64,000 nt of DNA from Candidatus Bathyarchaeia archaeon (lineage in GTDB: Archaea > Thermoproteota > CALKCG01 > B24), in the NCBI GenBank assembly GCA_038870975.1, contig JAVZJD010000001.1, positions 832,001 to 896,000 on the forward strand, written 5' to 3'. Below, piece by piece: positions 1-64,000 of the stretch (within the stretch, counting starts at the first letter, position 1; each line of letters opens with the position of its first letter). A model generated the notes under the pieces. That model made no database searches. It was not told the origin of the DNA and saw only the letters and a list, made by a program, of their open reading frames with translations. The translations under genes and the position numbers were made by a program.

Positions 1-871
1 GAGCTACATGGCAGTAGCTTGCAAAACCCATCGGTATCATCTCTCTAAGGAGCAGAGGCGTATACAGAGATGCAACTATACTTTCGACTGTACCAGTTGC
101 AACATATGTGGCTCCCGGGTTTACAGCACCTACACCTAGTGTTCCACATGCCTGGTCGTGTCCACCTGTGACTACTAGTGTACCTTCGGCAAGTCCAGTT
201 TCCTCTGACGCCTTTCGAGATACTTCTCCTACGACTTTACCAGATGGATATGGTTCTGGAAGCTTATCCATATCTAAACCTGAGAGTTCGAGTAGTTCGT
301 AACTCCAGTTAAATCGTCTGATATCGAAAAGCATGGTTCTAGAAGCCAGCGAGTAATCTATGGCTGGGACTCCACAGAGAACCATATTGATATAATCCTC
401 CCATAGAAGAAACTTCCAAGTCTTCTCGTATATCTCTGGTTTATTCTGCTTAAACCACATGAGTTTAAATAGCGTGTAGACAGGTGAAGATGGGTGTCCA
501 GTTATATTAAAGAGCTCCTCTCTCTCTATGAGCTTGAGAAACTCATCGTGCTGTTTGACAGCCCTATCGTCCCACGTAGTTATGCAGCGGTATAATGGGT
601 TAAGCTCTTTATCTAAAGGTGTGAAAGCTTCTCCCTGGGCTGAAACGCTTAGGGATTCTACTTCCTCCGCACGAATCCCAGCCTTAGCTATAACCTCTTT
701 TACTGTTTCAACCACCCCATGCCAGACGTCTCCAGGCTCCTCCTCAGACCAGCTAGGCTTTGGATGATATAGAGGGTACTCCCTGTACGATTGAGCGATT
801 AAACGTCCACTATCGTTGAATAACACGGCTTTACATCCGGTTGTACCGACATCCAACCCTACTAGATACAT
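1..871 (-). CDS. FGGY-family carbohydrate kinase (xylulokinase-like), 3' end runs off the window
   Basis: Manual translation of the minus strand from ATG at 871 (alternative 880): MYLVGLDVGTTGCKAV..., later SAQGE, WDDRA, LFKLMWFKQN, DYSLASRTMLFD, GGHDQ; these are FGGY kinase motifs. Absent from the ORF track because it has no stop in the window. Confidence 0.9.
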   Translation of the reverse strand, partial: MYLVGLDVGTTGCKAVLFNDSGRLIAQSYREYPLYHPKPSWSEEEPGDVWHGVVETVKEVIAKAGIRAEEVESLSVSAQGEAFTPLDKELNPLYRCITTWDDRAVKQHDEFLKLIEREELFNITGHPSSPVYTLFKLMWFKQNKPEIYEKTWKFLLWEDYINMVLCGVPAIDYSLASRTMLFDIRRFNWSYELLELSGLDMDKLPEPYPSGKVVGEVSRKASEETGLAEGTLVVTGGHDQACGTLGVGAVNPGATYVATGTVESIVASLYTPLLLREMIPMGFASYCHVA

Positions 872-1017
872 CGGTAACATCTTAAACTTATTCTCAATTA
901 TAAGTATCTCCTTACTAAAGACGCTAATTCATAAATACCCATCTCCTTTAATATCATCATAGTTCAGCGAAATAAGCTAAGTATTTAAAAAGGCAAAAAC
1001 GCAATAAGCAGATAGCT

Positions 1018-1188
1018 TCATCTCAAAACCTTTAGGTGTATGGCTATGCATGCTAGATCTATAAGTCCTATGAAAGTTGCTGCAAGCCTCTCATGCGTCA
1101 TGGAAAGCCTCCTAAAGCCTACCTTTAGCCATGCGAAGAACCTTTCAACGCACCCTTTCATATGCTTGTAAGCTCCCTTTTCGAGCAT
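1018..1188 (-). pseudogene. IS5-family DDE transposase C-terminal remnant
   Basis: Manual translation MLEKGAYKHMKGCVERFFAWLKVGFRRLSMTHERLAATFIGLIDLACIAIHLKVLR* matches the IS5-family C-terminal signature Y-x-x-R-x-x-VERxFAWLKxFRRLxxRYERLxxxF; the N-terminal catalytic portion is absent. Confidence 0.75.
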
Positions 1189-1315
1189 GTATCGGCCTTA
1201 AGTGGAAGAAGGGAACTTATGAGCTACCATTCCCTATCACTTAACTCCCTAAACTCCATAGAAAACTTCTACGCTAAGAAAAATTTAATAATTTCTAAGA
1301 CTTAGAACTTTTATA

Positions 1316-1951
1316 ATGAAACGCCTCATTCTTTCCAGTTTTTCAGTTCTAATAGTAATGCTAATTTTTACAATTTCAATCGGCTTTTCAACAGAGAATG
1401 TGCCAGAAACAATCGTTTATGTCGATGGACGATGGATTCGTAGCGACGGAACTACACTCAAACTCAGTTTCATACAAGACCCAGGGATTCATGTTAAGCC
1501 TCGGACTCCAGACTTCTTAATGATGCCATATGAGGAGTATCTTAAGCTAAGTGAAAGTGGAAAACCAATAATTAAAGCCATGAAGGTCATATGTCAGTAC
1601 AAAGATACCGGAGTTACGAAAACCTTTGCTGTTGTAGAGCCAAAGCTCATCATCATAGAGTATCCCATAAGCGGCTCTCTTTCCCCAGGATACGGCCATC
1701 TTTACGGAAAGTTCTGCTCTTGCGTACAGATAGAGGTTGAGGTGACTTGGACACCGGGCGATCAAGTACTTGGCATAGGTATCGTAGACGCTGATACTGG
1801 AAAGGTGACCGGATATTGGTACACTGGCGGCTCTGCACTGGCGGTGTTCAGCACGGATTGGACGAAGTGTTACTATATCTGTATCCTGAGTTATCATGAT
1901 AATACTAAGATTATTACATATAATGGAGTAATAAGATGTTATGTATGGTAG
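1316..1951 (+). CDS. Secreted or membrane-anchored hypothetical protein with a C-terminal beta-sandwich (PPC-like) domain
   Basis: N-terminal MKR plus hydrophobic helix (signal peptide or anchor); C-terminal beta-rich segment IEVEVTWTPGDQVLGIGIVD...YYICI. Confidence 0.6.
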   Translation: MKRLILSSFSVLIVMLIFTISIGFSTENVPETIVYVDGRWIRSDGTTLKLSFIQDPGIHVKPRTPDFLMMPYEEYLKLSESGKPIIKAMKVICQYKDTGVTKTFAVVEPKLIIIEYPISGSLSPGYGHLYGKFCSCVQIEVEVTWTPGDQVLGIGIVDADTGKVTGYWYTGGSALAVFSTDWTKCYYICILSYHDNTKIITYNGVIRCYVW

Positions 1952-2120
1952 TCACCAACCTTCTTAAATTCTGTACATCTTTACATCGCTTTCTCATCGA
2001 TAATGATAGAGTTTTAGCTATTTTTGGATCTTTACATCAACCGATAATATGCCTAGTTTAAATTACATGGTCTAGGATAGGTAAGAGTTATATTCCTTCC
2101 GCCCCTATCTTTGAAGTAAT

Positions 2121-3005
2121 ATGGTCAACGTTATTTTAGACACGGATATAGGTGACGATATCGACGATGCACTGGCTCTTCTACTGCTTCTGAAATCTCC
2201 AGAGCTTAACGTCAAGGCCGTCTCGACGGTTACTGGAGATGTCGAGGCAAGGTCTATGCTGGCGCTCAGGATAATGGAGGAGATGGGTGTTAAAGATATC
2301 CCTGTAAAGCCTGGTGCTTCCAATCCTCTCTTTGGACGTTGGCCGCCCGGTGTTAAGCCTAACCAGGCTATTGCACTTGAAGGCTGGGAGAGTAGACTAT
2401 TGGAGAAGTGGCGTAGCTATAAGATGAGCATTGCAGAGTTCATAGCCTCGTTTATAGAAGAGTCTAAAGGTGAAATTGTGATCATAAGCGTAGGTCCTCT
2501 AACTAATATAGCTTTAGCTTTAGCGGCGAACCCGTGGATTGCAGATAAGGCTAGACTTGTCATGATGGGTGGATGCTTCTCTAAGCAGGTAGCTGAGTAC
2601 AATATTCATAGGGATCCTGAGGCGGCTAGGATAGTGTTCGAATCCGGTATTCCATTGACGATGGTCGGGCTGGACGTGACGCTGAAGTGTGTAATGAGCG
2701 ATGAGCAGGTTAAAGCGTTTAAGTCTTCGAAGCTTCCAGAGGTCCGGTTTGTATCTAAAATGATGGATGCTTGGACAGACGCCACAAAATTTAAGAACCC
2801 TGTACTTCACGATCCCCTAGCTGTAGCCGTATGCTTTACACAGGGTTTCGTCACGGTTAAGCCCATGCGTATATCCGTTGAGACCCGAGGAGAATACACC
2901 AGAGGCTTTACAGTGCCGGTGGAGGGGACGCCTAATGCAGAGGTATGTATCGACGTGAATAGCGACGCCTTCCTAGACTTCTATATGAAGCGTGTCTTAG
3001 GATAG
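2121..3005 (+). CDS. Inosine/uridine-preferring nucleoside hydrolase
   Basis: DTDIGDDIDDALAL, GPLTNIA, AEYNIHRDPEAA and LHDPLAV motifs. Confidence 0.93.
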   Translation: MVNVILDTDIGDDIDDALALLLLLKSPELNVKAVSTVTGDVEARSMLALRIMEEMGVKDIPVKPGASNPLFGRWPPGVKPNQAIALEGWESRLLEKWRSYKMSIAEFIASFIEESKGEIVIISVGPLTNIALALAANPWIADKARLVMMGGCFSKQVAEYNIHRDPEAARIVFESGIPLTMVGLDVTLKCVMSDEQVKAFKSSKLPEVRFVSKMMDAWTDATKFKNPVLHDPLAVAVCFTQGFVTVKPMRISVETRGEYTRGFTVPVEGTPNAEVCIDVNSDAFLDFYMKRVLG

Positions 3006-3008
3006 CTA

Positions 3009-4013
3009 TTGGGAGGTTGCCGTGTTTTGAAGGTTTCCGATTTAGGTGAAAGACTGCTTATCGAGCAGATATGGAAGGTTGTTGAATCAGACCCTGAGGA
3101 GCTTCTAGGTGCAGGTTTAGACGATGCGGCCGCCAAGGAGATTGGCGAAGGTCTCGTCTTAGTTGTACATACGGATATATGGGTTGAACGTGCTGATCTA
3201 CTGCCGGGTATGAGCTGGTATTCTGCTGGTAGGAAGGCTGTAATAGCTAATATTTCAGATATAGCTGCTAAAGGAGCTAGACCTTTAGGTATTCTGTTTA
3301 GTGTAGGTCTACCGTCAAACTTTCCCTATGAATCGTTTAAAGAGCTTGTTAAAGGTCTTGGAGATGCCGTTGCGGAATACAATACCCACTTGCTCGGTGG
3401 GGATTTAAGCGAAAGTAGTGAAGTCATACTGGCGGGTTTCATAGTAGGTTTAACTCATCGTGGTAGGCTACTCTCCCGGAGGGGAGCTAAGCCGGGCGAT
3501 ATAATCGCTACGACGGGGACTCTGGGCCTTACATCCGTAGGCTTTAAAATACTCTTAGAGGGGTTTGAAGCCCCGGAAAATTTAAAGAATAAGGCTGTTG
3601 AATCGCTGTATAGGCCTACGGCTAGGCTTAGAGAGGGTTTGGCCTTAGCAGGCTCTGGAGCAGTATCAGCCTCTATGGATATAAGCGACGGTTTAGCCGT
3701 AAGCCTAAATCAGTTAGCCGAGCTCAATAGTGTGAAGATAGTTGTAGAAGATATTCCAATAGCTTCTGAAGCTGAAGAGTTTTCGAAGATGCATGGATTT
3801 GACGTTGAACAACTCGTCTTATACGGAGGGGGTGAAGAATATGAGCTACTTTTAGCCATCAAGCCAGAGATGTGGACTGAAGCAGTAAAAACCGTGAAAA
3901 ACGTAGGTAGCACACTCTATAAGATGGGCATAGTAGAAGAGGGTAGTGGGGTTTACACAGTTGATGGTGAGAAAATCGTAGCCAAAGGATGGGAACACTT
4001 TACAAAAGCCTAG
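3009..4013 (+). CDS. thiL: Thiamine-monophosphate kinase (true start probably a few codons downstream)
   Basis: DDAA, NISDIAAKGARP, GGDL, RRGAKPGD, DISDGL, GEEYELL and terminal GWEHF motifs. Confidence 0.92.
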   Translation: MGGCRVLKVSDLGERLLIEQIWKVVESDPEELLGAGLDDAAAKEIGEGLVLVVHTDIWVERADLLPGMSWYSAGRKAVIANISDIAAKGARPLGILFSVGLPSNFPYESFKELVKGLGDAVAEYNTHLLGGDLSESSEVILAGFIVGLTHRGRLLSRRGAKPGDIIATTGTLGLTSVGFKILLEGFEAPENLKNKAVESLYRPTARLREGLALAGSGAVSASMDISDGLAVSLNQLAELNSVKIVVEDIPIASEAEEFSKMHGFDVEQLVLYGGGEEYELLLAIKPEMWTEAVKTVKNVGSTLYKMGIVEEGSGVYTVDGEKIVAKGWEHFTKA

Positions 4014-4061
4014 AGGTTTTATCTGCTTGGAAGAGGTAGGCCAACTATCGTATGCTCTATC

Positions 4062-4649
4062 TCATGTGGTCTTTGATTTTTCAGCTTCTCTGTAGATCAT
4101 GTAGGGATAGATGAGGCCGATTAAAACGAAGACACCTACTATGATGAAGACTGTTTTAAAGCCGTATTTTTCAACCATTATTCCGCCCACGGCGGCGGTT
4201 AACGCCTGTCCTAAGCTCGTCACCGCGCCGTTTATACCCCATTCGAAGGACTCTTGACCTCTATCTATGTATCTTGTGAATAGGCTCATGAAGGGAGAGT
4301 ATCGAAAAGCCACTCCGACGGCATTTATAATCTGGAGTACGTAGATATGCCATGGCAGTCTAGCGAAGACGTATAGGAGGTAACAAAGGCCTATTAGAAT
4401 CGTCCCTACTGCTGAAAGAGTTATTCTCTGCCTCTCACTAAACTTTTTGTCTACGTAGTAGGCTGAAACAAGTCTTGCAATTGAGAAGGAAGCCATGTAG
4501 ACTGCTGAGGCAAACCCTACAACACCTATTGAACCACCTACAATACTATTAGCGACGAATATTGCGAAAATAGGAGCAGTTAATCCGCTGACCGTTAAAA
4601 CGTGAAATTCAAAGGCAATTAAATACTTCACTATATTATTGATCTTCAT
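4062..4649 (-). CDS. Half-size (about 6 TM) MFS-fold membrane transporter
   Basis: 195 aa, six hydrophobic segments, MFS-like loops (AYYVDKK, GGIMVEKYGF). Confidence 0.7.
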   Translation of the reverse strand: MKINNIVKYLIAFEFHVLTVSGLTAPIFAIFVANSIVGGSIGVVGFASAVYMASFSIARLVSAYYVDKKFSERQRITLSAVGTILIGLCYLLYVFARLPWHIYVLQIINAVGVAFRYSPFMSLFTRYIDRGQESFEWGINGAVTSLGQALTAAVGGIMVEKYGFKTVFIIVGVFVLIGLIYPYMIYREAEKSKTT

Positions 4650-4929
4650 AGTCGCTCTCTCTTCTAGCTTGCGTAGGATTTCAACGTGATTTATAAGGCT
4701 TCCTTCAATAACACCTGCATATCTATGGATTTAACATAAGACCGATTTACACAATTTATCCCTCAGGATATTTCTGAAAAAGGTAGTCGGCTTCATGAGA
4801 AGAAGTTAACGTCGTATTTAAGTCAAAAGCCGACCTAAAAATTTAATAAACGAGTCTACAGAAATCTTCCCGTAAACAAGGCCTCAATTCAAACCAAAAC
4901 AGTAAGAAAAACACCATTTCAGCAACAGT

Positions 4930-5004
4930 GGGCCGGTAGTTCAGCCTGGTATGAATACCCGGTTTGCACCCGGGTGGTCGCGGGTTCAAATCCCGCCCGG
5001 TCCA
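4930..5004 (+). tRNA. tRNA-Ala(TGC)
   Basis: Acceptor stem GGGCCGG/CCGGTCC with the G3:U70 Ala determinant; anticodon arm CCCGG-TT TGC AC-CCGGG; T-loop GTTCAAATC; CCA not encoded. Confidence 0.95.
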
Positions 5005-5437
5005 CTTCCACGGGTTTTTCCATTGAAGTAAAACTCATGTAGATTATTAATCTAGATCTTTTAATGGAAAGTAAGTCGTATCATAGCTTTTCCGTTTTCC
5101 ATTGATACTGACATTTGACTTCCCATTTAGCTCTAATGTTTCTTGAAGGTTTGATTTTCAACTCTGCTCCACATTTGCTGTGCCTCCTCCTTTCCATAAA
5201 CATGTCTACCCGGTTATACTCGGTAGATATTGGAGGACTTTGGAGCTCTGAAACTTCACTTGAAGGATGGGAGGTGAGTATAAAAGTGATCATTCAAAGG
5301 GCGTCCATAAGCGATCTACATAGTATTTGCATAAAGAAGGAAATTATTAGATGTTGTTTTTATCGTACACGTAGGGTTTATTTCGAGTTTTCTACAACTG
5401 CAAAAATTAATAAATATTCTACCTCTAGAATCCTGAT

Positions 5438-8434
5438 ATGGTGGGAAAAGACTTGGTTGATGAAAAGCTTTTCAAGAAGCCAAGTTCGGAGTTTAAGGGA
5501 GTGCCCTTCTGGTCGATAAACGATAGGTTAGATCCAAGAGAGACTATGCGGCAAATAGCTCTTCTAGACGAGGGTGGATATGGAGGCGTCTTCTTCCACG
5601 CCAGGGAAGGGCTAGTGACACCATTCCTCGGTGAGGAATGGTTTAGAGCCTTTAGTGCCGCTGTTGATGAGGCTAAGAAGCGCGGCATGTATGTGTGGAT
5701 ATACGATGAGCTTAGGTGGCCCTCAGGCTTCGCAGGCGGGATTATTCCGGCTTTAAGTGCAAAGTATAGAGCTAAGGCTATTGTAATGATTCCCGGTGAA
5801 ATGGCTTATGGCGGTGAAGAAGTGATAGCCAATTTTAAGTGTAAACTGGATGACAGGCAGATACCCTGCGATTATACGCTTGCGAAGCCGGGTGAGGAAG
5901 AAGGTGGCCATCTATACCTCTCGTTTATAGTGTATGTTGCGCCGCCTGGTGAGGTATGGTATAGCGGCTTTAGTTACGTCGACCTGCTTAATCCAGAAGT
6001 CATCGAGAAGTTTCTGGAGGTTGCATATGCGCCGTACGTCAGCCGCTTCAAGGACGATATTGGAAAATGCATACCCGGAGTATTCACAGACGAGCCTAAC
6101 ATTGAAAGTAGCAGGCCTAGATTATTCGGCTTTCAAAATACAGTCCCGCCTAGAGGCTCGAGAATACCTGTGTCGGCTTTACCGTGGACTGACAACCTCG
6201 CCGAACGGTTTAAGGAGTTGAACGGCTATAGTATAGTGGATAGGCTGCCGGAGCTGTTCTTCGACGTTGGAGATTACATGAAAACCAGATATGACTTTTG
6301 GAAGACGGTAACCCTCCTATTTTTAGAGGCTTTTTCCAAGCAGATTTACGATTGGTGTGATAAGCATGGGTTGAAATTCACCGGCCACTACTTGGCTGAA
6401 GATTCTCTTCTAAGCCAGTTGACGTGCGCTGGAGCGGTAATGCCCCACTACGAGTATCAACATGTGCCTGGTATAGACCATCTAGGTATGCATGTCTGGG
6501 GTAGCCTATTAACCGCCAAACAGGTCTCAAGCGTTGCAAATCAGCTTGGGAAGGAGAGGGTTTTATGTGAAACATACGGTTGCACAGGGAATTATCCGTC
6601 TTTCGCCGATAGAAAGTGGATTGGAGATTGGCTTTACGCTATGGGTGTTAATCTGCTGAATCACCATTTAGTTCCATATTCTATGCTGGGTAGAAGGAAG
6701 AGAGATTATGGATTGAACTTCCACTGGAGTCAACCGTGGTGGAAATACAATAGAATCATAGAGGATTATTTCGCAAGGCTGAGCTATATGCTCTCTAGAG
6801 GTAAACGCATAGTTAACCTGCTGGTTATTCATCCCATTGAGAGTGCATGGGCGACGTTTTCACCCCTAAACCCGTCTAAAGTTAGAGAGCTGGATAAGCA
6901 TCTTACGAGCCTCCTCAGAACGTTACTCTCTATACATGTTGACTTCGACCTTGGAGACGAGGCTTTAATGGCGAAATATGGTTGTGTTAAGAATGGGAAA
7001 CTTCAGTTAGGCAAAATGGCTTACGATGTCGTTGTAATACCGCCAAGCGTAACCCTTGAGGAGACTACGGTCAAACTGCTGAAGTACTTCATCTCTTCCG
7101 GCGGCAAGCTCATAGCTATACAGCCCACGCCATTCCTCATAAATGGAAAACGAAGTGAAACTATCAGTGAAGTGTTGAACAAAGCCTACGTCGTCAGTAA
7201 AATCGACGAGAAATCTCTATCGGAGGCTCTTAAAGACCTGCCGAAACTGATAGAAGTAAAGGGCGATGATGGAAACGTCCTCTACCATTTAAGGCAGGAG
7301 GAGAGCGGCGTCCTCATACTATTCTTGGCTAACAGCAGTAGAGAAAAAGCCTACAACCTGAAGATATCTATCAAAGGCTTATATAATGTCGAAATGTGGG
7401 ATGCTATAAGCGGAGAAAAGACGTATTGGCCTTCAGAAGTCGAATTTGGAGAAACCGTCTGGAATGTTAGGCTTGAGCCAATTGGCTCAGCTCTCTTCGT
7501 CTTAAAGCCGGGAGAAAAACAGTCGACGCCTCAGTGTGAATGTAGAGTTAAAATATGCGAATCCTCCATAGGCGGTCCTTGGAAAATCAGAAGATTGAAC
7601 TTGAACACCCTCGTTTTAGACTACTGTAGGTATCGTGTTAGTGGAGCTTGGAGCGATCTCATGCCTGTTTGGAGGGCACACGACGCTATAGTGCGTAATG
7701 GGCTTGGCACGAGATTTACCGTGAGGTTTGAATTCGAATCTGACATAGACTTTAAAGATGGAAATGTATATCTTGTAGTTGAAAAGCCGGAGCGTTATAA
7801 GATCAACGTGAATGGTGTTGAAGTCTGCTTTAAATCGGATAAATATTGGATAGACTGGAACTTTCCAATGATAGATATATCAGGCATCGTTGGCAAAGGC
7901 TTAAACACCATTGAGCTAGAGGGGACTGTTGGCGTAGAACCAGAGCTGGAGAACATCTATCTACTCGGAGACTTCGCGGTTAGGGTCGGCGCTAGAGGCA
8001 CCTCAAGGATAATTGGAGAGCCATCACAGGTAGACCTCGGAGACCTGTGTCAAATCGGCTACCCATTCTACACAGGTGAGATGGAGCTGACTGCGAAAGT
8101 AGACCTTAACATACCAGAAAAAGCCAGGGTTGCTTTGCAGTTCGAAGGGTTGAACGCATCGCTAGCTGTAGCCTACGTGAACGGTAAAGAAGCCGGAAAA
8201 GTTATACTACCACCATACACGGTTGAGATTACAGACATAGTGAAGCCCGGAGAAAACGAGATAAAGATAGTATTGGTTGGAAGCCTGAGAAATGCTCTAG
8301 GTCCACTACACTACAAAGGTGGTGATCCGCCATTTATAGGCCCGGAAACATTCAGAGATGCTGTACACTGGACTGACGAATACGTGTTGAGACCCTTCGG
8401 TTTAAAATCCGCTAAAGTAATAATGTTCAAGTAA
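5438..8434 (+). CDS. Large glycoside hydrolase, GH106 (alpha-L-rhamnosidase)-like, with C-terminal beta-sandwich domains
   Basis: PFWSIND, GYGGVFFHAREGL, WIYDELRWPSGFAGG, FTDEP, PGIDHL, LCETYG; no signal peptide. Confidence 0.8.
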   Translation: MVGKDLVDEKLFKKPSSEFKGVPFWSINDRLDPRETMRQIALLDEGGYGGVFFHAREGLVTPFLGEEWFRAFSAAVDEAKKRGMYVWIYDELRWPSGFAGGIIPALSAKYRAKAIVMIPGEMAYGGEEVIANFKCKLDDRQIPCDYTLAKPGEEEGGHLYLSFIVYVAPPGEVWYSGFSYVDLLNPEVIEKFLEVAYAPYVSRFKDDIGKCIPGVFTDEPNIESSRPRLFGFQNTVPPRGSRIPVSALPWTDNLAERFKELNGYSIVDRLPELFFDVGDYMKTRYDFWKTVTLLFLEAFSKQIYDWCDKHGLKFTGHYLAEDSLLSQLTCAGAVMPHYEYQHVPGIDHLGMHVWGSLLTAKQVSSVANQLGKERVLCETYGCTGNYPSFADRKWIGDWLYAMGVNLLNHHLVPYSMLGRRKRDYGLNFHWSQPWWKYNRIIEDYFARLSYMLSRGKRIVNLLVIHPIESAWATFSPLNPSKVRELDKHLTSLLRTLLSIHVDFDLGDEALMAKYGCVKNGKLQLGKMAYDVVVIPPSVTLEETTVKLLKYFISSGGKLIAIQPTPFLINGKRSETISEVLNKAYVVSKIDEKSLSEALKDLPKLIEVKGDDGNVLYHLRQEESGVLILFLANSSREKAYNLKISIKGLYNVEMWDAISGEKTYWPSEVEFGETVWNVRLEPIGSALFVLKPGEKQSTPQCECRVKICESSIGGPWKIRRLNLNTLVLDYCRYRVSGAWSDLMPVWRAHDAIVRNGLGTRFTVRFEFESDIDFKDGNVYLVVEKPERYKINVNGVEVCFKSDKYWIDWNFPMIDISGIVGKGLNTIELEGTVGVEPELENIYLLGDFAVRVGARGTSRIIGEPSQVDLGDLCQIGYPFYTGEMELTAKVDLNIPEKARVALQFEGLNASLAVAYVNGKEAGKVILPPYTVEITDIVKPGENEIKIVLVGSLRNALGPLHYKGGDPPFIGPETFRDAVHWTDEYVLRPFGLKSAKVIMFK

Positions 8435-9455
8435 CAGCCTATTCTTCTATTCTCCTAGTTTTTTTCCATCCTAGCCTCTGGACATAATATTGCAGATTGT
8501 TAAAATACTGGATAAGAGCGGTTTTCTAGCCCATTAATTATAACGTCTTAGTCATTATTAGAATTGGATTCGCGTCCTTCGCAGAGATGGATCCACCGTA
8601 TACATGTAAGTGTTTTAAGAACCGCTAGAGATGGTAGGATGCTTCATATATCGTCATGCGGTTCTTATATGTTGTCTCCAGTTCTCTCTATATCCTGCCT
8701 TTTTCGTATACTCACCCTTAAGAGAGTATAGTTCGAAGGAGAAAGCATCTAAAGCCTCTGTAATATCTGATGAGAATAGCCTTTTATACCATAGGACATT
8801 TAAGGCATCAAAACTATAGCCTCAGGGATTAAAAGCTCTATCCCACCATTGACATAACAATCTCTAATCTCTAGAGTGACTTTATAGAAATGATGTAACT
8901 AATAGGAAATTTATGAATTTAAGGTTTAATTCTTCAACCTTCTTGAAGAATAGTCTTTTAGAATTAGAAAGTTCTTAAAAAGTAGAATAAAGCTTTTAAA
9001 TTGGTAGAGAAATAATTTAGAAACTGTAAAGTATGATCGGAAACATGCAAATGGAATGAATCTTAGGTGCTTTTTCCCTTCTCAATTCCATTGGCCCCCC
9101 TTGTAAATGGTGGAAAGTCGTGAACAACTTCTTCTCAGTTTTTAACCAAGTTTGAATAGAGCATGCGGTAAGAGAAGCTCGATGATAATCATTCATGTCA
9201 TCCATGGAAAGGAAAAGACTTAAACCCATCTTAATATGGGTTCCTAACATTACTTTGAAGAGCAGAGATAAACTTGGCTTCTCTATAAAGACGTAAGCTG
9301 ATTCTATTGTCGGAGTTGAGGAAAAGATGTAAAAGTAACTTCATAAAGCCGCACTTAAAACCCTATGCCTACACAGTTGTACAAGGCCAGAGAATAAAAT
9401 ACTATATGTATCATGGGAAAATCTATAGGAGCTCTCCCACGGTTTTGGACCACAG

Positions 9456-10790
9456 CTACCTATACAGTATGAGCACAGAATCCCCTGTAAACGGCGTTTT
9501 AAATGATCGCCATCCTCCTCCCAATACTGTACCAGCCGACATAATGCTACCGTCGACTGGATGCATCCACTCTACCTTCAATTCACCATCTACACTCCGC
9601 AAGTCAACCTCAACCTCTCCACCTGAAGGCAGATAGACGACGTAAACATAACCAGGCTTTGCTAGACAATACTTTGTTGAAGCTAGATCGGGCATAGGAA
9701 GCATCTCGACTAGGTTGAATCGTCTCGCTATCCTACGGGTGTTACCCATAGCTCTACGTATCTCCTCAGCATACGGGATATCATCCGCAGGTGTTAAACC
9801 AGCCCATGTAACAGTCTGATTGTTTAAACCGACTATTCGGTCCATGAAAAGGGGGTTATGTCCTCTAGTAAAGCTCTTCCAAACCCACTGTGGATTGCCC
9901 CCCTCACCCCATAAGTGGTCTGTGTCGTTTAAAACAACCTTCCTACCGTCATTCACAGGAGGGTCTTCACGGTATCCATACTCCGGGTTGGGAGATATCC
10001 AGTCGGCTGGACTGCTGAAAAGGTCAGCATTAGTTCCACTCCGTTCACCACCATATTGAAAAGTCATTCCTACTGGGTGTTGCTTAGGCATCTCAACCTC
10101 ATAAGATTTGACAAAGCGTATAAAGTAGTACTGCCACTCAGTCGAATAGTTGCCAGCTTCATTACATACTTCGTAGAGGACGTTGTCAAATTCGTTCACA
10201 GTATCTATAACCCTGCGGACATAGTCTTCCTGTAAGGTTAACACCCGCTTATTCTTGAGAGTATAGTAGTCTAACCGCCCACCGTCTACAGTATTCACAT
10301 TGTTATCTGGATGAAAAGGATGAAACTCCCAACCTTGAACGGTGAATTGAGCGCAATGTCCCTCAAAAAGCATAATAGATACGTAAATCCCTCTTTCAGC
10401 AGCCATTTCCACCCTGCTGCGTAGACGCTGAAAATACGATTCATCAAACACATGCAGGTTGAATTTAGGCTTCCCATCTCTCGCAAGACCAGGCCCAGTA
10501 CGTTTCCAAGGATGTGGTTGACTGAATGAAAACGGTCTAGCTAAGTTATAGCGGTATTTCGGCATCTCCCAACGCCACAATCGGATGAAATTATGGTTAT
10601 ATCTTTGGAGAAAATCTAGATAAGCGGAAAAGTCGAATGGGGAAGGTGGGTCGGTTATTCCCATATCCTGTAGATTATTCCACGTGTGAGAACCAGTCAG
10701 ATAGATGGCACGTTCATCATCGTCTGTAAAATAGCGGGGGTTCTTCAGATTTACGTGAAGAGAACCCTTTAAACACCCCACTTCTCCCAC
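9456..10790 (-). CDS. Putative glycoside hydrolase-like TIM-barrel protein with C-terminal putative collagen-binding domain (DUF6298/DUF4038-like)
   Basis: LTGSHTWNNLQD, HNFIRLW, NVLYEVCNE (clan GH-A-like NE), DTDHLWG; C-terminal YVVYLPSGG...WMHP..G...P..GD.VL. Confidence 0.65.
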   Translation of the reverse strand: MGEVGCLKGSLHVNLKNPRYFTDDDERAIYLTGSHTWNNLQDMGITDPPSPFDFSAYLDFLQRYNHNFIRLWRWEMPKYRYNLARPFSFSQPHPWKRTGPGLARDGKPKFNLHVFDESYFQRLRSRVEMAAERGIYVSIMLFEGHCAQFTVQGWEFHPFHPDNNVNTVDGGRLDYYTLKNKRVLTLQEDYVRRVIDTVNEFDNVLYEVCNEAGNYSTEWQYYFIRFVKSYEVEMPKQHPVGMTFQYGGERSGTNADLFSSPADWISPNPEYGYREDPPVNDGRKVVLNDTDHLWGEGGNPQWVWKSFTRGHNPLFMDRIVGLNNQTVTWAGLTPADDIPYAEEIRRAMGNTRRIARRFNLVEMLPMPDLASTKYCLAKPGYVYVVYLPSGGEVEVDLRSVDGELKVEWMHPVDGSIMSAGTVLGGGWRSFKTPFTGDSVLILYR

Positions 10791-10860
10791 CTACGTAAAG
10801 CATCTGTCAATGTTGAGGATTTAAAAATTATGCGATAGTGTAGTTCTCATACTTAAAACG

Positions 10861-12213
10861 TTATTTTGCTATTTCTTCAAGAATCCTCCCTTTTGTTTCA
10901 ACACCAAGTAAGACTACTGTAATAGCTCCTAGTAAATGGGCTACGGCAAACACTGTAAACGCTGCCGCCAGCCCTCCATAGGCATATAGAAGTGGTGTAG
11001 CTGTTGGTGCAACTACTCCAGCAAGACGACCTATGCTTGCGGCTATGCCTGACCCCGTCCCCCTGATACGAGTCGGATATAACTCTGGCGTATACGTATA
11101 TAGAGCCGACCAAGCACCTAAGTTGAAGAATGAGATAACAGTGCTCCAAAGGAGGATAAACGTCGGGTCTAAAGCCGTACTTAGTAAAATACTCCCCACA
11201 CCGGCTAAAGCGAGGTAAATAGTTGCAATGGGCTTTCTACCTACGCGGTCAAGCAAGAGCGCTGCACTGTAATAACCTGGAACTTGTGCTAGAGTAACTA
11301 TCATCGTCCATTCAATGGATTTAACCACGGTAAGCCCCATTTCTCTCACGTAGAATGTGGGAAGCCATATGAAAATCCCATGGTAGGTATATACCAAGAC
11401 AGCCCAAAGCATCCAAAGCAGAAGCGTCCTCTTCCAATAGAGAGAAGACCAAAGCTCTCTTATAGACTCCATAATACTGTACCTCCTGAAGCCGATGATC
11501 GATGGTTTTTCTTCAACGAAATCTTCTGGGATTAATCCATGTTTCTTAAGCAGGCTTACTGCTTCACGGACTCTCCCCTTAAGCTGTAAATACCTTAGTG
11601 ATTCTGGTGCGAAAAATACGACTAGATGTACTAAAAATAAAGGTATTAACGCCACTAGAAACGTCAGACGCCATCCAAAACTTGGAAATAGCACATAGGG
11701 GAAGATTAGGGAGAGCAATGCTCCATATACCCAAGAAGCTTCAATTAGACCTAAGAAGCGCCCCCTATATTTTGCTGGCACATATTCTGAAACGTAAACT
11801 CCTGGTTGTGGTAAAGCCCCTCCTAGCCCTATTCCCGCTAAAAAGCGTAAGAGAGCCATTGTTATAGGGTCTGATGCAATGGAATTGAGTGCTGTAAAAA
11901 CAGTCATAGTTAATATGGTGAAGAGAATAGTCCTCTTTCTACCTATACTATCAGCAAGAATACCGCAGGATAATGCGCCAATAAACATCCCTAGGTAGCC
12001 ACTACTTAAGAGAAGACCAGATGTAAGAGGTTGCGTCTCCAATCTAAACTCTTTAATTATCGGTGTTAGAACAGCTGCTATAAGCATAACATTCATACCT
12101 GTGAAGCAGTAAATGAGACTACCTAGGAGAAGTAGCCTATAGTGAAAGCGTGAAAGTGGTGCTTTTTCAAGTAGGTCTATCAGAGATTTCTTCTCCAATT
12201 TTTCACTCCTCAT
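10861..12213 (-). CDS. MFS transporter (sugar porter / aromatic acid, NiaP-like)
   Basis: 12 TM; GILADSIGRK, SEYVPAKYRG, PESLRYL, ELYPTRIRGTG and ETKG motifs. Confidence 0.9.
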   Translation of the reverse strand: MRSEKLEKKSLIDLLEKAPLSRFHYRLLLLGSLIYCFTGMNVMLIAAVLTPIIKEFRLETQPLTSGLLLSSGYLGMFIGALSCGILADSIGRKRTILFTILTMTVFTALNSIASDPITMALLRFLAGIGLGGALPQPGVYVSEYVPAKYRGRFLGLIEASWVYGALLSLIFPYVLFPSFGWRLTFLVALIPLFLVHLVVFFAPESLRYLQLKGRVREAVSLLKKHGLIPEDFVEEKPSIIGFRRYSIMESIRELWSSLYWKRTLLLWMLWAVLVYTYHGIFIWLPTFYVREMGLTVVKSIEWTMIVTLAQVPGYYSAALLLDRVGRKPIATIYLALAGVGSILLSTALDPTFILLWSTVISFFNLGAWSALYTYTPELYPTRIRGTGSGIAASIGRLAGVVAPTATPLLYAYGGLAAAFTVFAVAHLLGAITVVLLGVETKGRILEEIAK

Positions 12214-12341
12214 GCGATTTGACTAATTTTCCTAAAACAGTCTTAAGATTGAAAGCTGGAATTTAAACTTATTAGGAAGCACATATCTAAATGGCTCTCC
12301 TAGTAGGCTTAAACGTGTAGTCGTTAGATGCCATATGAAAA

Positions 12342-12899
12342 CTAAAGTGTTAATGTTAGAGCAACTTTTTCAGCAATTAGATTTTTAACAGCCTCCCACT
12401 TTCCCTTTGAATAATCAACTTCGCTTTCAACAGTTTCCTCTGAAATCCCGTACATCTTCATAATCCTATCTGATCTGTCTTCCTCAAGCAGGTGCATGTC
12501 CACATGGTTACAGTAGCGTTCCATAAGATTATTCAATACCTCTTCAACTCTATCCCTCTCCTCACAGACAACTATGAAAACAACGTCGCATAAGCCTCTC
12601 TTAATGCCTAAGATATCGAGTGCCTCGTTTATCTGACGCTGAGTAGATGCTCTGACCAAAATCTCCATGGATAGGCTCTTAGCTATATTCAGTTTACAGT
12701 TGAAAGCCTCCAAAGCAGTTAAAACAGAGATAAGAATATGTTTAAAGCCAGCTACATTCTTAGCATCTAAAACCTGGATATTCAAACCGCCGAAATCTTC
12801 CCGGACCTTTCCAATCAGTAGCTCAGGATCTTCCACATAGACTCCTCTAACAGTTAAAACCCCAAGGTATAATCCATATCCTTTAAGTTCCACTATCAT
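12342..12899 (-). CDS. cgi121: KEOPS complex subunit Cgi121
   Basis: IQVLDAKNVAGFKHI...NIAKSLSMEILVRASTQRQINEALDILG. Confidence 0.85.
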   Translation of the reverse strand: MIVELKGYGLYLGVLTVRGVYVEDPELLIGKVREDFGGLNIQVLDAKNVAGFKHILISVLTALEAFNCKLNIAKSLSMEILVRASTQRQINEALDILGIKRGLCDVVFIVVCEERDRVEEVLNNLMERYCNHVDMHLLEEDRSDRIMKMYGISEETVESEVDYSKGKWEAVKNLIAEKVALTLTL

Positions 12900-13485
12900 G
12901 GAGAAACTCCTTCACTATCCTATTGACTATTTTCCGTTTAACACCAGCCTCCACAAGAATCCTCTTAACGTCCCTTAAACTTCCCCCTTCAGCCTTAACT
13001 TTCAACCAGATCTTCGTAGCAGACTCTCTAATCTCATGTGGAAATATTATCCAAGCCTCCGTTTCCCTAACGTAATAGTCGGGCTTCACAATAGACCAAG
13101 GCTTAAAATACAGACACGCTATCCTAGTCTCTGAAGCACCCATATCTTTAAGATGGTTTTTAACAAGCATTAGACTTTTACCTGTATCTGCCACGTCATC
13201 GACTAACAAGACTTTCCTACCAGCCACGGAAACCTGTATATCCTGCGTTATCGAAGGCTCATCTCTAGTCTTCCCAATGTCCAGGTAAAACTCAACCTTT
13301 ATACTCGTAATATTTGGATTATCTAAAAAATCGGATAGAAGCCTAGCTGGCACCCATCCTCCTCTAGCTATGCCGACGATTAAATCAGGTTTAAAACCTG
13401 AAGCTTTAATCATCGACGCTAAATCTATACACATCTCGTAAATCTCATCCCAACTTGGGGCCTCATAAGCCACCATTTTAACCAC
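12883..13485 (-). CDS. Purine phosphoribosyltransferase (type I PRTase)
   Basis: IVGIARGG, PRPP-binding VLLVDDVADTGKSL, WIIFPHE. Confidence 0.9.
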   Translation of the reverse strand: MVKMVAYEAPSWDEIYEMCIDLASMIKASGFKPDLIVGIARGGWVPARLLSDFLDNPNITSIKVEFYLDIGKTRDEPSITQDIQVSVAGRKVLLVDDVADTGKSLMLVKNHLKDMGASETRIACLYFKPWSIVKPDYYVRETEAWIIFPHEIRESATKIWLKVKAEGGSLRDVKRILVEAGVKRKIVNRIVKEFLHDSGT

Positions 13486-13537
13486 CAGCCGAGTGAGGCA
13501 GTTAAATTTACGCTCAAATAGTACGTGGAGCGTTAGA

Positions 13538-15310
13538 CTATTCTAAGCTTGCTCTAATTAAGTCTAACGCATCTGCAACAGTCTTAGTGACGTTGAAAAC
13601 CTTTGCAGCATACTTCTCGTAAACTTCTCTTCTACTTGCAAGCCTGTAAAGTCTATCCATGAATATTCTTCCACCTTCAGGATTTTTAGCATTAACAACT
13701 ATAAAGGAGTAGTATCTGAAGAAGTCGTCTCCAGGACTTTTCCTGAAACCACTCTCACTTATACGTTTAACAACATCCTTAAGTTGCTTCTCAGCAACTC
13801 TATCGCCTTCCGAAGCCCTCTTTCTAACGTAATTTAAAGTATAATCCCAAATCTCCTCAAAAACCCTTCTCTCCTCACTCCCCTCAGGGAATTCAGACAA
13901 CGTTTCAAAAAACTTAAGCTGATATACCGTAGACATTTTAAGCTTTAACCTACCTCCACATGCCTTTGAAATAGTTCGATACACCTCGACGCTCTTATCA
14001 CTACCGGAGTGGAAGTCTAAAATCGCATTGAAATGCTCAGCTATAGACGATAGCACTCTAACCCTACCCTCAAGTTCATCCAAAGAGCCCCCATAATCCT
14101 CCCTCTTACTGAAACCCACATTGGGGGCTACCAAGTCGACGGGCATACCCATCCTCCTACACTCAGAGAGACAGTAGAACAACTCTTTAGGGTCTGTAAG
14201 CTCAGGTGTTTCATCAAGTGAAAGCTCATAGCTGAAATCCCAATCAACCTTACGCTTGAAATACTCATACAATTCTCTAGACTTAAGTAGGCATAATCGG
14301 TATTTTAAAGCGATCCTCATAACTTCCTCCTCCGTAAATGATATTTCAACCGAATCCAATACATAGCGATGGTTTGGACGAATATTACGAAGTACTTCAA
14401 AGGCTTCTCCACCAAACTCCATCAGAAACCTCTCTTCAACTCTTTCAATAGGCCACTTCGATGGATCTACAAACTCGTACCTGATAAGATCAGAAGCGTC
14501 AATCGTAATACCTCTCACAAAACCCGTTTTAACAGCCTCATCGATCACTCTTCTATTGTAATCCATAGAGGCTTCCAACCCCTCCGTCTCGCCCCCCTCC
14601 ACCCGCTCTCCATGTGATATTATCCTAGCTAGAGCTCTACCAGGCTGTCTAACGATGATTAAATGGTCTATCTCAGTACCGTAATCGTCGAAACCAGCTT
14701 TAAAACACTCCAAAGCAATAGTGTTATATAGGGTTTCAGCATCCAGCCCAGTATGACCAAGCCACTCTGGATACAAGCCAGGTGGCGCATTTACGACCTC
14801 TTTAAGGGAAAACTCTCTACCCGCTGACAATTGGAAATCCGCTGAAACACCAATTTTTTTCAAAGTATTCAATAAGTGATTAAGGGTAAACAACATTCTA
14901 ACACCCAATCCTAGTCTAGGCTTTCTACCCAGGTTTTTCGGCCCAAATTCAGGTCTTTCTCTCAAAAGCCTCCTCAAATTGTCAACATTAAAATCGACTA
15001 TAGATACTAAGTAACCGTAAAATTCACCTACAATATTATCCTTGAAAACAGTAGGAGGCTCTACTCCGTTCTTCGCCAAATACAGTATTTTCTCAACTCC
15101 ACATAAATCAGTCACACAGCATAACGCATCGCCTTTAACTCTAATCGAGTCGACCATCAATTTAACTTTTTCAAAATTGCGGTTTATATGCTCTATTATC
15201 TCTCTCACTTCCACTGTTAGACCAGCCCTCAAAACCCCGGATGCATCGACAAGTCTACACAGTTCTTCCAATTCACTCTTGAGAGCATCCTCCACCAATT
15301 GACAAACCAA
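13538..15310 (-). CDS. uxaE: Tagaturonate/fructuronate epimerase (UxaE family)
   Basis: DHL, TIDAS, ELSLDETPELTDPKE, LVAPNVGFSKREDY.GSL and FHSGSDKS motifs of the UxaE TIM barrel. Confidence 0.7.
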   Translation of the reverse strand: MVCQLVEDALKSELEELCRLVDASGVLRAGLTVEVREIIEHINRNFEKVKLMVDSIRVKGDALCCVTDLCGVEKILYLAKNGVEPPTVFKDNIVGEFYGYLVSIVDFNVDNLRRLLRERPEFGPKNLGRKPRLGLGVRMLFTLNHLLNTLKKIGVSADFQLSAGREFSLKEVVNAPPGLYPEWLGHTGLDAETLYNTIALECFKAGFDDYGTEIDHLIIVRQPGRALARIISHGERVEGGETEGLEASMDYNRRVIDEAVKTGFVRGITIDASDLIRYEFVDPSKWPIERVEERFLMEFGGEAFEVLRNIRPNHRYVLDSVEISFTEEEVMRIALKYRLCLLKSRELYEYFKRKVDWDFSYELSLDETPELTDPKELFYCLSECRRMGMPVDLVAPNVGFSKREDYGGSLDELEGRVRVLSSIAEHFNAILDFHSGSDKSVEVYRTISKACGGRLKLKMSTVYQLKFFETLSEFPEGSEERRVFEEIWDYTLNYVRKRASEGDRVAEKQLKDVVKRISESGFRKSPGDDFFRYYSFIVVNAKNPEGGRIFMDRLYRLASRREVYEKYAAKVFNVTKTVADALDLIRASLE

Positions 15311-15407
15311 TTAAAGAAAGCATTTACAACTACATTTAAGTTTAATTCCACACTTCTGCAAAGACAAACTCTTTTATAGTCCACATTCAAACCTTTAAAT
15401 TGAAAAT

Positions 15408-15486
15408 GGGGCCGTCGGCTAGTTTGGTCTAGGCTACGTGGCTCGGGCCCACGTGATCGCCGGTTCAAATCCGGCCGGCCCCACCA
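15408..15486 (+). tRNA. tRNA-Pro(CGG)
   Basis: Acceptor GGGGCCG/CGGCCCC-A-CCA (CCA encoded); anticodon arm CGTGG-CT CGG GC-CCACG; T-loop GTTCAAATC. Confidence 0.95.
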
Positions 15487-15641
15487 CTCTCTCATGATAA
15501 GAATCTCTTTTAAATCAAACAGTTCTCAAATGGGGGAAATATACTCGGCTTAATCTAACACCACTTAAATACGTCATAGTGGTGACCTATGTAGGTAACA
15601 TTTATATTATTTCTTAGACTTCTAATTTTCTGGTAAGTCCA

Positions 15642-16403
15642 TTGGACCGGGGTACCCCTAGCATATCTGAAATCGTCTCTACAACAATTCGAGAATTTAA
15701 TGAAACTTCTAACATGTTGAGAGACATGCGTATTAAACTGGAAAAGCTCAATCAATTGATTTCAAGCGGTCAAGTCAGCTCTCAAACAGCTGAATCCATA
15801 AGGAAAGACTACATATCTCAACTCATAGGGCTTCTAGACAAGTTTTTCAAGCTTAGATCAGAGCTGGAAGACTTAAGAGTTAGGTGTATAGTTGAAATGG
15901 AAAGGGCTAGGGTCAACGCTAGTGCAACGGGCTCTTCAGAGATAGTATCAAGACTTGAAGAACTTACGATAAGGATAGATGATGCCTTAGAAAGCCTAGA
16001 TATGGACGCCAGGCTCTTCATAGCTTCTCAGTACATCCAACACCTTAAAAGCCCAGATGTAGACCAAAGTACTTTAAAGGAGAAAAAGCTGGCATACCGT
16101 AGATTCGTCGACTCGATAATTGAAAGCTGGCTTGTAGATAAGGCAGATTTAGAATCGGAGCTATCCGATCTTGAAAGGGATGCTAACAATCTTAGGGAAC
16201 AGCTTAAAGAGCTGTGGGTTAGATTCATGGTCGGCGAGTATGACAGGGGGGAATATGATGCTAAGAGGGTTAGACTAGAGGAAGAACTTTCATCTATGAA
16301 TTCACGTATAACGGAACTTAGGAGTAGGTTGGATGCAATAGATGAGCGGATAATCGAGTTAACAAGCGTAATAGGAGCTGAGGAGGTTGAAGAAACCAGT
16401 TAA
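15642..16403 (+). CDS. Soluble coiled-coil protein with two CdvA/SHOCT-like hairpin motifs
   Basis: Heptad-rich, no TM; motifs KLEKLNQLISSGQVSSQTAESIRKDY and LKELWVRFMVGEYDRGEYDAKRVRL; no N-terminal PRC barrel. Confidence 0.7.
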   Translation: MDRGTPSISEIVSTTIREFNETSNMLRDMRIKLEKLNQLISSGQVSSQTAESIRKDYISQLIGLLDKFFKLRSELEDLRVRCIVEMERARVNASATGSSEIVSRLEELTIRIDDALESLDMDARLFIASQYIQHLKSPDVDQSTLKEKKLAYRRFVDSIIESWLVDKADLESELSDLERDANNLREQLKELWVRFMVGEYDRGEYDAKRVRLEEELSSMNSRITELRSRLDAIDERIIELTSVIGAEEVEETS

Positions 16404-19086
16404 TATTTTAATAGGAATTTTACTTCTGTCGACGCTTCTACCTGCTGCTTCTATTCTCAGCTCGGTTTTAGCCGGGTCGGAAACCAATCCAATACGAGTA
16501 TATGTTGAAACGCCTTTAAAACTCAAGTATGTTTCTGAGCCTGTTGTTTTTTCCGCTAATTTCTCCTATGGTGAGGCTGGTTTAGGCTCTCTGAGGGTTT
16601 TGGATGAGAATGGTTTTGAAATACCATATCAGATACTTGAAGCCCAATACTATCCAAACACTCAATACTACAGCTACGCTAAAATCCTAATCCTAACAGA
16701 CGTCTCAAGCAGTATGAATAGAAGCTACACACTCAAATACACACCGCAAGCTACAATCACACCAGATTATACAGAAAAGTCAGACTTGAAAGTGTTCAAA
16801 GTAGTTGTTGGAAATGAAACGCACTTAATCATTAAAAACAGCTACGTTCAAGCTGTCTTCATAGAAGGCTCTCCACTCGGTCTTTACGCTCTCTACGACC
16901 TCTCCTCAGGCTTAAATGAATCTATAGTTCCACCCTCGTGGAGCTTTGCATCGCCATGTGTAATGGTAAACAACACATGGCTCACGCCGGCCGATATGAG
17001 TAAGACAAACGTGACTATCTCAATCAACGGCTCACTTTGCGTCGAAGTCCGTGTAAAAGGCTCTTATCCTGGTGTTTTAGTTGAGAGGGTTTTCAGGTTT
17101 TACGCTAAAAGCCGCTTCTTCGACTTTGAAACAATATTCACACCCATAGGAAGCCCAACGATCACAGCCATAAGCCCATTCAACACAATGTACCGAAGAG
17201 AACTATACCAGATACTGCTATTATCAGACGGCTCTATCCTACCGTTGGCTTCGACATCTTACGTCGGATCGTTTAAAGCTGGAAATTGGTCTGCAATTAC
17301 CGGATCACATGGAGGAATATGGATAGCAATCGAACCTAGAGAAATTTTAACGCGTCTCATAATGCAGACCGATATACCAGGCTACTATATGATGACTTAC
17401 CTCGCCGACTGTATGAAACTCATTGAGGGCCAAACTTTGGCCTTTAAAGGTAGAGCTACATTACTTCATGAGCATTTTGATCTAAAAATGCTGGAGAATG
17501 AGTTTCTGAGGTTTAGAACACCCCCTATTGTCAAAGTTAAAACCCCTATGGCTTTGATTAAAGCTCAAGGACCGAGTCAGACGCTCCTAGGCAACTTTTT
17601 CACGATAGACCTAGACGTTATTGGTTTAAAGGATTTAAACGATGTGCTTTTGAATGCTTCTTATGGTTCTGGTTTGGAGTGTTTTTCTAAGGCTGTCTAC
17701 CGTAGCTCTCTACCAGCCTATAGTATTTGGACTACTCGCTGGCTATTCAGAGCTAAAGCTGAAGGCATATACAACATAGAATTCACACTAACAACATGGA
17801 ATGAAACATACACACTAATATACCCTATGAAAGTATTTCTACCTATTATAGCACCGTCCGTCAACGTAACGTTCTTCGTCTCAGATTACGATGGTGAATC
17901 CATCCAAAGAAATATCATGCTTAAGCTTGTAAACCCGGCTGGTATAACACTAAATCTCCCTATAGGCTCCTCTGGTAACGTGTCGGTTAAGATTCAAATG
18001 GGTCGGTATGAATGGTACGCATACGATGGAAATCAGACGATAGGTAAAGGCGTGGTGGAGATTTTCAGACCTGAGAATATAACTCTGAGGACTTGGCTTT
18101 ACGATTTCAACGTCGTGGTTTTAAGCACCGATGGTAGTCCATTGGCAGGTGTTTTAGCGATTCTCAAATCTCTGACTATGAATACAACAAAGGAATACGT
18201 CCGTTTATCCGGTTCAACAGGCTTAATACGGTTCAGCGACATCATAAATGGATCTTACAATCTTAAAATACTCGGATGGCAAGGCGAATTAATTGAAAAT
18301 ACAACTGTAACCATTCAGAAGGATGAGTTATACCATAGGGTAGTAGCTGAAGCTTGGGTTGTTAAAGTCCGAGTTTTAGATACAGATAGAGCCCCGGTTT
18401 TCAATGCATCTGTTTACCTACTCGATGAGAACATGACTCAGATAAAGACAGTAGAGACAGATGAGAACGGCTATGCTCTTCTAGGTGGGTTGGTTAGAGG
18501 AAACTACAGTATTAGAGTTGAATACTCAGGTGTGGTGGTCGGCTATCAGTACTTTAAAGTACCTATTGAAGGTCAAATTTTAGAAGCACCCTGTCGCATA
18601 TGTAGACTAGAAGTCATTCCTGTCGATCCGTGGAATAATCCTCTGATAGGATCGGAAGTTACTATATCGTTTAGACCAACACCTTACACATATCAGACGT
18701 TCAGCGGGGTTTTCAAGGATCCTGAAAAGCCAATATCCCTTTTGTTGCCTGAAGGTTCTTCATGCACTATTAGGGCCTTGAGCGGCCTGTATGAAGGTTC
18801 TTCAGATATAGTCGTTAGAAGGTCTACTAGGCTTGTCTTAAACACATCTATAAGAATGTCAGCTGTATTCATGCCTGGGTTGACGGTCTTCTTCTGGATA
18901 TTCGTGGTGTATAGTTGGCGGAGGAGGATTAGAGTCTTCTCGGTTGAGGTTTTAAAATTGAAGAGCATGCTGTCTAAACTCGAGGAACTCTACCGTAGTG
19001 GTGAAGTAGATGCCCCACTCTACGGAAAACTTAAAAGAGAGTATGAGGATAGGTTACATAAGCTTCTCGAAGGTGGTTCATCTTGA
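16387..19086 (+). CDS. Large single-pass surface glycoprotein: signal peptide, beta-supersandwich plus carboxypeptidase-regulatory-like Ig repeats, TM, cytoplasmic SHOCT/CdvA-like tail
   Basis: Signal peptide MKKPVNILIGILLL...; repeats of V.V.D.DG.P...A.V.L......TD.NG.....L..G.Y...; about 20 N-x-S/T sequons (manual count); TM AVFMPGLTVFFWIFVVYSW-RRR; tail LSKLEELYRSGEVDAPLYGKLKREY. Confidence 0.75.
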   Translation: MKKPVNILIGILLLSTLLPAASILSSVLAGSETNPIRVYVETPLKLKYVSEPVVFSANFSYGEAGLGSLRVLDENGFEIPYQILEAQYYPNTQYYSYAKILILTDVSSSMNRSYTLKYTPQATITPDYTEKSDLKVFKVVVGNETHLIIKNSYVQAVFIEGSPLGLYALYDLSSGLNESIVPPSWSFASPCVMVNNTWLTPADMSKTNVTISINGSLCVEVRVKGSYPGVLVERVFRFYAKSRFFDFETIFTPIGSPTITAISPFNTMYRRELYQILLLSDGSILPLASTSYVGSFKAGNWSAITGSHGGIWIAIEPREILTRLIMQTDIPGYYMMTYLADCMKLIEGQTLAFKGRATLLHEHFDLKMLENEFLRFRTPPIVKVKTPMALIKAQGPSQTLLGNFFTIDLDVIGLKDLNDVLLNASYGSGLECFSKAVYRSSLPAYSIWTTRWLFRAKAEGIYNIEFTLTTWNETYTLIYPMKVFLPIIAPSVNVTFFVSDYDGESIQRNIMLKLVNPAGITLNLPIGSSGNVSVKIQMGRYEWYAYDGNQTIGKGVVEIFRPENITLRTWLYDFNVVVLSTDGSPLAGVLAILKSLTMNTTKEYVRLSGSTGLIRFSDIINGSYNLKILGWQGELIENTTVTIQKDELYHRVVAEAWVVKVRVLDTDRAPVFNASVYLLDENMTQIKTVETDENGYALLGGLVRGNYSIRVEYSGVVVGYQYFKVPIEGQILEAPCRICRLEVIPVDPWNNPLIGSEVTISFRPTPYTYQTFSGVFKDPEKPISLLLPEGSSCTIRALSGLYEGSSDIVVRRSTRLVLNTSIRMSAVFMPGLTVFFWIFVVYSWRRRIRVFSVEVLKLKSMLSKLEELYRSGEVDAPLYGKLKREYEDRLHKLLEGGSS

Positions 19087-22000
19087 AAATGGTGAAAAAC
19101 GCTATTTTTCTACTTCTCCTTTTAACTCTTACACAGGTCTACGGATTTAATCTACCCGTGAAAGCCCAACAAACATCTGCAACGTCAACACCATATGTTA
19201 AATATACTTTAATAACATATTTCATGGACTATTTAACAAACTCTCCAGAGCCACGTTTAAACGTCACTTTGGTTTTAAACGGTTATACTGTAAAAGGTTT
19301 AACTGACGACTTCGGCTCTTTAAAATCCTCTTTTAATGCTTCGAGAGATTTAGCCAACGTTATTCTATTGAATAGTCTATCAGTATATGGTAATTTTACA
19401 GTCGTAAAAATTCAAGACTACATGATGGAATACTTAAGATACGATGTTACATACTCAAGAAACACAATAACCTACAGCGGTTTAGAAGTAAGGCCGACAA
19501 TAGTGACTGCAGAGAAGGAAATACTACTGTACTACTACATATACACGTTGAAGAGTAGATTCGTCAATGTAAGCGATTTAGACGTTTCAACGATGGAAAT
19601 TCTACCAAACGGTGAAGTGCAATTCAGAAGGGATAAAATGGTTTTAGACGCTAGACCAGCCGTACCCGTAAATAGACAGTTGAGTAGATATGAAAGCCTA
19701 TACCTATTCCCAATAAACTACACGGTCACAGTCAGAGTGAGAATCTTCAGGTTCAGGTTCTTACCTGAAACGTATCCAGTTAAAGTATTCGTTACTGAAA
19801 ACACATCCTACGTTAACGTTATGGGTCCGGTTTTACACTTCAGAATAAACGAGACAATATCACCTCTGATAGAGAGGATAGATACTCTGAAAACCCTAGG
19901 ACTTCCAATGGTAGATGAGGAAAGGCTTGTTACAAAAATAGTCAATCAGAACACCAACATACTTCAGCTGATTGAAAATCGGAGTTACGATTCAGCGTTA
20001 ACTCAACTGAGATTCCTAGCTAAAAAGATATCAAATCTCCAATCCAATCTGTCAAATCTCAATGCGTCTTTAATGTTATCATGTGTAATAGTTATAGCAT
20101 TCATATACGCATTTTCATCACTTACTTCCACTTTAATAACGGACGACGCGAGGAAGAAATTCTTGTTGAAATTCATACTATATTTCACGCTGTTCTTCAT
20201 CTTCCTTGTATCCCATAATGAATTTAAAATAGCATTATCAATACTTTCATCCAACTTCCTACTTACAGATATTAAATATTTAGACAATTTCACAGTCCTA
20301 GTTATAGGTTCAACCCTCGGCAGTCTAGGTATTCTAATACCAACATTAATATCTCTATATTCTCCACCAATCATAAGTTTAAGCCTAGATCTAAGCATAA
20401 GAGACGTAAAAAGACATCTGACAAGATCAATCCTAACAATCATAGCATTCTCTCTCATAATTGCATCAGTCTTAGCAGTATTCAAAATATCCTACAGTCA
20501 CATTTTAACTGAGAAAACAATTCAGACGTCCTTCAAAACAGACGTAATAGGTCTACAGTCAACTCAGGAAAATATAATAGTTAAAAACGATTTAATCTTC
20601 ATAAAATCCATGGAATGGGTAAATACAACATACTACGTTAAATCACTCTATGATACTATTACAATAGGTCCATTGTCAGGGTTCACTGCTATAAGATTGG
20701 TTTCCCCGAGCTCTGGACTCCTAGATCAGAGGCTTGACATAATTGGTGTGGACCCTGTTTTCCTAAACGACTACTTCAAGTTCTCTCTAAATATTGTAAG
20801 AGGTAGCTATATTTCTGGGAATGAAAGTGCAATTCTAGTGCCTTCTTCATTAAGCAACTCTTTAAGGCTCTCTGAAAAAGTCCGTGTTAGATTCGTAATA
20901 GTGAGTAATATTGCCAATAACTTGGTAGACGTCGCCGAGTACGACTTAGGCGACTTCATAGTTAAAGGCTTCTTCAATCCAGACTCCGTTGAAGAAGTTA
21001 AACTTCCAGACGGTTCTCCGCTGATAGAGTATCCATATAGGACGATAATAGTCTCTGAGTCTCTCCTTCCAGACTCTATTGACGCCCGTAGGTTGAGAAT
21101 AACAGTACCTAGGCTCTCGCTGGGGATTTCGCAAAGTGAGCCCTATTATATAGATATTTTCAAAGTTAAGCATGCTTTTATAGTTCCAGAACCAAAATTC
21201 CACGTGGACGTCTATGAAAAGGCTAGAGAACTTCTAGACCTTACAGGATGTAGAGTCTTCGCGTATTCAAATGGGGTATGTAAGACATTTGAAGAACTCT
21301 ACATTCTGAACATAGTCGGCTTTTCATCGATTATTCCACCTATTCTCATAGTGACTTCAATAATAGTTCTAACCATGAACTCTATAATCTACGAGAGGCG
21401 TAGGGAAATATGGACTCTAGCTGTTGTAGGAGGTAATCCACGTTCTATAACAAATATGTTTCTAATGGAAGCCCTCATAACAGGACTCCTATCTACAGCG
21501 ATAGGATATTTATTCTACACTGGCTTCTACTTGACGTCTGGCGTTCTCGCCCCGTTGGTAAGTAACTGGTACCCTGAATTATTCAACATATTTACTGAGA
21601 TGAAAATGGCTTCAGGCTTTGAGCTGACGTCTATTTTAGTAATAGTGCTCGTAGGATTAGGTGTCCCACTACTTGGAAGCTATATTCCATGCGTTAAAGC
21701 TCAAGGGCTAACCCTGCTTGGTAGAAGCCCTAGACGAAACATAGGTGCCGACGTGCGTAGACGTGGCGACACGGCTGAGTATGTGCTTCCAGTTAGAGCC
21801 ACACCGTTAGACGGTGAAGCACTATACACATATTTAAAGGACAACTTCTTCACACGTGCCTTCCAAGTTAGAAAGCTCTCTGGAAACGCCTACCAAGATG
21901 GGACATTCGACTTCAAATTCACATTCCAGTTTAGAAACGTGCTCACAGAATGTGTACTCAGAGGTGTTAGAAGAGGAGATACCATATATCCAATCTTGGA

Positions 22001-22700
22001 ATTCCCAGCCGAATATTCTGATGCCATGGACCTTCACAAGTTCATATATGAGCTTGAGAAGACTACGCTTAACTATCCGTCGTGGAGGGAGAGACGTATA
22101 AGATTAGACATAGTCAGAGTTCAGCCTGTGACCAGAGTCAGAACCGTAGATGACGTTCTAAGAGACGTTAAAGTCATAAGAGAGCAGTTGCACGTAGTTA
22201 CAAGTAAGCTTAAGACCATAGAGAAGCTTAAGGCTACAACCCCATCTGAGCTTTTAGCAGAGTACGAGGCTAAATATGCTGCTCAAGCCGATAGACTCAA
22301 TAAGGCTATAAAGCGGCTTGGATTGGAACTTGAACCGTTGTATGAACAGCTCAACAGTGAAGTTCAAAAACTTAATACAGAAATCGAAAAGCTCAACATA
22401 GCTTATAAACTAGGAGAAATGTCTGAGGAAGATTATAAGACTTCATCGGAGCCTCTGAAGACTAGGCTTAACGAGCTTACGAGAAAGCTTGAAGATATAC
22501 GCTTCGTATTAACCCAGCTTAAAATGCCTAAAGTCACAATGCCAAGTATTAGAGCACCTGCGGCTAGAAGAGCTGCAAGACGTAAGCCAGCTGAAGAAGC
22601 ACCGGGCCTCATGTACTGTCCATACTGTGGAAGTACAAACCTCACTAAAACGCCGAGCGGTTCAATAGTATGCGGTAGATGCCGTAGAAAACTCCGTTAA
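19083..22700 (+). CDS. Giant FtsX/MacB-family ABC permease with C-terminal CdvA-like coiled coil and Zn ribbon
   Basis: Signal peptide; TM block; MacB-type RDVKRHLTRSILTIIA; extracellular domain (IIGVDP...IVRG...ILVP); FtsX motif SIIYERRREIWTLAVVGGNPRSITNMFLMEA; C-terminal EKLNIAYKLGEMSEEDYK and CPYCGS...CGRC. Confidence 0.8.
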   Translation: MKMVKNAIFLLLLLTLTQVYGFNLPVKAQQTSATSTPYVKYTLITYFMDYLTNSPEPRLNVTLVLNGYTVKGLTDDFGSLKSSFNASRDLANVILLNSLSVYGNFTVVKIQDYMMEYLRYDVTYSRNTITYSGLEVRPTIVTAEKEILLYYYIYTLKSRFVNVSDLDVSTMEILPNGEVQFRRDKMVLDARPAVPVNRQLSRYESLYLFPINYTVTVRVRIFRFRFLPETYPVKVFVTENTSYVNVMGPVLHFRINETISPLIERIDTLKTLGLPMVDEERLVTKIVNQNTNILQLIENRSYDSALTQLRFLAKKISNLQSNLSNLNASLMLSCVIVIAFIYAFSSLTSTLITDDARKKFLLKFILYFTLFFIFLVSHNEFKIALSILSSNFLLTDIKYLDNFTVLVIGSTLGSLGILIPTLISLYSPPIISLSLDLSIRDVKRHLTRSILTIIAFSLIIASVLAVFKISYSHILTEKTIQTSFKTDVIGLQSTQENIIVKNDLIFIKSMEWVNTTYYVKSLYDTITIGPLSGFTAIRLVSPSSGLLDQRLDIIGVDPVFLNDYFKFSLNIVRGSYISGNESAILVPSSLSNSLRLSEKVRVRFVIVSNIANNLVDVAEYDLGDFIVKGFFNPDSVEEVKLPDGSPLIEYPYRTIIVSESLLPDSIDARRLRITVPRLSLGISQSEPYYIDIFKVKHAFIVPEPKFHVDVYEKARELLDLTGCRVFAYSNGVCKTFEELYILNIVGFSSIIPPILIVTSIIVLTMNSIIYERRREIWTLAVVGGNPRSITNMFLMEALITGLLSTAIGYLFYTGFYLTSGVLAPLVSNWYPELFNIFTEMKMASGFELTSILVIVLVGLGVPLLGSYIPCVKAQGLTLLGRSPRRNIGADVRRRGDTAEYVLPVRATPLDGEALYTYLKDNFFTRAFQVRKLSGNAYQDGTFDFKFTFQFRNVLTECVLRGVRRGDTIYPILEFPAEYSDAMDLHKFIYELEKTTLNYPSWRERRIRLDIVRVQPVTRVRTVDDVLRDVKVIREQLHVVTSKLKTIEKLKATTPSELLAEYEAKYAAQADRLNKAIKRLGLELEPLYEQLNSEVQKLNTEIEKLNIAYKLGEMSEEDYKTSSEPLKTRLNELTRKLEDIRFVLTQLKMPKVTMPSIRAPAARRAARRKPAEEAPGLMYCPYCGSTNLTKTPSGSIVCGRCRRKLR

Positions 22701-22704
22701 ACCA

Positions 22705-23268
22705 TCACGTTATTTTAACTCTGGTGGCTAAACCCCTCTTCTCCAATATTTCAGCATTTTCTTCAGGTATATACGCTATATCCTCAGGTTTAAACGGTCC
22801 ATATGTCTTTAAATCTACCCCAACTATAGCTGGGCTTTCCTTTAAAAACCTAACCAGTACGATTCTATTTTTCAAATCTTGAATAGATATTTTAGGCTCT
22901 CTACCGTTTAAAATGTCCTCGAGAGCCTTATCGCTCTCTTCCTTGAAGCGTTTTAAATACCTTACGAGTATATCCTCTTCGTCTGTTAGACTAGACCTAT
23001 CCAATTCCTGGTTTTTAACTACTTTAGAAATAATCTTATCAAACCTTAACCTGTACAGTCTCGTAAAGAGGCTGGAAGCATTTTCCAATTCACCTTTCAA
23101 CAGTTCAGCAGATATACTATCCAAGTCAACTATCCTAAGATTTTCAACCAACTGTCTAAAGTATATGCTCGTCCTCCTATAGAAGTCTCTGGGAAGCGGC
23201 TGTAGACTTTCACTGGTCCTCTCCATCCTCCAAGCGCTGAGAATTTCGTCGTACATTTTCCCCCTCAA
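22705..23268 (-). CDS. gins15: GINS complex subunit Gins15 (Gins51)
   Basis: WRMERTSESLQPLPRDFY, R..KI, LTDEE; B-domain FLKESPAIVGVDLKTYGPFKPEDIA.IP.ENA; lies next to priS. Confidence 0.88.
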   Translation of the reverse strand: MRGKMYDEILSAWRMERTSESLQPLPRDFYRRTSIYFRQLVENLRIVDLDSISAELLKGELENASSLFTRLYRLRFDKIISKVVKNQELDRSSLTDEEDILVRYLKRFKEESDKALEDILNGREPKISIQDLKNRIVLVRFLKESPAIVGVDLKTYGPFKPEDIAYIPEENAEILEKRGLATRVKIT

Positions 23269-24500
23269 ATTACGTAAGCTAAACCTTTACATACTAATAA
23301 AACTGCAGCTGAAATAGGGAGCTCTATATCTACCTCGCTATATGGACCGAAGGTAGATTCTCCAACTCTAAACTCCGGGCTTTCGTAAACGTGAACTTTC
23401 ACTTCACCTTTTTTAAAAGTCACCGCTTCTTTAAGAGGGTCGAAGCTTTCAAGGTCTCTCAACACTTTAACTTTTCTTAAGCCCGTTTTACTATGTAGCG
23501 TCCCCTCCAACCTTATAAGTCTATGGACATCGGCTGTAACAACTGTGTCTATTAAGACTCCGCTTTTCCTAGCGGCTTCTAAAAATATAGCCTCCCATGT
23601 TCTACTATCGACTCCAACCATTTGGTTAAACTTCCCCCTCCACCACAGCTCGACTATCTTCTCCTTATTCTCAACTATGCTTGAAGCGACTTTATCTTTA
23701 ACCCCGATTCTCAAAAGGTCTTCTAACCCATAATTGAGCACTATATCATACCCGTTCTTCATGAGTCTTTCAGCCCAAGTTGAAAATTTTAAAGCCTTAG
23801 CTAGTTCTTCATCGCTCGTCAAACTCCCTAGACCATGAACCAGCGGATCTATCCCAAGTCCAGTGATGTAATCTACTATTTCTCTTCTAGCATCTTGATC
23901 CAATACTTTAAATTCTTCGCTCTCAACGTGTACATGATACCCCCTGTGTCCGGAGAAGTATAAGGAAATCTCCTGGTCGGTTAACCCGAAGTCTGAGTAG
24001 AGAAACTCTAAAAGTTTAATCGTCTCTGTTTTAGCTGCTTCAAGACATTCAGAGCAAAACCAAGCTCTTTCATCAATCCTCTTTGAGCCACACTTAGGGC
24101 AGTTTTCCGGAGCTGAACCGTTTCCGTTTTCACCACAATCCAAACACCTCCATCTATCATGCCTCCTCTTACAAGAAGTCTGTATATGGTCGGCGTCTAT
24201 GTCGAACACTAGATCTGCTCCAAGCCACCCTTTCCCCTCCATGTTTGGAGCGGAGGGGTTTAAATAGTATGCAGTTGAACGGTAACAATCTGCTGGCACT
24301 TTTTCGCATAAGAATTTTACGAGGTCTCTCCAATCTTCGAAGCTTAAATGTCTAATCATTGTACGTGTTTCCAACGTTAAAAATCCAAATTCTCTATACT
24401 TTATGGAGGTTACCTTTTCAAATACTGCCTCCTGCTCATAAAACCTCTTGAATAGGTTTCTCAGAAACCTCAGGTTTCTCTCCCTCTCCAATTCTTCCAA
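23265..24500 (-). CDS. priS: DNA primase small (catalytic) subunit; start probably TTG at 24500 or 24491 rather than 24599
   Basis: REFGF, STAYY, GADLVFDIDAD, FSGHRGYH, VTADVHRLIRL.GTLHSKTGL. Confidence 0.93.
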   Translation of the reverse strand: MEELERERNLRFLRNLFKRFYEQEAVFEKVTSIKYREFGFLTLETRTMIRHLSFEDWRDLVKFLCEKVPADCYRSTAYYLNPSAPNMEGKGWLGADLVFDIDADHIQTSCKRRHDRWRCLDCGENGNGSAPENCPKCGSKRIDERAWFCSECLEAAKTETIKLLEFLYSDFGLTDQEISLYFSGHRGYHVHVESEEFKVLDQDARREIVDYITGLGIDPLVHGLGSLTSDEELAKALKFSTWAERLMKNGYDIVLNYGLEDLLRIGVKDKVASSIVENKEKIVELWWRGKFNQMVGVDSRTWEAIFLEAARKSGVLIDTVVTADVHRLIRLEGTLHSKTGLRKVKVLRDLESFDPLKEAVTFKKGEVKVHVYESPEFRVGESTFGPYSEVDIELPISAAVLLVCKGLAYVI

Positions 24501-25530
24501 TCCTCCTAATAGCTCTCCTATAGTAGGAGAGCGGGTGTTTAACCCCTCTACAGAACCTCCCCCCTTCGACACATAAACCGTGTGTCTTAAGGGTTTCACA
24601 CTTAGGAGGCGTATACTTTGTTCTAGACCCCCTTAAACCAGCTATGTGCTCGACTTGATAACGTGTTATCCTTTCATTGGCATCTGGGAGTTTAGTAAAC
24701 AGCTTAACGATATCTTCTGTGTCGACTCCAATATTGAGAAGGAAGCTTGTTATGGCAAATCTAGCGGTGTGCGGTAGGTGTTGTCCGTTGATCAGTGCTT
24801 GGTAAAACGCTCCAATACATGGTGGGAAGGCTTCTAAGATGATCTTACCCTTATACTCTTCTAATTCCTCTACTTTAGGCCTCTTCTCAGATATGAGAAG
24901 TCTGATCTCCTCAACTATCTTCCCAAGTCTACCAGGTAATTCTCTATCAAATCTATCTTCAAGCTCATCTTCAATCATGTTTTTAATTCCTTCAGCTATG
25001 AGCCTAGTGAATTCCCCCCGCGTCAAATACACGTAGCCGTCTTTTACAGGCTTGTTTATGAGCTTCCAGCTTCTATCCCTGAATATTGGAGCGATTTGAA
25101 GGTAGTTTTTAACGCTTAAAGCGTAGTCGTAAGGTGCTCTTTGCCTTATGGGTTCAGCCTTCCACATGAGTACTTCATTGGCTATTTTGAGGAAAATCGT
25201 CTGACTCTTCTCTTTTTGAAGGATTTTTACGAGTCTTTTTGCCTCGGCTGAAGCATACCTCTGGCTTAGAAATGTGTCTCCGACAGCCTTAACTATGGCA
25301 AGTGCCAATGGAAAAGATAGAAGTTCAACATCTACATTGCTCTTAAAACTTATTTCTTCTCTATCTAAAGCTTCTCGAATTCTCTCCGCCGCTCTATTGA
25401 CGATTTCTTCAAACTCTGGCTTTTCAAAATCTGCTAGGAGAATATCTCCAGCTCCAGTTTTAACCTTGAAGTATTCACTCGCCTCAGGTATAAAGGGGTA
25501 CTTTGCTAGGGTCTCTATAGATTCTTCCAT
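24436..25530 (-). CDS. priL: DNA primase large subunit
   Basis: AKYPF, WKLIN..V.DG.VYL, FPPCI, HTARF, YQVEHIAG, YTPPKCETLK..GLC (Fe-S cysteines). Confidence 0.93.
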   Translation of the reverse strand: MEESIETLAKYPFIPEASEYFKVKTGAGDILLADFEKPEFEEIVNRAAERIREALDREEISFKSNVDVELLSFPLALAIVKAVGDTFLSQRYASAEAKRLVKILQKEKSQTIFLKIANEVLMWKAEPIRQRAPYDYALSVKNYLQIAPIFRDRSWKLINKPVKDGYVYLTRGEFTRLIAEGIKNMIEDELEDRFDRELPGRLGKIVEEIRLLISEKRPKVEELEEYKGKIILEAFPPCIGAFYQALINGQHLPHTARFAITSFLLNIGVDTEDIVKLFTKLPDANERITRYQVEHIAGLRGSRTKYTPPKCETLKTHGLCVEGGRFCRGVKHPLSYYRRAIRRIGRIGEGEKPEVSEKPIQEVL

Positions 25531-25554
25531 GAAATCCCTTTTAACACCGCAATT

Positions 25555-26301
25555 CTATTCTACATATGGAGCTACATAGTACACTAGCTTACCTTGGAGG
25601 ATTTCAAAGTTTAGCTTAAGAGGTTTATCTGTACTAAACTCTAAACCGACAGTTCCAGCCAAATTTGAAGCAGATTTAACAATGTCTTCTAGAAACGTCA
25701 AACTATAACTTGCACTACTGGGTTGTTTAACCTGCAGTTCTAAAAGTGCTTCACTCGTCCTATCGAGCTCAACGGTTATCTCTCCAAGTTCCCCGCTGGC
25801 CTCTATAGTTAAACTATCCGTAGTGGCTTTAAACCTTAATATATCGCTAACAGTCGCGGCGTCGGCAACAGTCCTGCTGAGACAGCTAGAGGTTATCTTC
25901 GCCATAACGTCAAATTCTATCTTTAACGGCGGTATCTCCTCGCTCGTAAGCTGTAAAGTAGGCACGATAAGCCGCCTCCTATATCTACCTGAAAGCCTCA
26001 TCTCAAGTTTACCTACGGATTCGTCGAAAATCAACTCGAGGGTTTCATCACTCGCCCTCCTAAGAAGCTTTAACGACTCTTCGATGTTCAACCCTATAGT
26101 CATAGGTTTATCTACTTCAAACTCGTCGAATGCACTTCTACTCCACTCGAAGTCCACCATGGCTACATGGCTCGGGTCCATGGCTTTAACTTTAAGCCCC
26201 TCTTCGTCAGCCGTTATACATACTTCGTCCACTAATGCTGAAAGCGACGTGAGGATATTCCTAAGCGTTTTAGCATCAGCCATAGTTAACCTTAGAACCA
26301 T
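25555..26301 (-). CDS. pcn: PCNA sliding clamp
   Basis: AMDPSHVAMVD, YSL.FL, PLKL.F, YYVAP. Confidence 0.95.
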   Translation of the reverse strand: MVLRLTMADAKTLRNILTSLSALVDEVCITADEEGLKVKAMDPSHVAMVDFEWSRSAFDEFEVDKPMTIGLNIEESLKLLRRASDETLELIFDESVGKLEMRLSGRYRRRLIVPTLQLTSEEIPPLKIEFDVMAKITSSCLSRTVADAATVSDILRFKATTDSLTIEASGELGEITVELDRTSEALLELQVKQPSSASYSLTFLEDIVKSASNLAGTVGLEFSTDKPLKLNFEILQGKLVYYVAPYVE

Positions 26302-26655
26302 CTAATGAATACACCTCCCATAAATAGGGTCTATGAACACTATTATAAGCATTATTACAACCGCTCTAGTAAAAAACGTCTATACATAGTACGTTTTACT
26401 AAATTTTCCGACTATAGTTTAAACATCCGTCTGATAGACTTCAATCTTTACGACAATTTATAAAAGCATCTTTCGTTTACAATCTATCTACTATGAACAC
26501 TACAAACTTAGAATTTGAGAACCTTAGAAAGCTCCTACTACTGGATGTTGAAAAAGCCTTCGAAGAGTGTAACATGCTACTTTCAATTCAGCCGCATCCG
26601 GACGATACGGATATTGCAGCTGGAGGAACAATAGCCAAGCTTGCTAAGAAGGGAT

Positions 26656-27855
26656 GTTCAGCAGTTTCTAAATAGTTAACTTTATTAACGCTTCAGAGTA
26701 TACTCTTTTTGTGGAGGTAGTCCTCGGCGTCCCATTCAGCTACGAGGCGAACAGCGAGGTTAGGAAGCTCTTAGAGGACTTTAGAGACATGGTGAACTTC
26801 TGCATAGACTTCTCCGTTAAGAGGAGGGTGACCTCTTATGCTAGGCTTAGGAGGGGCGTCTATGAGGAGTGGAAGAGGAGATGGGATTATTCCACGCACT
26901 TCTGCCACTCAGCGTGTAAGATAGCTTTAGCCATGATCAAAGGCTACAGGAGGAGGCATAGGGAGGGGAAGCCCGAAGCCAAGAAGCTCTTCATGCAACT
27001 CGACCCTCAGCTATACAAGTTCTACGGTGATGAGATTAGGATATCTGTTAAGCCCAGGAAGTTCCTCTTCATAAATTTGAAGTATGGCGAGTACCAGAAG
27101 AAGTTTATAGATGCATGGAAAGAGGGGAAGCTGAAGACTGGTGAAATAACGATAAACGAAACAAAGATAATCGTGCCTTTCAAGAAGGAAGTAGACATGT
27201 CGAATCCGAGCGATTGGATAGCAATAGACATCAACGAGGGCAACGTTACGGCTGTCAGCTCTAATCCACACGTCTTAAGGGTTGAAAGCAACCTGAGGAC
27301 TATCCATACAACCTACTTCAATATCATCAGGAGGATTCAAAAGCTGAAGAAATACAAGCCTAAGACCGCTGAAAAGCTGGTTAGGAAGTATTCTGGCAGA
27401 AGAAAACGCAAAGCTATGGATGAATGCCATAAAATTGCTAAGAAGATCGTAGACTTCACAAAGCAACATAATATGGGAATAATCATGGAAGACCTCAAAG
27501 GAATTAGAAAAAGGATCGACCGCACTAAAAACCTCAACCGTAGGCTACACTCGTGGAACTTTAGAAGACTACAATTCTACATCGAGTATAAGGCAAAGCT
27601 GAATGGTTTACCCGCAATTTACGTTAACCCGAAGGGAACCTCGAGCCTATGTCCGATATGTGGTGGAAGATTGGCATCGAATGGATATAGGCTTAAGAGA
27701 TGCGAATGCGGTTACGAAGAAGATAGGGATGTGATCGCATGCCTAAACATGCTCAGGATGAGGGGAGTTCCGTTGCCCCAGAAAGCCACTTATGAGGCTT
27801 TTAAAGCTGAGGTGGAACGGATAGTTATAAAATGTTAACTATCCGACAACGGAAC
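26656..27855 (+). mobile_element. TnpB-only (IS1341-like, IS200/IS605 superfamily) element, 1,200 bp
   Basis: Host deacetylase frame stops at GTTC (26656) and resumes at GAAC (27852-27855); no tnpA; no target duplication. Confidence 0.8.
26711..27838 (+). CDS. tnpB: RNA-guided endonuclease TnpB
   Basis: RuvC-I IAIDINE, RuvC-II IIMEDL, LHSWNF..LQ.YIEYKA, Zn finger CPICG...CECG, RuvC-III DRDVIAC.N; D-E-D triad intact. Confidence 0.95.
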   Translation: MEVVLGVPFSYEANSEVRKLLEDFRDMVNFCIDFSVKRRVTSYARLRRGVYEEWKRRWDYSTHFCHSACKIALAMIKGYRRRHREGKPEAKKLFMQLDPQLYKFYGDEIRISVKPRKFLFINLKYGEYQKKFIDAWKEGKLKTGEITINETKIIVPFKKEVDMSNPSDWIAIDINEGNVTAVSSNPHVLRVESNLRTIHTTYFNIIRRIQKLKKYKPKTAEKLVRKYSGRRKRKAMDECHKIAKKIVDFTKQHNMGIIMEDLKGIRKRIDRTKNLNRRLHSWNFRRLQFYIEYKAKLNGLPAIYVNPKGTSSLCPICGGRLASNGYRLKRCECGYEEDRDVIACLNMLRMRGVPLPQKATYEAFKAEVERIVIKC

Positions 27856-27875
27856 AGGAGTCGGCTGCTAAAACA
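27760..27875 (+). ncRNA. Putative omegaRNA/reRNA of the TnpB element (3' part of scaffold plus flank-derived guide)
   Basis: GTTCCGTTG (27767-27775) pairs with CAACGGAAC (27847-27855); nested 10-bp hairpin CGGATAGTTA (27818-27827)/TAACTATCCG (27836-27845); overlaps the tnpB 3' end as in known omegaRNAs. 5' boundary unknown. Confidence 0.6.
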
Positions 27876-28413
27876 CTTGGGGTATCTGAACTTATATGGC
27901 TCAATTATAGAGATTCGGAGCTTGAACCGACGATAGAACTTAGAAACAAGCTTATAACGCTTATAAGAAGGTTTAGACCAGACATGGTATTAACGGTAGA
28001 TCCGTGGCTCCGATATGAAGCACACCCAGACCATAGAGCCACTGGAATAGCCACCTCTGAGGCTTTTCTCCTAAGCGGTTTTCCGAATATCAATCGCATA
28101 GACTTGGTAAACGGACTAGAGCCTCACACCCCTAAATTCATAGCCTACTATTGGACTGAGAAACCAAACATCTACGTCGACATCACCGAGTATATTGAAG
28201 TCAAATTCAAGGCTATTATGGCGCATGCATCTCAAACATCCAGTAGAATGGTAGGCATATTAAAAGCGGTTTTCAAACTTATGGGTGAAAAAGCAGGTTG
28301 TGAATACGCCGAAGCCTTTAAAGTTCTAGCATCTTCAGCTCTACATTGCAACATATATGCGTCAGAACTATAGGTTTGATCGAAAAACATTTTATGGGCA
28401 ATCTAAGGCTGTT

Positions 28414-30495
28414 TTAATCGCTAGACGTATAGTAGACTCTGTAGATTACTACGCCTGTGACTCTACCATTGTATCCTCCTGATGCTAGACTGCTTGAGTA
28501 GAATACAGGCTTTATGTGCTCGGATTCGTGGAATATTGGACCTAAGTAAATTCCTCCACTGTCGATTGGGTAGAATTTGAAAGGTATGAGTTCTCCTATT
28601 AAAGATGCTGAGAACTTAGCTGTCGGATTTCCATCGGTTATATAGTCGGTCTCGTTTAAACCCGCTATTCTAATCATCCATATGAATTTGTTCTCCTCAC
28701 CGTAACCCTCAGGTTGATAATAGTAGTAGCCTCCATAGCTTCTGACGACGAAGTCTACGAAGACCACTACATAGCTCACGTTGTACTGCTTCATCGTCTG
28801 TATTGCTTCTTCTTCCGGCGATAGAAAAGTACGTGCTATTACAGCTATTTGGGTAGAGTTTAAAGTTGCATTGTCTGCAAGCGTTGTCTTATTGCTCATT
28901 ATGGTTATCCAATAGCCGTAGTCCCACCAGGCCATTACTACGGAATCGTCTGGAACGTTTTCTTTAAGCCATTTTAAAGCTTCAATCCAGTCTCCCCTAA
29001 ACTCATTAACTGGGACTGATGAGCATGCTAATGTGACAGGGCTGTCGGCGGTCTGTATGCCGAAGTAAACAAGCGGGATTACAGAAAGAGACACTAATAG
29101 TACTCCAAATACCACTATCACCTCCTTTCCGAGAGATATCCCTCTTCTTCTAGCCGTAGATGAGCTTTCAAAAACTCTAGTCAAAGACTTGAGTATTTTA
29201 ATTATAGAGTATGCTCCTGCTAAACACGCTGGTGCGGCTAAAATTAACACTAGTCTAACGTAGGATGCTGCCGAGTATAGAGTTGTTAAGAGCTGTATGA
29301 CTAAGAAAATATGTTTATTGTCTAACTCGTAGACAGCTATCAGCACGTAGACTGGTATTAAGGCCAGCAGGAAGCCTAGGCTTGTGAAGAAACTTATCCA
29401 AGTTGCAGGTCTATGCTCTCCAACAGACTGTATGAGGGGTATAAACGCTCTATACAATGGCTCTAAAACTGCGTAATACTTAGTAGGTACCCCTGTCACG
29501 AGTCCGAGCGTCCATGCCGCGTAAAACACTGCTATAGAGGCGGCGATGAACGCGGTTACAGCAGCTAGACGCATTTTAAACCTCTCTACTTTTCTATTAA
29601 CGATAAGACCGTAGGATAAGAATATGAGAAGACCTAGTGCAGCTACACCCGTTACCTCTCTTATTATGCCTAAACCGACTCTTGGAACACTTATGGCTAT
29701 ACATAACCCGCTACATATCATAATTCCATATGAAACTACATACTTCGTTCTATAATCCTTTAAAACTATGAAGAAGGTTGAAAGAGCTAGAAGTCCTAAA
29801 GCATATCTCGCAGTCCCCCACGATGCAAACAGATATCCCAACATCACACCCGTTAAAAGCGCATAAGCTAGAGAGTTTTTAAGGTCTCGCTCTGGGTCCA
29901 TAGCCCTCACGTAGAATAGGGAGAGTAAAGTCAACGCGAATATTCCAACTGTTTCGTCGTCAAACCATCCGAGGTGTGTTCTAGATATGTAGGCTGGGCA
30001 GACTGCCATGAAAAGCGAGGATAGTAATGCTACGGATAATCCACCGTAGTCCTTACCCAAGTAGAATATGGCTATACACGTTAAAACGGACATTATTATT
30101 GGAAAATAGCATAGGAATTCATACAACGTCATCGAGAGGCCGATCGTTTTTGCAATAATGTAGAAAAACGCAGCAGTCATAGGTAACCCAGGATATATTG
30201 TCCTAGTCATATCTCTACCGCTTGGATACCACGACTTATAGTCTCTCCAATCAAGCCAAGATAGAAATCCCTTCTCCATTATTCTCTCTGTTACTCTATA
30301 CTGTAGATATGGGTCAAACTCGTGAAGATATACTCCCCACTTCGCAGGTAGCGATCTTATAATAAACGCAGATGCTAGTATCAAACACATAGCAGTTAAA
30401 ACCAATAAAGTTTTAACTGTTCCACGCGTCACTTTAACTTCCTTAAGAAGTTTAAAAAACTCCGTCAATCTCCTTAGTGTTTTCTGAGACATCAA
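28414..30495 (-). CDS. aglB: Oligosaccharyltransferase AglB/STT3
   Basis: HEFDPY, GWFDDE, SVGEH, WWDYGYWI, TLADNAT; multi-TM N-terminus. Confidence 0.95.
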   Translation of the reverse strand: MMSQKTLRRLTEFFKLLKEVKVTRGTVKTLLVLTAMCLILASAFIIRSLPAKWGVYLHEFDPYLQYRVTERIMEKGFLSWLDWRDYKSWYPSGRDMTRTIYPGLPMTAAFFYIIAKTIGLSMTLYEFLCYFPIIMSVLTCIAIFYLGKDYGGLSVALLSSLFMAVCPAYISRTHLGWFDDETVGIFALTLLSLFYVRAMDPERDLKNSLAYALLTGVMLGYLFASWGTARYALGLLALSTFFIVLKDYRTKYVVSYGIMICSGLCIAISVPRVGLGIIREVTGVAALGLLIFLSYGLIVNRKVERFKMRLAAVTAFIAASIAVFYAAWTLGLVTGVPTKYYAVLEPLYRAFIPLIQSVGEHRPATWISFFTSLGFLLALIPVYVLIAVYELDNKHIFLVIQLLTTLYSAASYVRLVLILAAPACLAGAYSIIKILKSLTRVFESSSTARRRGISLGKEVIVVFGVLLVSLSVIPLVYFGIQTADSPVTLACSSVPVNEFRGDWIEALKWLKENVPDDSVVMAWWDYGYWITIMSNKTTLADNATLNSTQIAVIARTFLSPEEEAIQTMKQYNVSYVVVFVDFVVRSYGGYYYYQPEGYGEENKFIWMIRIAGLNETDYITDGNPTAKFSASLIGELIPFKFYPIDSGGIYLGPIFHESEHIKPVFYSSSLASGGYNGRVTGVVIYRVYYTSSD

Positions 30496-30521
30496 GCCAC
30501 CCCATGTAACTAAGGTAAAAA

Positions 30522-30707
30522 CTACTCGGAAAATCCGTCATTTTGAATCCTTTTAACCTCAACCCTTTCAGGGCTCAGCTTTAAAGGCTTATTACAATTC
30601 GGACATATGCGGTTGTACTTGCTGAGTATTTCCTCAGGATTTACCAGCTCATCTCCACAGTACAGCATGTGTTTACAATTGCTACAAACAACCTTCTGAG
30701 GCATCAT
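30522..30707 (-). CDS. Small zinc-ribbon protein
   Basis: CSNC...CPNC, about 60 aa, co-oriented directly upstream of aglB. Confidence 0.7.
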   Translation of the reverse strand: MMPQKVVCSNCKHMLYCGDELVNPEEILSKYNRICPNCNKPLKLSPERVEVKRIQNDGFSE

Positions 30708-30749
30708 AAAATGACTCCCATTACCGCTATTAAACTTTTACTAGCTCAC

Positions 30750-31790
30750 CTATTCAACGTAGGTTACCTTTCCTGTTTTAACGAATTTCAAAGGCGCTCC
30801 TCGCTCTAAAGCCATATGATAAGTTAAAGCGTAAATCGGCGGCAACTCAACCAAAGCATCTGTATAATCGTCTGGCGGTTCGTCGATTCTAATCGGCATA
30901 CATTTTCCAAACGTTTCACCCTCAGCATAATCTATTAATACAGTCGGCGAGCCAAACTCCGCTACGTCAAATGCCATTTTAACGTTCAAACTCCTCGTCT
31001 CCTTCGGTCCTGACATAACTATTACACCCAACGTTGGACTTACTATCTCCATTGGACCGTGTCTAAATTGTGCTGCTGAATAGCCTTCACAGTGGATTTT
31101 AGCCATTTCCTTCATAACCAACGCCCCCGTATATGCGGATGAAACTGTAGGCCCTCTGCTCACGATCACAATTGAATTACACCTAGCAAGCTTTACAGCT
31201 ATCTGCCTACAATCATCTAAACATCTACGTTGATATTTCTCTATGATATCTGCAGCTTTTAACAGTTTTTCTTTTTCAGAATCTACTTTTTCTCCCGCAA
31301 AGTCTGCTGACAGCATGTGTAAAGCCGCCAGTAAAGCCAAGTGGCTTTTAGAAGCTGCTAAATGTTCTTCTCCAGCCTTAGTGGGAACCACTAGATGGCT
31401 CTTAGAGGCTAAAGTACTGTTTGGATTATCTGTTACAGCTACTGTAAACGCATCTTCAGGCATAGACTCTAAAAGTCTAACTACTTCAACAGTTTCACCC
31501 GACCTTGAAGTTATAACCGTTACAGAGCCTTTTAAAATGTCAACCATATAGTGTAGGAGCTCAGATGTCTCAACGATCTGAATGTTCAACCCAGCTTTAT
31601 TCAATTTAAACCACGATGGTAGAAGCGCATAGTATGAGTTTCCCATACCTGTCATAACTATACGTTTAAACTCTCCCCTCTTCACTCTTTCAACTAGGCT
31701 TTCAACTTCGCCTCTAACGTCTAAGTATGAAGCTACAGTACTACGAATAGCCTTAGGCTGGCTGAACATCTCTTCTAGAAATAGGCTCAC
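30750..31790 (-). CDS. Double-SIS sugar isomerase/deaminase (GlmD-like glucosamine-6-phosphate deaminase)
   Basis: EMFSQP, GMGNSY, SRSGET.E, MKEMAKIHCEG, FRHGP.E; no glutaminase domain. Confidence 0.85.
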   Translation of the reverse strand: MSLFLEEMFSQPKAIRSTVASYLDVRGEVESLVERVKRGEFKRIVMTGMGNSYYALLPSWFKLNKAGLNIQIVETSELLHYMVDILKGSVTVITSRSGETVEVVRLLESMPEDAFTVAVTDNPNSTLASKSHLVVPTKAGEEHLAASKSHLALLAALHMLSADFAGEKVDSEKEKLLKAADIIEKYQRRCLDDCRQIAVKLARCNSIVIVSRGPTVSSAYTGALVMKEMAKIHCEGYSAAQFRHGPMEIVSPTLGVIVMSGPKETRSLNVKMAFDVAEFGSPTVLIDYAEGETFGKCMPIRIDEPPDDYTDALVELPPIYALTYHMALERGAPLKFVKTGKVTYVE

Positions 31791-31982
31791 GGGAAATCAC
31801 TGTCTAAAGTTGAAGACAATCGCTATTTAAATGTGTCTTTTCATAGTTTTTCAAGTTTAAGTTTCAAACATAGGCTCTCAATCCACCATTAACATCTTAG
31901 GGAAGTGTAAATCTAGCTTTAATGAGCTTAAAATCTTCTCTATTCATACTTTCTCATGAAGCACCGTAATCGATCCACATAG

Positions 31983-32753
31983 TCACAGCGGTATTCTTGT
32001 ACCATCATCTGCAACTACGACCTGCCCTGAATAATATCTACGTATATTCTCTTCTATCTCCTTCTTATTCTCATCCCAATCTGGGTGTATATGCGTTATG
32101 ACGAGTTTCGACACTTTATTCCTCTCGGCTATTGTGCCTATTTCGTCCAATGGATGATGGCCGAATTCATGGATAAGTATACTACATTCAGTTAAGTAAG
32201 GCTCGACTTCTGACCTGCCTACATCTCCCGTGTAGATTATCTTATGCTCTCTAAGCCGAATGATGAATCCTAAAGCGTTTATCGTGAGCTCTGGATAATT
32301 CTCTGAATATCTCTGATACCACTTTAAGTGAGAATTTTCGAAAAACTGGACTTTCAACTCCCCCCTGTCGTAAACCTGACCATGACCAACCTCTCTAACG
32401 TCTACCTTAAAGGGAAGCACCTCGGGGAATAGGTAGCAGTATTCTAAAATCTTCAGAATCTTCCCACTAGTCCCCCGTGGTCCAAGTATTTCTAAGACAT
32501 CCCTCCTATCCTTCAACTGAAGCGTCTGAATCAATAACGGCAAGTCGGCGACGTGATCGGCGTGGAAATGACTTATAAATACAGCCTTTAGGTCGAGTGG
32601 ATTGTAACCCATCCTCTGAAGTAGTGAACTACATGGTGCGCCGCAATCGAATAGGTATAGACTTCTATCGACCGATATTCCAATCGATGTGCAGAAGCGG
32701 TTTTTAGTTGGAACACCAGATGCAGAGCCCAAAATAAATATCTCATCAACCAT
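31983..32753 (-). CDS. Metallo-beta-lactamase fold hydrolase (RNase Z/BN-like)
   Basis: ILGSASGVP, FDCG, HFHADH, YTGD, ITHIHP; ATG at about 32753 preferred over 32807. Confidence 0.8.
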   Translation of the reverse strand: MVDEIFILGSASGVPTKNRFCTSIGISVDRSLYLFDCGAPCSSLLQRMGYNPLDLKAVFISHFHADHVADLPLLIQTLQLKDRRDVLEILGPRGTSGKILKILEYCYLFPEVLPFKVDVREVGHGQVYDRGELKVQFFENSHLKWYQRYSENYPELTINALGFIIRLREHKIIYTGDVGRSEVEPYLTECSILIHEFGHHPLDEIGTIAERNKVSKLVITHIHPDWDENKKEIEENIRRYYSGQVVVADDGTRIPL

Positions 32754-32899
32754 ACTCGATGCAACACCGAAAACAACATCTAACCCTATAGTTAAAAGGG
32801 TTTTCAAAATCTAGTTGTAGATTGTTAAGCAGGGTTGCTTTATGAAAAGCGGGCTTTTAGACTGATGATATAGCTGGCTTACAACTGACTTGTAAAACT

Positions 32900-33328
32900 T
32901 TAATCAGTCTTCGTTTCTCCAAGGATTTGAGGATCATAAAGTATGCATTCATACCACTTGTATACTCCGTCTTCCCAGACGTAGTAGCTACCCATAAGTT
33001 TCAAGTTGGGATACTTCTTCAATACCCTCTCTTCTGCGATCTTCTGTTTGCTTATATCTCTCTTGATTTTTTTAACACCTAAAGCTTTAGGTCTACGCCC
33101 AGACCTAGGTCTAGGCTTTTCACCAGACCCCTTTCTAATCCTAACCCTTACAACGACTATGCCCGGTTTAGCTTTATAGCCGAGCTTTCTAGCCGTGTGA
33201 AGTTTAGTCGGCTTATCTATCCGTACGATTGCGGGCTGTCTTCTCCATGATATGGCTCTTTCACGCATAAGCTCCGCTATGTAAGACTCTTTAGGCTTCT
33301 TCCAAGCTTCAGCAAGAGCACTATACAT
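32900..33328 (-). CDS. rpl15e: 50S ribosomal protein L15e (short form)
   Basis: WRRQPAIVRIDKPT...ARKLGYKAKPG, GRRPKALG, AEER...KYPNL, SYYVWEDG.YKWYE.IL.DP. Confidence 0.95.
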   Translation of the reverse strand: MYSALAEAWKKPKESYIAELMRERAISWRRQPAIVRIDKPTKLHTARKLGYKAKPGIVVVRVRIRKGSGEKPRPRSGRRPKALGVKKIKRDISKQKIAEERVLKKYPNLKLMGSYYVWEDGVYKWYECILYDPQILGETKTD

Positions 33329-33398
33329 AGTCTCTCCTCTGAATGGGGGCTTTTAAACTCATAAACTTTGCCGCTTAATTAATTTGTCGTTTTTTCAA

Positions 33399-33596
33399 TC
33401 AATCCAGTCTTACGATTTTACACTTGACCCTCTTTAGAACGTCTTCAGCCTTCTCAGCTGGAAGTTTAATCGTATATAGCCTCTTCTTAGTTCTGAGTTT
33501 AAGCTTAACAGTATCCTTAAGCTTCTTAACGCGGCATTCAGACGCTCTTGACGAAATCTCTACAAACTTTTCAACGTCGAATACTTCCTCAGGCAT
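33399..33596 (-). CDS. rpl38e: 50S ribosomal protein L38e
   Basis: MP.E..D...F......A...RVKK....VKLKLRTKKRLYT; adjacent to rpl15e. Confidence 0.85.
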   Translation of the reverse strand: MPEEVFDVEKFVEISSRASECRVKKLKDTVKLKLRTKKRLYTIKLPAEKAEDVLKRVKCKIVRLD

Positions 33597-33651
33597 AGAG
33601 AAACACTTAAAACTTAAATGTTAAAAGCAGAGTTTTAAAGATTTCTTAATA

Positions 33652-34212
33652 TTGACTAGTATAGAAGAATCTGAGGAACGCGCCTCAAAACCCTACGGTG
33701 ATGAGTTAGACGTCTTTCTAAGGGTTTTGACAGTCAATATGCTCGGCGGTCTCTTCTGGGCTCTTCTCCAGCCTTTAAAAGACTATGATTCTTCAGAGGT
33801 TGTGTTTATTGCAGCCTCAGGGATGGTCGTCGGTGTAATCCTAAGCATAGGTAGCCTTCTAACACCTAGAGTATGCTCTAAATTTGAGAAACGTGCCGTC
33901 TATAGGATGGTCTGCGACTTGATGTATAGTCTAATATCTATATACTTAACGGTATCCATGATATTCATTTTAACGGCTTCCGCAATAATGTTAGCCGGCG
34001 GCCACCTCACCATTAGAAGCAATGGAGATATTGTAGCTTCACTCTCTATGGGTGACTTATTGAATTCCTACAGTTTAGACTATCTCCTACAACTATCCAT
34101 AATCTCCATCTTTGGAAGCCCAATCACCGCAATACTGCGGTGTATAAAAGCTAAGATGTCCAGGTGTTTACATAGAAATCGACATAAAAATGGGATTCTC
34201 AATCGGAAGTAG
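33652..34212 (+). CDS. Hypothetical membrane protein (about 4 TM)
   Basis: Hydrophobic segments; fills the gap between rpl38e and htpX. Confidence 0.5.
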   Translation: MTSIEESEERASKPYGDELDVFLRVLTVNMLGGLFWALLQPLKDYDSSEVVFIAASGMVVGVILSIGSLLTPRVCSKFEKRAVYRMVCDLMYSLISIYLTVSMIFILTASAIMLAGGHLTIRSNGDIVASLSMGDLLNSYSLDYLLQLSIISIFGSPITAILRCIKAKMSRCLHRNRHKNGILNRK

Positions 34213-34223
34213 AAGCTCTCCTT

Positions 34224-35195
34224 TTACTGCATCTCTAAGAGTGCTCTAATCCTCTTAACGACGTTTGGGTGTGTTGAGAAGATTTCCATAAGCCTTTCAA
34301 ACCATGTGATTTCACGTGAAGCTATGCTTCTAACCAATTCAGAGTCTCTTGTAACACCGTATCTAGATAATTCTCTAACGTCTCTCGCCGCCGTATCAGG
34401 GTCTGATATGAACAGTGCTTTAAAAGCTCCTACCTCTGGAGTAGAACCTCTTCTAGCTTTATACCTTCCCGTGTAAGTCACTATTTTAGCTAAGGCCTCT
34501 GCTAAGTTTCTCGCGCCGTCTTCTGCTACGGACGCGCTGTGTGTATCTGCATAGTACTCTCTTAGGCGGCTTAAGTATAAGACTACTAGTGAAACTATGT
34601 AGTAGACGACTAGAGACAGCATTCCTATCAATATTAGTAGACTGGCATTATTCCTTCTATCTCTAGAGCTATACCCGCCGAAGTATGCGCTCATCATGAG
34701 GGAGTATCCCACGTAGTAGAATATCGCAGGTAAAACTGAGGCAAACATCATTACGTGTACGTCTTTATGCTTTAAATGTCCCAATTCATGCCCTATAACA
34801 GCTTCAACCTCTTCTTCATCTAGGATATCTAAGAGACCCTCTGTAACGGCGACTCTAGACCCAGTTAGAGGACTACCGTAGGCGAAGGCGTTAGGTATAG
34901 GTATTCGAGCTATCATCACCTTGGGTTTATCTATTTTCGACCTTCGGCTGAGTCTTTCGACGATTTCGTGTAGTCTCGGATACTGATATGGCGATGCCTC
35001 CCGAACTCCGTATAATGCGTCTATCATATATGGTGCTATAAGCCATTGGATTAAGTTGAATACGACAACTATAGGCGCTAGGATTAATAGTGGAGCCCCA
35101 GCTAAGCTTAGTATTATTGCGAAGAATAATGTAGATAGTGCTATTAGAAATGCTATTGTGCCAAACATACATAATTTAAGTTTTAACGTCCTCAT
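34224..35195 (-). CDS. htpX: Zinc metalloprotease HtpX (M48)
   Basis: PNAFAYG, HELGH, SRLREYYAD, STHP. Confidence 0.95.
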   Translation of the reverse strand: MRTLKLKLCMFGTIAFLIALSTLFFAIILSLAGAPLLILAPIVVVFNLIQWLIAPYMIDALYGVREASPYQYPRLHEIVERLSRRSKIDKPKVMIARIPIPNAFAYGSPLTGSRVAVTEGLLDILDEEEVEAVIGHELGHLKHKDVHVMMFASVLPAIFYYVGYSLMMSAYFGGYSSRDRRNNASLLILIGMLSLVVYYIVSLVVLYLSRLREYYADTHSASVAEDGARNLAEALAKIVTYTGRYKARRGSTPEVGAFKALFISDPDTAARDVRELSRYGVTRDSELVRSIASREITWFERLMEIFSTHPNVVKRIRALLEMQ

Positions 35196-35309
35196 GTTTC
35201 TTCAAGTTGTTTTTGAATTTTTACTCTTAAAAAGTTTACTACCTGCAGTGTAAACGTAGTGAATAAGCTTATTAATATGTCCAGCCACCATATTAGAGGC
35301 TGATAGATA

Positions 35310-35606
35310 TTGAAGGTTTCAGACCTTAGAAAAGGTATGCGTGGTGTTAACGTCAAAGGGGAAATAACAGACATCTCTGAGACGAAGGAAGTAGTAACCA
35401 GGTATGGTACAACCGCTAAAGTAGCCACTGCAACTCTCAAAGACGACTCTGGATCTGTTAAACTTACTCTATGGAATGAAGACATTGAAAAGGTCTCACC
35501 GGGGGCTCTTATAGAGATAAACAACGGCTATACGAGTGTGTTTAGAGGGGTCCTCCAGCTTAATATAGGTAGATTTGGAAAATTGAAAGTCTTAAACGAG
35601 GAGTGA
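35310..35606 (+). CDS. ssb: Single-OB-fold ssDNA-binding protein (crenarchaeal SSB-like)
   Basis: KVSDL..GM..VNV, D.SG.V.LTLW, I.NGY...FRG.LQLNIGRFG. Confidence 0.85.
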   Translation: MKVSDLRKGMRGVNVKGEITDISETKEVVTRYGTTAKVATATLKDDSGSVKLTLWNEDIEKVSPGALIEINNGYTSVFRGVLQLNIGRFGKLKVLNEE

Positions 35607-35685
35607 AACATCTCCTACAAACTTTTTAAACAGCTCCCCCTATGGGGTTATTGATGTCTATAGGCTGTCTAAGTGGTGGGGAGGT

Positions 35686-36999
35686 TTGACCATACCTCTG
35701 GAGTGGAGGAGAAGCCACCTATCGAAGGAGGTGACACCGTCTCTAAACGGGAGTCGAGTCGTACTGCTAGGCATGGTTTTAAGCGTTAGGAGACAGGGTG
35801 GTTTATGTTTTATAATCCTCCAAGATGGATGTGGAACCATACAGATAACCGCCCATAAAGATAGGGCGCCTGCTCAAGTTTTTGATAAACTGGTTGAGCT
35901 TACTCCCCACAGCTACATCGGTGTTAAAGGGGTTGTAAAATCTATTGAAAAAGCTCCCAGAGGCGTTGAAGTTGAAGCCGAAGACCTATACGTCTTCTCA
36001 GAGCCTAAAAAACTTCCGCCGTTTGAAATGTTCGCTAAAACGCTTCCAAGCTTAGACAAGAGGCTTGAAATAAGGGCTGTGGATTTGCGCAGACCTAGGT
36101 CTCAAGCTATTTTCAAACTTAAACACCAGGTTTTACAGAGCATTAGAAGCTTCCTAGTTGAGAAGGACTTCATAGAAGTCAATACGCCTAAAATCATAGG
36201 CTCTGCTACGGAGGGAGGTGCGGCTTTATTCCCACTGCTCTACTACGATAAGGAAGCCTTTCTTGCTCAAAGCCCCCAGCTCTACAAAGAGCAATTGTCT
36301 TCCGTCTTTGAACGGGTTTTTGAAATTGGCCCAGTCTTCAGGGCGGAGAAGTTTAAAACGCCTAGACACCTTAGCGAGATAACTTCCGTCGATGTTGAAA
36401 TGGCTTTTGCAGACTATGAAGACGTAATGCGGCTCCTCGAAGAAATGATAAGCTTCGTAATAGGGAGCCTAGTGGATAAATCTTCTGAAGAGCTTCAGCT
36501 TTTAGAAGTGAAGTTGGAGAAGCCTAAGACGCCCTTTAAACGGATGACATACGACGAAGCCTATAATGCGCTTAGAGATTTAGGAGTTGAAGTTTCATGG
36601 GGTGAGGACTTCTCTACGTTAGCCCTTAGGAGGCTCGGTCGGCTTCACAGAGGCTTTTACTTCATAACAGACTGGCCAACTGTTTCCAAGCCTTTCTACA
36701 TTAAGCCTAGAGATGATAATCCTGAGGTTTCTGAAAGCTTCGACCTAATGTACGGGTCTTTAGAATTGTCTTCAGGAGGCTCTAGAGTCTCGTCACGTGA
36801 ACTCTTGGTTAAACGTTTAAAACAGCAGGGTTTAAACCCAAGGCTTTTCGAATACCATCTTAAAGTCTACGACTACGGTATGCCTCCCCACGCCGGCTTT
36901 GGACTTGGACTTGAGAGGTTCATGATGGTTATAACCGGGGTTCCAAACATAAGAGAGGTTACGCTTTTCCCACGGGATCAGAGTAGGCTTACGCCTTAA
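35686..36999 (+). CDS. aspS: Aspartyl-tRNA synthetase, probably non-discriminating
   Basis: ATEGGA, LAQSPQLYK, FRAE, YGMPPHAGFGLGLER, FPRD; Pro in the KAPRGVEV loop; clustered with gatCAB. Confidence 0.95.
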   Translation: MTIPLEWRRSHLSKEVTPSLNGSRVVLLGMVLSVRRQGGLCFIILQDGCGTIQITAHKDRAPAQVFDKLVELTPHSYIGVKGVVKSIEKAPRGVEVEAEDLYVFSEPKKLPPFEMFAKTLPSLDKRLEIRAVDLRRPRSQAIFKLKHQVLQSIRSFLVEKDFIEVNTPKIIGSATEGGAALFPLLYYDKEAFLAQSPQLYKEQLSSVFERVFEIGPVFRAEKFKTPRHLSEITSVDVEMAFADYEDVMRLLEEMISFVIGSLVDKSSEELQLLEVKLEKPKTPFKRMTYDEAYNALRDLGVEVSWGEDFSTLALRRLGRLHRGFYFITDWPTVSKPFYIKPRDDNPEVSESFDLMYGSLELSSGGSRVSSRELLVKRLKQQGLNPRLFEYHLKVYDYGMPPHAGFGLGLERFMMVITGVPNIREVTLFPRDQSRLTP

Positions 37000-37011
37000 C
37001 GGGTGGTAGAT

Positions 37012-37305
37012 ATGTCCAAGAGAAGGGCAATCACTGTTAAAGACATTAGGCATTTGGCCTGGCTGGCTAGGCTTGAGCTGTCTAAAAAAGAGGAGGAGGT
37101 GTTTAAAAACCAGCTCCCGAAGATTTTAGAGTACTTCAGTAAGATCGATGAAGCTAATGTTGAAGACCTTCCACCCACATTCCACGTAGTTAAACACTAC
37201 AATGTTTTCAGGGAGGATGAGCCCCGTCAATTTCCATCGGATCTAGTGCTTCAAAACCCGCCTAAGAAGAAGGGTAGGTTTATAAAAGCTGCGAGGATCG
37301 TCTGA
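37012..37305 (+). CDS. gatC: Asp-tRNA(Asn)/Glu-tRNA(Gln) amidotransferase subunit C
   Basis: HLAWLARLEL, IL.YF..I, NVFRED, F.KA.RIV. Confidence 0.92.
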   Translation: MSKRRAITVKDIRHLAWLARLELSKKEEEVFKNQLPKILEYFSKIDEANVEDLPPTFHVVKHYNVFREDEPRQFPSDLVLQNPPKKKGRFIKAARIV

Positions 37306-37307
37306 CT

Positions 37308-38771
37308 TTGAAGCTTCTACAGTATTCGGCTGAACATATAGCCTCCGCGGTTAGAAGCGGTGAAGTATCTGCCGTCGAGGTTTTAGATGAAGTTGTTGAA
37401 AGGATAAGGGCTGTAGAGCCTAGGGTGAATGCGTTTATAACGCTTACTAACGATAGAGCGTATGAAAAGGCTAGAGATGTAGATAGGCGTGTAAGAGAAG
37501 GGTTGAAAGTCGGTAGGCTTGCAGGCGTCGTGGTAGCGGTTAAAGACAACATATGTATGATGGGTGTTGAAACAACGTGCGGTTCAAAGATCCTTAAAGG
37601 GTATTTTCCAAGTTATAACGCCACTGTCGTTGAGAGGCTTGAAATGGAGGATGCAGTCCTCATAGGTAAGACGAACATGGATGAATTCGCAATGGGTTCT
37701 ACTACGGAATTCAGCGCCTATAAGACGACTAGAAACCCCTACGATTTAGAGAGGGTTCCAGGAGGTTCTTCTGGCGGTAGTGCGGCAGCCGTAGCTTCAG
37801 GTGAAGCTATAATAGCACTTGGGTCTGATACTGGAGGCTCCATAAGATGCCCAGCGGCATTCTGCGGTGTTGTGGGATTGAAACCGACGTATGGCCTCGT
37901 CAGTAGGTATGGGCTTATCGCATACGCCAACAGCTTAGAGCAGATAGGTCCTATCGCTAGAAACGTTAGAGACTGCGCTCTGGCTTTAAGCGTTATAGCT
38001 GGTTACGACCCTAGGGATAGTACATCTCTTATGGTTCAGCCTGGGGATTACCTGGGAGAGTTGAATACTCCATGCAACCTCAAGGGTTTACGTATAGGAG
38101 TAGTTAGAGAATTCCTAGGGGAGGGTGTTCAAAAGGGTGTAGCCAGCAGGGTTTTAGACGCCGTACACAGCTTAGAAGAACTCGGCGCATCTGTAGGTGA
38201 AGTTTCCCTCAAAAGCTTAGAGTATGCTTTAGCAGCATACTACGTTATAGCTATGTCTGAAGCGAGTTCAAACTTAGCCAGATACGATGGTTTAAGATAC
38301 GGGTTTAGAGCCTCAGATCAAGGTTTAAATTGGACTAGAGCATACGCTAAGAATAGACGTCTAGGCTTTGGTGAAGAAGTTAAACGTAGAATAATCCTAG
38401 GGACATTCGCGCTATCCGCTGGATACTATGAAGCATACTATTTGAAAGCGTTGAAAGTTAGAACGCTCATATTAAACGACTTTCAGAGGGCCTTCAAAGA
38501 GTTCGACGTATTGGCTGGGCCATCAATGCCTACTGTTGCGTTTAAAATAGGTGAGAAGATTGAAGACCCGCTTGAGCTGTACATGTGTGATGTAAACACG
38601 GTGCCAGCTAATTTAGCGGGCTTACCTGCGATATCAATACCCTGCGGTCTATCAGAGGGGCTACCAGTTGGACTGCAGCTTATCGCACCGCCTATGGAGG
38701 AAAGCCTACTGTTTAAAGTTTCATATGCCTATGAAAGTTTAAGTCGATGGAGTTTTACGTTGAAGCCTTAA
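37308..38771 (+). CDS. gatA: Amidotransferase subunit A
   Basis: KDNI, GKTNMDEFAMGS, PGGSSGGSAAAV, GSDTGGSIR, SSNLARYDG. Confidence 0.96.
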   Translation: MKLLQYSAEHIASAVRSGEVSAVEVLDEVVERIRAVEPRVNAFITLTNDRAYEKARDVDRRVREGLKVGRLAGVVVAVKDNICMMGVETTCGSKILKGYFPSYNATVVERLEMEDAVLIGKTNMDEFAMGSTTEFSAYKTTRNPYDLERVPGGSSGGSAAAVASGEAIIALGSDTGGSIRCPAAFCGVVGLKPTYGLVSRYGLIAYANSLEQIGPIARNVRDCALALSVIAGYDPRDSTSLMVQPGDYLGELNTPCNLKGLRIGVVREFLGEGVQKGVASRVLDAVHSLEELGASVGEVSLKSLEYALAAYYVIAMSEASSNLARYDGLRYGFRASDQGLNWTRAYAKNRRLGFGEEVKRRIILGTFALSAGYYEAYYLKALKVRTLILNDFQRAFKEFDVLAGPSMPTVAFKIGEKIEDPLELYMCDVNTVPANLAGLPAISIPCGLSEGLPVGLQLIAPPMEESLLFKVSYAYESLSRWSFTLKP

Positions 38772-38845
38772 GACTGCCCCCCATACAACCTCATACTTGC
38801 CCATCGTAAAACTTCTTAAACCGTATTTTCCCTGCGATTTGATGG

Positions 38846-38990
38846 GCTGTTCAAGGTGGATTTATTGGCTACGATCAATACCGTTCTACCGGACAGGGTT
38901 TTAAAAGAGCTTGAGGAAGGTCTGACCTTCCTTTGACGTTTTAGCTGTCGATTTATCTCCTCTACTTTTACCTTAGCTGTTCAAGGTGGA
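38846..38990 (+). repeat. 15-bp direct repeat GCTGTTCAAGGTGGA (38846-38860 and 38976-38990) in the gatA-gatB spacer
   Basis: Exact match read from the sequence. Confidence 0.85.
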
Positions 38991-39025
38991 AAGGATAAAT
39001 ATTGGCTTTAAACTTATAATAGCTG

Positions 39026-40474
39026 ATGGCTTTTAAAACGGTTAAAATAGGTCTTGAGGTCCACTGTCAGCTTACAAATCTTAAGAGTAAGCTCTTCTGC
39101 CCGTGTCCTACGGATTATAGGGGTAAGCCTCCGAATACGAATGTATGCCCAGTCTGTATGGGTGAGCCTGGCACTCTACCTGTTTTAAATAGGGAGGCTC
39201 TTAGAAGCGCCGTTATGATAGCCTTAGCTTTACACTCAGATGTTTCGAGGTTTACGTATTTTACGCGTAAAAACTACTTCTACCCCGATATGGCTAAAAA
39301 CTTTCAAATATCTCAGTATGATGGTGTCGGCGGTGCTCCCTTAGCCAAGGGTGGTCGTGTAGTTTTAAGCAATGGGAAAACCGTGAGGATTAGACGGATA
39401 CAGCTTGAAGAAGACCCTGCTAGAATCGTCTACGAGGGTTCTATAGATACTGCCCCTTCGGCGCTTATAGACTACAATAGACATGGAATTGCGCTCGTAG
39501 AAATAGTTACTGAGCCGGATATATCTTCGCCTGAAGAGGCTAGGCTTTTCCTTCAAAAGTTGAGGTCGATATTGGAGCACTTAGGCGTATTCGATGGAGA
39601 GCTTGAGGGCGCTATGAGATGTGATGCGAATATTTCTCTTGAGGGTAGTGTTAGAGTCGAAATTAAAAACATTTCATCTTACAAGGAGGTTGAGCGTGCT
39701 CTGATGTTTGAAATCACGAGGCAGAGTAGTCTACTTTCTAGAGGTATTAAGATTGCTAGAGAGACGAGGTTTTGGGATGAGCGTAGGAGGATAACCGTCT
39801 CCCTTAGGACTAAGGAGACTGAGGAAGACTACAGGTATTTTCCAGAGCCTGATTTACCTCCAATAGTGTTAACCGATGAATTCATAGATGAAGTGAAGCG
39901 TAGCCTCCCCATGCTTCCAGATGAGAGGAGGCGCATCTTCATAGAGAAATACGGTGTTTCAGAGCAGAATGCGGATGTTCTCGTGAGTGATAAAGCTTTA
40001 GCAGACTTCTATGAGAAGTGTCTTGAACATTACAGTAAAGCTCAAGAGCTCAGCTCTCTCATTGTTGGAGACTTTCTAGCTCAATTGCACAGTTTAAACA
40101 TCTCCATTAGAGACGTTAAGGTCAGCCCAAGCCAAATAGCGAAGCTTCTAAAGCTCCTCGACAGTAAAGTATTGACTGGGCTTTCAGCTAAAGCCGTTTT
40201 AAGGGAGATGCTTATTACAGGTGAAGACCCTGAGGTTGTGATTCAGAGGAGGGGGCTCCAACGGATATCGGATAGAGAAATGCTCGCTGGGCTCGTCGAC
40301 CAAGTCTTCACTATGAATCCGAAGGCTGTTGAAGATGCGCTTGTAAATGAGAAGGCTATTCATTTCTTAGTCGGTCAAATAATGCGTATGACGCAGGGTA
40401 AAGCCGACCCAAGCCTCGTCCGAGAGCTCGTCGAAGATAGGCTTGGAAAACTAAAATCCAATAGGTCGGGTTGA
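39026..40474 (+). CDS. gatB: Amidotransferase subunit B
   Basis: IGLEVH.QL, RKNYFYPD, EEDP, EIVTEPD, RCDANIS, DYRYFPEPDL. Confidence 0.96.
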   Translation: MAFKTVKIGLEVHCQLTNLKSKLFCPCPTDYRGKPPNTNVCPVCMGEPGTLPVLNREALRSAVMIALALHSDVSRFTYFTRKNYFYPDMAKNFQISQYDGVGGAPLAKGGRVVLSNGKTVRIRRIQLEEDPARIVYEGSIDTAPSALIDYNRHGIALVEIVTEPDISSPEEARLFLQKLRSILEHLGVFDGELEGAMRCDANISLEGSVRVEIKNISSYKEVERALMFEITRQSSLLSRGIKIARETRFWDERRRITVSLRTKETEEDYRYFPEPDLPPIVLTDEFIDEVKRSLPMLPDERRRIFIEKYGVSEQNADVLVSDKALADFYEKCLEHYSKAQELSSLIVGDFLAQLHSLNISIRDVKVSPSQIAKLLKLLDSKVLTGLSAKAVLREMLITGEDPEVVIQRRGLQRISDREMLAGLVDQVFTMNPKAVEDALVNEKAIHFLVGQIMRMTQGKADPSLVRELVEDRLGKLKSNRSG

Positions 40475-40491
40475 AGATTCCGCGAATCCTA

Positions 40492-41058
40492 TTAAACCCT
40501 TCTCGCTTTAAACTTGAAGCTTAAAGCCTCTAGTGCTTCTCGAGTTGAATTCGCATTTAGAAAAACGCGGAGTATTTTCAAAGCCGTTTTAAAGTTCTCC
40601 TTCTTACCGCATGGGGTTTCGATGAGGATGGGTGTGTCAAGGTTGAGTTTAGCCTTCAGAATGGGCGATATTGAACCTATTAGAACACCGTTTTCAACTT
40701 CTAAAAGGGGAGGAATACCTTTTACGTTTACTCTATCTGGGCTTGTTAGACTACTGTAGCTCGACGTCTTGTAACAGTGTACTTCAACGTAAACGTCAGG
40801 CTTGAAGGCTTCAACTATTTTAAGAAGCCTCTTAAAAGCCTTCGTATTCAGGTAGTTGAAGCTTAAAGTTGATACATACTTGCCCGTGTAGAGACAGGGT
40901 ATTACAACTGCTGAGCCGCTTCTAGGCCTACGTGTTTTAACAAGCATTTCGAGAAGTAGCTTCGTCGTACGGCACTCTCTACCGTGTAGCCCTCCAATGA
41001 ATAATCTTAGAGGCCTAGAAGGGTTTCCTATGCTCTTGTAGATTTTCAAGAGGACCAC
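40492..41058 (-). CDS. DUF2119-like protein (zinc carboxypeptidase-like fold)
   Basis: RLFIGGLHGRE..TT, YVSTL, YVEVHCY, GIPPL.E...GVLIGSISP. Confidence 0.65.
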   Translation of the reverse strand: MVLLKIYKSIGNPSRPLRLFIGGLHGRECRTTKLLLEMLVKTRRPRSGSAVVIPCLYTGKYVSTLSFNYLNTKAFKRLLKIVEAFKPDVYVEVHCYKTSSYSSLTSPDRVNVKGIPPLLEVENGVLIGSISPILKAKLNLDTPILIETPCGKKENFKTALKILRVFLNANSTREALEALSFKFKARRV

Positions 41059-41138
41059 CCATCTATACTCTGTGGACTACGTGTTTTCAAACAGCCTCTA
41101 TAAATTTTAAAGCCCTGAGGATATATTACTTAAGGCTG

Positions 41139-42125
41139 GTGCTTACGATGATAATCGTAGCAGTTGACGGTGGTAAGACGAAGACGTCATGCGTAGTTTT
41201 TAATGAAGATGGTGAAGTCATATCTACGTCTTCATCTGGACCCAGCGGGCTCCTACTTCCAAGCGATACCGTTAAGAAGAACCTATGGACTGCCATATCG
41301 GGCTCTCTCTCTAAAGCCGGGTTACGCGTAGAGGACGTAGACGTCCTATCCATAGGATTAGCAGACATAGACACAAAACACGATGTTGAAAGAGCCTCTC
41401 TTATGGTTAAAGAGCTTCCGATACCCCGCTCCGTAACCACTGTTGTTGAGCATGATGCAGTCGTAGCCTACTATGCGGTAACATATGGGGCTCCTGGTGT
41501 AGCGGTCATAGCTGGAACGGGTAGCATAGCCTTCGGTATGAATAAGCATGGTGAAAGAGCCAGGTCTGGAGGTTGGAATTGGCTCTTCGGAGACGAAGGT
41601 AGCGGCTATTGGATAGCTAAAGAAGCTCTTCAAGCCGCAGCTAGGGCGTTTGACGGCCGTGGACCTAAAACCGTTCTCGTCGACGTTTTCTTGGAGCATT
41701 TTAAGATAAGCGACCCACTTGATATGCTTGAGGTAGTCTATCGGAGTATGGGGGGTGACCCGTTGAAATTAGCCGATTTAGCTGTTCTCGTAGATAGGGC
41801 TGCTGAGGTTGGAGATGAAGTTGCTATAGGTATTCTTGAGAGGGCTGGTGTTGAACTGGCTCTCGCATGTTACGCTACTGCTTTAAAACTCGGCATGGTT
41901 GATGAGCCTATGGTTGTTGGAACCGTTGGAAGCGTTTTTAAGTCTAAAATCGTTGAAGACGTCTTCTACAGTTGGCTTAAACGTAGGCTTAGGAAAGCCG
42001 ATTTTAAACCGCCTCTCGTAGGGTTTCAGCCGATCATAGGTTCTGCTGTGATCGGTTTTAGAAGGCTTGGTTTTGAGAGAATCGAAGAGAGGATTGAAAA
42101 TCTTAAGAGAAACTTGGAAGTTTAA
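41139..42125 (+). CDS. BadF/BadG/BcrA/BcrD-type sugar kinase (N-acetylglucosamine kinase-like)
   Basis: VDGGKTKT, HDA, IAGTGS, GGW.W.FGDEGSG.WI, DGRG. Confidence 0.88.
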   Translation: MLTMIIVAVDGGKTKTSCVVFNEDGEVISTSSSGPSGLLLPSDTVKKNLWTAISGSLSKAGLRVEDVDVLSIGLADIDTKHDVERASLMVKELPIPRSVTTVVEHDAVVAYYAVTYGAPGVAVIAGTGSIAFGMNKHGERARSGGWNWLFGDEGSGYWIAKEALQAAARAFDGRGPKTVLVDVFLEHFKISDPLDMLEVVYRSMGGDPLKLADLAVLVDRAAEVGDEVAIGILERAGVELALACYATALKLGMVDEPMVVGTVGSVFKSKIVEDVFYSWLKRRLRKADFKPPLVGFQPIIGSAVIGFRRLGFERIEERIENLKRNLEV

Positions 42126-42142
42126 CTGTTGTCTCTACTCTT

Positions 42143-42961
42143 CTAGAACCATCCGAGTGTTCCATCCTTCCTGACTCTGTTTAAACTCCACTTGAAAGTC
42201 TTGTAGCCGATTGGGAGGAGTACTACGCCGAAAACAGCTCCTTTTAGAAACTCTAGTTGAATCGCAGGCTCCAGTATGGATGCGGCTCTAAGCATAGATA
42301 GACGCCACAAGTGGTAGACCCATGTTTGAGGTAGGAACCATGAGACTGTGGAGATGCCGGGTATGAAGCTGTCTAGGAATTGAACTGGGAAGGATATGCC
42401 TGCGAGGAGTTGTTGTAGAACGTTTATAGTCCATGTTACTGGGTCTGTAGACTTCGTGACGAGTCTGAAGCCTGTACTCACCATAGATAGGCCTAGCAGT
42501 ATCATAGCGGATATTATGAATGATAGGAGCGTTGAAAACCAATCTACTCTAAGTTTTACTCCGAATACTAGTATTCCAACTAGGATTTGAGGTATGAACG
42601 TTATAACTGAGAAAATGTATGGCCAGGCTATCCGTCCTACTACGAAGACAGGCACTGGTATACCCGTCATTATAATGGTTTCTAAACTCCAGGGGTTGAG
42701 GTGTCTCTCCAATGCTTGAGATATCGGCATGACGAGGTTTCCTATGACTAATCCAACCACTAGGAAAGATATGTAGTCTGTTTCATACTCTGGGACGGGT
42801 CTATTCCTGTATATGGCGTTAATAGACCAGCTTAAAATCCCAATGGCTATCGTTATAAGTTGAGTTGTTACTTGCGTCTTGTAGGTTTTCCACCCTCTAA
42901 AGTCTCTCTCCGCGAAGGCTAAAATCTGCCTTATACTTGTGGCTAAATCTATGCTACGCAT
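42143..42961 (-). CDS. ABC-2 type exporter permease
   Basis: About 6 TM, Y.SFL..GL, G..FP...L, LP.T; directly downstream of the ATPase gene. Confidence 0.85.
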   Translation of the reverse strand: MRSIDLATSIRQILAFAERDFRGWKTYKTQVTTQLITIAIGILSWSINAIYRNRPVPEYETDYISFLVVGLVIGNLVMPISQALERHLNPWSLETIIMTGIPVPVFVVGRIAWPYIFSVITFIPQILVGILVFGVKLRVDWFSTLLSFIISAMILLGLSMVSTGFRLVTKSTDPVTWTINVLQQLLAGISFPVQFLDSFIPGISTVSWFLPQTWVYHLWRLSMLRAASILEPAIQLEFLKGAVFGVVLLPIGYKTFKWSLNRVRKDGTLGWF

Positions 42962-42965
42962 TCTC

Positions 42966-44012
42966 TCACCTTTTAACCAATTTTATGAAGATTTCTTCTA
43001 AGCTGGGCTCGTATGTTTCAATATCTCTCACGTTTAAACAGTGTTTAGATATGAGGTTCATCATATCTAGAACCTTAAAGTTTTCATCCGTCTCTACCAC
43101 TATTCTACTAGGTGAGCCGAACTCTAAACTCACGTTTTTAACGCCGTTTAAGCTTTCAAACTCACCTATGACGTTCTTCAGCTTTCCATCAGATTCTTCG
43201 TCTAAAATCAAGCGGTAGTGTTTCTCAGGGCTTACATACCTCCTGAGGTTTTCAGGGGTATTGCACGCTATGATTTCACCTCTGTTTATTATAGCTACTC
43301 TATCGCATATGGATTGAGCCTCCCACATGTTGTGCGTAGATAGGAATATTGTCTTCCCCTCGGATTTAGCCAGCCTCTTCAACATTTGTCTAAACTCTGT
43401 AGCAGCGGTCGGGTCTAGCCCAGCCGTCGGCTCGTCGAAGAGTAGAATCGGTACGTCTAAGAGTAGGGCTCGGCATAGTTGAAGTTTACGAGCCATACCT
43501 GTGGATAGGCGTTGGTACATGTCGTTAGCTCTATCTTTTAAACCCATAAGCTCCAACAGCTCTTCGATACGCTTTTTAGCGTAGCTCTTAGGAAGCCCGT
43601 ATAGAATCGCGTAGAACTCCAAGTTGCTTTTAAGGTTTAACCTCCACTCAAAACCCCTATGTTGCTCACCTAAAACGGCCTGTAGGTTTCTCAAAACTTT
43701 GCTAGGCTGTTTTACAACGTCGTAGCCGTTTACGTAGGCTTCTCCACCGTCTGGTAAGACTAGAGTACATAGAATCTTTATGAGCGTGGTTTTCCCAGCC
43801 CCGTTCGGCCCTAGGAGGCCGAAGACCTCTCCACGGTAAACTTTAAGGTTGACTTTATTCAGTGCTTGGATAAACCCCTTCTTCCTTGTGAATAGCTCTC
43901 TAATGCCTCCAACTCTACCCCAGTACTCCCAATGTCTTCCGCCGGAGACGCTTCTAAGGCTGATAGGGTATTTTTTGACGAGGTCTACAGTCTCTATAGC
44001 TATCTCAGTCAT
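42966..44012 (-). CDS. ABC exporter ATP-binding protein
   Basis: Walker A GPNGAGKTT, signature LSTGM, Walker B LLFDEPTAGLD, STH. Confidence 0.93.
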   Translation of the reverse strand: MTEIAIETVDLVKKYPISLRSVSGGRHWEYWGRVGGIRELFTRKKGFIQALNKVNLKVYRGEVFGLLGPNGAGKTTLIKILCTLVLPDGGEAYVNGYDVVKQPSKVLRNLQAVLGEQHRGFEWRLNLKSNLEFYAILYGLPKSYAKKRIEELLELMGLKDRANDMYQRLSTGMARKLQLCRALLLDVPILLFDEPTAGLDPTAATEFRQMLKRLAKSEGKTIFLSTHNMWEAQSICDRVAIINRGEIIACNTPENLRRYVSPEKHYRLILDEESDGKLKNVIGEFESLNGVKNVSLEFGSPSRIVVETDENFKVLDMMNLISKHCLNVRDIETYEPSLEEIFIKLVKR

Positions 44013-44517
44013 TTAACCTACATAGATAAAGTAGCTTACTCTGGTTTAAATTTATCCCCCTGGTCTGATGTAGCGGATAGAAAGCTTTCCTTCCTCGGCT
44101 AAGCCGTTTAATGTAGGCTTCCCTAGGACTTTAAATTGAACTTCTCCTTCTATCTGTGAATGGGGGAATCTTGAGTCTGTTGATTTTTTGGATAGAGTTT
44201 ACCGTCGGCTGATTTAAATATCATACTTTCCTGTGTAAACCGTACATTTTAATAGTGTAGTTTTAGAGCTTATTTTTCCATTTCGAAGACTCTATCTACT
44301 TATGCCTGTTAATATTTAAAGTTGAGAACACTTAATGATTTCAATTGTTTAAAGTAGATGGTCTAACGTATTTGAATGTAGGAGTAAAATGTTTACGCTT
44401 TAACTAACGGTTTCTCTACAAGATTACCGTAGGTTTTAAAATTTTAGATTCTTAAAGTAGCAATCTATGATTGCTCTGAAGAAAAATTTTATATAAAACA
44501 TCTTTTTTCTATTCGAA

Positions 44518-44883
44518 ATGATAAAAATGTCGGCTGAATCTACGAAAGCAACTTTAACGTCTGGTGTTAAAGTATACTATCAAGGAAGATGGGTTGATGT
44601 CTCTGAAGTCGTAAGTGTTAGACACGCTAAGGTTAAATTGAAACAGGCTAGAGATGAGTTAACACGCCGTATAATAAAAGAGCTTCTGAAAACGCCTAGA
44701 AACTGCGTTAGAAGGTCTGTACTGATTAAGCTCAGCCGGGAAGTAGCCAGTGAGATGGGTCTTAAAAGACTTGGCTATAGGTTTCTTATAACTCAAGGTG
44801 TAATCGGACGACCAGTCGGGTCTAAACTCTACTATCTCACTGAGAAGGCTAAAGAGCTGTACCCAGACCTCTTCCCAAGTTAA
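44518..44883 (+). CDS. Small basic protein, probable winged-helix DNA-binding
   Basis: Lys/Arg-rich; C-terminal LIT.GVI.R....LYYLTEKA wing pattern; TATA-like TTTTATATAAAA upstream (about 44487-44498). Confidence 0.55.
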   Translation: MIKMSAESTKATLTSGVKVYYQGRWVDVSEVVSVRHAKVKLKQARDELTRRIIKELLKTPRNCVRRSVLIKLSREVASEMGLKRLGYRFLITQGVIGRPVGSKLYYLTEKAKELYPDLFPS

Positions 44884-45017
44884 AGCGGGAAGAACCTTCA
44901 ACCTCTTTCTCTATTTTTTCCTAAGCCTCTTAGGTGGAAACCCCATAGTATGTTTTGACCTTAAAAAATCTCTATTGGTTAAAATAAAGCAGAAGACTTA
45001 TGGGGTTTGAAGGTATG

Positions 45018-45365
45018 CTATTGGAGGGCTGAACGTATTCTCTCGTAGAGTTCTTCTTTCTCGGGGACGCTTGTTACAAAGGCTATTTTACCGTTTATAG
45101 CTATTATAGGTATTAGGCTTCGCATGACTTGAGGTCCAAGACCCATTTCAACAACCCTCTTCTTCCCACTCGCCTCGAGTATTTCAGCCAGCCGCTTCTG
45201 CGTCTCCAAAAGCTTCTCTCCATACTCGGCTACACGTATTTCTACACGTTCACCGAAATCCTTCTTAACTTCTCGTAAAAGTGTAAAGAGCCTCTCATTT
45301 TCCTCTCTTCTACGTCCACAGCCGCAAAGCCCCGTGGGGAAAACCTCTAAGAGCACTTGACTCAT
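45018..45365 (-). CDS. ArsD-like metallochaperone (thioredoxin-like fold)
   Basis: N-terminal EVF.TGLCGCG, C-terminal IP...INGKI.....PE.EEL; directly downstream of the arsA-like gene. Confidence 0.6.
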   Translation of the reverse strand: MSQVLLEVFPTGLCGCGRRREENERLFTLLREVKKDFGERVEIRVAEYGEKLLETQKRLAEILEASGKKRVVEMGLGPQVMRSLIPIIAINGKIAFVTSVPEKEELYERIRSALQ

Positions 45366-45369
45366 GTTT

Positions 45370-46323
45370 TCACCCTCTACTCGAATCATATATTAGATGT
45401 GCTAGTTTTTTAACGTTTTCTAAGCCTACGACCTCTGTCTCTAAGAGGGGTACTTCAACTACAGGTATGTCGTTGAACTCCTTTTTAACCAGGTTTATGT
45501 ACTTCTCCTGTAGAGTTCTACGTTTAAGGAAGAAGTCGTTTATACAGTATTCCTTGGGAAGTACAGAGTTTATGAAAATACCTCTAACTTTGATCCCGTA
45601 TGGGGTTAAGCCATCCTGAATCCTCTTAACTTCGTAAACTGGTAGCATTTCAGGATGCGTAACTACGAAGTAGACTGTTTGGTCTGAGGCGAGCTTTTTT
45701 ATGGCTGAATAGCTTTCATCTCTAAGCCTTTCAAGAAGCTTAAGCTCAGCCACTTTACCAGTTAAATCTACTATTTCCTTCTTCGCAGCTATAGCCATTT
45801 CAAGGTTGTAGACGTAGCGCCACGGGTAGTTCACCATCTCGAGGTTGTGGTATCCAGGAGCTGTGTCGAAGACGACTGCGTCATATCTATCTGTATTCAT
45901 GTAGTGTATGAAGACGTTGTACGACGCCGTTTCACACGGGAGGATGGGGTTTTTCTCCCAATACTCCTTCAAAAACCTTATTTCAGATTCGCTTATTTTT
46001 TCAGCGGATAGGTCTTTAAGCGTCTCTATACGTTTCAAAACCTCAAGCTGGTGTTTTCTAATGCTCTCTTTAGGGTCGACGTTTACCACCCAGAGTTTTC
46101 CAACCTCTGGGATCTCCGTCTCTTCGCTTCCTATGTCCCTTTGAAAAATATCGTTCTGGCTTTTCTGAATATCTGTAGATGCGAGTAGTGTTTTAAACCC
46201 CTTCGCAGCCAGCCAGAAGGCGGTGGCGGCAGCTAGACTACTTTTGCCAACACCGCCTTTCCCGCCGAAGAATATAAACTTCCTATCTTCCCTTGGAAGA
46301 ATGGATTCTTCTAGTTTCTTCAT
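45370..46323 (-). CDS. arsA: ArsA/GET3-family ATPase (single domain)
   Basis: GGKGGVGKSS, STD, FDTAPG, PE.LP..E, N.V, Q.KY. Confidence 0.85.
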   Translation of the reverse strand: MKKLEESILPREDRKFIFFGGKGGVGKSSLAAATAFWLAAKGFKTLLASTDIQKSQNDIFQRDIGSEETEIPEVGKLWVVNVDPKESIRKHQLEVLKRIETLKDLSAEKISESEIRFLKEYWEKNPILPCETASYNVFIHYMNTDRYDAVVFDTAPGYHNLEMVNYPWRYVYNLEMAIAAKKEIVDLTGKVAELKLLERLRDESYSAIKKLASDQTVYFVVTHPEMLPVYEVKRIQDGLTPYGIKVRGIFINSVLPKEYCINDFFLKRRTLQEKYINLVKKEFNDIPVVEVPLLETEVVGLENVKKLAHLIYDSSRG

Positions 46324-46428
46324 TTCTCCACCGAATTATTTACTGTAAAATTACTTTAAAAAGTTTAACTTTCAAACCAATATAGTACTAAGAGGAAGGT
46401 TTTTCTCAAGGTTTTAAACAGTAGGAAT

Positions 46429-48015
46429 GTGGAGATGGTGGACGCTTCAAGGGCTATCATAGAGCGGCTGTTGAATATTAGAAACCCGTCTAGAGAAGAT
46501 GTTGAAAAGGCTAAGTTTGAAGTATGTAGAATGTTTAATTTAAGCAAGATCCCGAGTAATTCTGAGCTTATAAAGAGTCTAAAGCCTGGTGAGGAGAGGC
46601 TTTTAGAGGTTCTCAAACGTAAGAAGACGAGGACTATAAGCGGTGTTACAGTTATCGCTGTTATGACTGCGCCATATCCATGTCCTAAAGACGAACCCTG
46701 CATATACTGTCCAGGTGGTCCGAGTAGAGGCCTACCTCAAAGCTATACTGGTCGTGAGCCGGCTACTCTCAGAGGCGTACAGTATAACTACGACCCCTAT
46801 ATGCAGGTTGCCAATCGTATAAATCAGCTTAAAGCCATAGGGCATCCGGTGGATAAGGTCGAGCTGATAGTGCTAGGTGGGACGCATACGGCATTGCCGT
46901 TAGACTATAGAACCTGGTTTATGAAGAGGTGTCTCGACGCTCTGAACGGTGTAGAATCCGGCAGTTTTGAGGAAGCTAAAAAGCTGGCTGAGAGAGCACC
47001 TGTAAAGGTTTCAGGTGTAACCGTGGAGACTCGTCCAGACTGGTGTATGGAGAATCATGTGGATGAGATGCTCGACCTCGGTGTTACGAGGGTTGAGCTC
47101 GGCGTTCAGACGATTTACGATGATGTTTATAGGCTTATAAATCGTGGGCATGGTTTAAAGGAGGTTGTTGAAGCTACGAGAATAGCTAAAGACGCTGGTT
47201 TGAAGGTTACATACCATCTTATGCCGAATCTACCGGGTTCTAATCCCGATAGAGACTTGGAGATGTTTAGAGAGGTCTTTAGGAATCCGTCTTTCAGACC
47301 GGATGCTCTTAAAATATACCCGTGCCTCGTCGTAGAGGGTACGAAGCTCTACGATATGTGGGTTAAGGGGTTGTACAAGCCCTATGATGAAGATACTGTT
47401 GTAGAGGTCTTGGCGGAGGCTTTCAAAGAGATTCCCAGGTACGTTAGGGTTCAAAGGGTTCAGAGAGATATACCAGCCCCTCTGATAATCGACGGTGTTA
47501 AGCATAGCAATCTAAGGGAGCTTGTTGAGGAGAGGCTTGAATCTAAGGGGTTTAAGTGTAGATGCATAAGGTGCCGTGAAGTCGGCCACTCACATATGAA
47601 GCATAAGGTTAAACCGAACGTAGCAAACGTAAAGCTCCTCAGGATGGACTACGAGGCGAGTATGGGGCGTGAAATATTCCTCTCCTTCGAAGACGTGGAG
47701 AACGACGTGCTCATAGCTCTACTTAGGCTGAGGATACCATCTGAAAAGGCTCATAGGCGGGAGGTGGCGAACGCCGCCGTAGTTAGGGAGCTTCACGTAT
47801 ATGGGCCTATGGTCCCAGTCGGGTTTAAACGTGAAGACGGGTGGCAGCATAAAAGCTTCGGGAGAAGCCTTTTAGAGGAGGCTGAGCGGATAGCGTTTGA
47901 GGAGTTCGATAAGCGTAAACTCCTAGTTATCAGCGGTTTAGGGGTTAAACGGTATTATAAAAGGCTCGGCTACGTCGACGACGGCCCCTACGTAAGCAAA
48001 ACTCTAGCTGAATAG
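46429..48015 (+). CDS. elp3: tRNA uridine(34) acetyltransferase Elp3 (radical SAM plus GNAT)
   Basis: RTISGV, CP...CIYCPGG, QSYTG.EP, ETRPD, VELGVQ, KIYP, C.CIRCRE, RELHVYG, QH..FG, VISG.GV..YY. Confidence 0.96.
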   Translation: MEMVDASRAIIERLLNIRNPSREDVEKAKFEVCRMFNLSKIPSNSELIKSLKPGEERLLEVLKRKKTRTISGVTVIAVMTAPYPCPKDEPCIYCPGGPSRGLPQSYTGREPATLRGVQYNYDPYMQVANRINQLKAIGHPVDKVELIVLGGTHTALPLDYRTWFMKRCLDALNGVESGSFEEAKKLAERAPVKVSGVTVETRPDWCMENHVDEMLDLGVTRVELGVQTIYDDVYRLINRGHGLKEVVEATRIAKDAGLKVTYHLMPNLPGSNPDRDLEMFREVFRNPSFRPDALKIYPCLVVEGTKLYDMWVKGLYKPYDEDTVVEVLAEAFKEIPRYVRVQRVQRDIPAPLIIDGVKHSNLRELVEERLESKGFKCRCIRCREVGHSHMKHKVKPNVANVKLLRMDYEASMGREIFLSFEDVENDVLIALLRLRIPSEKAHRREVANAAVVRELHVYGPMVPVGFKREDGWQHKSFGRSLLEEAERIAFEEFDKRKLLVISGLGVKRYYKRLGYVDDGPYVSKTLAE

Positions 48016-48107
48016 CTTAAACTATTACTCGACTTCAATCAATAAATCGTTAAAATCGTCACAGTTCTTAATATCTCTACAGCTGGAGACCCTTACGAAG
48101 TTTGAAA

Positions 48108-48500
48108 TCATAAATCTAGCTCGTTGCTTTTCATCGTTTTTACGAATTTCTTGGCTACTCGGTATAGCATTTCATCGTCTGTGACTAGTGTTAGCTTGTT
48201 TTCGACGGCGGCTTGAATGTATGCAGCGTCATAGTATGTTAATCCCTCTCTAACGGCGATTTTTAGAGTTTCCAAACCGTTCTCTTTCTCCGGCTTTTTC
48301 ATGTTTATGAAAACCTCTGTCAATGTGTCTAATAGCTTACTAGCCTCCTCTGGAGTTATAGTCCTATGAATATACGTCTGCTTCCAGACGGCGTTTCCCA
48401 GTTCATAAAACGCTAAGTTTAAAGTCCACCCTTCAAATAGCTTATCTATCCTTTTTTCTCCACAGAGGTTTATTATCGCTGAAGAGTCGAAGAGGTTCAT
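48108..48500 (-). CDS. vapC: VapC-family PIN-domain toxin
   Basis: LFDSSA, YELGNAVWK, TYYDAAY, LVTDD. Confidence 0.9.
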   Translation of the reverse strand: MNLFDSSAIINLCGEKRIDKLFEGWTLNLAFYELGNAVWKQTYIHRTITPEEASKLLDTLTEVFINMKKPEKENGLETLKIAVREGLTYYDAAYIQAAVENKLTLVTDDEMLYRVAKKFVKTMKSNELDL

Positions 48501-48727
48501 CTCTCCTCCCTAGTCTCTCTTATAGCTTTAATCCACACTTCCCTATCGACCTTCCTTATTATCTCGCTGGCATCCTTAATCTTCTCGTAAAGCCTCTGCT
48601 TCATCCTATCTTCAACCTCCTTTTCAAGGGCTCTCCTGATAACCTCTGATGGCTTTATACCTAGCTCGGTCAGCTTTTTCCTCAACTCTACATCTATTTT
48701 AGCTGAAACCGTCACAAACTTAGTCAT
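48497..48727 (-). CDS. vapB: VapB-type ribbon-helix-helix antitoxin
   Basis: VTVSAKI..ELRKKL..LGI.PSEVIRRALE.EV, C-terminal IRETREER; ATGA overlap with vapC. Confidence 0.85.
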   Translation of the reverse strand: MTKFVTVSAKIDVELRKKLTELGIKPSEVIRRALEKEVEDRMKQRLYEKIKDASEIIRKVDREVWIKAIRETREER

Positions 48728-48868
48728 ACTCAGACTATACTACAAATTTGTAGTATAAAAATATGACTACTCATTTCTCCGCACAACTATCATGTTCAGT
48801 TGAACTTGTGTTTTACTGGTGTGGGAAAATTTTAACGTCTCCTGGGTTTTTATTGAAACTGGTAGCCT

Positions 48869-49597
48869 ATGATAAGGGTTTTAATCGTTAGAAGCTATGA
48901 AGAGCTTAGTCTTGAAGCAGCGTTGAGAATTGCGGATGTCGTTAAATCTAAGCCTGATGCTGTTTTAGGTTTTGCGACGGGTAGTACTCCAATTGGATGC
49001 TATAGAGAGCTTATTCGGCTGCATAGAGTGGAGGGGTTGAGCTTTTCAAGGGTTTCAACGTTCAACTTGGATGAATATGTCGGTCTACCGCCGGGGCATC
49101 CTCAAAGCTACCACTACTATATGTTTCAAAACCTTTTCAACCATGTAGATGTTAAGAGGGAGAACATTCACATACCTAACGGATTGGCTGAAGATTTGGA
49201 GGCGGAGTGCCGTAGATATGAGGAGGCTATTAAGCAGTCTGGGGGTATAGATCTTCAGATTCTCGGAATAGGGAGGAATGGGCATATAGGTTTTAATGAG
49301 CCCGGCTCACCTTTCGACTCTAGAACGCGTGTTGTTAAGCTTTCAGATCAGACTAGGATGGATAATTCAAGGTTCTTCAAATCGTTAGATGAAGTTCCGA
49401 CGCATGCGATAACTATGGGTATTGCGACGATAATGGAGGCTAAACGTATAATCCTCCTAGCCTCTGGGGAAGCTAAGGCGGAGGCTGTAGCTAAGGCTGT
49501 TAAAGGACCTAAAACCGTTATGGTTCCAGCTTCAGCTCTAAAAGACCATCCGGACTGCCTATTCATAGTGGATAGGGAGGCGGCTTCGCTCCTCTAG
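48869..49597 (+). CDS. nagB: Glucosamine-6-phosphate deaminase (bacterial NagB type)
   Basis: LGFATGSTP, TFNLDEY.GL...HPQSY, LGIGRNGHIGFNEPG, ITMGI.TI. Confidence 0.95.
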   Translation: MIRVLIVRSYEELSLEAALRIADVVKSKPDAVLGFATGSTPIGCYRELIRLHRVEGLSFSRVSTFNLDEYVGLPPGHPQSYHYYMFQNLFNHVDVKRENIHIPNGLAEDLEAECRRYEEAIKQSGGIDLQILGIGRNGHIGFNEPGSPFDSRTRVVKLSDQTRMDNSRFFKSLDEVPTHAITMGIATIMEAKRIILLASGEAKAEAVAKAVKGPKTVMVPASALKDHPDCLFIVDREAASLL

Positions 49598-49683
49598 CAT
49601 CCGTTGAACTGTTCAACTGTAACTTTAATAACGACTCTCCATTCAGTATTAAACTCGGCGTTTAACGTTGCAAGGTGTCCGGT

Positions 49684-49947
49684 ATGAGTACATCTGGTGA
49701 AAGTCTACCTAAGCCTATAGTTAAAATCCCAAGGGCAGGCTATGGCTTTAGGGAGGGTAGGGGTTTCAGTATTGGAGAGCTTAAGGAGGCTGGTTTATCC
49801 GTCGGCAGGGCTAGAGCGCTTGGTCTTTACGTCGACTGTAGGCGTAGGAGCATTAGAAGGGATAACGTTGAAGCTTTAAAACGTTTTCTGAAGACCGTTA
49901 AGGTGAAGGCTGAAGCTTCTCAATCGGTTAAGCAGAGTGAGGGTTAA
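49684..49947 (+). CDS. rpl13e: 50S ribosomal protein L13e (short archaeal form)
   Basis: REGRGFSIGELKEAGL...AR.LG..VD.RRRS....NVEAL. Confidence 0.9.
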   Translation: MSTSGESLPKPIVKIPRAGYGFREGRGFSIGELKEAGLSVGRARALGLYVDCRRRSIRRDNVEALKRFLKTVKVKAEASQSVKQSEG

Positions 49948-49978
49948 AGCTAAAAACCTAGGTAGGTTGTAACTTCTT

Positions 49979-50911
49979 GTGGTGGTTGGTTTGGAGAGTG
50001 GGCTTTTCAAGGGGCTTATACCTGCAACAGTCCTACCCATGGATGAGAGCTTTAAGATAGATGAGGATGAGCTTAGAAGCTATATAGGATGGATTTCCAG
50101 TTTTAGAGTGAGCGGTTTAGCCGTTAACGTTGATACAGGCGAGGGTCCACATCTATACTTTGAAGAACAGCTGAGAGTTATCGAGGTGTACAGGGAAGAG
50201 GTTAAAGGACGTATACCTATAGTTGCAGGTTTATCGGCGAGGTTTACCGATGAAGCCGTTAAACACGCTAAAGCGTTTAAAGAGGCTGGTGCAGATGCCC
50301 TCCTCGTTTTTCCAATACCTGCTTACGCTGGCGACCCTCTAGACCCTGAGATTCCGTACAACTACCATAAGGCTGTCTCTGAAGCCGTCGGCATACCTCT
50401 CATAGCTTTTCAGCTTCAGAGGGCTCTTGGAGGTGTTGAATACTCTGAGCAGGCTTTGAAGAGGCTCTTCGAAGTTGAAGGCGTTGCCGCTATTAAGGAG
50501 GCGAGCTTCGACGCTAGGAAGTTTACGGAGACGCTTAGAGTGGTCTCCTCGTTGAAGAGGAAGGTCTACATGCTTACTGGTAACGACAACTTCATACTTG
50601 AGTCTTTCATCCTCGGTGCTGACGGTGCTCTACTCGGCTTTGGAACCATAGCTACGGATTTACAGGTGGAGATGATAGATAGAGTTAAACGGAGGGATTA
50701 CGATGGAGCCTTTGAAATATACAGGAGGATAAACCCCCTGGCTAATGTAATATTCATGCCTCCCGTTAGAAACTACAGAGCTAGGCTTAAAGAGGCGCTT
50801 GTAATGCTGGGTGTTTTGAAGAAAGCCTACGTTAGACCTCCTTTAACTCCGATTTCTGAAGCGGAGCGTAAAGCCGTGAGGAAAGCCCTCTTAGAGTCTG
50901 GCCTACTATGA
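49979..50911 (+). CDS. DapA/NAL-family aldolase or dehydratase
   Basis: DTGEG, GAD.LLV.P, AIKEAS, TGND, GADG; DT replaces the GTT motif, so probably not true DHDPS. Confidence 0.85.
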   Translation: MVVGLESGLFKGLIPATVLPMDESFKIDEDELRSYIGWISSFRVSGLAVNVDTGEGPHLYFEEQLRVIEVYREEVKGRIPIVAGLSARFTDEAVKHAKAFKEAGADALLVFPIPAYAGDPLDPEIPYNYHKAVSEAVGIPLIAFQLQRALGGVEYSEQALKRLFEVEGVAAIKEASFDARKFTETLRVVSSLKRKVYMLTGNDNFILESFILGADGALLGFGTIATDLQVEMIDRVKRRDYDGAFEIYRRINPLANVIFMPPVRNYRARLKEALVMLGVLKKAYVRPPLTPISEAERKAVRKALLESGLL

Positions 50912-51628
50912 TATGCCCAGCGCTTCAACCATGTATTCTACGTATTTGACTATAGATGCTACGATGGCTTTAAAAGCTTCTTCACCCTTTCTACGGCTAG
51001 CCTTAGAAGGGTCTCCCCATACACCCGTTGGAGATATTTTAAGCATAGGCAGGTAGTCCAGCATCTCCCTCTCAACATCCGGCTTATAGCCTCCAGAGGT
51101 TCCTCTAACGGCTTCAGGCTTGATGTATAAGAGTAGAGAAGTCTCCTGTTCACCAGCGTGTAGATCGTTCGGTGTTTCGAAAACCTCTCTCGCAGCGTTT
51201 GCATACGTTTGCTCTGAGATGAGTATTATCTTGAAGTCTGAGTATTCGAGGTTTAAATACCTTACGGCTGGCTTCAGGATGAAGTTTCCACCGTGCCAGC
51301 TGAAGACCACTAAGTACTTAAACCCCTCCTCCCTGAGGGAGTCGGCGATGTCTCTTAAAACCGACGTTAGGGTTTCAGGTCTAAGGTATACGGTTCCTCT
51401 GGCTCCCCTGTGCTCTGCTGAGCAGCTTACTGGAATCGTGGGTAGGAGGAATAGGTTGAGCCTTGAAGCAACTTCTCTAGCGATTTCTGAGGCTATTATA
51501 GTGTCTGTATTTAAAGGTAGATTTGCACCGTGCTGTTCTAGGCTTCCTATGGGTAGTATCGCCCCTTTAACGCCGCTTGCCTCGACATCTTTATACGTTG
51601 AATTGAAGCCTAAGGGTTTTGAATACAT
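50906..51628 (-). CDS. Creatininase/creatinine amidohydrolase family protein
   Basis: LPIGSLEQHG.NLPL.TD, S.EH, HGGN, HAGEQETS, GVWGDP..AS...G. Confidence 0.9.
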   Translation of the reverse strand: MYSKPLGFNSTYKDVEASGVKGAILPIGSLEQHGANLPLNTDTIIASEIAREVASRLNLFLLPTIPVSCSAEHRGARGTVYLRPETLTSVLRDIADSLREEGFKYLVVFSWHGGNFILKPAVRYLNLEYSDFKIILISEQTYANAAREVFETPNDLHAGEQETSLLLYIKPEAVRGTSGGYKPDVEREMLDYLPMLKISPTGVWGDPSKASRRKGEEAFKAIVASIVKYVEYMVEALGIS

Positions 51629-51689
51629 CTACTGGTAAGTTCTAGTTAAAGCTTTAAAAACCTACTCGGCTATAGTGAGGGGGGTTTTC

Positions 51690-52664
51690 ATGCGGTTTGG
51701 AGTAGCGCCTATTCAATGGGACTGGTATTGGGATTGGACGGTTGAAGAGGTTTTAACGGCTGAGAAGCTTGGCTTCGACTCTATCTGGATTCTAGAGCAT
51801 CATGGGAGGGAGGATATGTACTATCCCTCTCCTCTTGTGGCATTAGCAGGCTTAGCCTCTGCGACTAAACGTGTAGAGCTTGGCTCTTGCGTCTTAATAC
51901 TACCCCTCTACCATCCTGTTCACGTGGCTGAGGATGCTGCAATGGTCGATGTAATATCCGGTGGAAGGTTGATATTAGGCGTGGGCTTAGGCTATAGGAG
52001 GGAGGAGTATGAACTCTTCCAGGTTTCTATGAAGGATAGGGGTAGACGTATGACTGAATCTTTAACCTTGATTGAGAAGCTCTGGACTGAGCCTGTTGTA
52101 GATTTTAAGGGTCGGTTCTTCCAGGTTAGAGGTTTCTCACTACAGCCTAAGCCTTTGAGGAAGCCCCATCCCCCCATCTGGGTTGGAGGTTGGAGTATTC
52201 AAGCTTTAAAGAGGGCTGCGGAGCTTGGCGATGCGTGGTTTATAGGCCCAGTGGGGGCGCTTCAAGACGTTAAGAACAGCTACCTAGCGTATGTGAATGC
52301 TTTGAAAAGCCTCGGTAAGAAGCTCGGTAGGCTTCCGCTTGTTAGAGAGGTCTACGTGGCTGAGGATTCCGGTGAAGCCTATGAGAAGGCTTTAAAGTAC
52401 ATAGGTGGTATGTATTTCAAGGACTATGCTTCATGGGGTCATCTGCTCGTCAGAGGCGTTGAAAGATTTGAAGACGTGGCTAGGGATAGGTTTATCGTGG
52501 GAAATCCAGATGAATGCATCTCTCAAATAGAGAGGTTTACCAGGGAGCTTGAGATAACCGATTTAATATTCAGAGTACACTACCCAGGCATGAGTCTTGA
52601 GGAGGGTTTAAAACTCATACGGCTGATAGGTGGGAGGATTAAACCCTACTTCGAGGAGAGCTGA
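51690..52664 (+). CDS. Luciferase-like (LLM) flavin/F420-dependent oxidoreductase
   Basis: AEKLGFDSIW..EHH, HPV.VAE..A.VD.ISGGRL.LG.G.GY, PPIW.GG. Confidence 0.9.
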   Translation: MRFGVAPIQWDWYWDWTVEEVLTAEKLGFDSIWILEHHGREDMYYPSPLVALAGLASATKRVELGSCVLILPLYHPVHVAEDAAMVDVISGGRLILGVGLGYRREEYELFQVSMKDRGRRMTESLTLIEKLWTEPVVDFKGRFFQVRGFSLQPKPLRKPHPPIWVGGWSIQALKRAAELGDAWFIGPVGALQDVKNSYLAYVNALKSLGKKLGRLPLVREVYVAEDSGEAYEKALKYIGGMYFKDYASWGHLLVRGVERFEDVARDRFIVGNPDECISQIERFTRELEITDLIFRVHYPGMSLEEGLKLIRLIGGRIKPYFEES

Positions 52665-53412
52665 AAAGTTAAGAGTTGCGTCGAAGTATTATTATGATGT
52701 GGACTACGTATCCAGCCGAGCCGTGCTTGGAAGGGTTCTACTGGAAGGCTTAAACGTAATACTGGGTCCTTCAAACATCGGAGACTGGTCTATAATAGGC
52801 TATGGGGCTGTCTTAGGCTATCCATCTAGGGCTGTTTTAAAGAGTCTAGTGGGTAGAGCAATAGGCTTGGAGCACTACGACGACGAAAGCAGCGGTTGCA
52901 CTATAGGTGAGAATTGTATAATAAGACCCTACACAGTGGTGTATGAGAAGTCTAGGCTTGGAAACCGTGTTGAAACAGGCCACTTCGTCATGATAAGGGA
53001 GAACGTTACAATAGGCGATGAAACGGTCGTAGGCTCCCGTACTGTTGTCGATGGAGATGCATCGATAGGCTCTAAGTGTAGAATACAAACAGGATGCTAC
53101 ATACCCCCTAAGACGGTTATAGGCGATGGGGTTTTCCTAGGACCCATGGTGAATATACTCAACGATAAGTATCCTCCGAGTGGAAGACTCTCAGGTGTAC
53201 GTATAGATGATGGGGCTATAGTAGGAGCGGGAGCAGTAATAATGCCCGGCGTAGTAGTTGGACGGGAGGCTGTTGTCGCAGCAGGCTCTCTAGTAACTAG
53301 GGATGTAGACGCTGAGACTGTTGTTAAAGGTTTTCCAGCTAAACCCGTATACACTAGGAGGGAGTATGAGGCTAAAAGGGAGAAGTATCTAAAGGAGTTT
53401 CAGCGGATGTGA
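52630..53412 (+). CDS. Hexapeptide-repeat (left-handed beta-helix) N-acetyltransferase; start probably 10-20 codons downstream
   Basis: Repeated [IV]G..... hexapeptides, NDKYP, GAGA..MPGV.VG..A.VAAGS.VT.DV, G.PA. Confidence 0.85.
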   Translation: MGGLNPTSRRAEKLRVASKYYYDVDYVSSRAVLGRVLLEGLNVILGPSNIGDWSIIGYGAVLGYPSRAVLKSLVGRAIGLEHYDDESSGCTIGENCIIRPYTVVYEKSRLGNRVETGHFVMIRENVTIGDETVVGSRTVVDGDASIGSKCRIQTGCYIPPKTVIGDGVFLGPMVNILNDKYPPSGRLSGVRIDDGAIVGAGAVIMPGVVVGREAVVAAGSLVTRDVDAETVVKGFPAKPVYTRREYEAKREKYLKEFQRM

Positions 53413-53543
53413 GGCTTTTAGGGTGGTCTTGAAGAGGGATAAGCCCTTGTAACGAATACTATGCTTAGCCTTCAGCCTTCATTGAAGCGTATGGGATAAG
53501 ACTTAAAAACCCTATAGATATATAAATAGTATTCTGATTTCAC

Positions 53544-53897
53544 TTGATCGGCTATTACGAGCTTAAACTCTGCTGAGTTAAAGGGGTTAGAAATGGAAAC
53601 CTCAGGAGGCTTACAAGCCTTCAGAAGTCGTATTATAGGGCTTGCCTTATCTTCGCGAGGAGGGTTGGCCGCATAGTGAGCGTCTTCGTCGTCTCTAGGC
53701 TTAAAGCTATTATGAATGTTCTGGTTGAAAGCCCTAAGGCTTCAGCCTTAGAGGCTGGTTTAAAAAGGGTTTATGAGATACTTTCAAGCCGGGTTTTAAA
53801 ATGGGCTCCTCAGGTTAAAGAGTGGCTTAGGGAGGAGTCCTTCATACTATACCTAGGGTTTATGGAGATGAACAATTTAGTATACTTCAAGTCTTAA
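53544..53897 (+). pseudogene. Conserved archaeal hypothetical protein with one in-frame TGA (53574-53576)
   Basis: TTG 53544: MIGYYELKLC*VKGVRNGNLRRLTSLQKSYYRACLIFARRVGRIV... continues in frame into the listed ORF 53676-53897 (...WAPQVKEWL....ILYLG). Confidence 0.65.
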
Positions 53898-53910
53898 GGA
53901 GGAGACGTGC

Positions 53911-54168
53911 ATGAGTAGAGATCAAGCTGTTGGAGCACTAATATGCGTTGGGAGTGTTTTAGGCATACTGGCGTATGGGTGGCTTTTATTCGCATCCGAA
54001 TGGGCTATGCTAGTGTTACAGTTGACGGGCTTCATAGCCGTAGCCGCCGTATTGGGCATACTATCCTGGATAGGTTATACGCTTGCGACTACACCCCCGC
54101 CTAAGCCCATAGAGGAAGTAGAGAAAGAGCTTGAGAAAGCCGAGGAAAAGGTAGAAGAGAAGACTTAA
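53911..54168 (+). CDS. Small two-TM membrane protein (WIGYTLATTPPPKP family; DPM2-like)
   Basis: GGAGG RBS upstream; two TM helices followed by a charged tail. Confidence 0.8.
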   Translation: MSRDQAVGALICVGSVLGILAYGWLLFASEWAMLVLQLTGFIAVAAVLGILSWIGYTLATTPPPKPIEEVEKELEKAEEKVEEKT

Positions 54169-54185
54169 GAGTAGTTGGCTTATCG

Positions 54186-54401
54186 TTGAGGAAGTGTAAG
54201 CCCTCTATATGTTTAAAGGTTAAAGGTAGGGATGTAACACCATATGTATCTAATCGTTTGAAGAGCTACCTTAGGGAGAACTGGGGTGCGCCATTCATAG
54301 TGGCTTTCATGGTAATGCTTATGGCGGCCGCTGGATACCTATGGTACGGCTTAGAGGCTGTAGCCAACGATATAGCCGTATATGCGTACTAAAGCCTAGT
54401 G
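54186..54401 (+). pseudogene. Small membrane protein (RENWGAPFI...AN..AVYAY family), truncated
   Basis: Reads ...IAVYAY*SLV; the stop falls within the second hydrophobic helix and similarity ends right after. Confidence 0.5.
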
Positions 54402-54445
54402 GACAGGCTTTTTGAAGTGGAGAAGCCCATAGAGGCGAAGCCCAG

Positions 54446-55402
54446 GTGAAGAGCCTAGTCACGGGCGGCGCGGGTTTCATAGGTAGCCACCTAGTGGATA
54501 GGCTTATGCATGAGGGCTATAGCGTAACGGTTGTAGATAATTTAAGCTCCGGATGCTTGGAGAACGTCAAGGGTTGGATCGGCGGTTCGAGGTTTAAGTT
54601 TGTAAGGGGAGACCTGAAGAAGCGTGGAAAGTGGGTTGGGGAGTTTAAGGGCGTAGACGTTGTCTTCCACTACGCAGCCAATCCTGAGGTTAGAGTAAGC
54701 GTTACAGACCCTAGGATACACTTCGAGGAGAATCTTCAAGCGACTTTTAACGTACTTGAGGTGTGTAGGAATTTTAAAATACCATATTTTGTATTCGCAT
54801 CTACTAGCACGGTTTACGGTGATGCCGAGCGGATACCTACGCCCGAGGACTATACGCCTTTAAAGCCCGTGTCGGTCTATGGGGCTGTTAAACTTTCATG
54901 TGAAACGTTTATTCAGACTTATTCTAGGCTTTACGGCTTGAAGAGCCTGATTTTAAGGTATGCAAATGTAGTCGGAGCTAGGTCTAAGCACGGAGTTTTA
55001 GTGGACTTCGTTGAAAAGCTTAGGTCAAATCCTAAGAGGCTTGAAATTCTAGGCGATGGTCTTCAGAGGAAGAGCTATCTACATGTTGAAGAAGCCGTAG
55101 ATGCCACTTTAAAAGCCTTAGACTATACGTTTAACTCCGACGGGTTTGAAGAAGTATTCAACGTGGGCTCAGAAGACTGGATCACCGTGAGGGAGATAGC
55201 GGATATCGTCGTCGAAGCTATGGGTCTTAAAAACGTTGAATACGTGTATAAGCCCGCTACAAGCGACGGTAGGGGCTGGCTTGGAGACGTTAAACTCATG
55301 CTACTGGACATAAGCAAACTTAAGAAGGCTACGGGTTGGAGTCCTAGATTAAACTCAAGAGAGGCAATGAAACTCGCAATTAAAGACTATCGCAAGGAAT
55401 GA
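54446..55402 (+). CDS. galE: NAD-dependent epimerase/dehydratase (UDP-glucose 4-epimerase-like)
   Basis: GGAGFIG, AANPEV, STSTVYG, YGAVK, RYANVVG, GDG.Q.KSY. Confidence 0.85.
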   Translation: MKSLVTGGAGFIGSHLVDRLMHEGYSVTVVDNLSSGCLENVKGWIGGSRFKFVRGDLKKRGKWVGEFKGVDVVFHYAANPEVRVSVTDPRIHFEENLQATFNVLEVCRNFKIPYFVFASTSTVYGDAERIPTPEDYTPLKPVSVYGAVKLSCETFIQTYSRLYGLKSLILRYANVVGARSKHGVLVDFVEKLRSNPKRLEILGDGLQRKSYLHVEEAVDATLKALDYTFNSDGFEEVFNVGSEDWITVREIADIVVEAMGLKNVEYVYKPATSDGRGWLGDVKLMLLDISKLKKATGWSPRLNSREAMKLAIKDYRKE

Positions 55403-55409
55403 CTCGGGT

Positions 55410-56149
55410 GTGAGCTACGGTAGAATTCTCGTGACAGGCGGAGCGGGGTTCATAGGTAGCAATTTGGTAGACGCGTTAGTAGAGAAGGGCTTCTCCGTTG
55501 TCGTTTTGGATAATTTCTCAAGGGGTAGAATGGAGAATTTAAAGCACCATCTAGGAAGTAGAGGCTTCCGTCTGATTAAAGGCGACATCCGAGACGGGTT
55601 AGTAGTGAAAGAGGCTTTAAAGGGTGTGGAGGCGGTCTTCCATTTAGCTGCTATCGTAAGCGTACCATACTCCATAGAAAATCCGCATGTTACGCGTGAA
55701 GTAAACGTAGATGGGACTAGGAGGCTTTTAGAGTCCTGTTTAAACGGTGAAGTGAAGAAGATTATTTATGCTTCAACTTGTGCGGTTTATGGGGAGGCTG
55801 ATCATCTTCCGATAGATGAGAGACATCCCACTAAGCCCATTTCGCCCTACGCCGAGAGTAGGCTTGAAGCTGAAAACCTATGTAAAACTTTTGGGGAAAA
55901 AATACGGGTTTAAGCCATGGTGCTCGCATTAAACAATGGCTCCGTCGCCGGGACGTTTAACATAGGTAGCGGCTTACCTACGACGATAAACGATTTGGCT
56001 AGGCTTTTAAGGGCATCGAACCCATTTACCGAGAGGCTAGACCCGGCGACGCAGACATACGCCTAGCACAAAATGTATTGAAATTTAATCCGAGCGTCAG
56101 CCTCAAAGAGGGGCTATCGAACTTATTGTCGCAAAATAATAGCCTGTGA
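55410..56149 (+). pseudogene. Degenerate NAD-dependent epimerase
   Basis: GGAGFIG intact, but catalytic YxxxK reads YAESR; frameshift in the A-run near 55896; the RYFNVYG...RDF segment is missing; remnants GTFNIGSG.PTTINDLA, ARPGD and SLKEGL follow in shifting frames. Confidence 0.8.
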
Positions 56150-56191
56150 ATGTTTTCCAAAATGATGAGAGTAAACGACTGAAGATTAATC

Positions 56192-57097
56192 ATGGAAAGT
56201 AGACTTAAGATAATAGCCTGCATACCGGCCTATAATGAAGAAAGAATGATAGCGAGCGTTGTACTGAAGACTATGAAGTACGTGAACAAGGTAATCGTTT
56301 GCGACGATGGATCAGAAGATTTGACTGGAGAAATAGCCAAGAGGCTTGGGGCTGAAGTGGTAAGGCATGAAAGGAATATGGGTAAAGGTATTGCTCTAAT
56401 GGACCTATTTACTGAAGCTAAGAAATTTAACCCTGACATAATAATTACGCTTGATGCTGATGGCCAGCACAATCCAGATGATGTACCAAGATTGATTAAA
56501 CCGATAGTAGAAGGGGTTGCCGACATCGTGATAGGGTCGAGGTTCGTAAAGGGTGGGGAAATCAATGCCCCTTTATATAGGAGATTCGGCTTAAAATTCA
56601 TAAACTTCCTAGGTAGAAAATTGATAAAATCAGACGTGAGAGATACCCAAACTGGTTTTAGAGCTTTTACACTTAAAGCATTAAATGAATTAGAGTCTAT
56701 GGAATCAAGGGGATACGGTGTTGAAACCGAGCAATTGATGTTAGCAAAAAAGAAGGGGTTAAGAATAGTTGAAGTTCCAGTAACGATAAGGTATAAGGGC
56801 TTAGAGAAGACTTCTAAAAAATCTCCATTTTTGCAAGCACAGGACATAGTTACAACTATCCTAAGGCTTTTCATAGAAGAACATCCACTACGTTACCTGG
56901 GCATACCTGGAGTAGCGTTGATAATTTTAACGGTAATATCGGGAACATACTTGTTGTTAATGTTCAACGCAACAAGGTACTTTAGCATACCAATAGCGTT
57001 GATAACTTTAGCTGCATTATTTACCGGAATGATGCTATTAATTACAGCGATAATTCTATACGCTATGACGAGATTGATGAAGAGGAAGCAACTTTAA
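56192..57097 (+). CDS. GT2 glycosyltransferase (DPM1/polyprenol-phosphate glycosyltransferase-like) with two C-terminal TM helices
   Basis: IPAYNEE, DDGSED, GKG.A, DADGQH, GSRF, DTQTGFRA. Confidence 0.9.
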   Translation: MESRLKIIACIPAYNEERMIASVVLKTMKYVNKVIVCDDGSEDLTGEIAKRLGAEVVRHERNMGKGIALMDLFTEAKKFNPDIIITLDADGQHNPDDVPRLIKPIVEGVADIVIGSRFVKGGEINAPLYRRFGLKFINFLGRKLIKSDVRDTQTGFRAFTLKALNELESMESRGYGVETEQLMLAKKKGLRIVEVPVTIRYKGLEKTSKKSPFLQAQDIVTTILRLFIEEHPLRYLGIPGVALIILTVISGTYLLLMFNATRYFSIPIALITLAALFTGMMLLITAIILYAMTRLMKRKQL

Positions 57098-57314
57098 TTG
57101 AGATAAGAAGTAAAAGGGTGTCAATTACCATAAGTTGGAATAAAAATCGTTGTAAAAAGCTCAAAGTCTTCCAGAAGAAATAGACATATAATACTCTGAC
57201 GTTAGATGATGAAGGCTTACAAGACCTGAGGCGATGAAGATAAATAACATACACATTACGATACGTGAATTCACGAAAGCCATATGTTGACAGCACGAGC
57301 GTAGTTACTCCAAA

Positions 57315-58397
57315 ATGAATGTCGCAGTAGTCTTAGGGACTAGGCCGGAGATAATAAAGATGTCTCCGATTATAAGGGAGCTTGAGAGAAGGGGTGTAGA
57401 TTTCTTCATATTGCATACGGGTCAACATTACTCCTACAACATGGATGAAGTATTCTTCGAGCAACTGAAGCTGCCTCAGCCGAAGTACAATCTTAAGGTC
57501 GGTTCAGGTAGTCATGGTGAGCAGACTGGGAAGATGCTTATTGAAGTGGAAAAAGTACTTTTAATGGGGCAACCGGATGTAGTTTTAGTGCAGGGCGATA
57601 CGAATACGACTCTGGCTGGCGCTCTTGCAGCGTCTAAGATTCGTATAGAGATTGGTCATGTGGAGGCTGGTTTGAGGAGCTTTGATAGGGAGATGCCTGA
57701 GGAGATAAATAGGCTTTTAGTAGACCATCTCTCAGACTTCCTATTCGCACCGACTGAGAAAGCCCGTCAAAATCTCCTAAGTGAGGGGATCGATGGAAAT
57801 AGGATTCATGTGACTGGGAATACTGTAGTAGATGCCGTATATCAAAACCTCGAATTGGCGAAGCAGAGCGATGTTCTCTCCAAGTTTGACTTGAAGAGTA
57901 ACGGATACTTCCTGCTGACTCTACATAGGCAGGAGAACGTCGATAGGAGGGATAGACTGAAGAGCATATTGAAAGGAGTCGAACTAGCGTCTAGGAAGTT
58001 TGACCTACCAGTGGTGTATCCCATACATCCGCGCACATTGAAAATGCTTGAGCAGTTCCAGTTGAAAGTTGGAGAAGGACTGTTGGTGATCGATCCACTA
58101 GATTATCTGAGCTTTCTCAAGCTTGAGAGTGAGGCCAGACTTATACTCACTGACTCGGGTGGAGTGCAGGAGGAGGCTTGCATATTGAAGGTACCTTGTG
58201 TAACATTGAGGTATAACACCGAGAGGCCTGAGACGCTGGAGGTTGGTTCAAACGTCTTAGCTGGTACTGAGCCAGAGTCTATAGTTGAGAAAGTAGGTTT
58301 AATGCTCAACAAGGAGAGAAAATGGTCGAATCCATTTGGGGATGGCTACGCCTCTCAGCGCATAGTCAGCATAATATGTAACTACTGTTTTGCTTAA
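57315..58397 (+). CDS. wecB: UDP-N-acetylglucosamine 2-epimerase (non-hydrolysing)
   Basis: GTRPEIIK, HTGQHY, QGDTNT, HVEAGLRS, PEEINR, HRQEN, TDSGG.QEEA, TERPE, FGDG.AS. Confidence 0.95.
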   Translation: MNVAVVLGTRPEIIKMSPIIRELERRGVDFFILHTGQHYSYNMDEVFFEQLKLPQPKYNLKVGSGSHGEQTGKMLIEVEKVLLMGQPDVVLVQGDTNTTLAGALAASKIRIEIGHVEAGLRSFDREMPEEINRLLVDHLSDFLFAPTEKARQNLLSEGIDGNRIHVTGNTVVDAVYQNLELAKQSDVLSKFDLKSNGYFLLTLHRQENVDRRDRLKSILKGVELASRKFDLPVVYPIHPRTLKMLEQFQLKVGEGLLVIDPLDYLSFLKLESEARLILTDSGGVQEEACILKVPCVTLRYNTERPETLEVGSNVLAGTEPESIVEKVGLMLNKERKWSNPFGDGYASQRIVSIICNYCFA

Positions 58398-58413
58398 CGT
58401 AGGTGTTGGATGA

Positions 58414-59348
58414 ATGGCTAAGATACTTGTAACCGGTGGCCTTGGCTTCATAGGGTCCAACCTCGTCAAGGAGCTTAGGAGGAGGGGCATGATGTGTGGG
58501 TTTGCGATATCGTGCACTCTCCGGAGCCAAAATTCGTGAGGTGCGACGTAAGCAGGTTTAGGCAACTTGAGAGCGTCTTTGAAACAGCCGGAGACTTCGA
58601 GTACGTTTACCACCTTGCGGCTGAATACGGCAGATGGAATGGCGAATACTACTACGAGAACCTCTGGATGACGAACGTCGTCGGTACGAAGAATTTGATA
58701 CGTTTACAGGAGAGGAAGAGGTTCAGAATGATATTCTTCAGCAGTGCTGAAGTGTATGGAGACTATCAGGGAGTCATGACCGAGGATCTACCTGAGAAGA
58801 TCCACATACATTTGTTGAACGATTACGCTATGACTAAGTGGGTTGGGGAAATGATGGTAAAGAACTCCATGATGCAGTACGGTACTGAGACCGTTATAGT
58901 CAGACCCTTCAACGTATACGGCCCTGGAGAACATTACCATCCGTATAGGGGCTTCATACCAAAGTTCATATACCACGCTTTGCACGACCTACCGTACACC
59001 GTGTATTTGGTCCGCAAGAGAACCCTTGAGTACGTAGATGACTTCTGCACGACCGTTGCAAACGCAGTGGATAACTTCAAGCCAGGCGAAGTATACAACA
59101 TCGGGGGAGACACTCAATACGAGATAAAGTACATCTCAGATTTGATATTGAGGTGCTTGGGCAAGGATGACTCGAAGGTAACTTACAAGGAGGCCGAGCC
59201 CTTAACGACGAAAGTAAAACAGCCGGATTCTTCGAAGGCTAAGAGGGATTTAGGCTTTAAGGTCACAGTGGAGCCCGAAGAAGGTATACCGAGGACGATA
59301 GACTGGTTCAAAAGAATATATAGTCGCTCAGATCGTACTTTGAGTTGA
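58414..59348 (+). pseudogene. NAD-dependent epimerase/dehydratase with a single 1-nt frameshift at GGGG (58484-58487)
   Basis: ATG 58414 gives MAKILVTGGLGFIGSNLVKELRRR; adding one G restores G-H-D-V-W-V-C-D and joins the listed ORF 58494-59348 (YAMTK intact). Confidence 0.8.
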
Positions 59349-59374
59349 GGTGATATTGGACGAGGTTTGAAGAA

Positions 59375-60364
59375 GTGCTTCAGCATTACTCCAATAAGAG
59401 AGTGTTGATCACTGGTGGAGCAGGATGCATAGGCAGTAATTTGATTAAAGCCCTCTTAAAGGCTGAACCTGAGAAGATCATAGTAATAGACGATCTCTCA
59501 GCATCGTACGAGTGGAATCTTCCGAAAGACCCTAAGGTAGTATTCATAAAAGGCAGCATTTTGGACGAAGAGAAGATGAAGAGAGCATTCAGCTACAAAC
59601 CCCACTACGTCTTCCACTTGGCCGCTCACTTCGCGAATCAGAATAGCGTTGAGCATCCCGAGACGGACTTACTGGTTAATGGACTTGGAACACTAAAAAC
59701 ACTTGAATACGCAAATTTAGTAGGCGTTGAGAGGTTTGTCTTCGCCTCATCAGGTTGCTCAGTTTACGGAAGTCAAGCTCCCCTGCCATTAAGGGAGGAC
59801 TTCATATCCCTGCATTTGGATACTCCGTATCAAATACATAAGCTTCTTGGAGAATTGTACTGCAACTACTTCCACGATTACTATGGACTTCCAGTGGCGA
59901 TTGCAAGGTACTTCAACGTTTACGGGCCTGGAGAGATCCCTGGAAAGTATAGGAACGTCATACCGAACTTCATCTGGTGGGCTATGCACGGTCAACCCCT
60001 ACCAATAACGGGGACGGGTGAGGAGACGAGGGACTTCACATTCGTAGAGGATATAGTTGATGGAACATTAAGAATGGGTGCGATTGACAAGGCTATTGGT
60101 GAGGCGATAAATCTGGCATCTGAAACAGAAACCAAAATTATTGATCTTGCAAACTGGATAAATGAGATAACGGGGAATGAAGCTGGAATAGTATTTAAGC
60201 CTAGGAGGGACTGGGATAAAGCTGTTAGGCGGCGGGCATCAATAGATAAGGCTAAAAGACTACTGGGCTATGAGCCTAAGGTAGATATAAAGATAGGGTT
60301 AAGGAAGGTCTATGAGTGGATGTTCGAGAACAAGGATGAAATTAAGCAGTATGTAAGATTCTGA
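59375..60364 (+). CDS. NAD-dependent epimerase/dehydratase
   Basis: GGAGCIG, HLAA, YQIHK, RYFNVYGPGE, G.ETRDFT. Confidence 0.9.
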   Translation: MLQHYSNKRVLITGGAGCIGSNLIKALLKAEPEKIIVIDDLSASYEWNLPKDPKVVFIKGSILDEEKMKRAFSYKPHYVFHLAAHFANQNSVEHPETDLLVNGLGTLKTLEYANLVGVERFVFASSGCSVYGSQAPLPLREDFISLHLDTPYQIHKLLGELYCNYFHDYYGLPVAIARYFNVYGPGEIPGKYRNVIPNFIWWAMHGQPLPITGTGEETRDFTFVEDIVDGTLRMGAIDKAIGEAINLASETETKIIDLANWINEITGNEAGIVFKPRRDWDKAVRRRASIDKAKRLLGYEPKVDIKIGLRKVYEWMFENKDEIKQYVRF

Positions 60365-60462
60365 TAGCCTTCATGAATAATGCTGTATATAGTTAAAGAA
60401 CCCATATATAGTTTGAGAAGGGCCAGAATACAATATAATAGTTTTAGTAAGTAGGATAGGAA

Positions 60463-61743
60463 ATGAATATTGCTATTATAGTCAATAACTTTCATCCAGA
60501 GATAGGAAGTGCAGCTGATCTATTTTATCAACTAGCCATAGAATTTCAAAAAAGAGGGCATCTTGTCAATGTGTTTACAACTGAACCGCGATACTATAAT
60601 TTAGGTACTAGCTTAAAAGAGAAGTTTCTTTTACAAGCAGGTCTAAAGGGTAAAGGTAAGCTTTACAACGTAGAACAAATACGACCTATGCTAAATGTAT
60701 ATAGAGTAAAACTTCTACCGTTGATTTATCCAAGGTCTGGAAAAAACGCCTTCTTTAGAGAACTGGAACATGTGCTTCAACCGATAACATTTCTGACGAT
60801 GACTAACCATATAGCTAAATCTGACATTATTCTAATATACTCCCCTCCCCTATTACTTGGATATTTAGGGGTAATACTTGGCAAGCTTTTGAATATTCCA
60901 ACTGTTGTTAATGTTCAAGATATACATCCTGATGCCGTTGTCGATTTAGGCTTACTCAAAAGTTCGTTTCTAGTTTCATTTTTTGAACAAATTGAACGAC
61001 AAATGTACAAATATGCAAAAGCTATTACAGTTCACTCGGATGGTAATAAAGAAATAGTTATGAAACATAATATTAATCCGCAAAAAGTGTTTGTAATTTT
61101 TAATGCATGCTATATTCCTCCTGATGAAGTACTTTGTGATGGAGAGTTCTTTAGAAGAAGATATTGCTTAGAAGATAAATTTATAGTGACATATGCAGGC
61201 ACAATGTCTTTCTCTCAAGATTTGGATACGATAATTATTGCAGCAAAAATTTTGTCTAATTCTAATAAGGAAATCACTTTTATATTAGCTGGAGATGGTC
61301 CACAAAGGCATAACCTTGAGCTTCTTAGTAAGAAGCTGAAAGTATCTAACATTTTGTTTCTTCCTTTTCAAGGGGGTAACGATTACTGGCGTCTTCTGTC
61401 TGCAAGTGACGTTTGTCTTGTGTCTTTAAAGAAATCAAAAGTGAAGACTCCTGTGGTTCCAAGAAAACTTGAGGATATAATGGCGTCAGGAAAACCTGTG
61501 ATAGCTAATGTTCCTTTAGATGGAGACGTGAAGAAGTTTATTGAAAAAGCAAACTGTGGAATGGTTATCGAATCTGAGAATCCTCATAGCTTGGCAGAAG
61601 CAATTCAAAAAATGTATGATATGCCTAAAGAAGTTAGACTACAATATGGACGCAATGGAAGACTATATGCTATCCAGAATTTTTCAACTCAAGTGATAGC
61701 TAAACAATATGAGACTCTCTTCGCCTCACTATGCAGACTATGA
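60463..61743 (+). CDS. GT4 glycosyltransferase (WbuB-like)
   Basis: F.PEIG, SPPL, VQDI.PD, YAGT....QDL, GDG, P.K....MASGKPVI. Confidence 0.88.
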   Translation: MNIAIIVNNFHPEIGSAADLFYQLAIEFQKRGHLVNVFTTEPRYYNLGTSLKEKFLLQAGLKGKGKLYNVEQIRPMLNVYRVKLLPLIYPRSGKNAFFRELEHVLQPITFLTMTNHIAKSDIILIYSPPLLLGYLGVILGKLLNIPTVVNVQDIHPDAVVDLGLLKSSFLVSFFEQIERQMYKYAKAITVHSDGNKEIVMKHNINPQKVFVIFNACYIPPDEVLCDGEFFRRRYCLEDKFIVTYAGTMSFSQDLDTIIIAAKILSNSNKEITFILAGDGPQRHNLELLSKKLKVSNILFLPFQGGNDYWRLLSASDVCLVSLKKSKVKTPVVPRKLEDIMASGKPVIANVPLDGDVKKFIEKANCGMVIESENPHSLAEAIQKMYDMPKEVRLQYGRNGRLYAIQNFSTQVIAKQYETLFASLCRL

Positions 61744-61809
61744 AGCATAAACTAGAATTTAGCATACACTCTATTTTTAGAAGATACTAAAAGTTATTGG
61801 AGATAAATA

Positions 61810-62832
61810 ATGAATGAATCTTTAAAAGTATCAGTAGTAATTAATTCTTATAAAAATTTACAAAAGTTAGAGTCTTGCGTGAAAGCAGTAATAGAGACAT
61901 TGTATGATAATAAGGAAATAATAGTTGTTTCGTATGGAATACCAAAGATATCGATCAAAGCAAGCAATGTAAATTCATATATCGATAAATTAATATTATT
62001 GAAAGAAGATCTAGGTCTTCCTGCTCAACGAAACATAGGTTTCAAAGCTAGAAGTAATAACTCTAAATATGTTTTGTTTGTAGATGATGATGTGTTACTT
62101 ACGAAGTTGTCAATTAAAAACTTGATCAGCGTGTTAGAGAAGAACCCCCATATTGGAGTTGCTCAACCGTTATTAGTAACTCCTAATGGGCATATTGATT
62201 GTATAGGTGGATTTATTGATTTTTTGGGTTATAGTTATATGCCGTTTCATGGAGAGAGCCTCTCCTCTTTTAATGCGAGAAGGGAGTACATACCGATCTC
62301 TTATGCTGCTGGTGCTTGTTGCTGTTTAAGAGTTGACTATTTTCTTGGTAGCAAACATTTTCAACCTTTTGACGATTCATTTTATTTCAATTATGAAGAT
62401 GCAGATTTATCCCTTAGAGCTTGGATAAGGGGAATTGACGTTGTATGTATTCCTTCAGCTATAGCGATTCATGAAAGAGGCCGTACCGCATCGCTTAAAA
62501 GAGCACCGAATCATTTTATCTTCTTAGATACAAGAAATAAGTTTGTAAGTTTAACGTCAGTTCTTGAACCGAGGATGCTGTTCGTCTATATACCGTTCTT
62601 CATTATTTTTGAGTTATTAAAAGCCATCTATTTACTTGCAATACATCCAGTTCATGCGTTCTTAACGTTTAAGGCCATTTTATGCTGCCTTAAAGGCTTC
62701 AAGGAGATATGGATGCGACGGAAAATTGTAAGGAAAATAGCGGTAAAAAATAATAAACTTTCAAGTGTAATCTATAAGCCTGCTTTCTCAGCTTTAATTC
62801 GTGAATTCAAGATCCATTATGGCTTAATTTAA
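61810..62832 (+). CDS. GT2 glycosyltransferase
   Basis: SVVI.SY, RN.G, FVDDD, GAC, FD..F...YED.DLS.R. Confidence 0.88.
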   Translation: MNESLKVSVVINSYKNLQKLESCVKAVIETLYDNKEIIVVSYGIPKISIKASNVNSYIDKLILLKEDLGLPAQRNIGFKARSNNSKYVLFVDDDVLLTKLSIKNLISVLEKNPHIGVAQPLLVTPNGHIDCIGGFIDFLGYSYMPFHGESLSSFNARREYIPISYAAGACCCLRVDYFLGSKHFQPFDDSFYFNYEDADLSLRAWIRGIDVVCIPSAIAIHERGRTASLKRAPNHFIFLDTRNKFVSLTSVLEPRMLFVYIPFFIIFELLKAIYLLAIHPVHAFLTFKAILCCLKGFKEIWMRRKIVRKIAVKNNKLSSVIYKPAFSALIREFKIHYGLI

Positions 62833-62848
62833 TGAACTTATTTAAGGG

Positions 62849-63973
62849 ATGAATATGCGGATTCTTCACATATCAAATCCAGTTAGTATACCAGTGAAAG
62901 GTTATGGCGGAACAGAAAGGATAATTTATTCACTGGCTAAGAGGCAGGCAGAAAATGGGCACGAAGTCACCGTCATTGCTGGAAAACCTTCGTTCATACC
63001 GAATGTTAAGGATGCCTCCTTCATGAAAGGTTCTCCTTACACGGAAAGAAAATTCATAATAAAGAGATTTTTGACAGCATATTCGATGAGAGCCATGCTT
63101 GTGAGTCGAAGCGATAAATTTGATATAATACATAACCACATCTCAGAAGAGGCTATCCCTTTAACAATATTTTCAAAATATCCTGTTATAACAACACTAC
63201 ACTGCCCATTAACATTAAGAAAAATTTGGCCATTTATAACAACATCAGTAGCAAGTCTTCTACCAAGAAAAACAAAATTTGTCACGATAAGTAAAAGGGC
63301 TTTTAAGGTATATCGACCTTTTTTCGGTAATGACTTAATAACATATATCCATAACGGAATAGATATCTCAGGCATACCTTTTAACCCAAAACCTAAGAAA
63401 AACCATGAAATTCAACTGTGTTTTCTAGGAAAACTTGTTCCAGAAAAACATCCTATTTTAGCTATAAAGATTGCTGATTTGCTCTATAAACAAGGATACG
63501 ATGTAAAGCTATTTATGATGGGCAAATTGGATTTTCCATTGTCAAAATATGCTGAAAAATTAGTAAAAATGGTAAAATTAAGAAAATATGTAACGTTATT
63601 ACCAAATATAGCAACAGATAAAATGTACAATATCTTAGGAAATTGTGATTGTCTTATAGCTACATCATTTGAAATAGGACTTGTAACAGCCCAACTGGAG
63701 GCTCTTGCTACTGGCACACCTATTGTAGGCTTAATGGGTGGTTCTGCCGAAGAAGTTGTTATTGAAGGTTATAACGGTTATCTTGGGATAAATTTATATG
63801 ATATGGCAAGTAAATGCGTTAGTTCACTAAATATAGATCGAAGAAACTGCAGGAAAATTGTTGAGAATAATTTTAATGAACAGAGAATGTATGATAACTA
63901 TATGAAAATCTATGAAGTCGTTCTCTCCGAGAGACTCTTAGATAATCAAACCATAACCAGAAAGGAAAATTGA
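62849..63973 (+). CDS. GT4 glycosyltransferase
   Basis: YGGTER, GHEVTV, IHNH, TLH, HNGID, G...PEK, EALATGTP, EVV..G.NG. Confidence 0.9.
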   Translation: MNMRILHISNPVSIPVKGYGGTERIIYSLAKRQAENGHEVTVIAGKPSFIPNVKDASFMKGSPYTERKFIIKRFLTAYSMRAMLVSRSDKFDIIHNHISEEAIPLTIFSKYPVITTLHCPLTLRKIWPFITTSVASLLPRKTKFVTISKRAFKVYRPFFGNDLITYIHNGIDISGIPFNPKPKKNHEIQLCFLGKLVPEKHPILAIKIADLLYKQGYDVKLFMMGKLDFPLSKYAEKLVKMVKLRKYVTLLPNIATDKMYNILGNCDCLIATSFEIGLVTAQLEALATGTPIVGLMGGSAEEVVIEGYNGYLGINLYDMASKCVSSLNIDRRNCRKIVENNFNEQRMYDNYMKIYEVVLSERLLDNQTITRKEN

Positions 63974-64000
63974 GGCCCCCTTAGATAAATTTAAAACTAT

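Follow-up and report, generated by a model that had tools for sequence, protein, structure and literature searches.

CdvA has so far counted as a soluble scaffold specific to division, and proteins of the FtsX/MacB fold are generally taken to depend on an ATPase. Both folds meet in an operon of the Bathyarchaeia. These archaea are abundant in sediments and mostly uncultured, and their cell envelope is, to our knowledge, essentially unknown. The operon lies in a 64,000-nucleotide stretch of DNA, here called the window.

The closest described system is CdvA itself (PF18822; S. islandicus structures 9s9g, 9s9h and 9s9i; PMC12818579). The same three-helix coiled coil with both hairpin turns is found at residues 1022-1147 of gene 3, and gene 1 and the tail of gene 2 carry single hairpins of the two CdvA types as weaker relatives. 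Unlike CdvA, the three proteins have neither a PRC barrel (Pfam and NCBIfam scans) nor an E3B-like C-terminal peptide of the PxPV type (comparison with the CdvA alignment), and their genes are not part of the cdv locus. In gene 3 the domain is joined to a membrane protein, in gene 2 it is cut to a 56-aa tail, and in gene 1 it is stretched over 250 aa. Makarova et al. 2024 (PMC10936438) noted, in Bathyarchaea and Thermoproteales, further CdvA-like proteins whose genes stand apart from the cdv locus; they share with the trio the CdvA-like helical domains, the lineages and, in some cases, a combination with Zn ribbons. Those proteins are soluble, with Glu-rich tails and N-terminal Zn ribbons, and neither an FtsX fusion nor a three-gene envelope operon is among them.

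Two other groups are comparable. SHOCT and SHOCT-like bi-helical domains (PF09851) also contain a short helix-turn-helix, L..L...G.[IV][ST/D]...[YF], placed right after TM segments or at protein ends, and are predicted to be sub-membrane assembly modules that join disparate proteins in membrane-associated complexes (PMC11237479). Type VII ABC transporters (MacB, LolCE, FtsEX, BceAB; PF02687) resemble gene 3 in having an FtsX-type TM module that comes after a TM helix and a large domain outside the cytoplasm; their operon partner is an extracytoplasmic protein, as in the trio. In contrast to these transporters, the trio has no ABC ATPase in any operon context, and gene 3 has an extra N-terminal outside domain with three TM helices. 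No characterised type VII member is known to have the cytoplasmic extension of gene 3, 330 aa with an alpha/beta domain, the CdvA coiled coil and, in some cases, a Zn ribbon. Literature searches found no paper on a CdvA-FtsX fusion or such a three-gene operon, in agreement with an earlier sequence-only reading of this DNA, which knew of no described system with the architecture of the trio. We favour, at a probability of roughly 0.58, the reading that the operon is a self-contained conserved module for a complex that spans the membrane and is fastened beneath it by CdvA-type hairpins, with an FtsX protein that has no dedicated ATPase.

Organization and distribution of the operon

Three co-oriented, tightly packed genes occupy positions 15642-16403, 16387-19086 and 19083/19089-22700 of the forward strand (C1:847-855 kb in the genome). 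The co-oriented open reading frames, including the 17-nt overlap of genes 1 and 2, are exactly as the sequence-only reading had given them, and the sequence GGAG..GAGGAGG stands directly 5' of the gene 2 start. The 4-nt TTGA overlap that it had proposed for genes 2 and 3 depends on the start codon: it holds only if gene 3 begins at TTG 19083, and is lost if gene 3 begins at ATG 19089, 2 nt past the gene 2 stop and with GAAGGTGG in front. The ATG, at which the Atlas record of gene 3 begins, is at least as likely as the TTG, and packing is tight in both cases. For gene 1, the invariance of F19 in orthologues supports the upstream TTG start. An AT-rich, TATA-like box read from the sequence (TTTATATTAT; 15600-15609, +), about 33-42 nt upstream of this TTG, is by its position only a candidate archaeal promoter of the operon.

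The trio is a rare operon of uncultured Bathyarchaeia and of related archaea or other uncultured Thermoproteota. It was found in the same order with different flanks in genus g1 (the window, L013 and L015), family f4 (L018-L020), G035 (L023/L022), L057, L060, L062 and L064, with a partial gene 2-gene 3 pair in L059. The proposal that the three genes are co-conserved held in this neighbourhood check, in which at least seven different genomic contexts contained the trio. The orthologous operons have overlaps of 4-34 nt or gaps of at most 10 nt, and orthologues of gene 1 and gene 3 occur in the same 4 of 37 related genera. In genus g2, genes 1 and 2 are adjacent and gene 3 is located elsewhere in the same genomes, suggesting that gene 3 may not be an obligate partner. 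A paralogue search of the genome found no second copy of gene 1 or gene 2. The automatic NCBI names of some family members are 'CdvA-like protein' or 'FtsX-like permease family protein'.

The surface glycoprotein and the soluble two-hairpin protein

Gene 2 (16387-19086, +) encodes an 899-aa type I surface glycoprotein composed of a signal peptide, an outside part that holds all 21 of its sequons, one TM helix and a cytoplasmic hairpin tail. The N-terminal all-beta module (residues 30-490; 16474-17856, +; AF2 pLDDT 91.3, pTM 0.87) gave Foldseek matches at E 6e-9 to 7e-11, with a TMq of 0.54-0.56 to PL26 5xqg, and the Atlas lead for it was PcRGLX_1st/2nd. It is similar to the non-catalytic beta-sandwich/supersandwich half of PL26 lyase and of GH38/GH2/OpgG enzymes, spanning only about 30% of the PL26/GH38-type enzymes (TMt 0.29-0.31). 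A catalytic domain of the PL26 or GH38 type is absent from gene 2, and no catalytic Pfam family matches it. As modelled, the head of gene 2 resembles non-catalytic carbohydrate-binding supersandwich modules. A standalone 1675-aa variant of the family has a GH15 match.

The stalk, with an Ig-like region at residues about 490-820, contains a CarboxypepD_reg/Ig-like domain (residues 659-717; 18361-18537, +; PF13620, E 5.7e-12). The TM anchor was placed by hydropathy at residues 824-842 (18856-18912, +) and is followed by a positive-inside RRR. The 56-aa cytoplasmic tail (18916-19083, +) contains one conserved hairpin, SMLSKLEELYRSGEVDAPLYGKLKREY, which is predicted to bind gene 1.

The product of gene 1 (15642-16403, +) is a soluble coiled-coil protein of 253 aa that is helical throughout, lacks a TM segment and contains two CdvA-type hairpins. 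Hairpin 1 (residues about 29-70; 15726-15851, +; LEKLNQLISSGQVS...) is conserved, is of the CdvA hairpin-1 type and matches the gene 2 tail in hhalign at 90% (E 1.4e-6). Hairpin 2 (residues about 170-240; 16149-16361, +), with the invariant KELWVRFMVGEYD, aligns with hairpin 2 of CdvA, in hhalign at 52%, and with hairpin 2 of gene 3. In Pfam and NCBIfam scans gene 1 returned nothing beyond generic coiled-coil noise (SMC, Trimer_CC, GvpG and others). Among its orthologues, the one in G035 has a Pfam CdvA match at 1.1e-4 and the one in L060 a weak precomputed CdvA match.

Gene 3 and the missing ABC ATPase

Gene 3 (19083-22700, +) encodes a giant FtsX/MacB-type membrane protein with a long cytoplasmic extension, 1205 aa in length or 1203 aa from ATG 19089; 13 of its 14 sequons are in predicted outside parts. 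Based on topology, outside domain 1, which has 10 sequons and no Pfam match (residues 27-329; 19161-20069, +), is followed by three extra TM helices (residues 330-435; 20070-20387, +). TM4 (residues 449-467) and outside domain 2 (residues 468-743) follow at 20427-21311 (+). The latter, a 275-aa loop with sequons, lies at the position of the extracytoplasmic domain of MacB/FtsX, with no Pfam match to MacB_PCD or any other family. The three-TM C-terminal FtsX module (PF02687; Pfam residues 754-872; 21312-21698, +) was recognized at E 3.4e-11 and 43.7 bits, against a cut-off of 25.5, and at 49.4 bits in the genome search, and the typical FtsX cytoplasmic loop motif ERRREIWTLAVVGG is preserved.

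A genuine FtsX domain in the layout of TM, large outside loop and three TM helices, with its loop motif retained, is what would be seen if the trio were an ordinary type VII ABC transporter or mechanotransducer (MacB/LolCE/FtsEX-like) with its ATPase encoded elsewhere. Gene 2 would then be the extracytoplasmic client or partner, and the coiled coils would merely regulate or dimerise the machine. The genome has 32 ABC ATPase matches, some of which, of the MacB type, adjoin small FtsX permeases. However, each small FtsX permease has an ABC ATPase match within a few kb, whereas none was found in or beside the trio, either within about 20 kb in the window or in any orthologous context examined. 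The nearest, about 20 kb off, is of the DrrA type and is paired with an ABC-2 permease. The absence of an ATPase from the operon and its flanks, noted from the letters of this one locus, was thus confirmed in every independent context. Furthermore, a family-specific 130-aa domain and the CdvA domain directly follow the last TM helix of gene 3. We consider an ordinary transporter an unlikely explanation, and prefer an FtsX protein with no dedicated ATPase. The genome encodes two other giant FtsX proteins, of 1062 aa and 1566 aa (the latter with an M28 peptidase domain); both are also without an ATPase, and no CdvA-domain match was found at their loci.

The family-specific alpha/beta domain (residues 887-1012; 21741-22118, +; order b-b-a-b-b-b-b-a-a; AF2 pLDDT about 90) is confined to the gene 3 family among 1.84 billion representatives. 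Foldseek returned no match at E <= 0.001 for the gene 3 cytoplasmic model against the PDB; the fold matches of the domain were weak only (BamC-N, KA1, SRPBCC-like and PsbP-like), and an ESM Atlas feature search with it gave no usable match.

The next domain (residues 1022-1147; 22146-22523, +) is a three-helix coiled coil with turns at about 1050-1054 and 1110-1114 (LGEMS). Against Pfam CdvA, with a cut-off of 30, gene 3 scored 27.6 bits as a whole protein and 32.5 bits in the six-frame search. The C-terminus matched the CdvA profile in hhalign at 96.8% (E 3e-10). CdvA 9s9g was the top match of the domain in the PDB profile search (E 0.003), and 9s9g_A was the top match in the VIA structure search (Z 13.7, rmsd 3.4 over 128 residues). 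Profile comparisons (Pfam, hhalign) and structure agree in making the C-terminus of gene 3 a genuine CdvA coiled-coil domain. Unlike in CdvA, the hydrophobic longitudinal face is only partly kept, as the equivalents of I149 and I156 are E1102 and K1109 and that of I100 is a Thr. In some lineages of the family a basic linker and a four-cysteine zinc ribbon (CPYC...CGRC; 22617-22697, +) end the protein. Such a ribbon might conceivably bind DNA in the manner of Cren7 (PMC5906684). A second membrane protein of the genome also finishes with a ribbon of this sort (CPYC..CPYC), so that the ribbon looks like a common cytoplasmic appendage.

Relation to ESCRT

The second-best structural matches of the gene 3 domain were, at Z 9.6-10, the steadiness-box hairpins of ESCRT-I Vps23, which fits the similarity of CdvA and the steadiness box noted in PMC10936438. 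Hairpin 2 of gene 3 superposes on the Vps23/TSG101-type hairpin of the ESCRT-I core (Vps23/Vps28/Vps37; 2caz, 2p22, 2f66, 6vme) with Z 9.2-10 and rmsd 1.4-2.8 over 60-67 residues, a Z range common for helical hairpins. In both systems three different proteins each supply a helical hairpin, a likeness in which one hairpin was compared, by structure alone; UEV and Vps28 domains are absent from the trio.

Together with the true CdvA domain of gene 3 and the presence of cdvA and cdvB in the genome, these matches could point to an ESCRT/Cdv accessory, whose CdvA-like domains recruit CdvB (ESCRT-III) or co-polymerise with CdvA and, at a landmark of the envelope, mark where the cell divides, buds vesicles or repairs its membrane. 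The sequence-only reading had likewise thought of ESCRT positioning; a recruitment of ESCRT found no support. The PRC barrel and E3B-like peptide, which are the partner-contacting parts of CdvA, are missing in all three proteins; cdvA and cdvB lie at C1:247-248 kb, about 600 kb from the operon; and the operon occurs in 4 of 37 related genera while CdvA is present in 29 of 37. Since the homology to CdvA covers the polymerising coiled coil and not E3B, and the operon is unlinked and rare, ESCRT positioning is speculation, and we regard an ESCRT accessory as very unlikely.

The hairpin motif

The helix-turn-helix L..L...h..GE.[SD]...Y is present on the cytoplasmic side of all three proteins, and the CdvA of the same genome has it twice. 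All four motifs that the sequence-only reading had quoted, with every subunit represented, were found, and the topology agrees with their cytoplasmic placement (RRR after the gene 2 TM helix, sequons in the outside parts). When its pattern was written as a regular expression, there were 4 matches in all frames of at least 100 aa of the 1.85-Mb genome, all inside the three operon genes, compared with 0.05 in shuffles. The pattern had been set post hoc, and conservation was therefore taken as the independent test, which the motif passed. In orthologue alignments the hairpins rank among the best-conserved parts of each protein: at 20-35% identity, KELWVRFMVGE of gene 1, SML.KLE.LY..GE[VI]....Y.KLK.EY of the gene 2 tail and LGE[ILM]SEEEY of gene 3 are invariant or nearly so.

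The motif had been ascribed to both SHOCT and CdvA. The CdvA part stands as a kinship of the hairpins and as the domain of gene 3, but is weaker for the other two proteins, for which hhalign gave 66% (E 5.8e-5) between the gene 2 tail and CdvA hairpin 1 and 52% (E 1.4e-4) between gene 1 and CdvA, the latter aligned over the coiled coil only; coiled coils inflate such profile scores. The SHOCT part was not supported. The sole SHOCT match was that of the gene 2 tail, at E 0.075 and 13.2 bits (10.3 bits in the genome search) for a 28-position profile with a curated cut-off of 27 bits; the Pfam profile searches found none on gene 1 or gene 3, and Pfam and NCBIfam scans of the whole proteins and of cut-out motif regions gave no SHOCT match better than E 0.07. 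The gene 2 tail matched CdvA at E 0.095 and GvpG at E 0.12 in Pfam, and the hairpins score higher against CdvA and one another than against SHOCT. A gas vesicle reading is out, with GvpG (PF05120) at a sub-threshold 13-24 bits on all three hairpins (cut-off 30.6) and no gvp genes nearby. Whole-genome searches with the gene 1 profile returned, beyond orthologues, mostly small standalone hairpin proteins of the same type, together with gene 3 C-termini, gene 2 tails and one CdvA-like protein; no SMC- or Rad50-sized coiled-coil frames were returned.

Predicted contact between gene 1 and the gene 2 tail

Complex prediction of gene 1 with the gene 2 tail gave an ipSAE of 0.64, compared with 0.00 for the best of three controls. 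The ipSAE mark is reached by 58 of 80 solved complexes and by 2 of 110 mismatched pairs, counts that apply here only roughly, since the prediction was run on own alignments. All contacts (100%) agreed among the runs, and the partner pLDDT was at least 83. The predicted interface comprises residues 186, 189-190, 193-194 and 196-199 of gene 1, where the segment 186-199 (16197-16238) sits within KELWVRFMVGEYD, and residues 14, 17-19, 21-22, 25, 30-31, 35, 38-39 and 43 of the tail. These are the invariant motifs of both partners.

Asp at six residues of CdvA (I149, M153, I156, A90, L94 and I100) abolishes its polymerisation (PMC12818579). By alignment mapping, K189, V193 and M196 of gene 1 are the equivalents of I149, M153 and I156, and K21, L25 and V31 of the tail those of A90, L94 and I100. 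The prediction supports a binding of gene 1 to the gene 2 tail through positions equivalent to the filament contacts of CdvA, that is, its longitudinal polymerisation interface. The CdvA filament structures have been public since January 2026, so that some of the predicted interface may stem from the predictor having already seen that contact. Of three possible pairwise contacts, the one between gene 1 and the gene 2 tail was modelled in silico. The proposal that the three proteins co-assemble through their hairpins gains from it a confident interface for this pair, and is in line with the co-conservation of the trio.

The contact also bears on the view that the motif is a generic helical-hairpin feature, such as a SHOCT- or GvpG-like cap, in proteins that are mere neighbours without specific assembly, such as a surface protein beside a permease and a coiled-coil protein unrelated to them. 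The motif is short, SHOCT, GvpG and CdvA profiles give weak, overlapping matches on it, and standalone hairpin proteins of 72 aa occur in the same genome, one of them SHOCT/GvpG-like with 24-25 bits to SHOCT. In contrast, gene order and co-occurrence are kept across the different contexts, few parts of each protein are as conserved as the motifs, and the predicted interface falls exactly on them while the controls score zero. A chance neighbourhood is highly improbable on these grounds.

Proposed assembly

The CdvA-type hairpins probably clip all three proteins into one envelope-spanning complex. Gene 2 would be the C-terminally anchored, heavily glycosylated surface protein with a glycan-binding-like head, gene 3 the FtsX/MacB-fold membrane protein with two outside domains and, in the cytoplasm, the alpha/beta domain and a complete CdvA coiled-coil domain, and gene 1 the soluble adaptor with two hairpins. 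In the model, hairpin 2 of gene 1 would dock, by the helix that precedes its GE turn, on the tail hairpin of gene 2 with the faces that join CdvA subunits head to tail. Hairpin 1 of gene 1 shares the K/L/V triad of the tail and may likewise dock on another hairpin-2 face, either of gene 3 or of a second gene 1. The outcome would be a hetero-oligomer or a short co-polymer of all three proteins beneath the membrane, in which the FtsX module may serve as a membrane anchor or passive conformational coupler instead of an ATP-driven motor. The likely job of the complex would be to anchor, cluster or position the glycan-binding surface protein.

A bolder version, which we think quite unlikely, is that the trio forms a membrane-nucleated CdvA-type co-polymer, where complementary longitudinal faces sit on the tail of gene 2 and on the C-terminus of gene 3, and gene 1 links these two proteins or extends from them as a filament under the membrane. 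If true, this would be the first scaffold of the CdvA/ESCRT-I-steadiness-box type wired directly to a receptor-like extracellular glycoprotein and to an FtsX transducer that lacks an ATPase. It would amount to a primitive outside-in 'receptor to sub-membrane scaffold' device of TACK archaea and might be an evolutionary link among CdvA, ESCRT-I cores and membrane cargo.

For the envelope-spanning complex that we prefer, the trio offers testable handles in six named interface positions and small soluble domains. A single operon encodes the polymerising domain of CdvA in three forms: joined to an FtsX-fold protein, cut down to a glycoprotein tail and spread over an adaptor. If the predicted contacts hold, the longitudinal interface of CdvA would be a reusable "clip" for hetero-complexes under archaeal membranes, and FtsX modules could also act as ATP-independent anchors or transducers.

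Operon layout

Three ORFs on one strand occupy positions 15642-22700 of the window. Gene 1 (15642-16403, 253 aa) encodes a soluble coiled-coil protein in which a TM segment is absent. Gene 2 (16387-19086) encodes an 899-aa surface glycoprotein with a signal peptide, 21 sequons, a single TM helix (824-842) and a 56-aa cytoplasmic tail. Gene 3 (from 19083 or 19089 to 22700, 1205 aa) encodes a giant FtsX/MacB-type membrane protein, which runs from a signal peptide through an outside domain, three TM helices, a further TM helix and a 275-aa outside loop to three last TM helices. Pfam assigns this last membrane unit to FtsX (E 3.4e-11), and some 340 cytoplasmic residues come after it. The 17-nt overlap between genes 1 and 2 reported in the sequence-only reading is present in the ORFs. 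The 4-nt overlap between genes 2 and 3 depends on the start codon, as it exists if TTG at 19083 is used and disappears if translation begins at the ATG at 19089, 2 nt past the gene 2 stop. The TTG start of gene 1 is supported by the invariance of F19 in distant orthologues, and a candidate TATA-like box can be read about 33-42 nt upstream of it. The box lies ~115 nt downstream of a tRNA-Pro (CGG) gene (15408-15486, plus strand), located in the divergent intergenic region between gene 1 and a UxaE-like gene (13538-15310, minus strand). Directly downstream of the operon are the genes for GINS, primase and PCNA. The Bathyarchaeia genome totals 1.85 Mb in two contigs (C1 and C2), and the window corresponds to C1:832001-896000.

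Hairpin motif and kinship with CdvA

The helix-turn-helix pattern given in the sequence-only reading (in outline L..L...h..GE.[SD]...Y) has four matches among the genome's frames of at least 100 aa, exclusively in genes 1-3, as compared with 0.05 in shuffles. Conservation is a better test than this count, since the pattern had been derived from these very instances. In alignments of orthologues at 20-35% identity, few stretches of any of the three proteins are conserved as well as the motif segments: ..LKELWVRFMVGEYD.. in gene 1, SML.KLE.LY..GE[VI]....Y.KLK.EY in the gene 2 tail and LGE[ILM]SEEEY in gene 3. The proposal that every one of the three genes carries the motif, in four copies altogether, is borne out. 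The same turn is present twice in the genome's own CdvA.

The CdvA kinship of the gene 3 C-terminus was upheld by several comparisons. Scores against Pfam CdvA were 27.6 and 32.5 bits, i.e. at the threshold (cut-off 30), and hhalign against an alignment of 16 CdvA proteins gave 96.8% (E 3e-10) with both hairpins covered. The AF2 model of the cytoplasmic region (pLDDT 83.6, alignment of 27 sequences) consists of an alpha/beta domain, helices 143-170, 176-230 and 236-268 and a Zn ribbon, with the GE turn at 231-235 (model numbering). Compared exhaustively with 48,161 chains, the model matched best the CdvA filament of S. islandicus (9s9g_A; 128 residues at rmsd 3.4 Å, Z 13.7), well above the ESCRT-I Vps23 hairpins that came next (Z 9.6-10). 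CdvA was also first in a PDB sequence profile search with gene 3 (E 0.003). At C1:445598-445717 (minus strand), another membrane protein of the genome has a CPYC..CPYC zinc ribbon at its end, after a basic linker; over 46 aligned residues it is 35% identical to the ribbon of gene 3. Zn ribbons at the cytoplasmic C-terminus seem to be a recurrent feature of membrane proteins here.

The other hairpins were compared by hhalign. The gene 2 tail aligned with gene 1 hairpin 1 (~residues 29-70) at 90% (E 1.4e-6) and with CdvA hairpin 1 at 66%, while gene 1 hairpin 2 (~170-240) aligned with CdvA hairpin 2 at 52% (E 1.4e-4) and with gene 3 hairpin 2 at 59%. One distant gene 1 orthologue matched Pfam CdvA directly (1.1e-4), and a weak CdvA match is precomputed for a second one. 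Apart from orthologues, what the gene 1 profile retrieved genome-wide consisted mostly of gene 3 C-termini, gene 2 tails, a CdvA-like protein and small hairpin proteins of this type that stand alone; coiled-coil frames of SMC or Rad50 size were not found. The SHOCT identity given to the hairpins in the sequence-only reading was not supported, the sole match being a sub-threshold one to the gene 2 tail.

A standalone single-hairpin protein of 72 aa (C2:308681-308899, minus strand; contains …LKKRYESGELDEEAYKRS…) scored 24-25 bits against SHOCT and E 4.8e-7 against the gene 1 profile. Many relatives keep it, in frames that span 73-104 aa and in one case 124 aa. Its gene is directly upstream of one for a 97-aa multi-TM protein, and this pair might represent the hairpin-to-membrane idea in a minimal, two-gene form. 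In a relative carrying the trio's genes (G035), an extra CdvA-like protein (C15:127629-127979, minus strand; 221-aa frame, PF18822 27.5 bits), one of six CdvA-profile matches in that genome, is encoded ~4 kb upstream of the gene 1 orthologue.

Predicted contact between gene 1 and the gene 2 tail

For the pair of gene 1 and gene 2 tail, complex prediction gave 0.64, as compared with 0.00 for the best of three controls, with 100% contact agreement between runs and a partner pLDDT of at least 83. Of 80 solved complexes, 58 attain this mark, as do 2 of 110 mismatched pairs; both counts are rough since the prediction used custom-made alignments. The model therefore predicts the confident inter-subunit interface that had been anticipated. 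It involves gene 1 residues 186, 189-190, 193-194 and 196-199 and tail residues 14, 17-19, 21-22, 25, 30-31, 35, 38-39 and 43, which coincide with the invariant motifs of both partners.

Residues were mapped to CdvA through a gap-free block of the CdvA alignment and hhalign registers anchored on the G-E turn. By this mapping, K189/V193/M196 of gene 1 correspond to CdvA I149/M153/I156, and K21/L25/V31 of the tail to A90/L94/I100. Replacement of these six CdvA residues by Asp abolishes polymerisation (PMC12818579). In the same paper, AF2 reproduces the CdvA filaments. The predicted contact may also be a memory of the CdvA filament contact by the prediction model. The hairpin 1 triad of gene 1 (K35/L39/V45) is the same as that of the tail, so hairpin 1 might also let gene 1 copies join head to tail, or let gene 1 bind gene 3. 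The hairpin 2 face of gene 3 (E1102/I1106/K1109) is less hydrophobic.

Conservation of the trio and the missing ATPase

Among 60 relatives searched, orthologues of gene 1 and gene 3 share the same 4 of 37 genera, and CdvA is found in 29 of the 37. The trio keeps its order and tight packing amid unrelated flanking genes in at least seven contexts, including MAGs labelled Thermoprotei and Thermoproteales. In genus g2, genes 1 and 2 are adjacent and gene 3 is on a separate contig. When 1.84 billion representatives were searched by profile, the complete gene 3 cytoplasmic region turned up in ~24 clusters, always C-terminal in proteins of ~1040-1180 aa (one of 1675 aa), and its alpha/beta domain nowhere outside that family.

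No ABC ATPase is present in any trio context examined, as had been noted for the operon of the window itself; the closest one within the window belongs to a DrrA/ABC-2 pair at a distance of 20 kb. The genome's two other giant FtsX proteins are likewise without an ABC ATPase at their loci. In one of them, 1566 aa long (C1:544598-549298, minus strand), the outside part includes an M28 peptidase domain; it adjoins DUF6785/OPT-like transporters, with no adjacent MacB-type ATPase. Many relatives encode giant FtsX proteins of 1000-1800 aa, up to ~10 per genome. In this lineage, FtsX modules without an ATPase therefore seem to serve generally to anchor extracellular domains in the membrane. In genus g2 and a Thermoprotei MAG, a second giant FtsX paralogue of ~1000-1060 aa (L016:12695-15868 and L062:11272-14253, both minus strand) comes after the gene 3 orthologue in convergent orientation; it is orthologous to C2:760113-763304 of the window genome.

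Gene 2 ectodomain

The AF2 model of the gene 2 N-terminal module (pLDDT 91.3) resembles, in PL26 exo-rhamnogalacturonan lyase, the beta-sandwich/supersandwich half that is not catalytic (TMq about 0.55) and, in GH38, GH2 and OpgG enzymes, the accessory domains. A catalytic domain is absent from gene 2, and the remainder of the outside part is an Ig-like/CarboxypepD_reg stalk. In most close relatives and in family f4, gene 2 is ~1520-1560 aa long (1522-1559 aa in congeners and f4), with a 630-aa head module in tandem duplicate (~57-62% identical; L013:3392-7963, L015:9048-13616 and L018:9889-14568 compared with window 16387-19086). The window gene retains the signal peptide and the second module only, and the comparison indicates that one module was lost in frame. 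Gene 2 has a single module in the more distant operons L057, L060, L062 and L064. The 1675-aa member of the gene 3 family (L063:3229-8256, ENA ERZ27249342) has no gene 1 or gene 2 neighbours and shows a Glyco_hydro_15 (GH15) match in its enlarged outside region (33.4 bits, cut-off 22, profile partly covered). The head fold, the module duplication in relatives and this GH15 match suggest a surface function related to glycans.

Comparison with known systems

The trio is not a CdvA orthologue, since the PRC barrel, the E3B peptide and the cdv linkage of CdvA are all missing, and it differs from type VII ABC systems in lacking their ATPase. By analogy, the system would work like a sub-membrane complex assembled by SHOCT/CdvA hairpins and joined to an FtsX-fold membrane protein. 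Such assembly has been proposed in general terms for SHOCT-like domains (PMC11237479); here the idea is attached to an FtsX-fold membrane protein. Makarova et al. (PMC10936438) mention extra CdvA-like proteins in Bathyarchaea and do not mention an FtsX fusion or the trio operon. Our literature search found no paper describing a CdvA-FtsX fusion or the trio operon.
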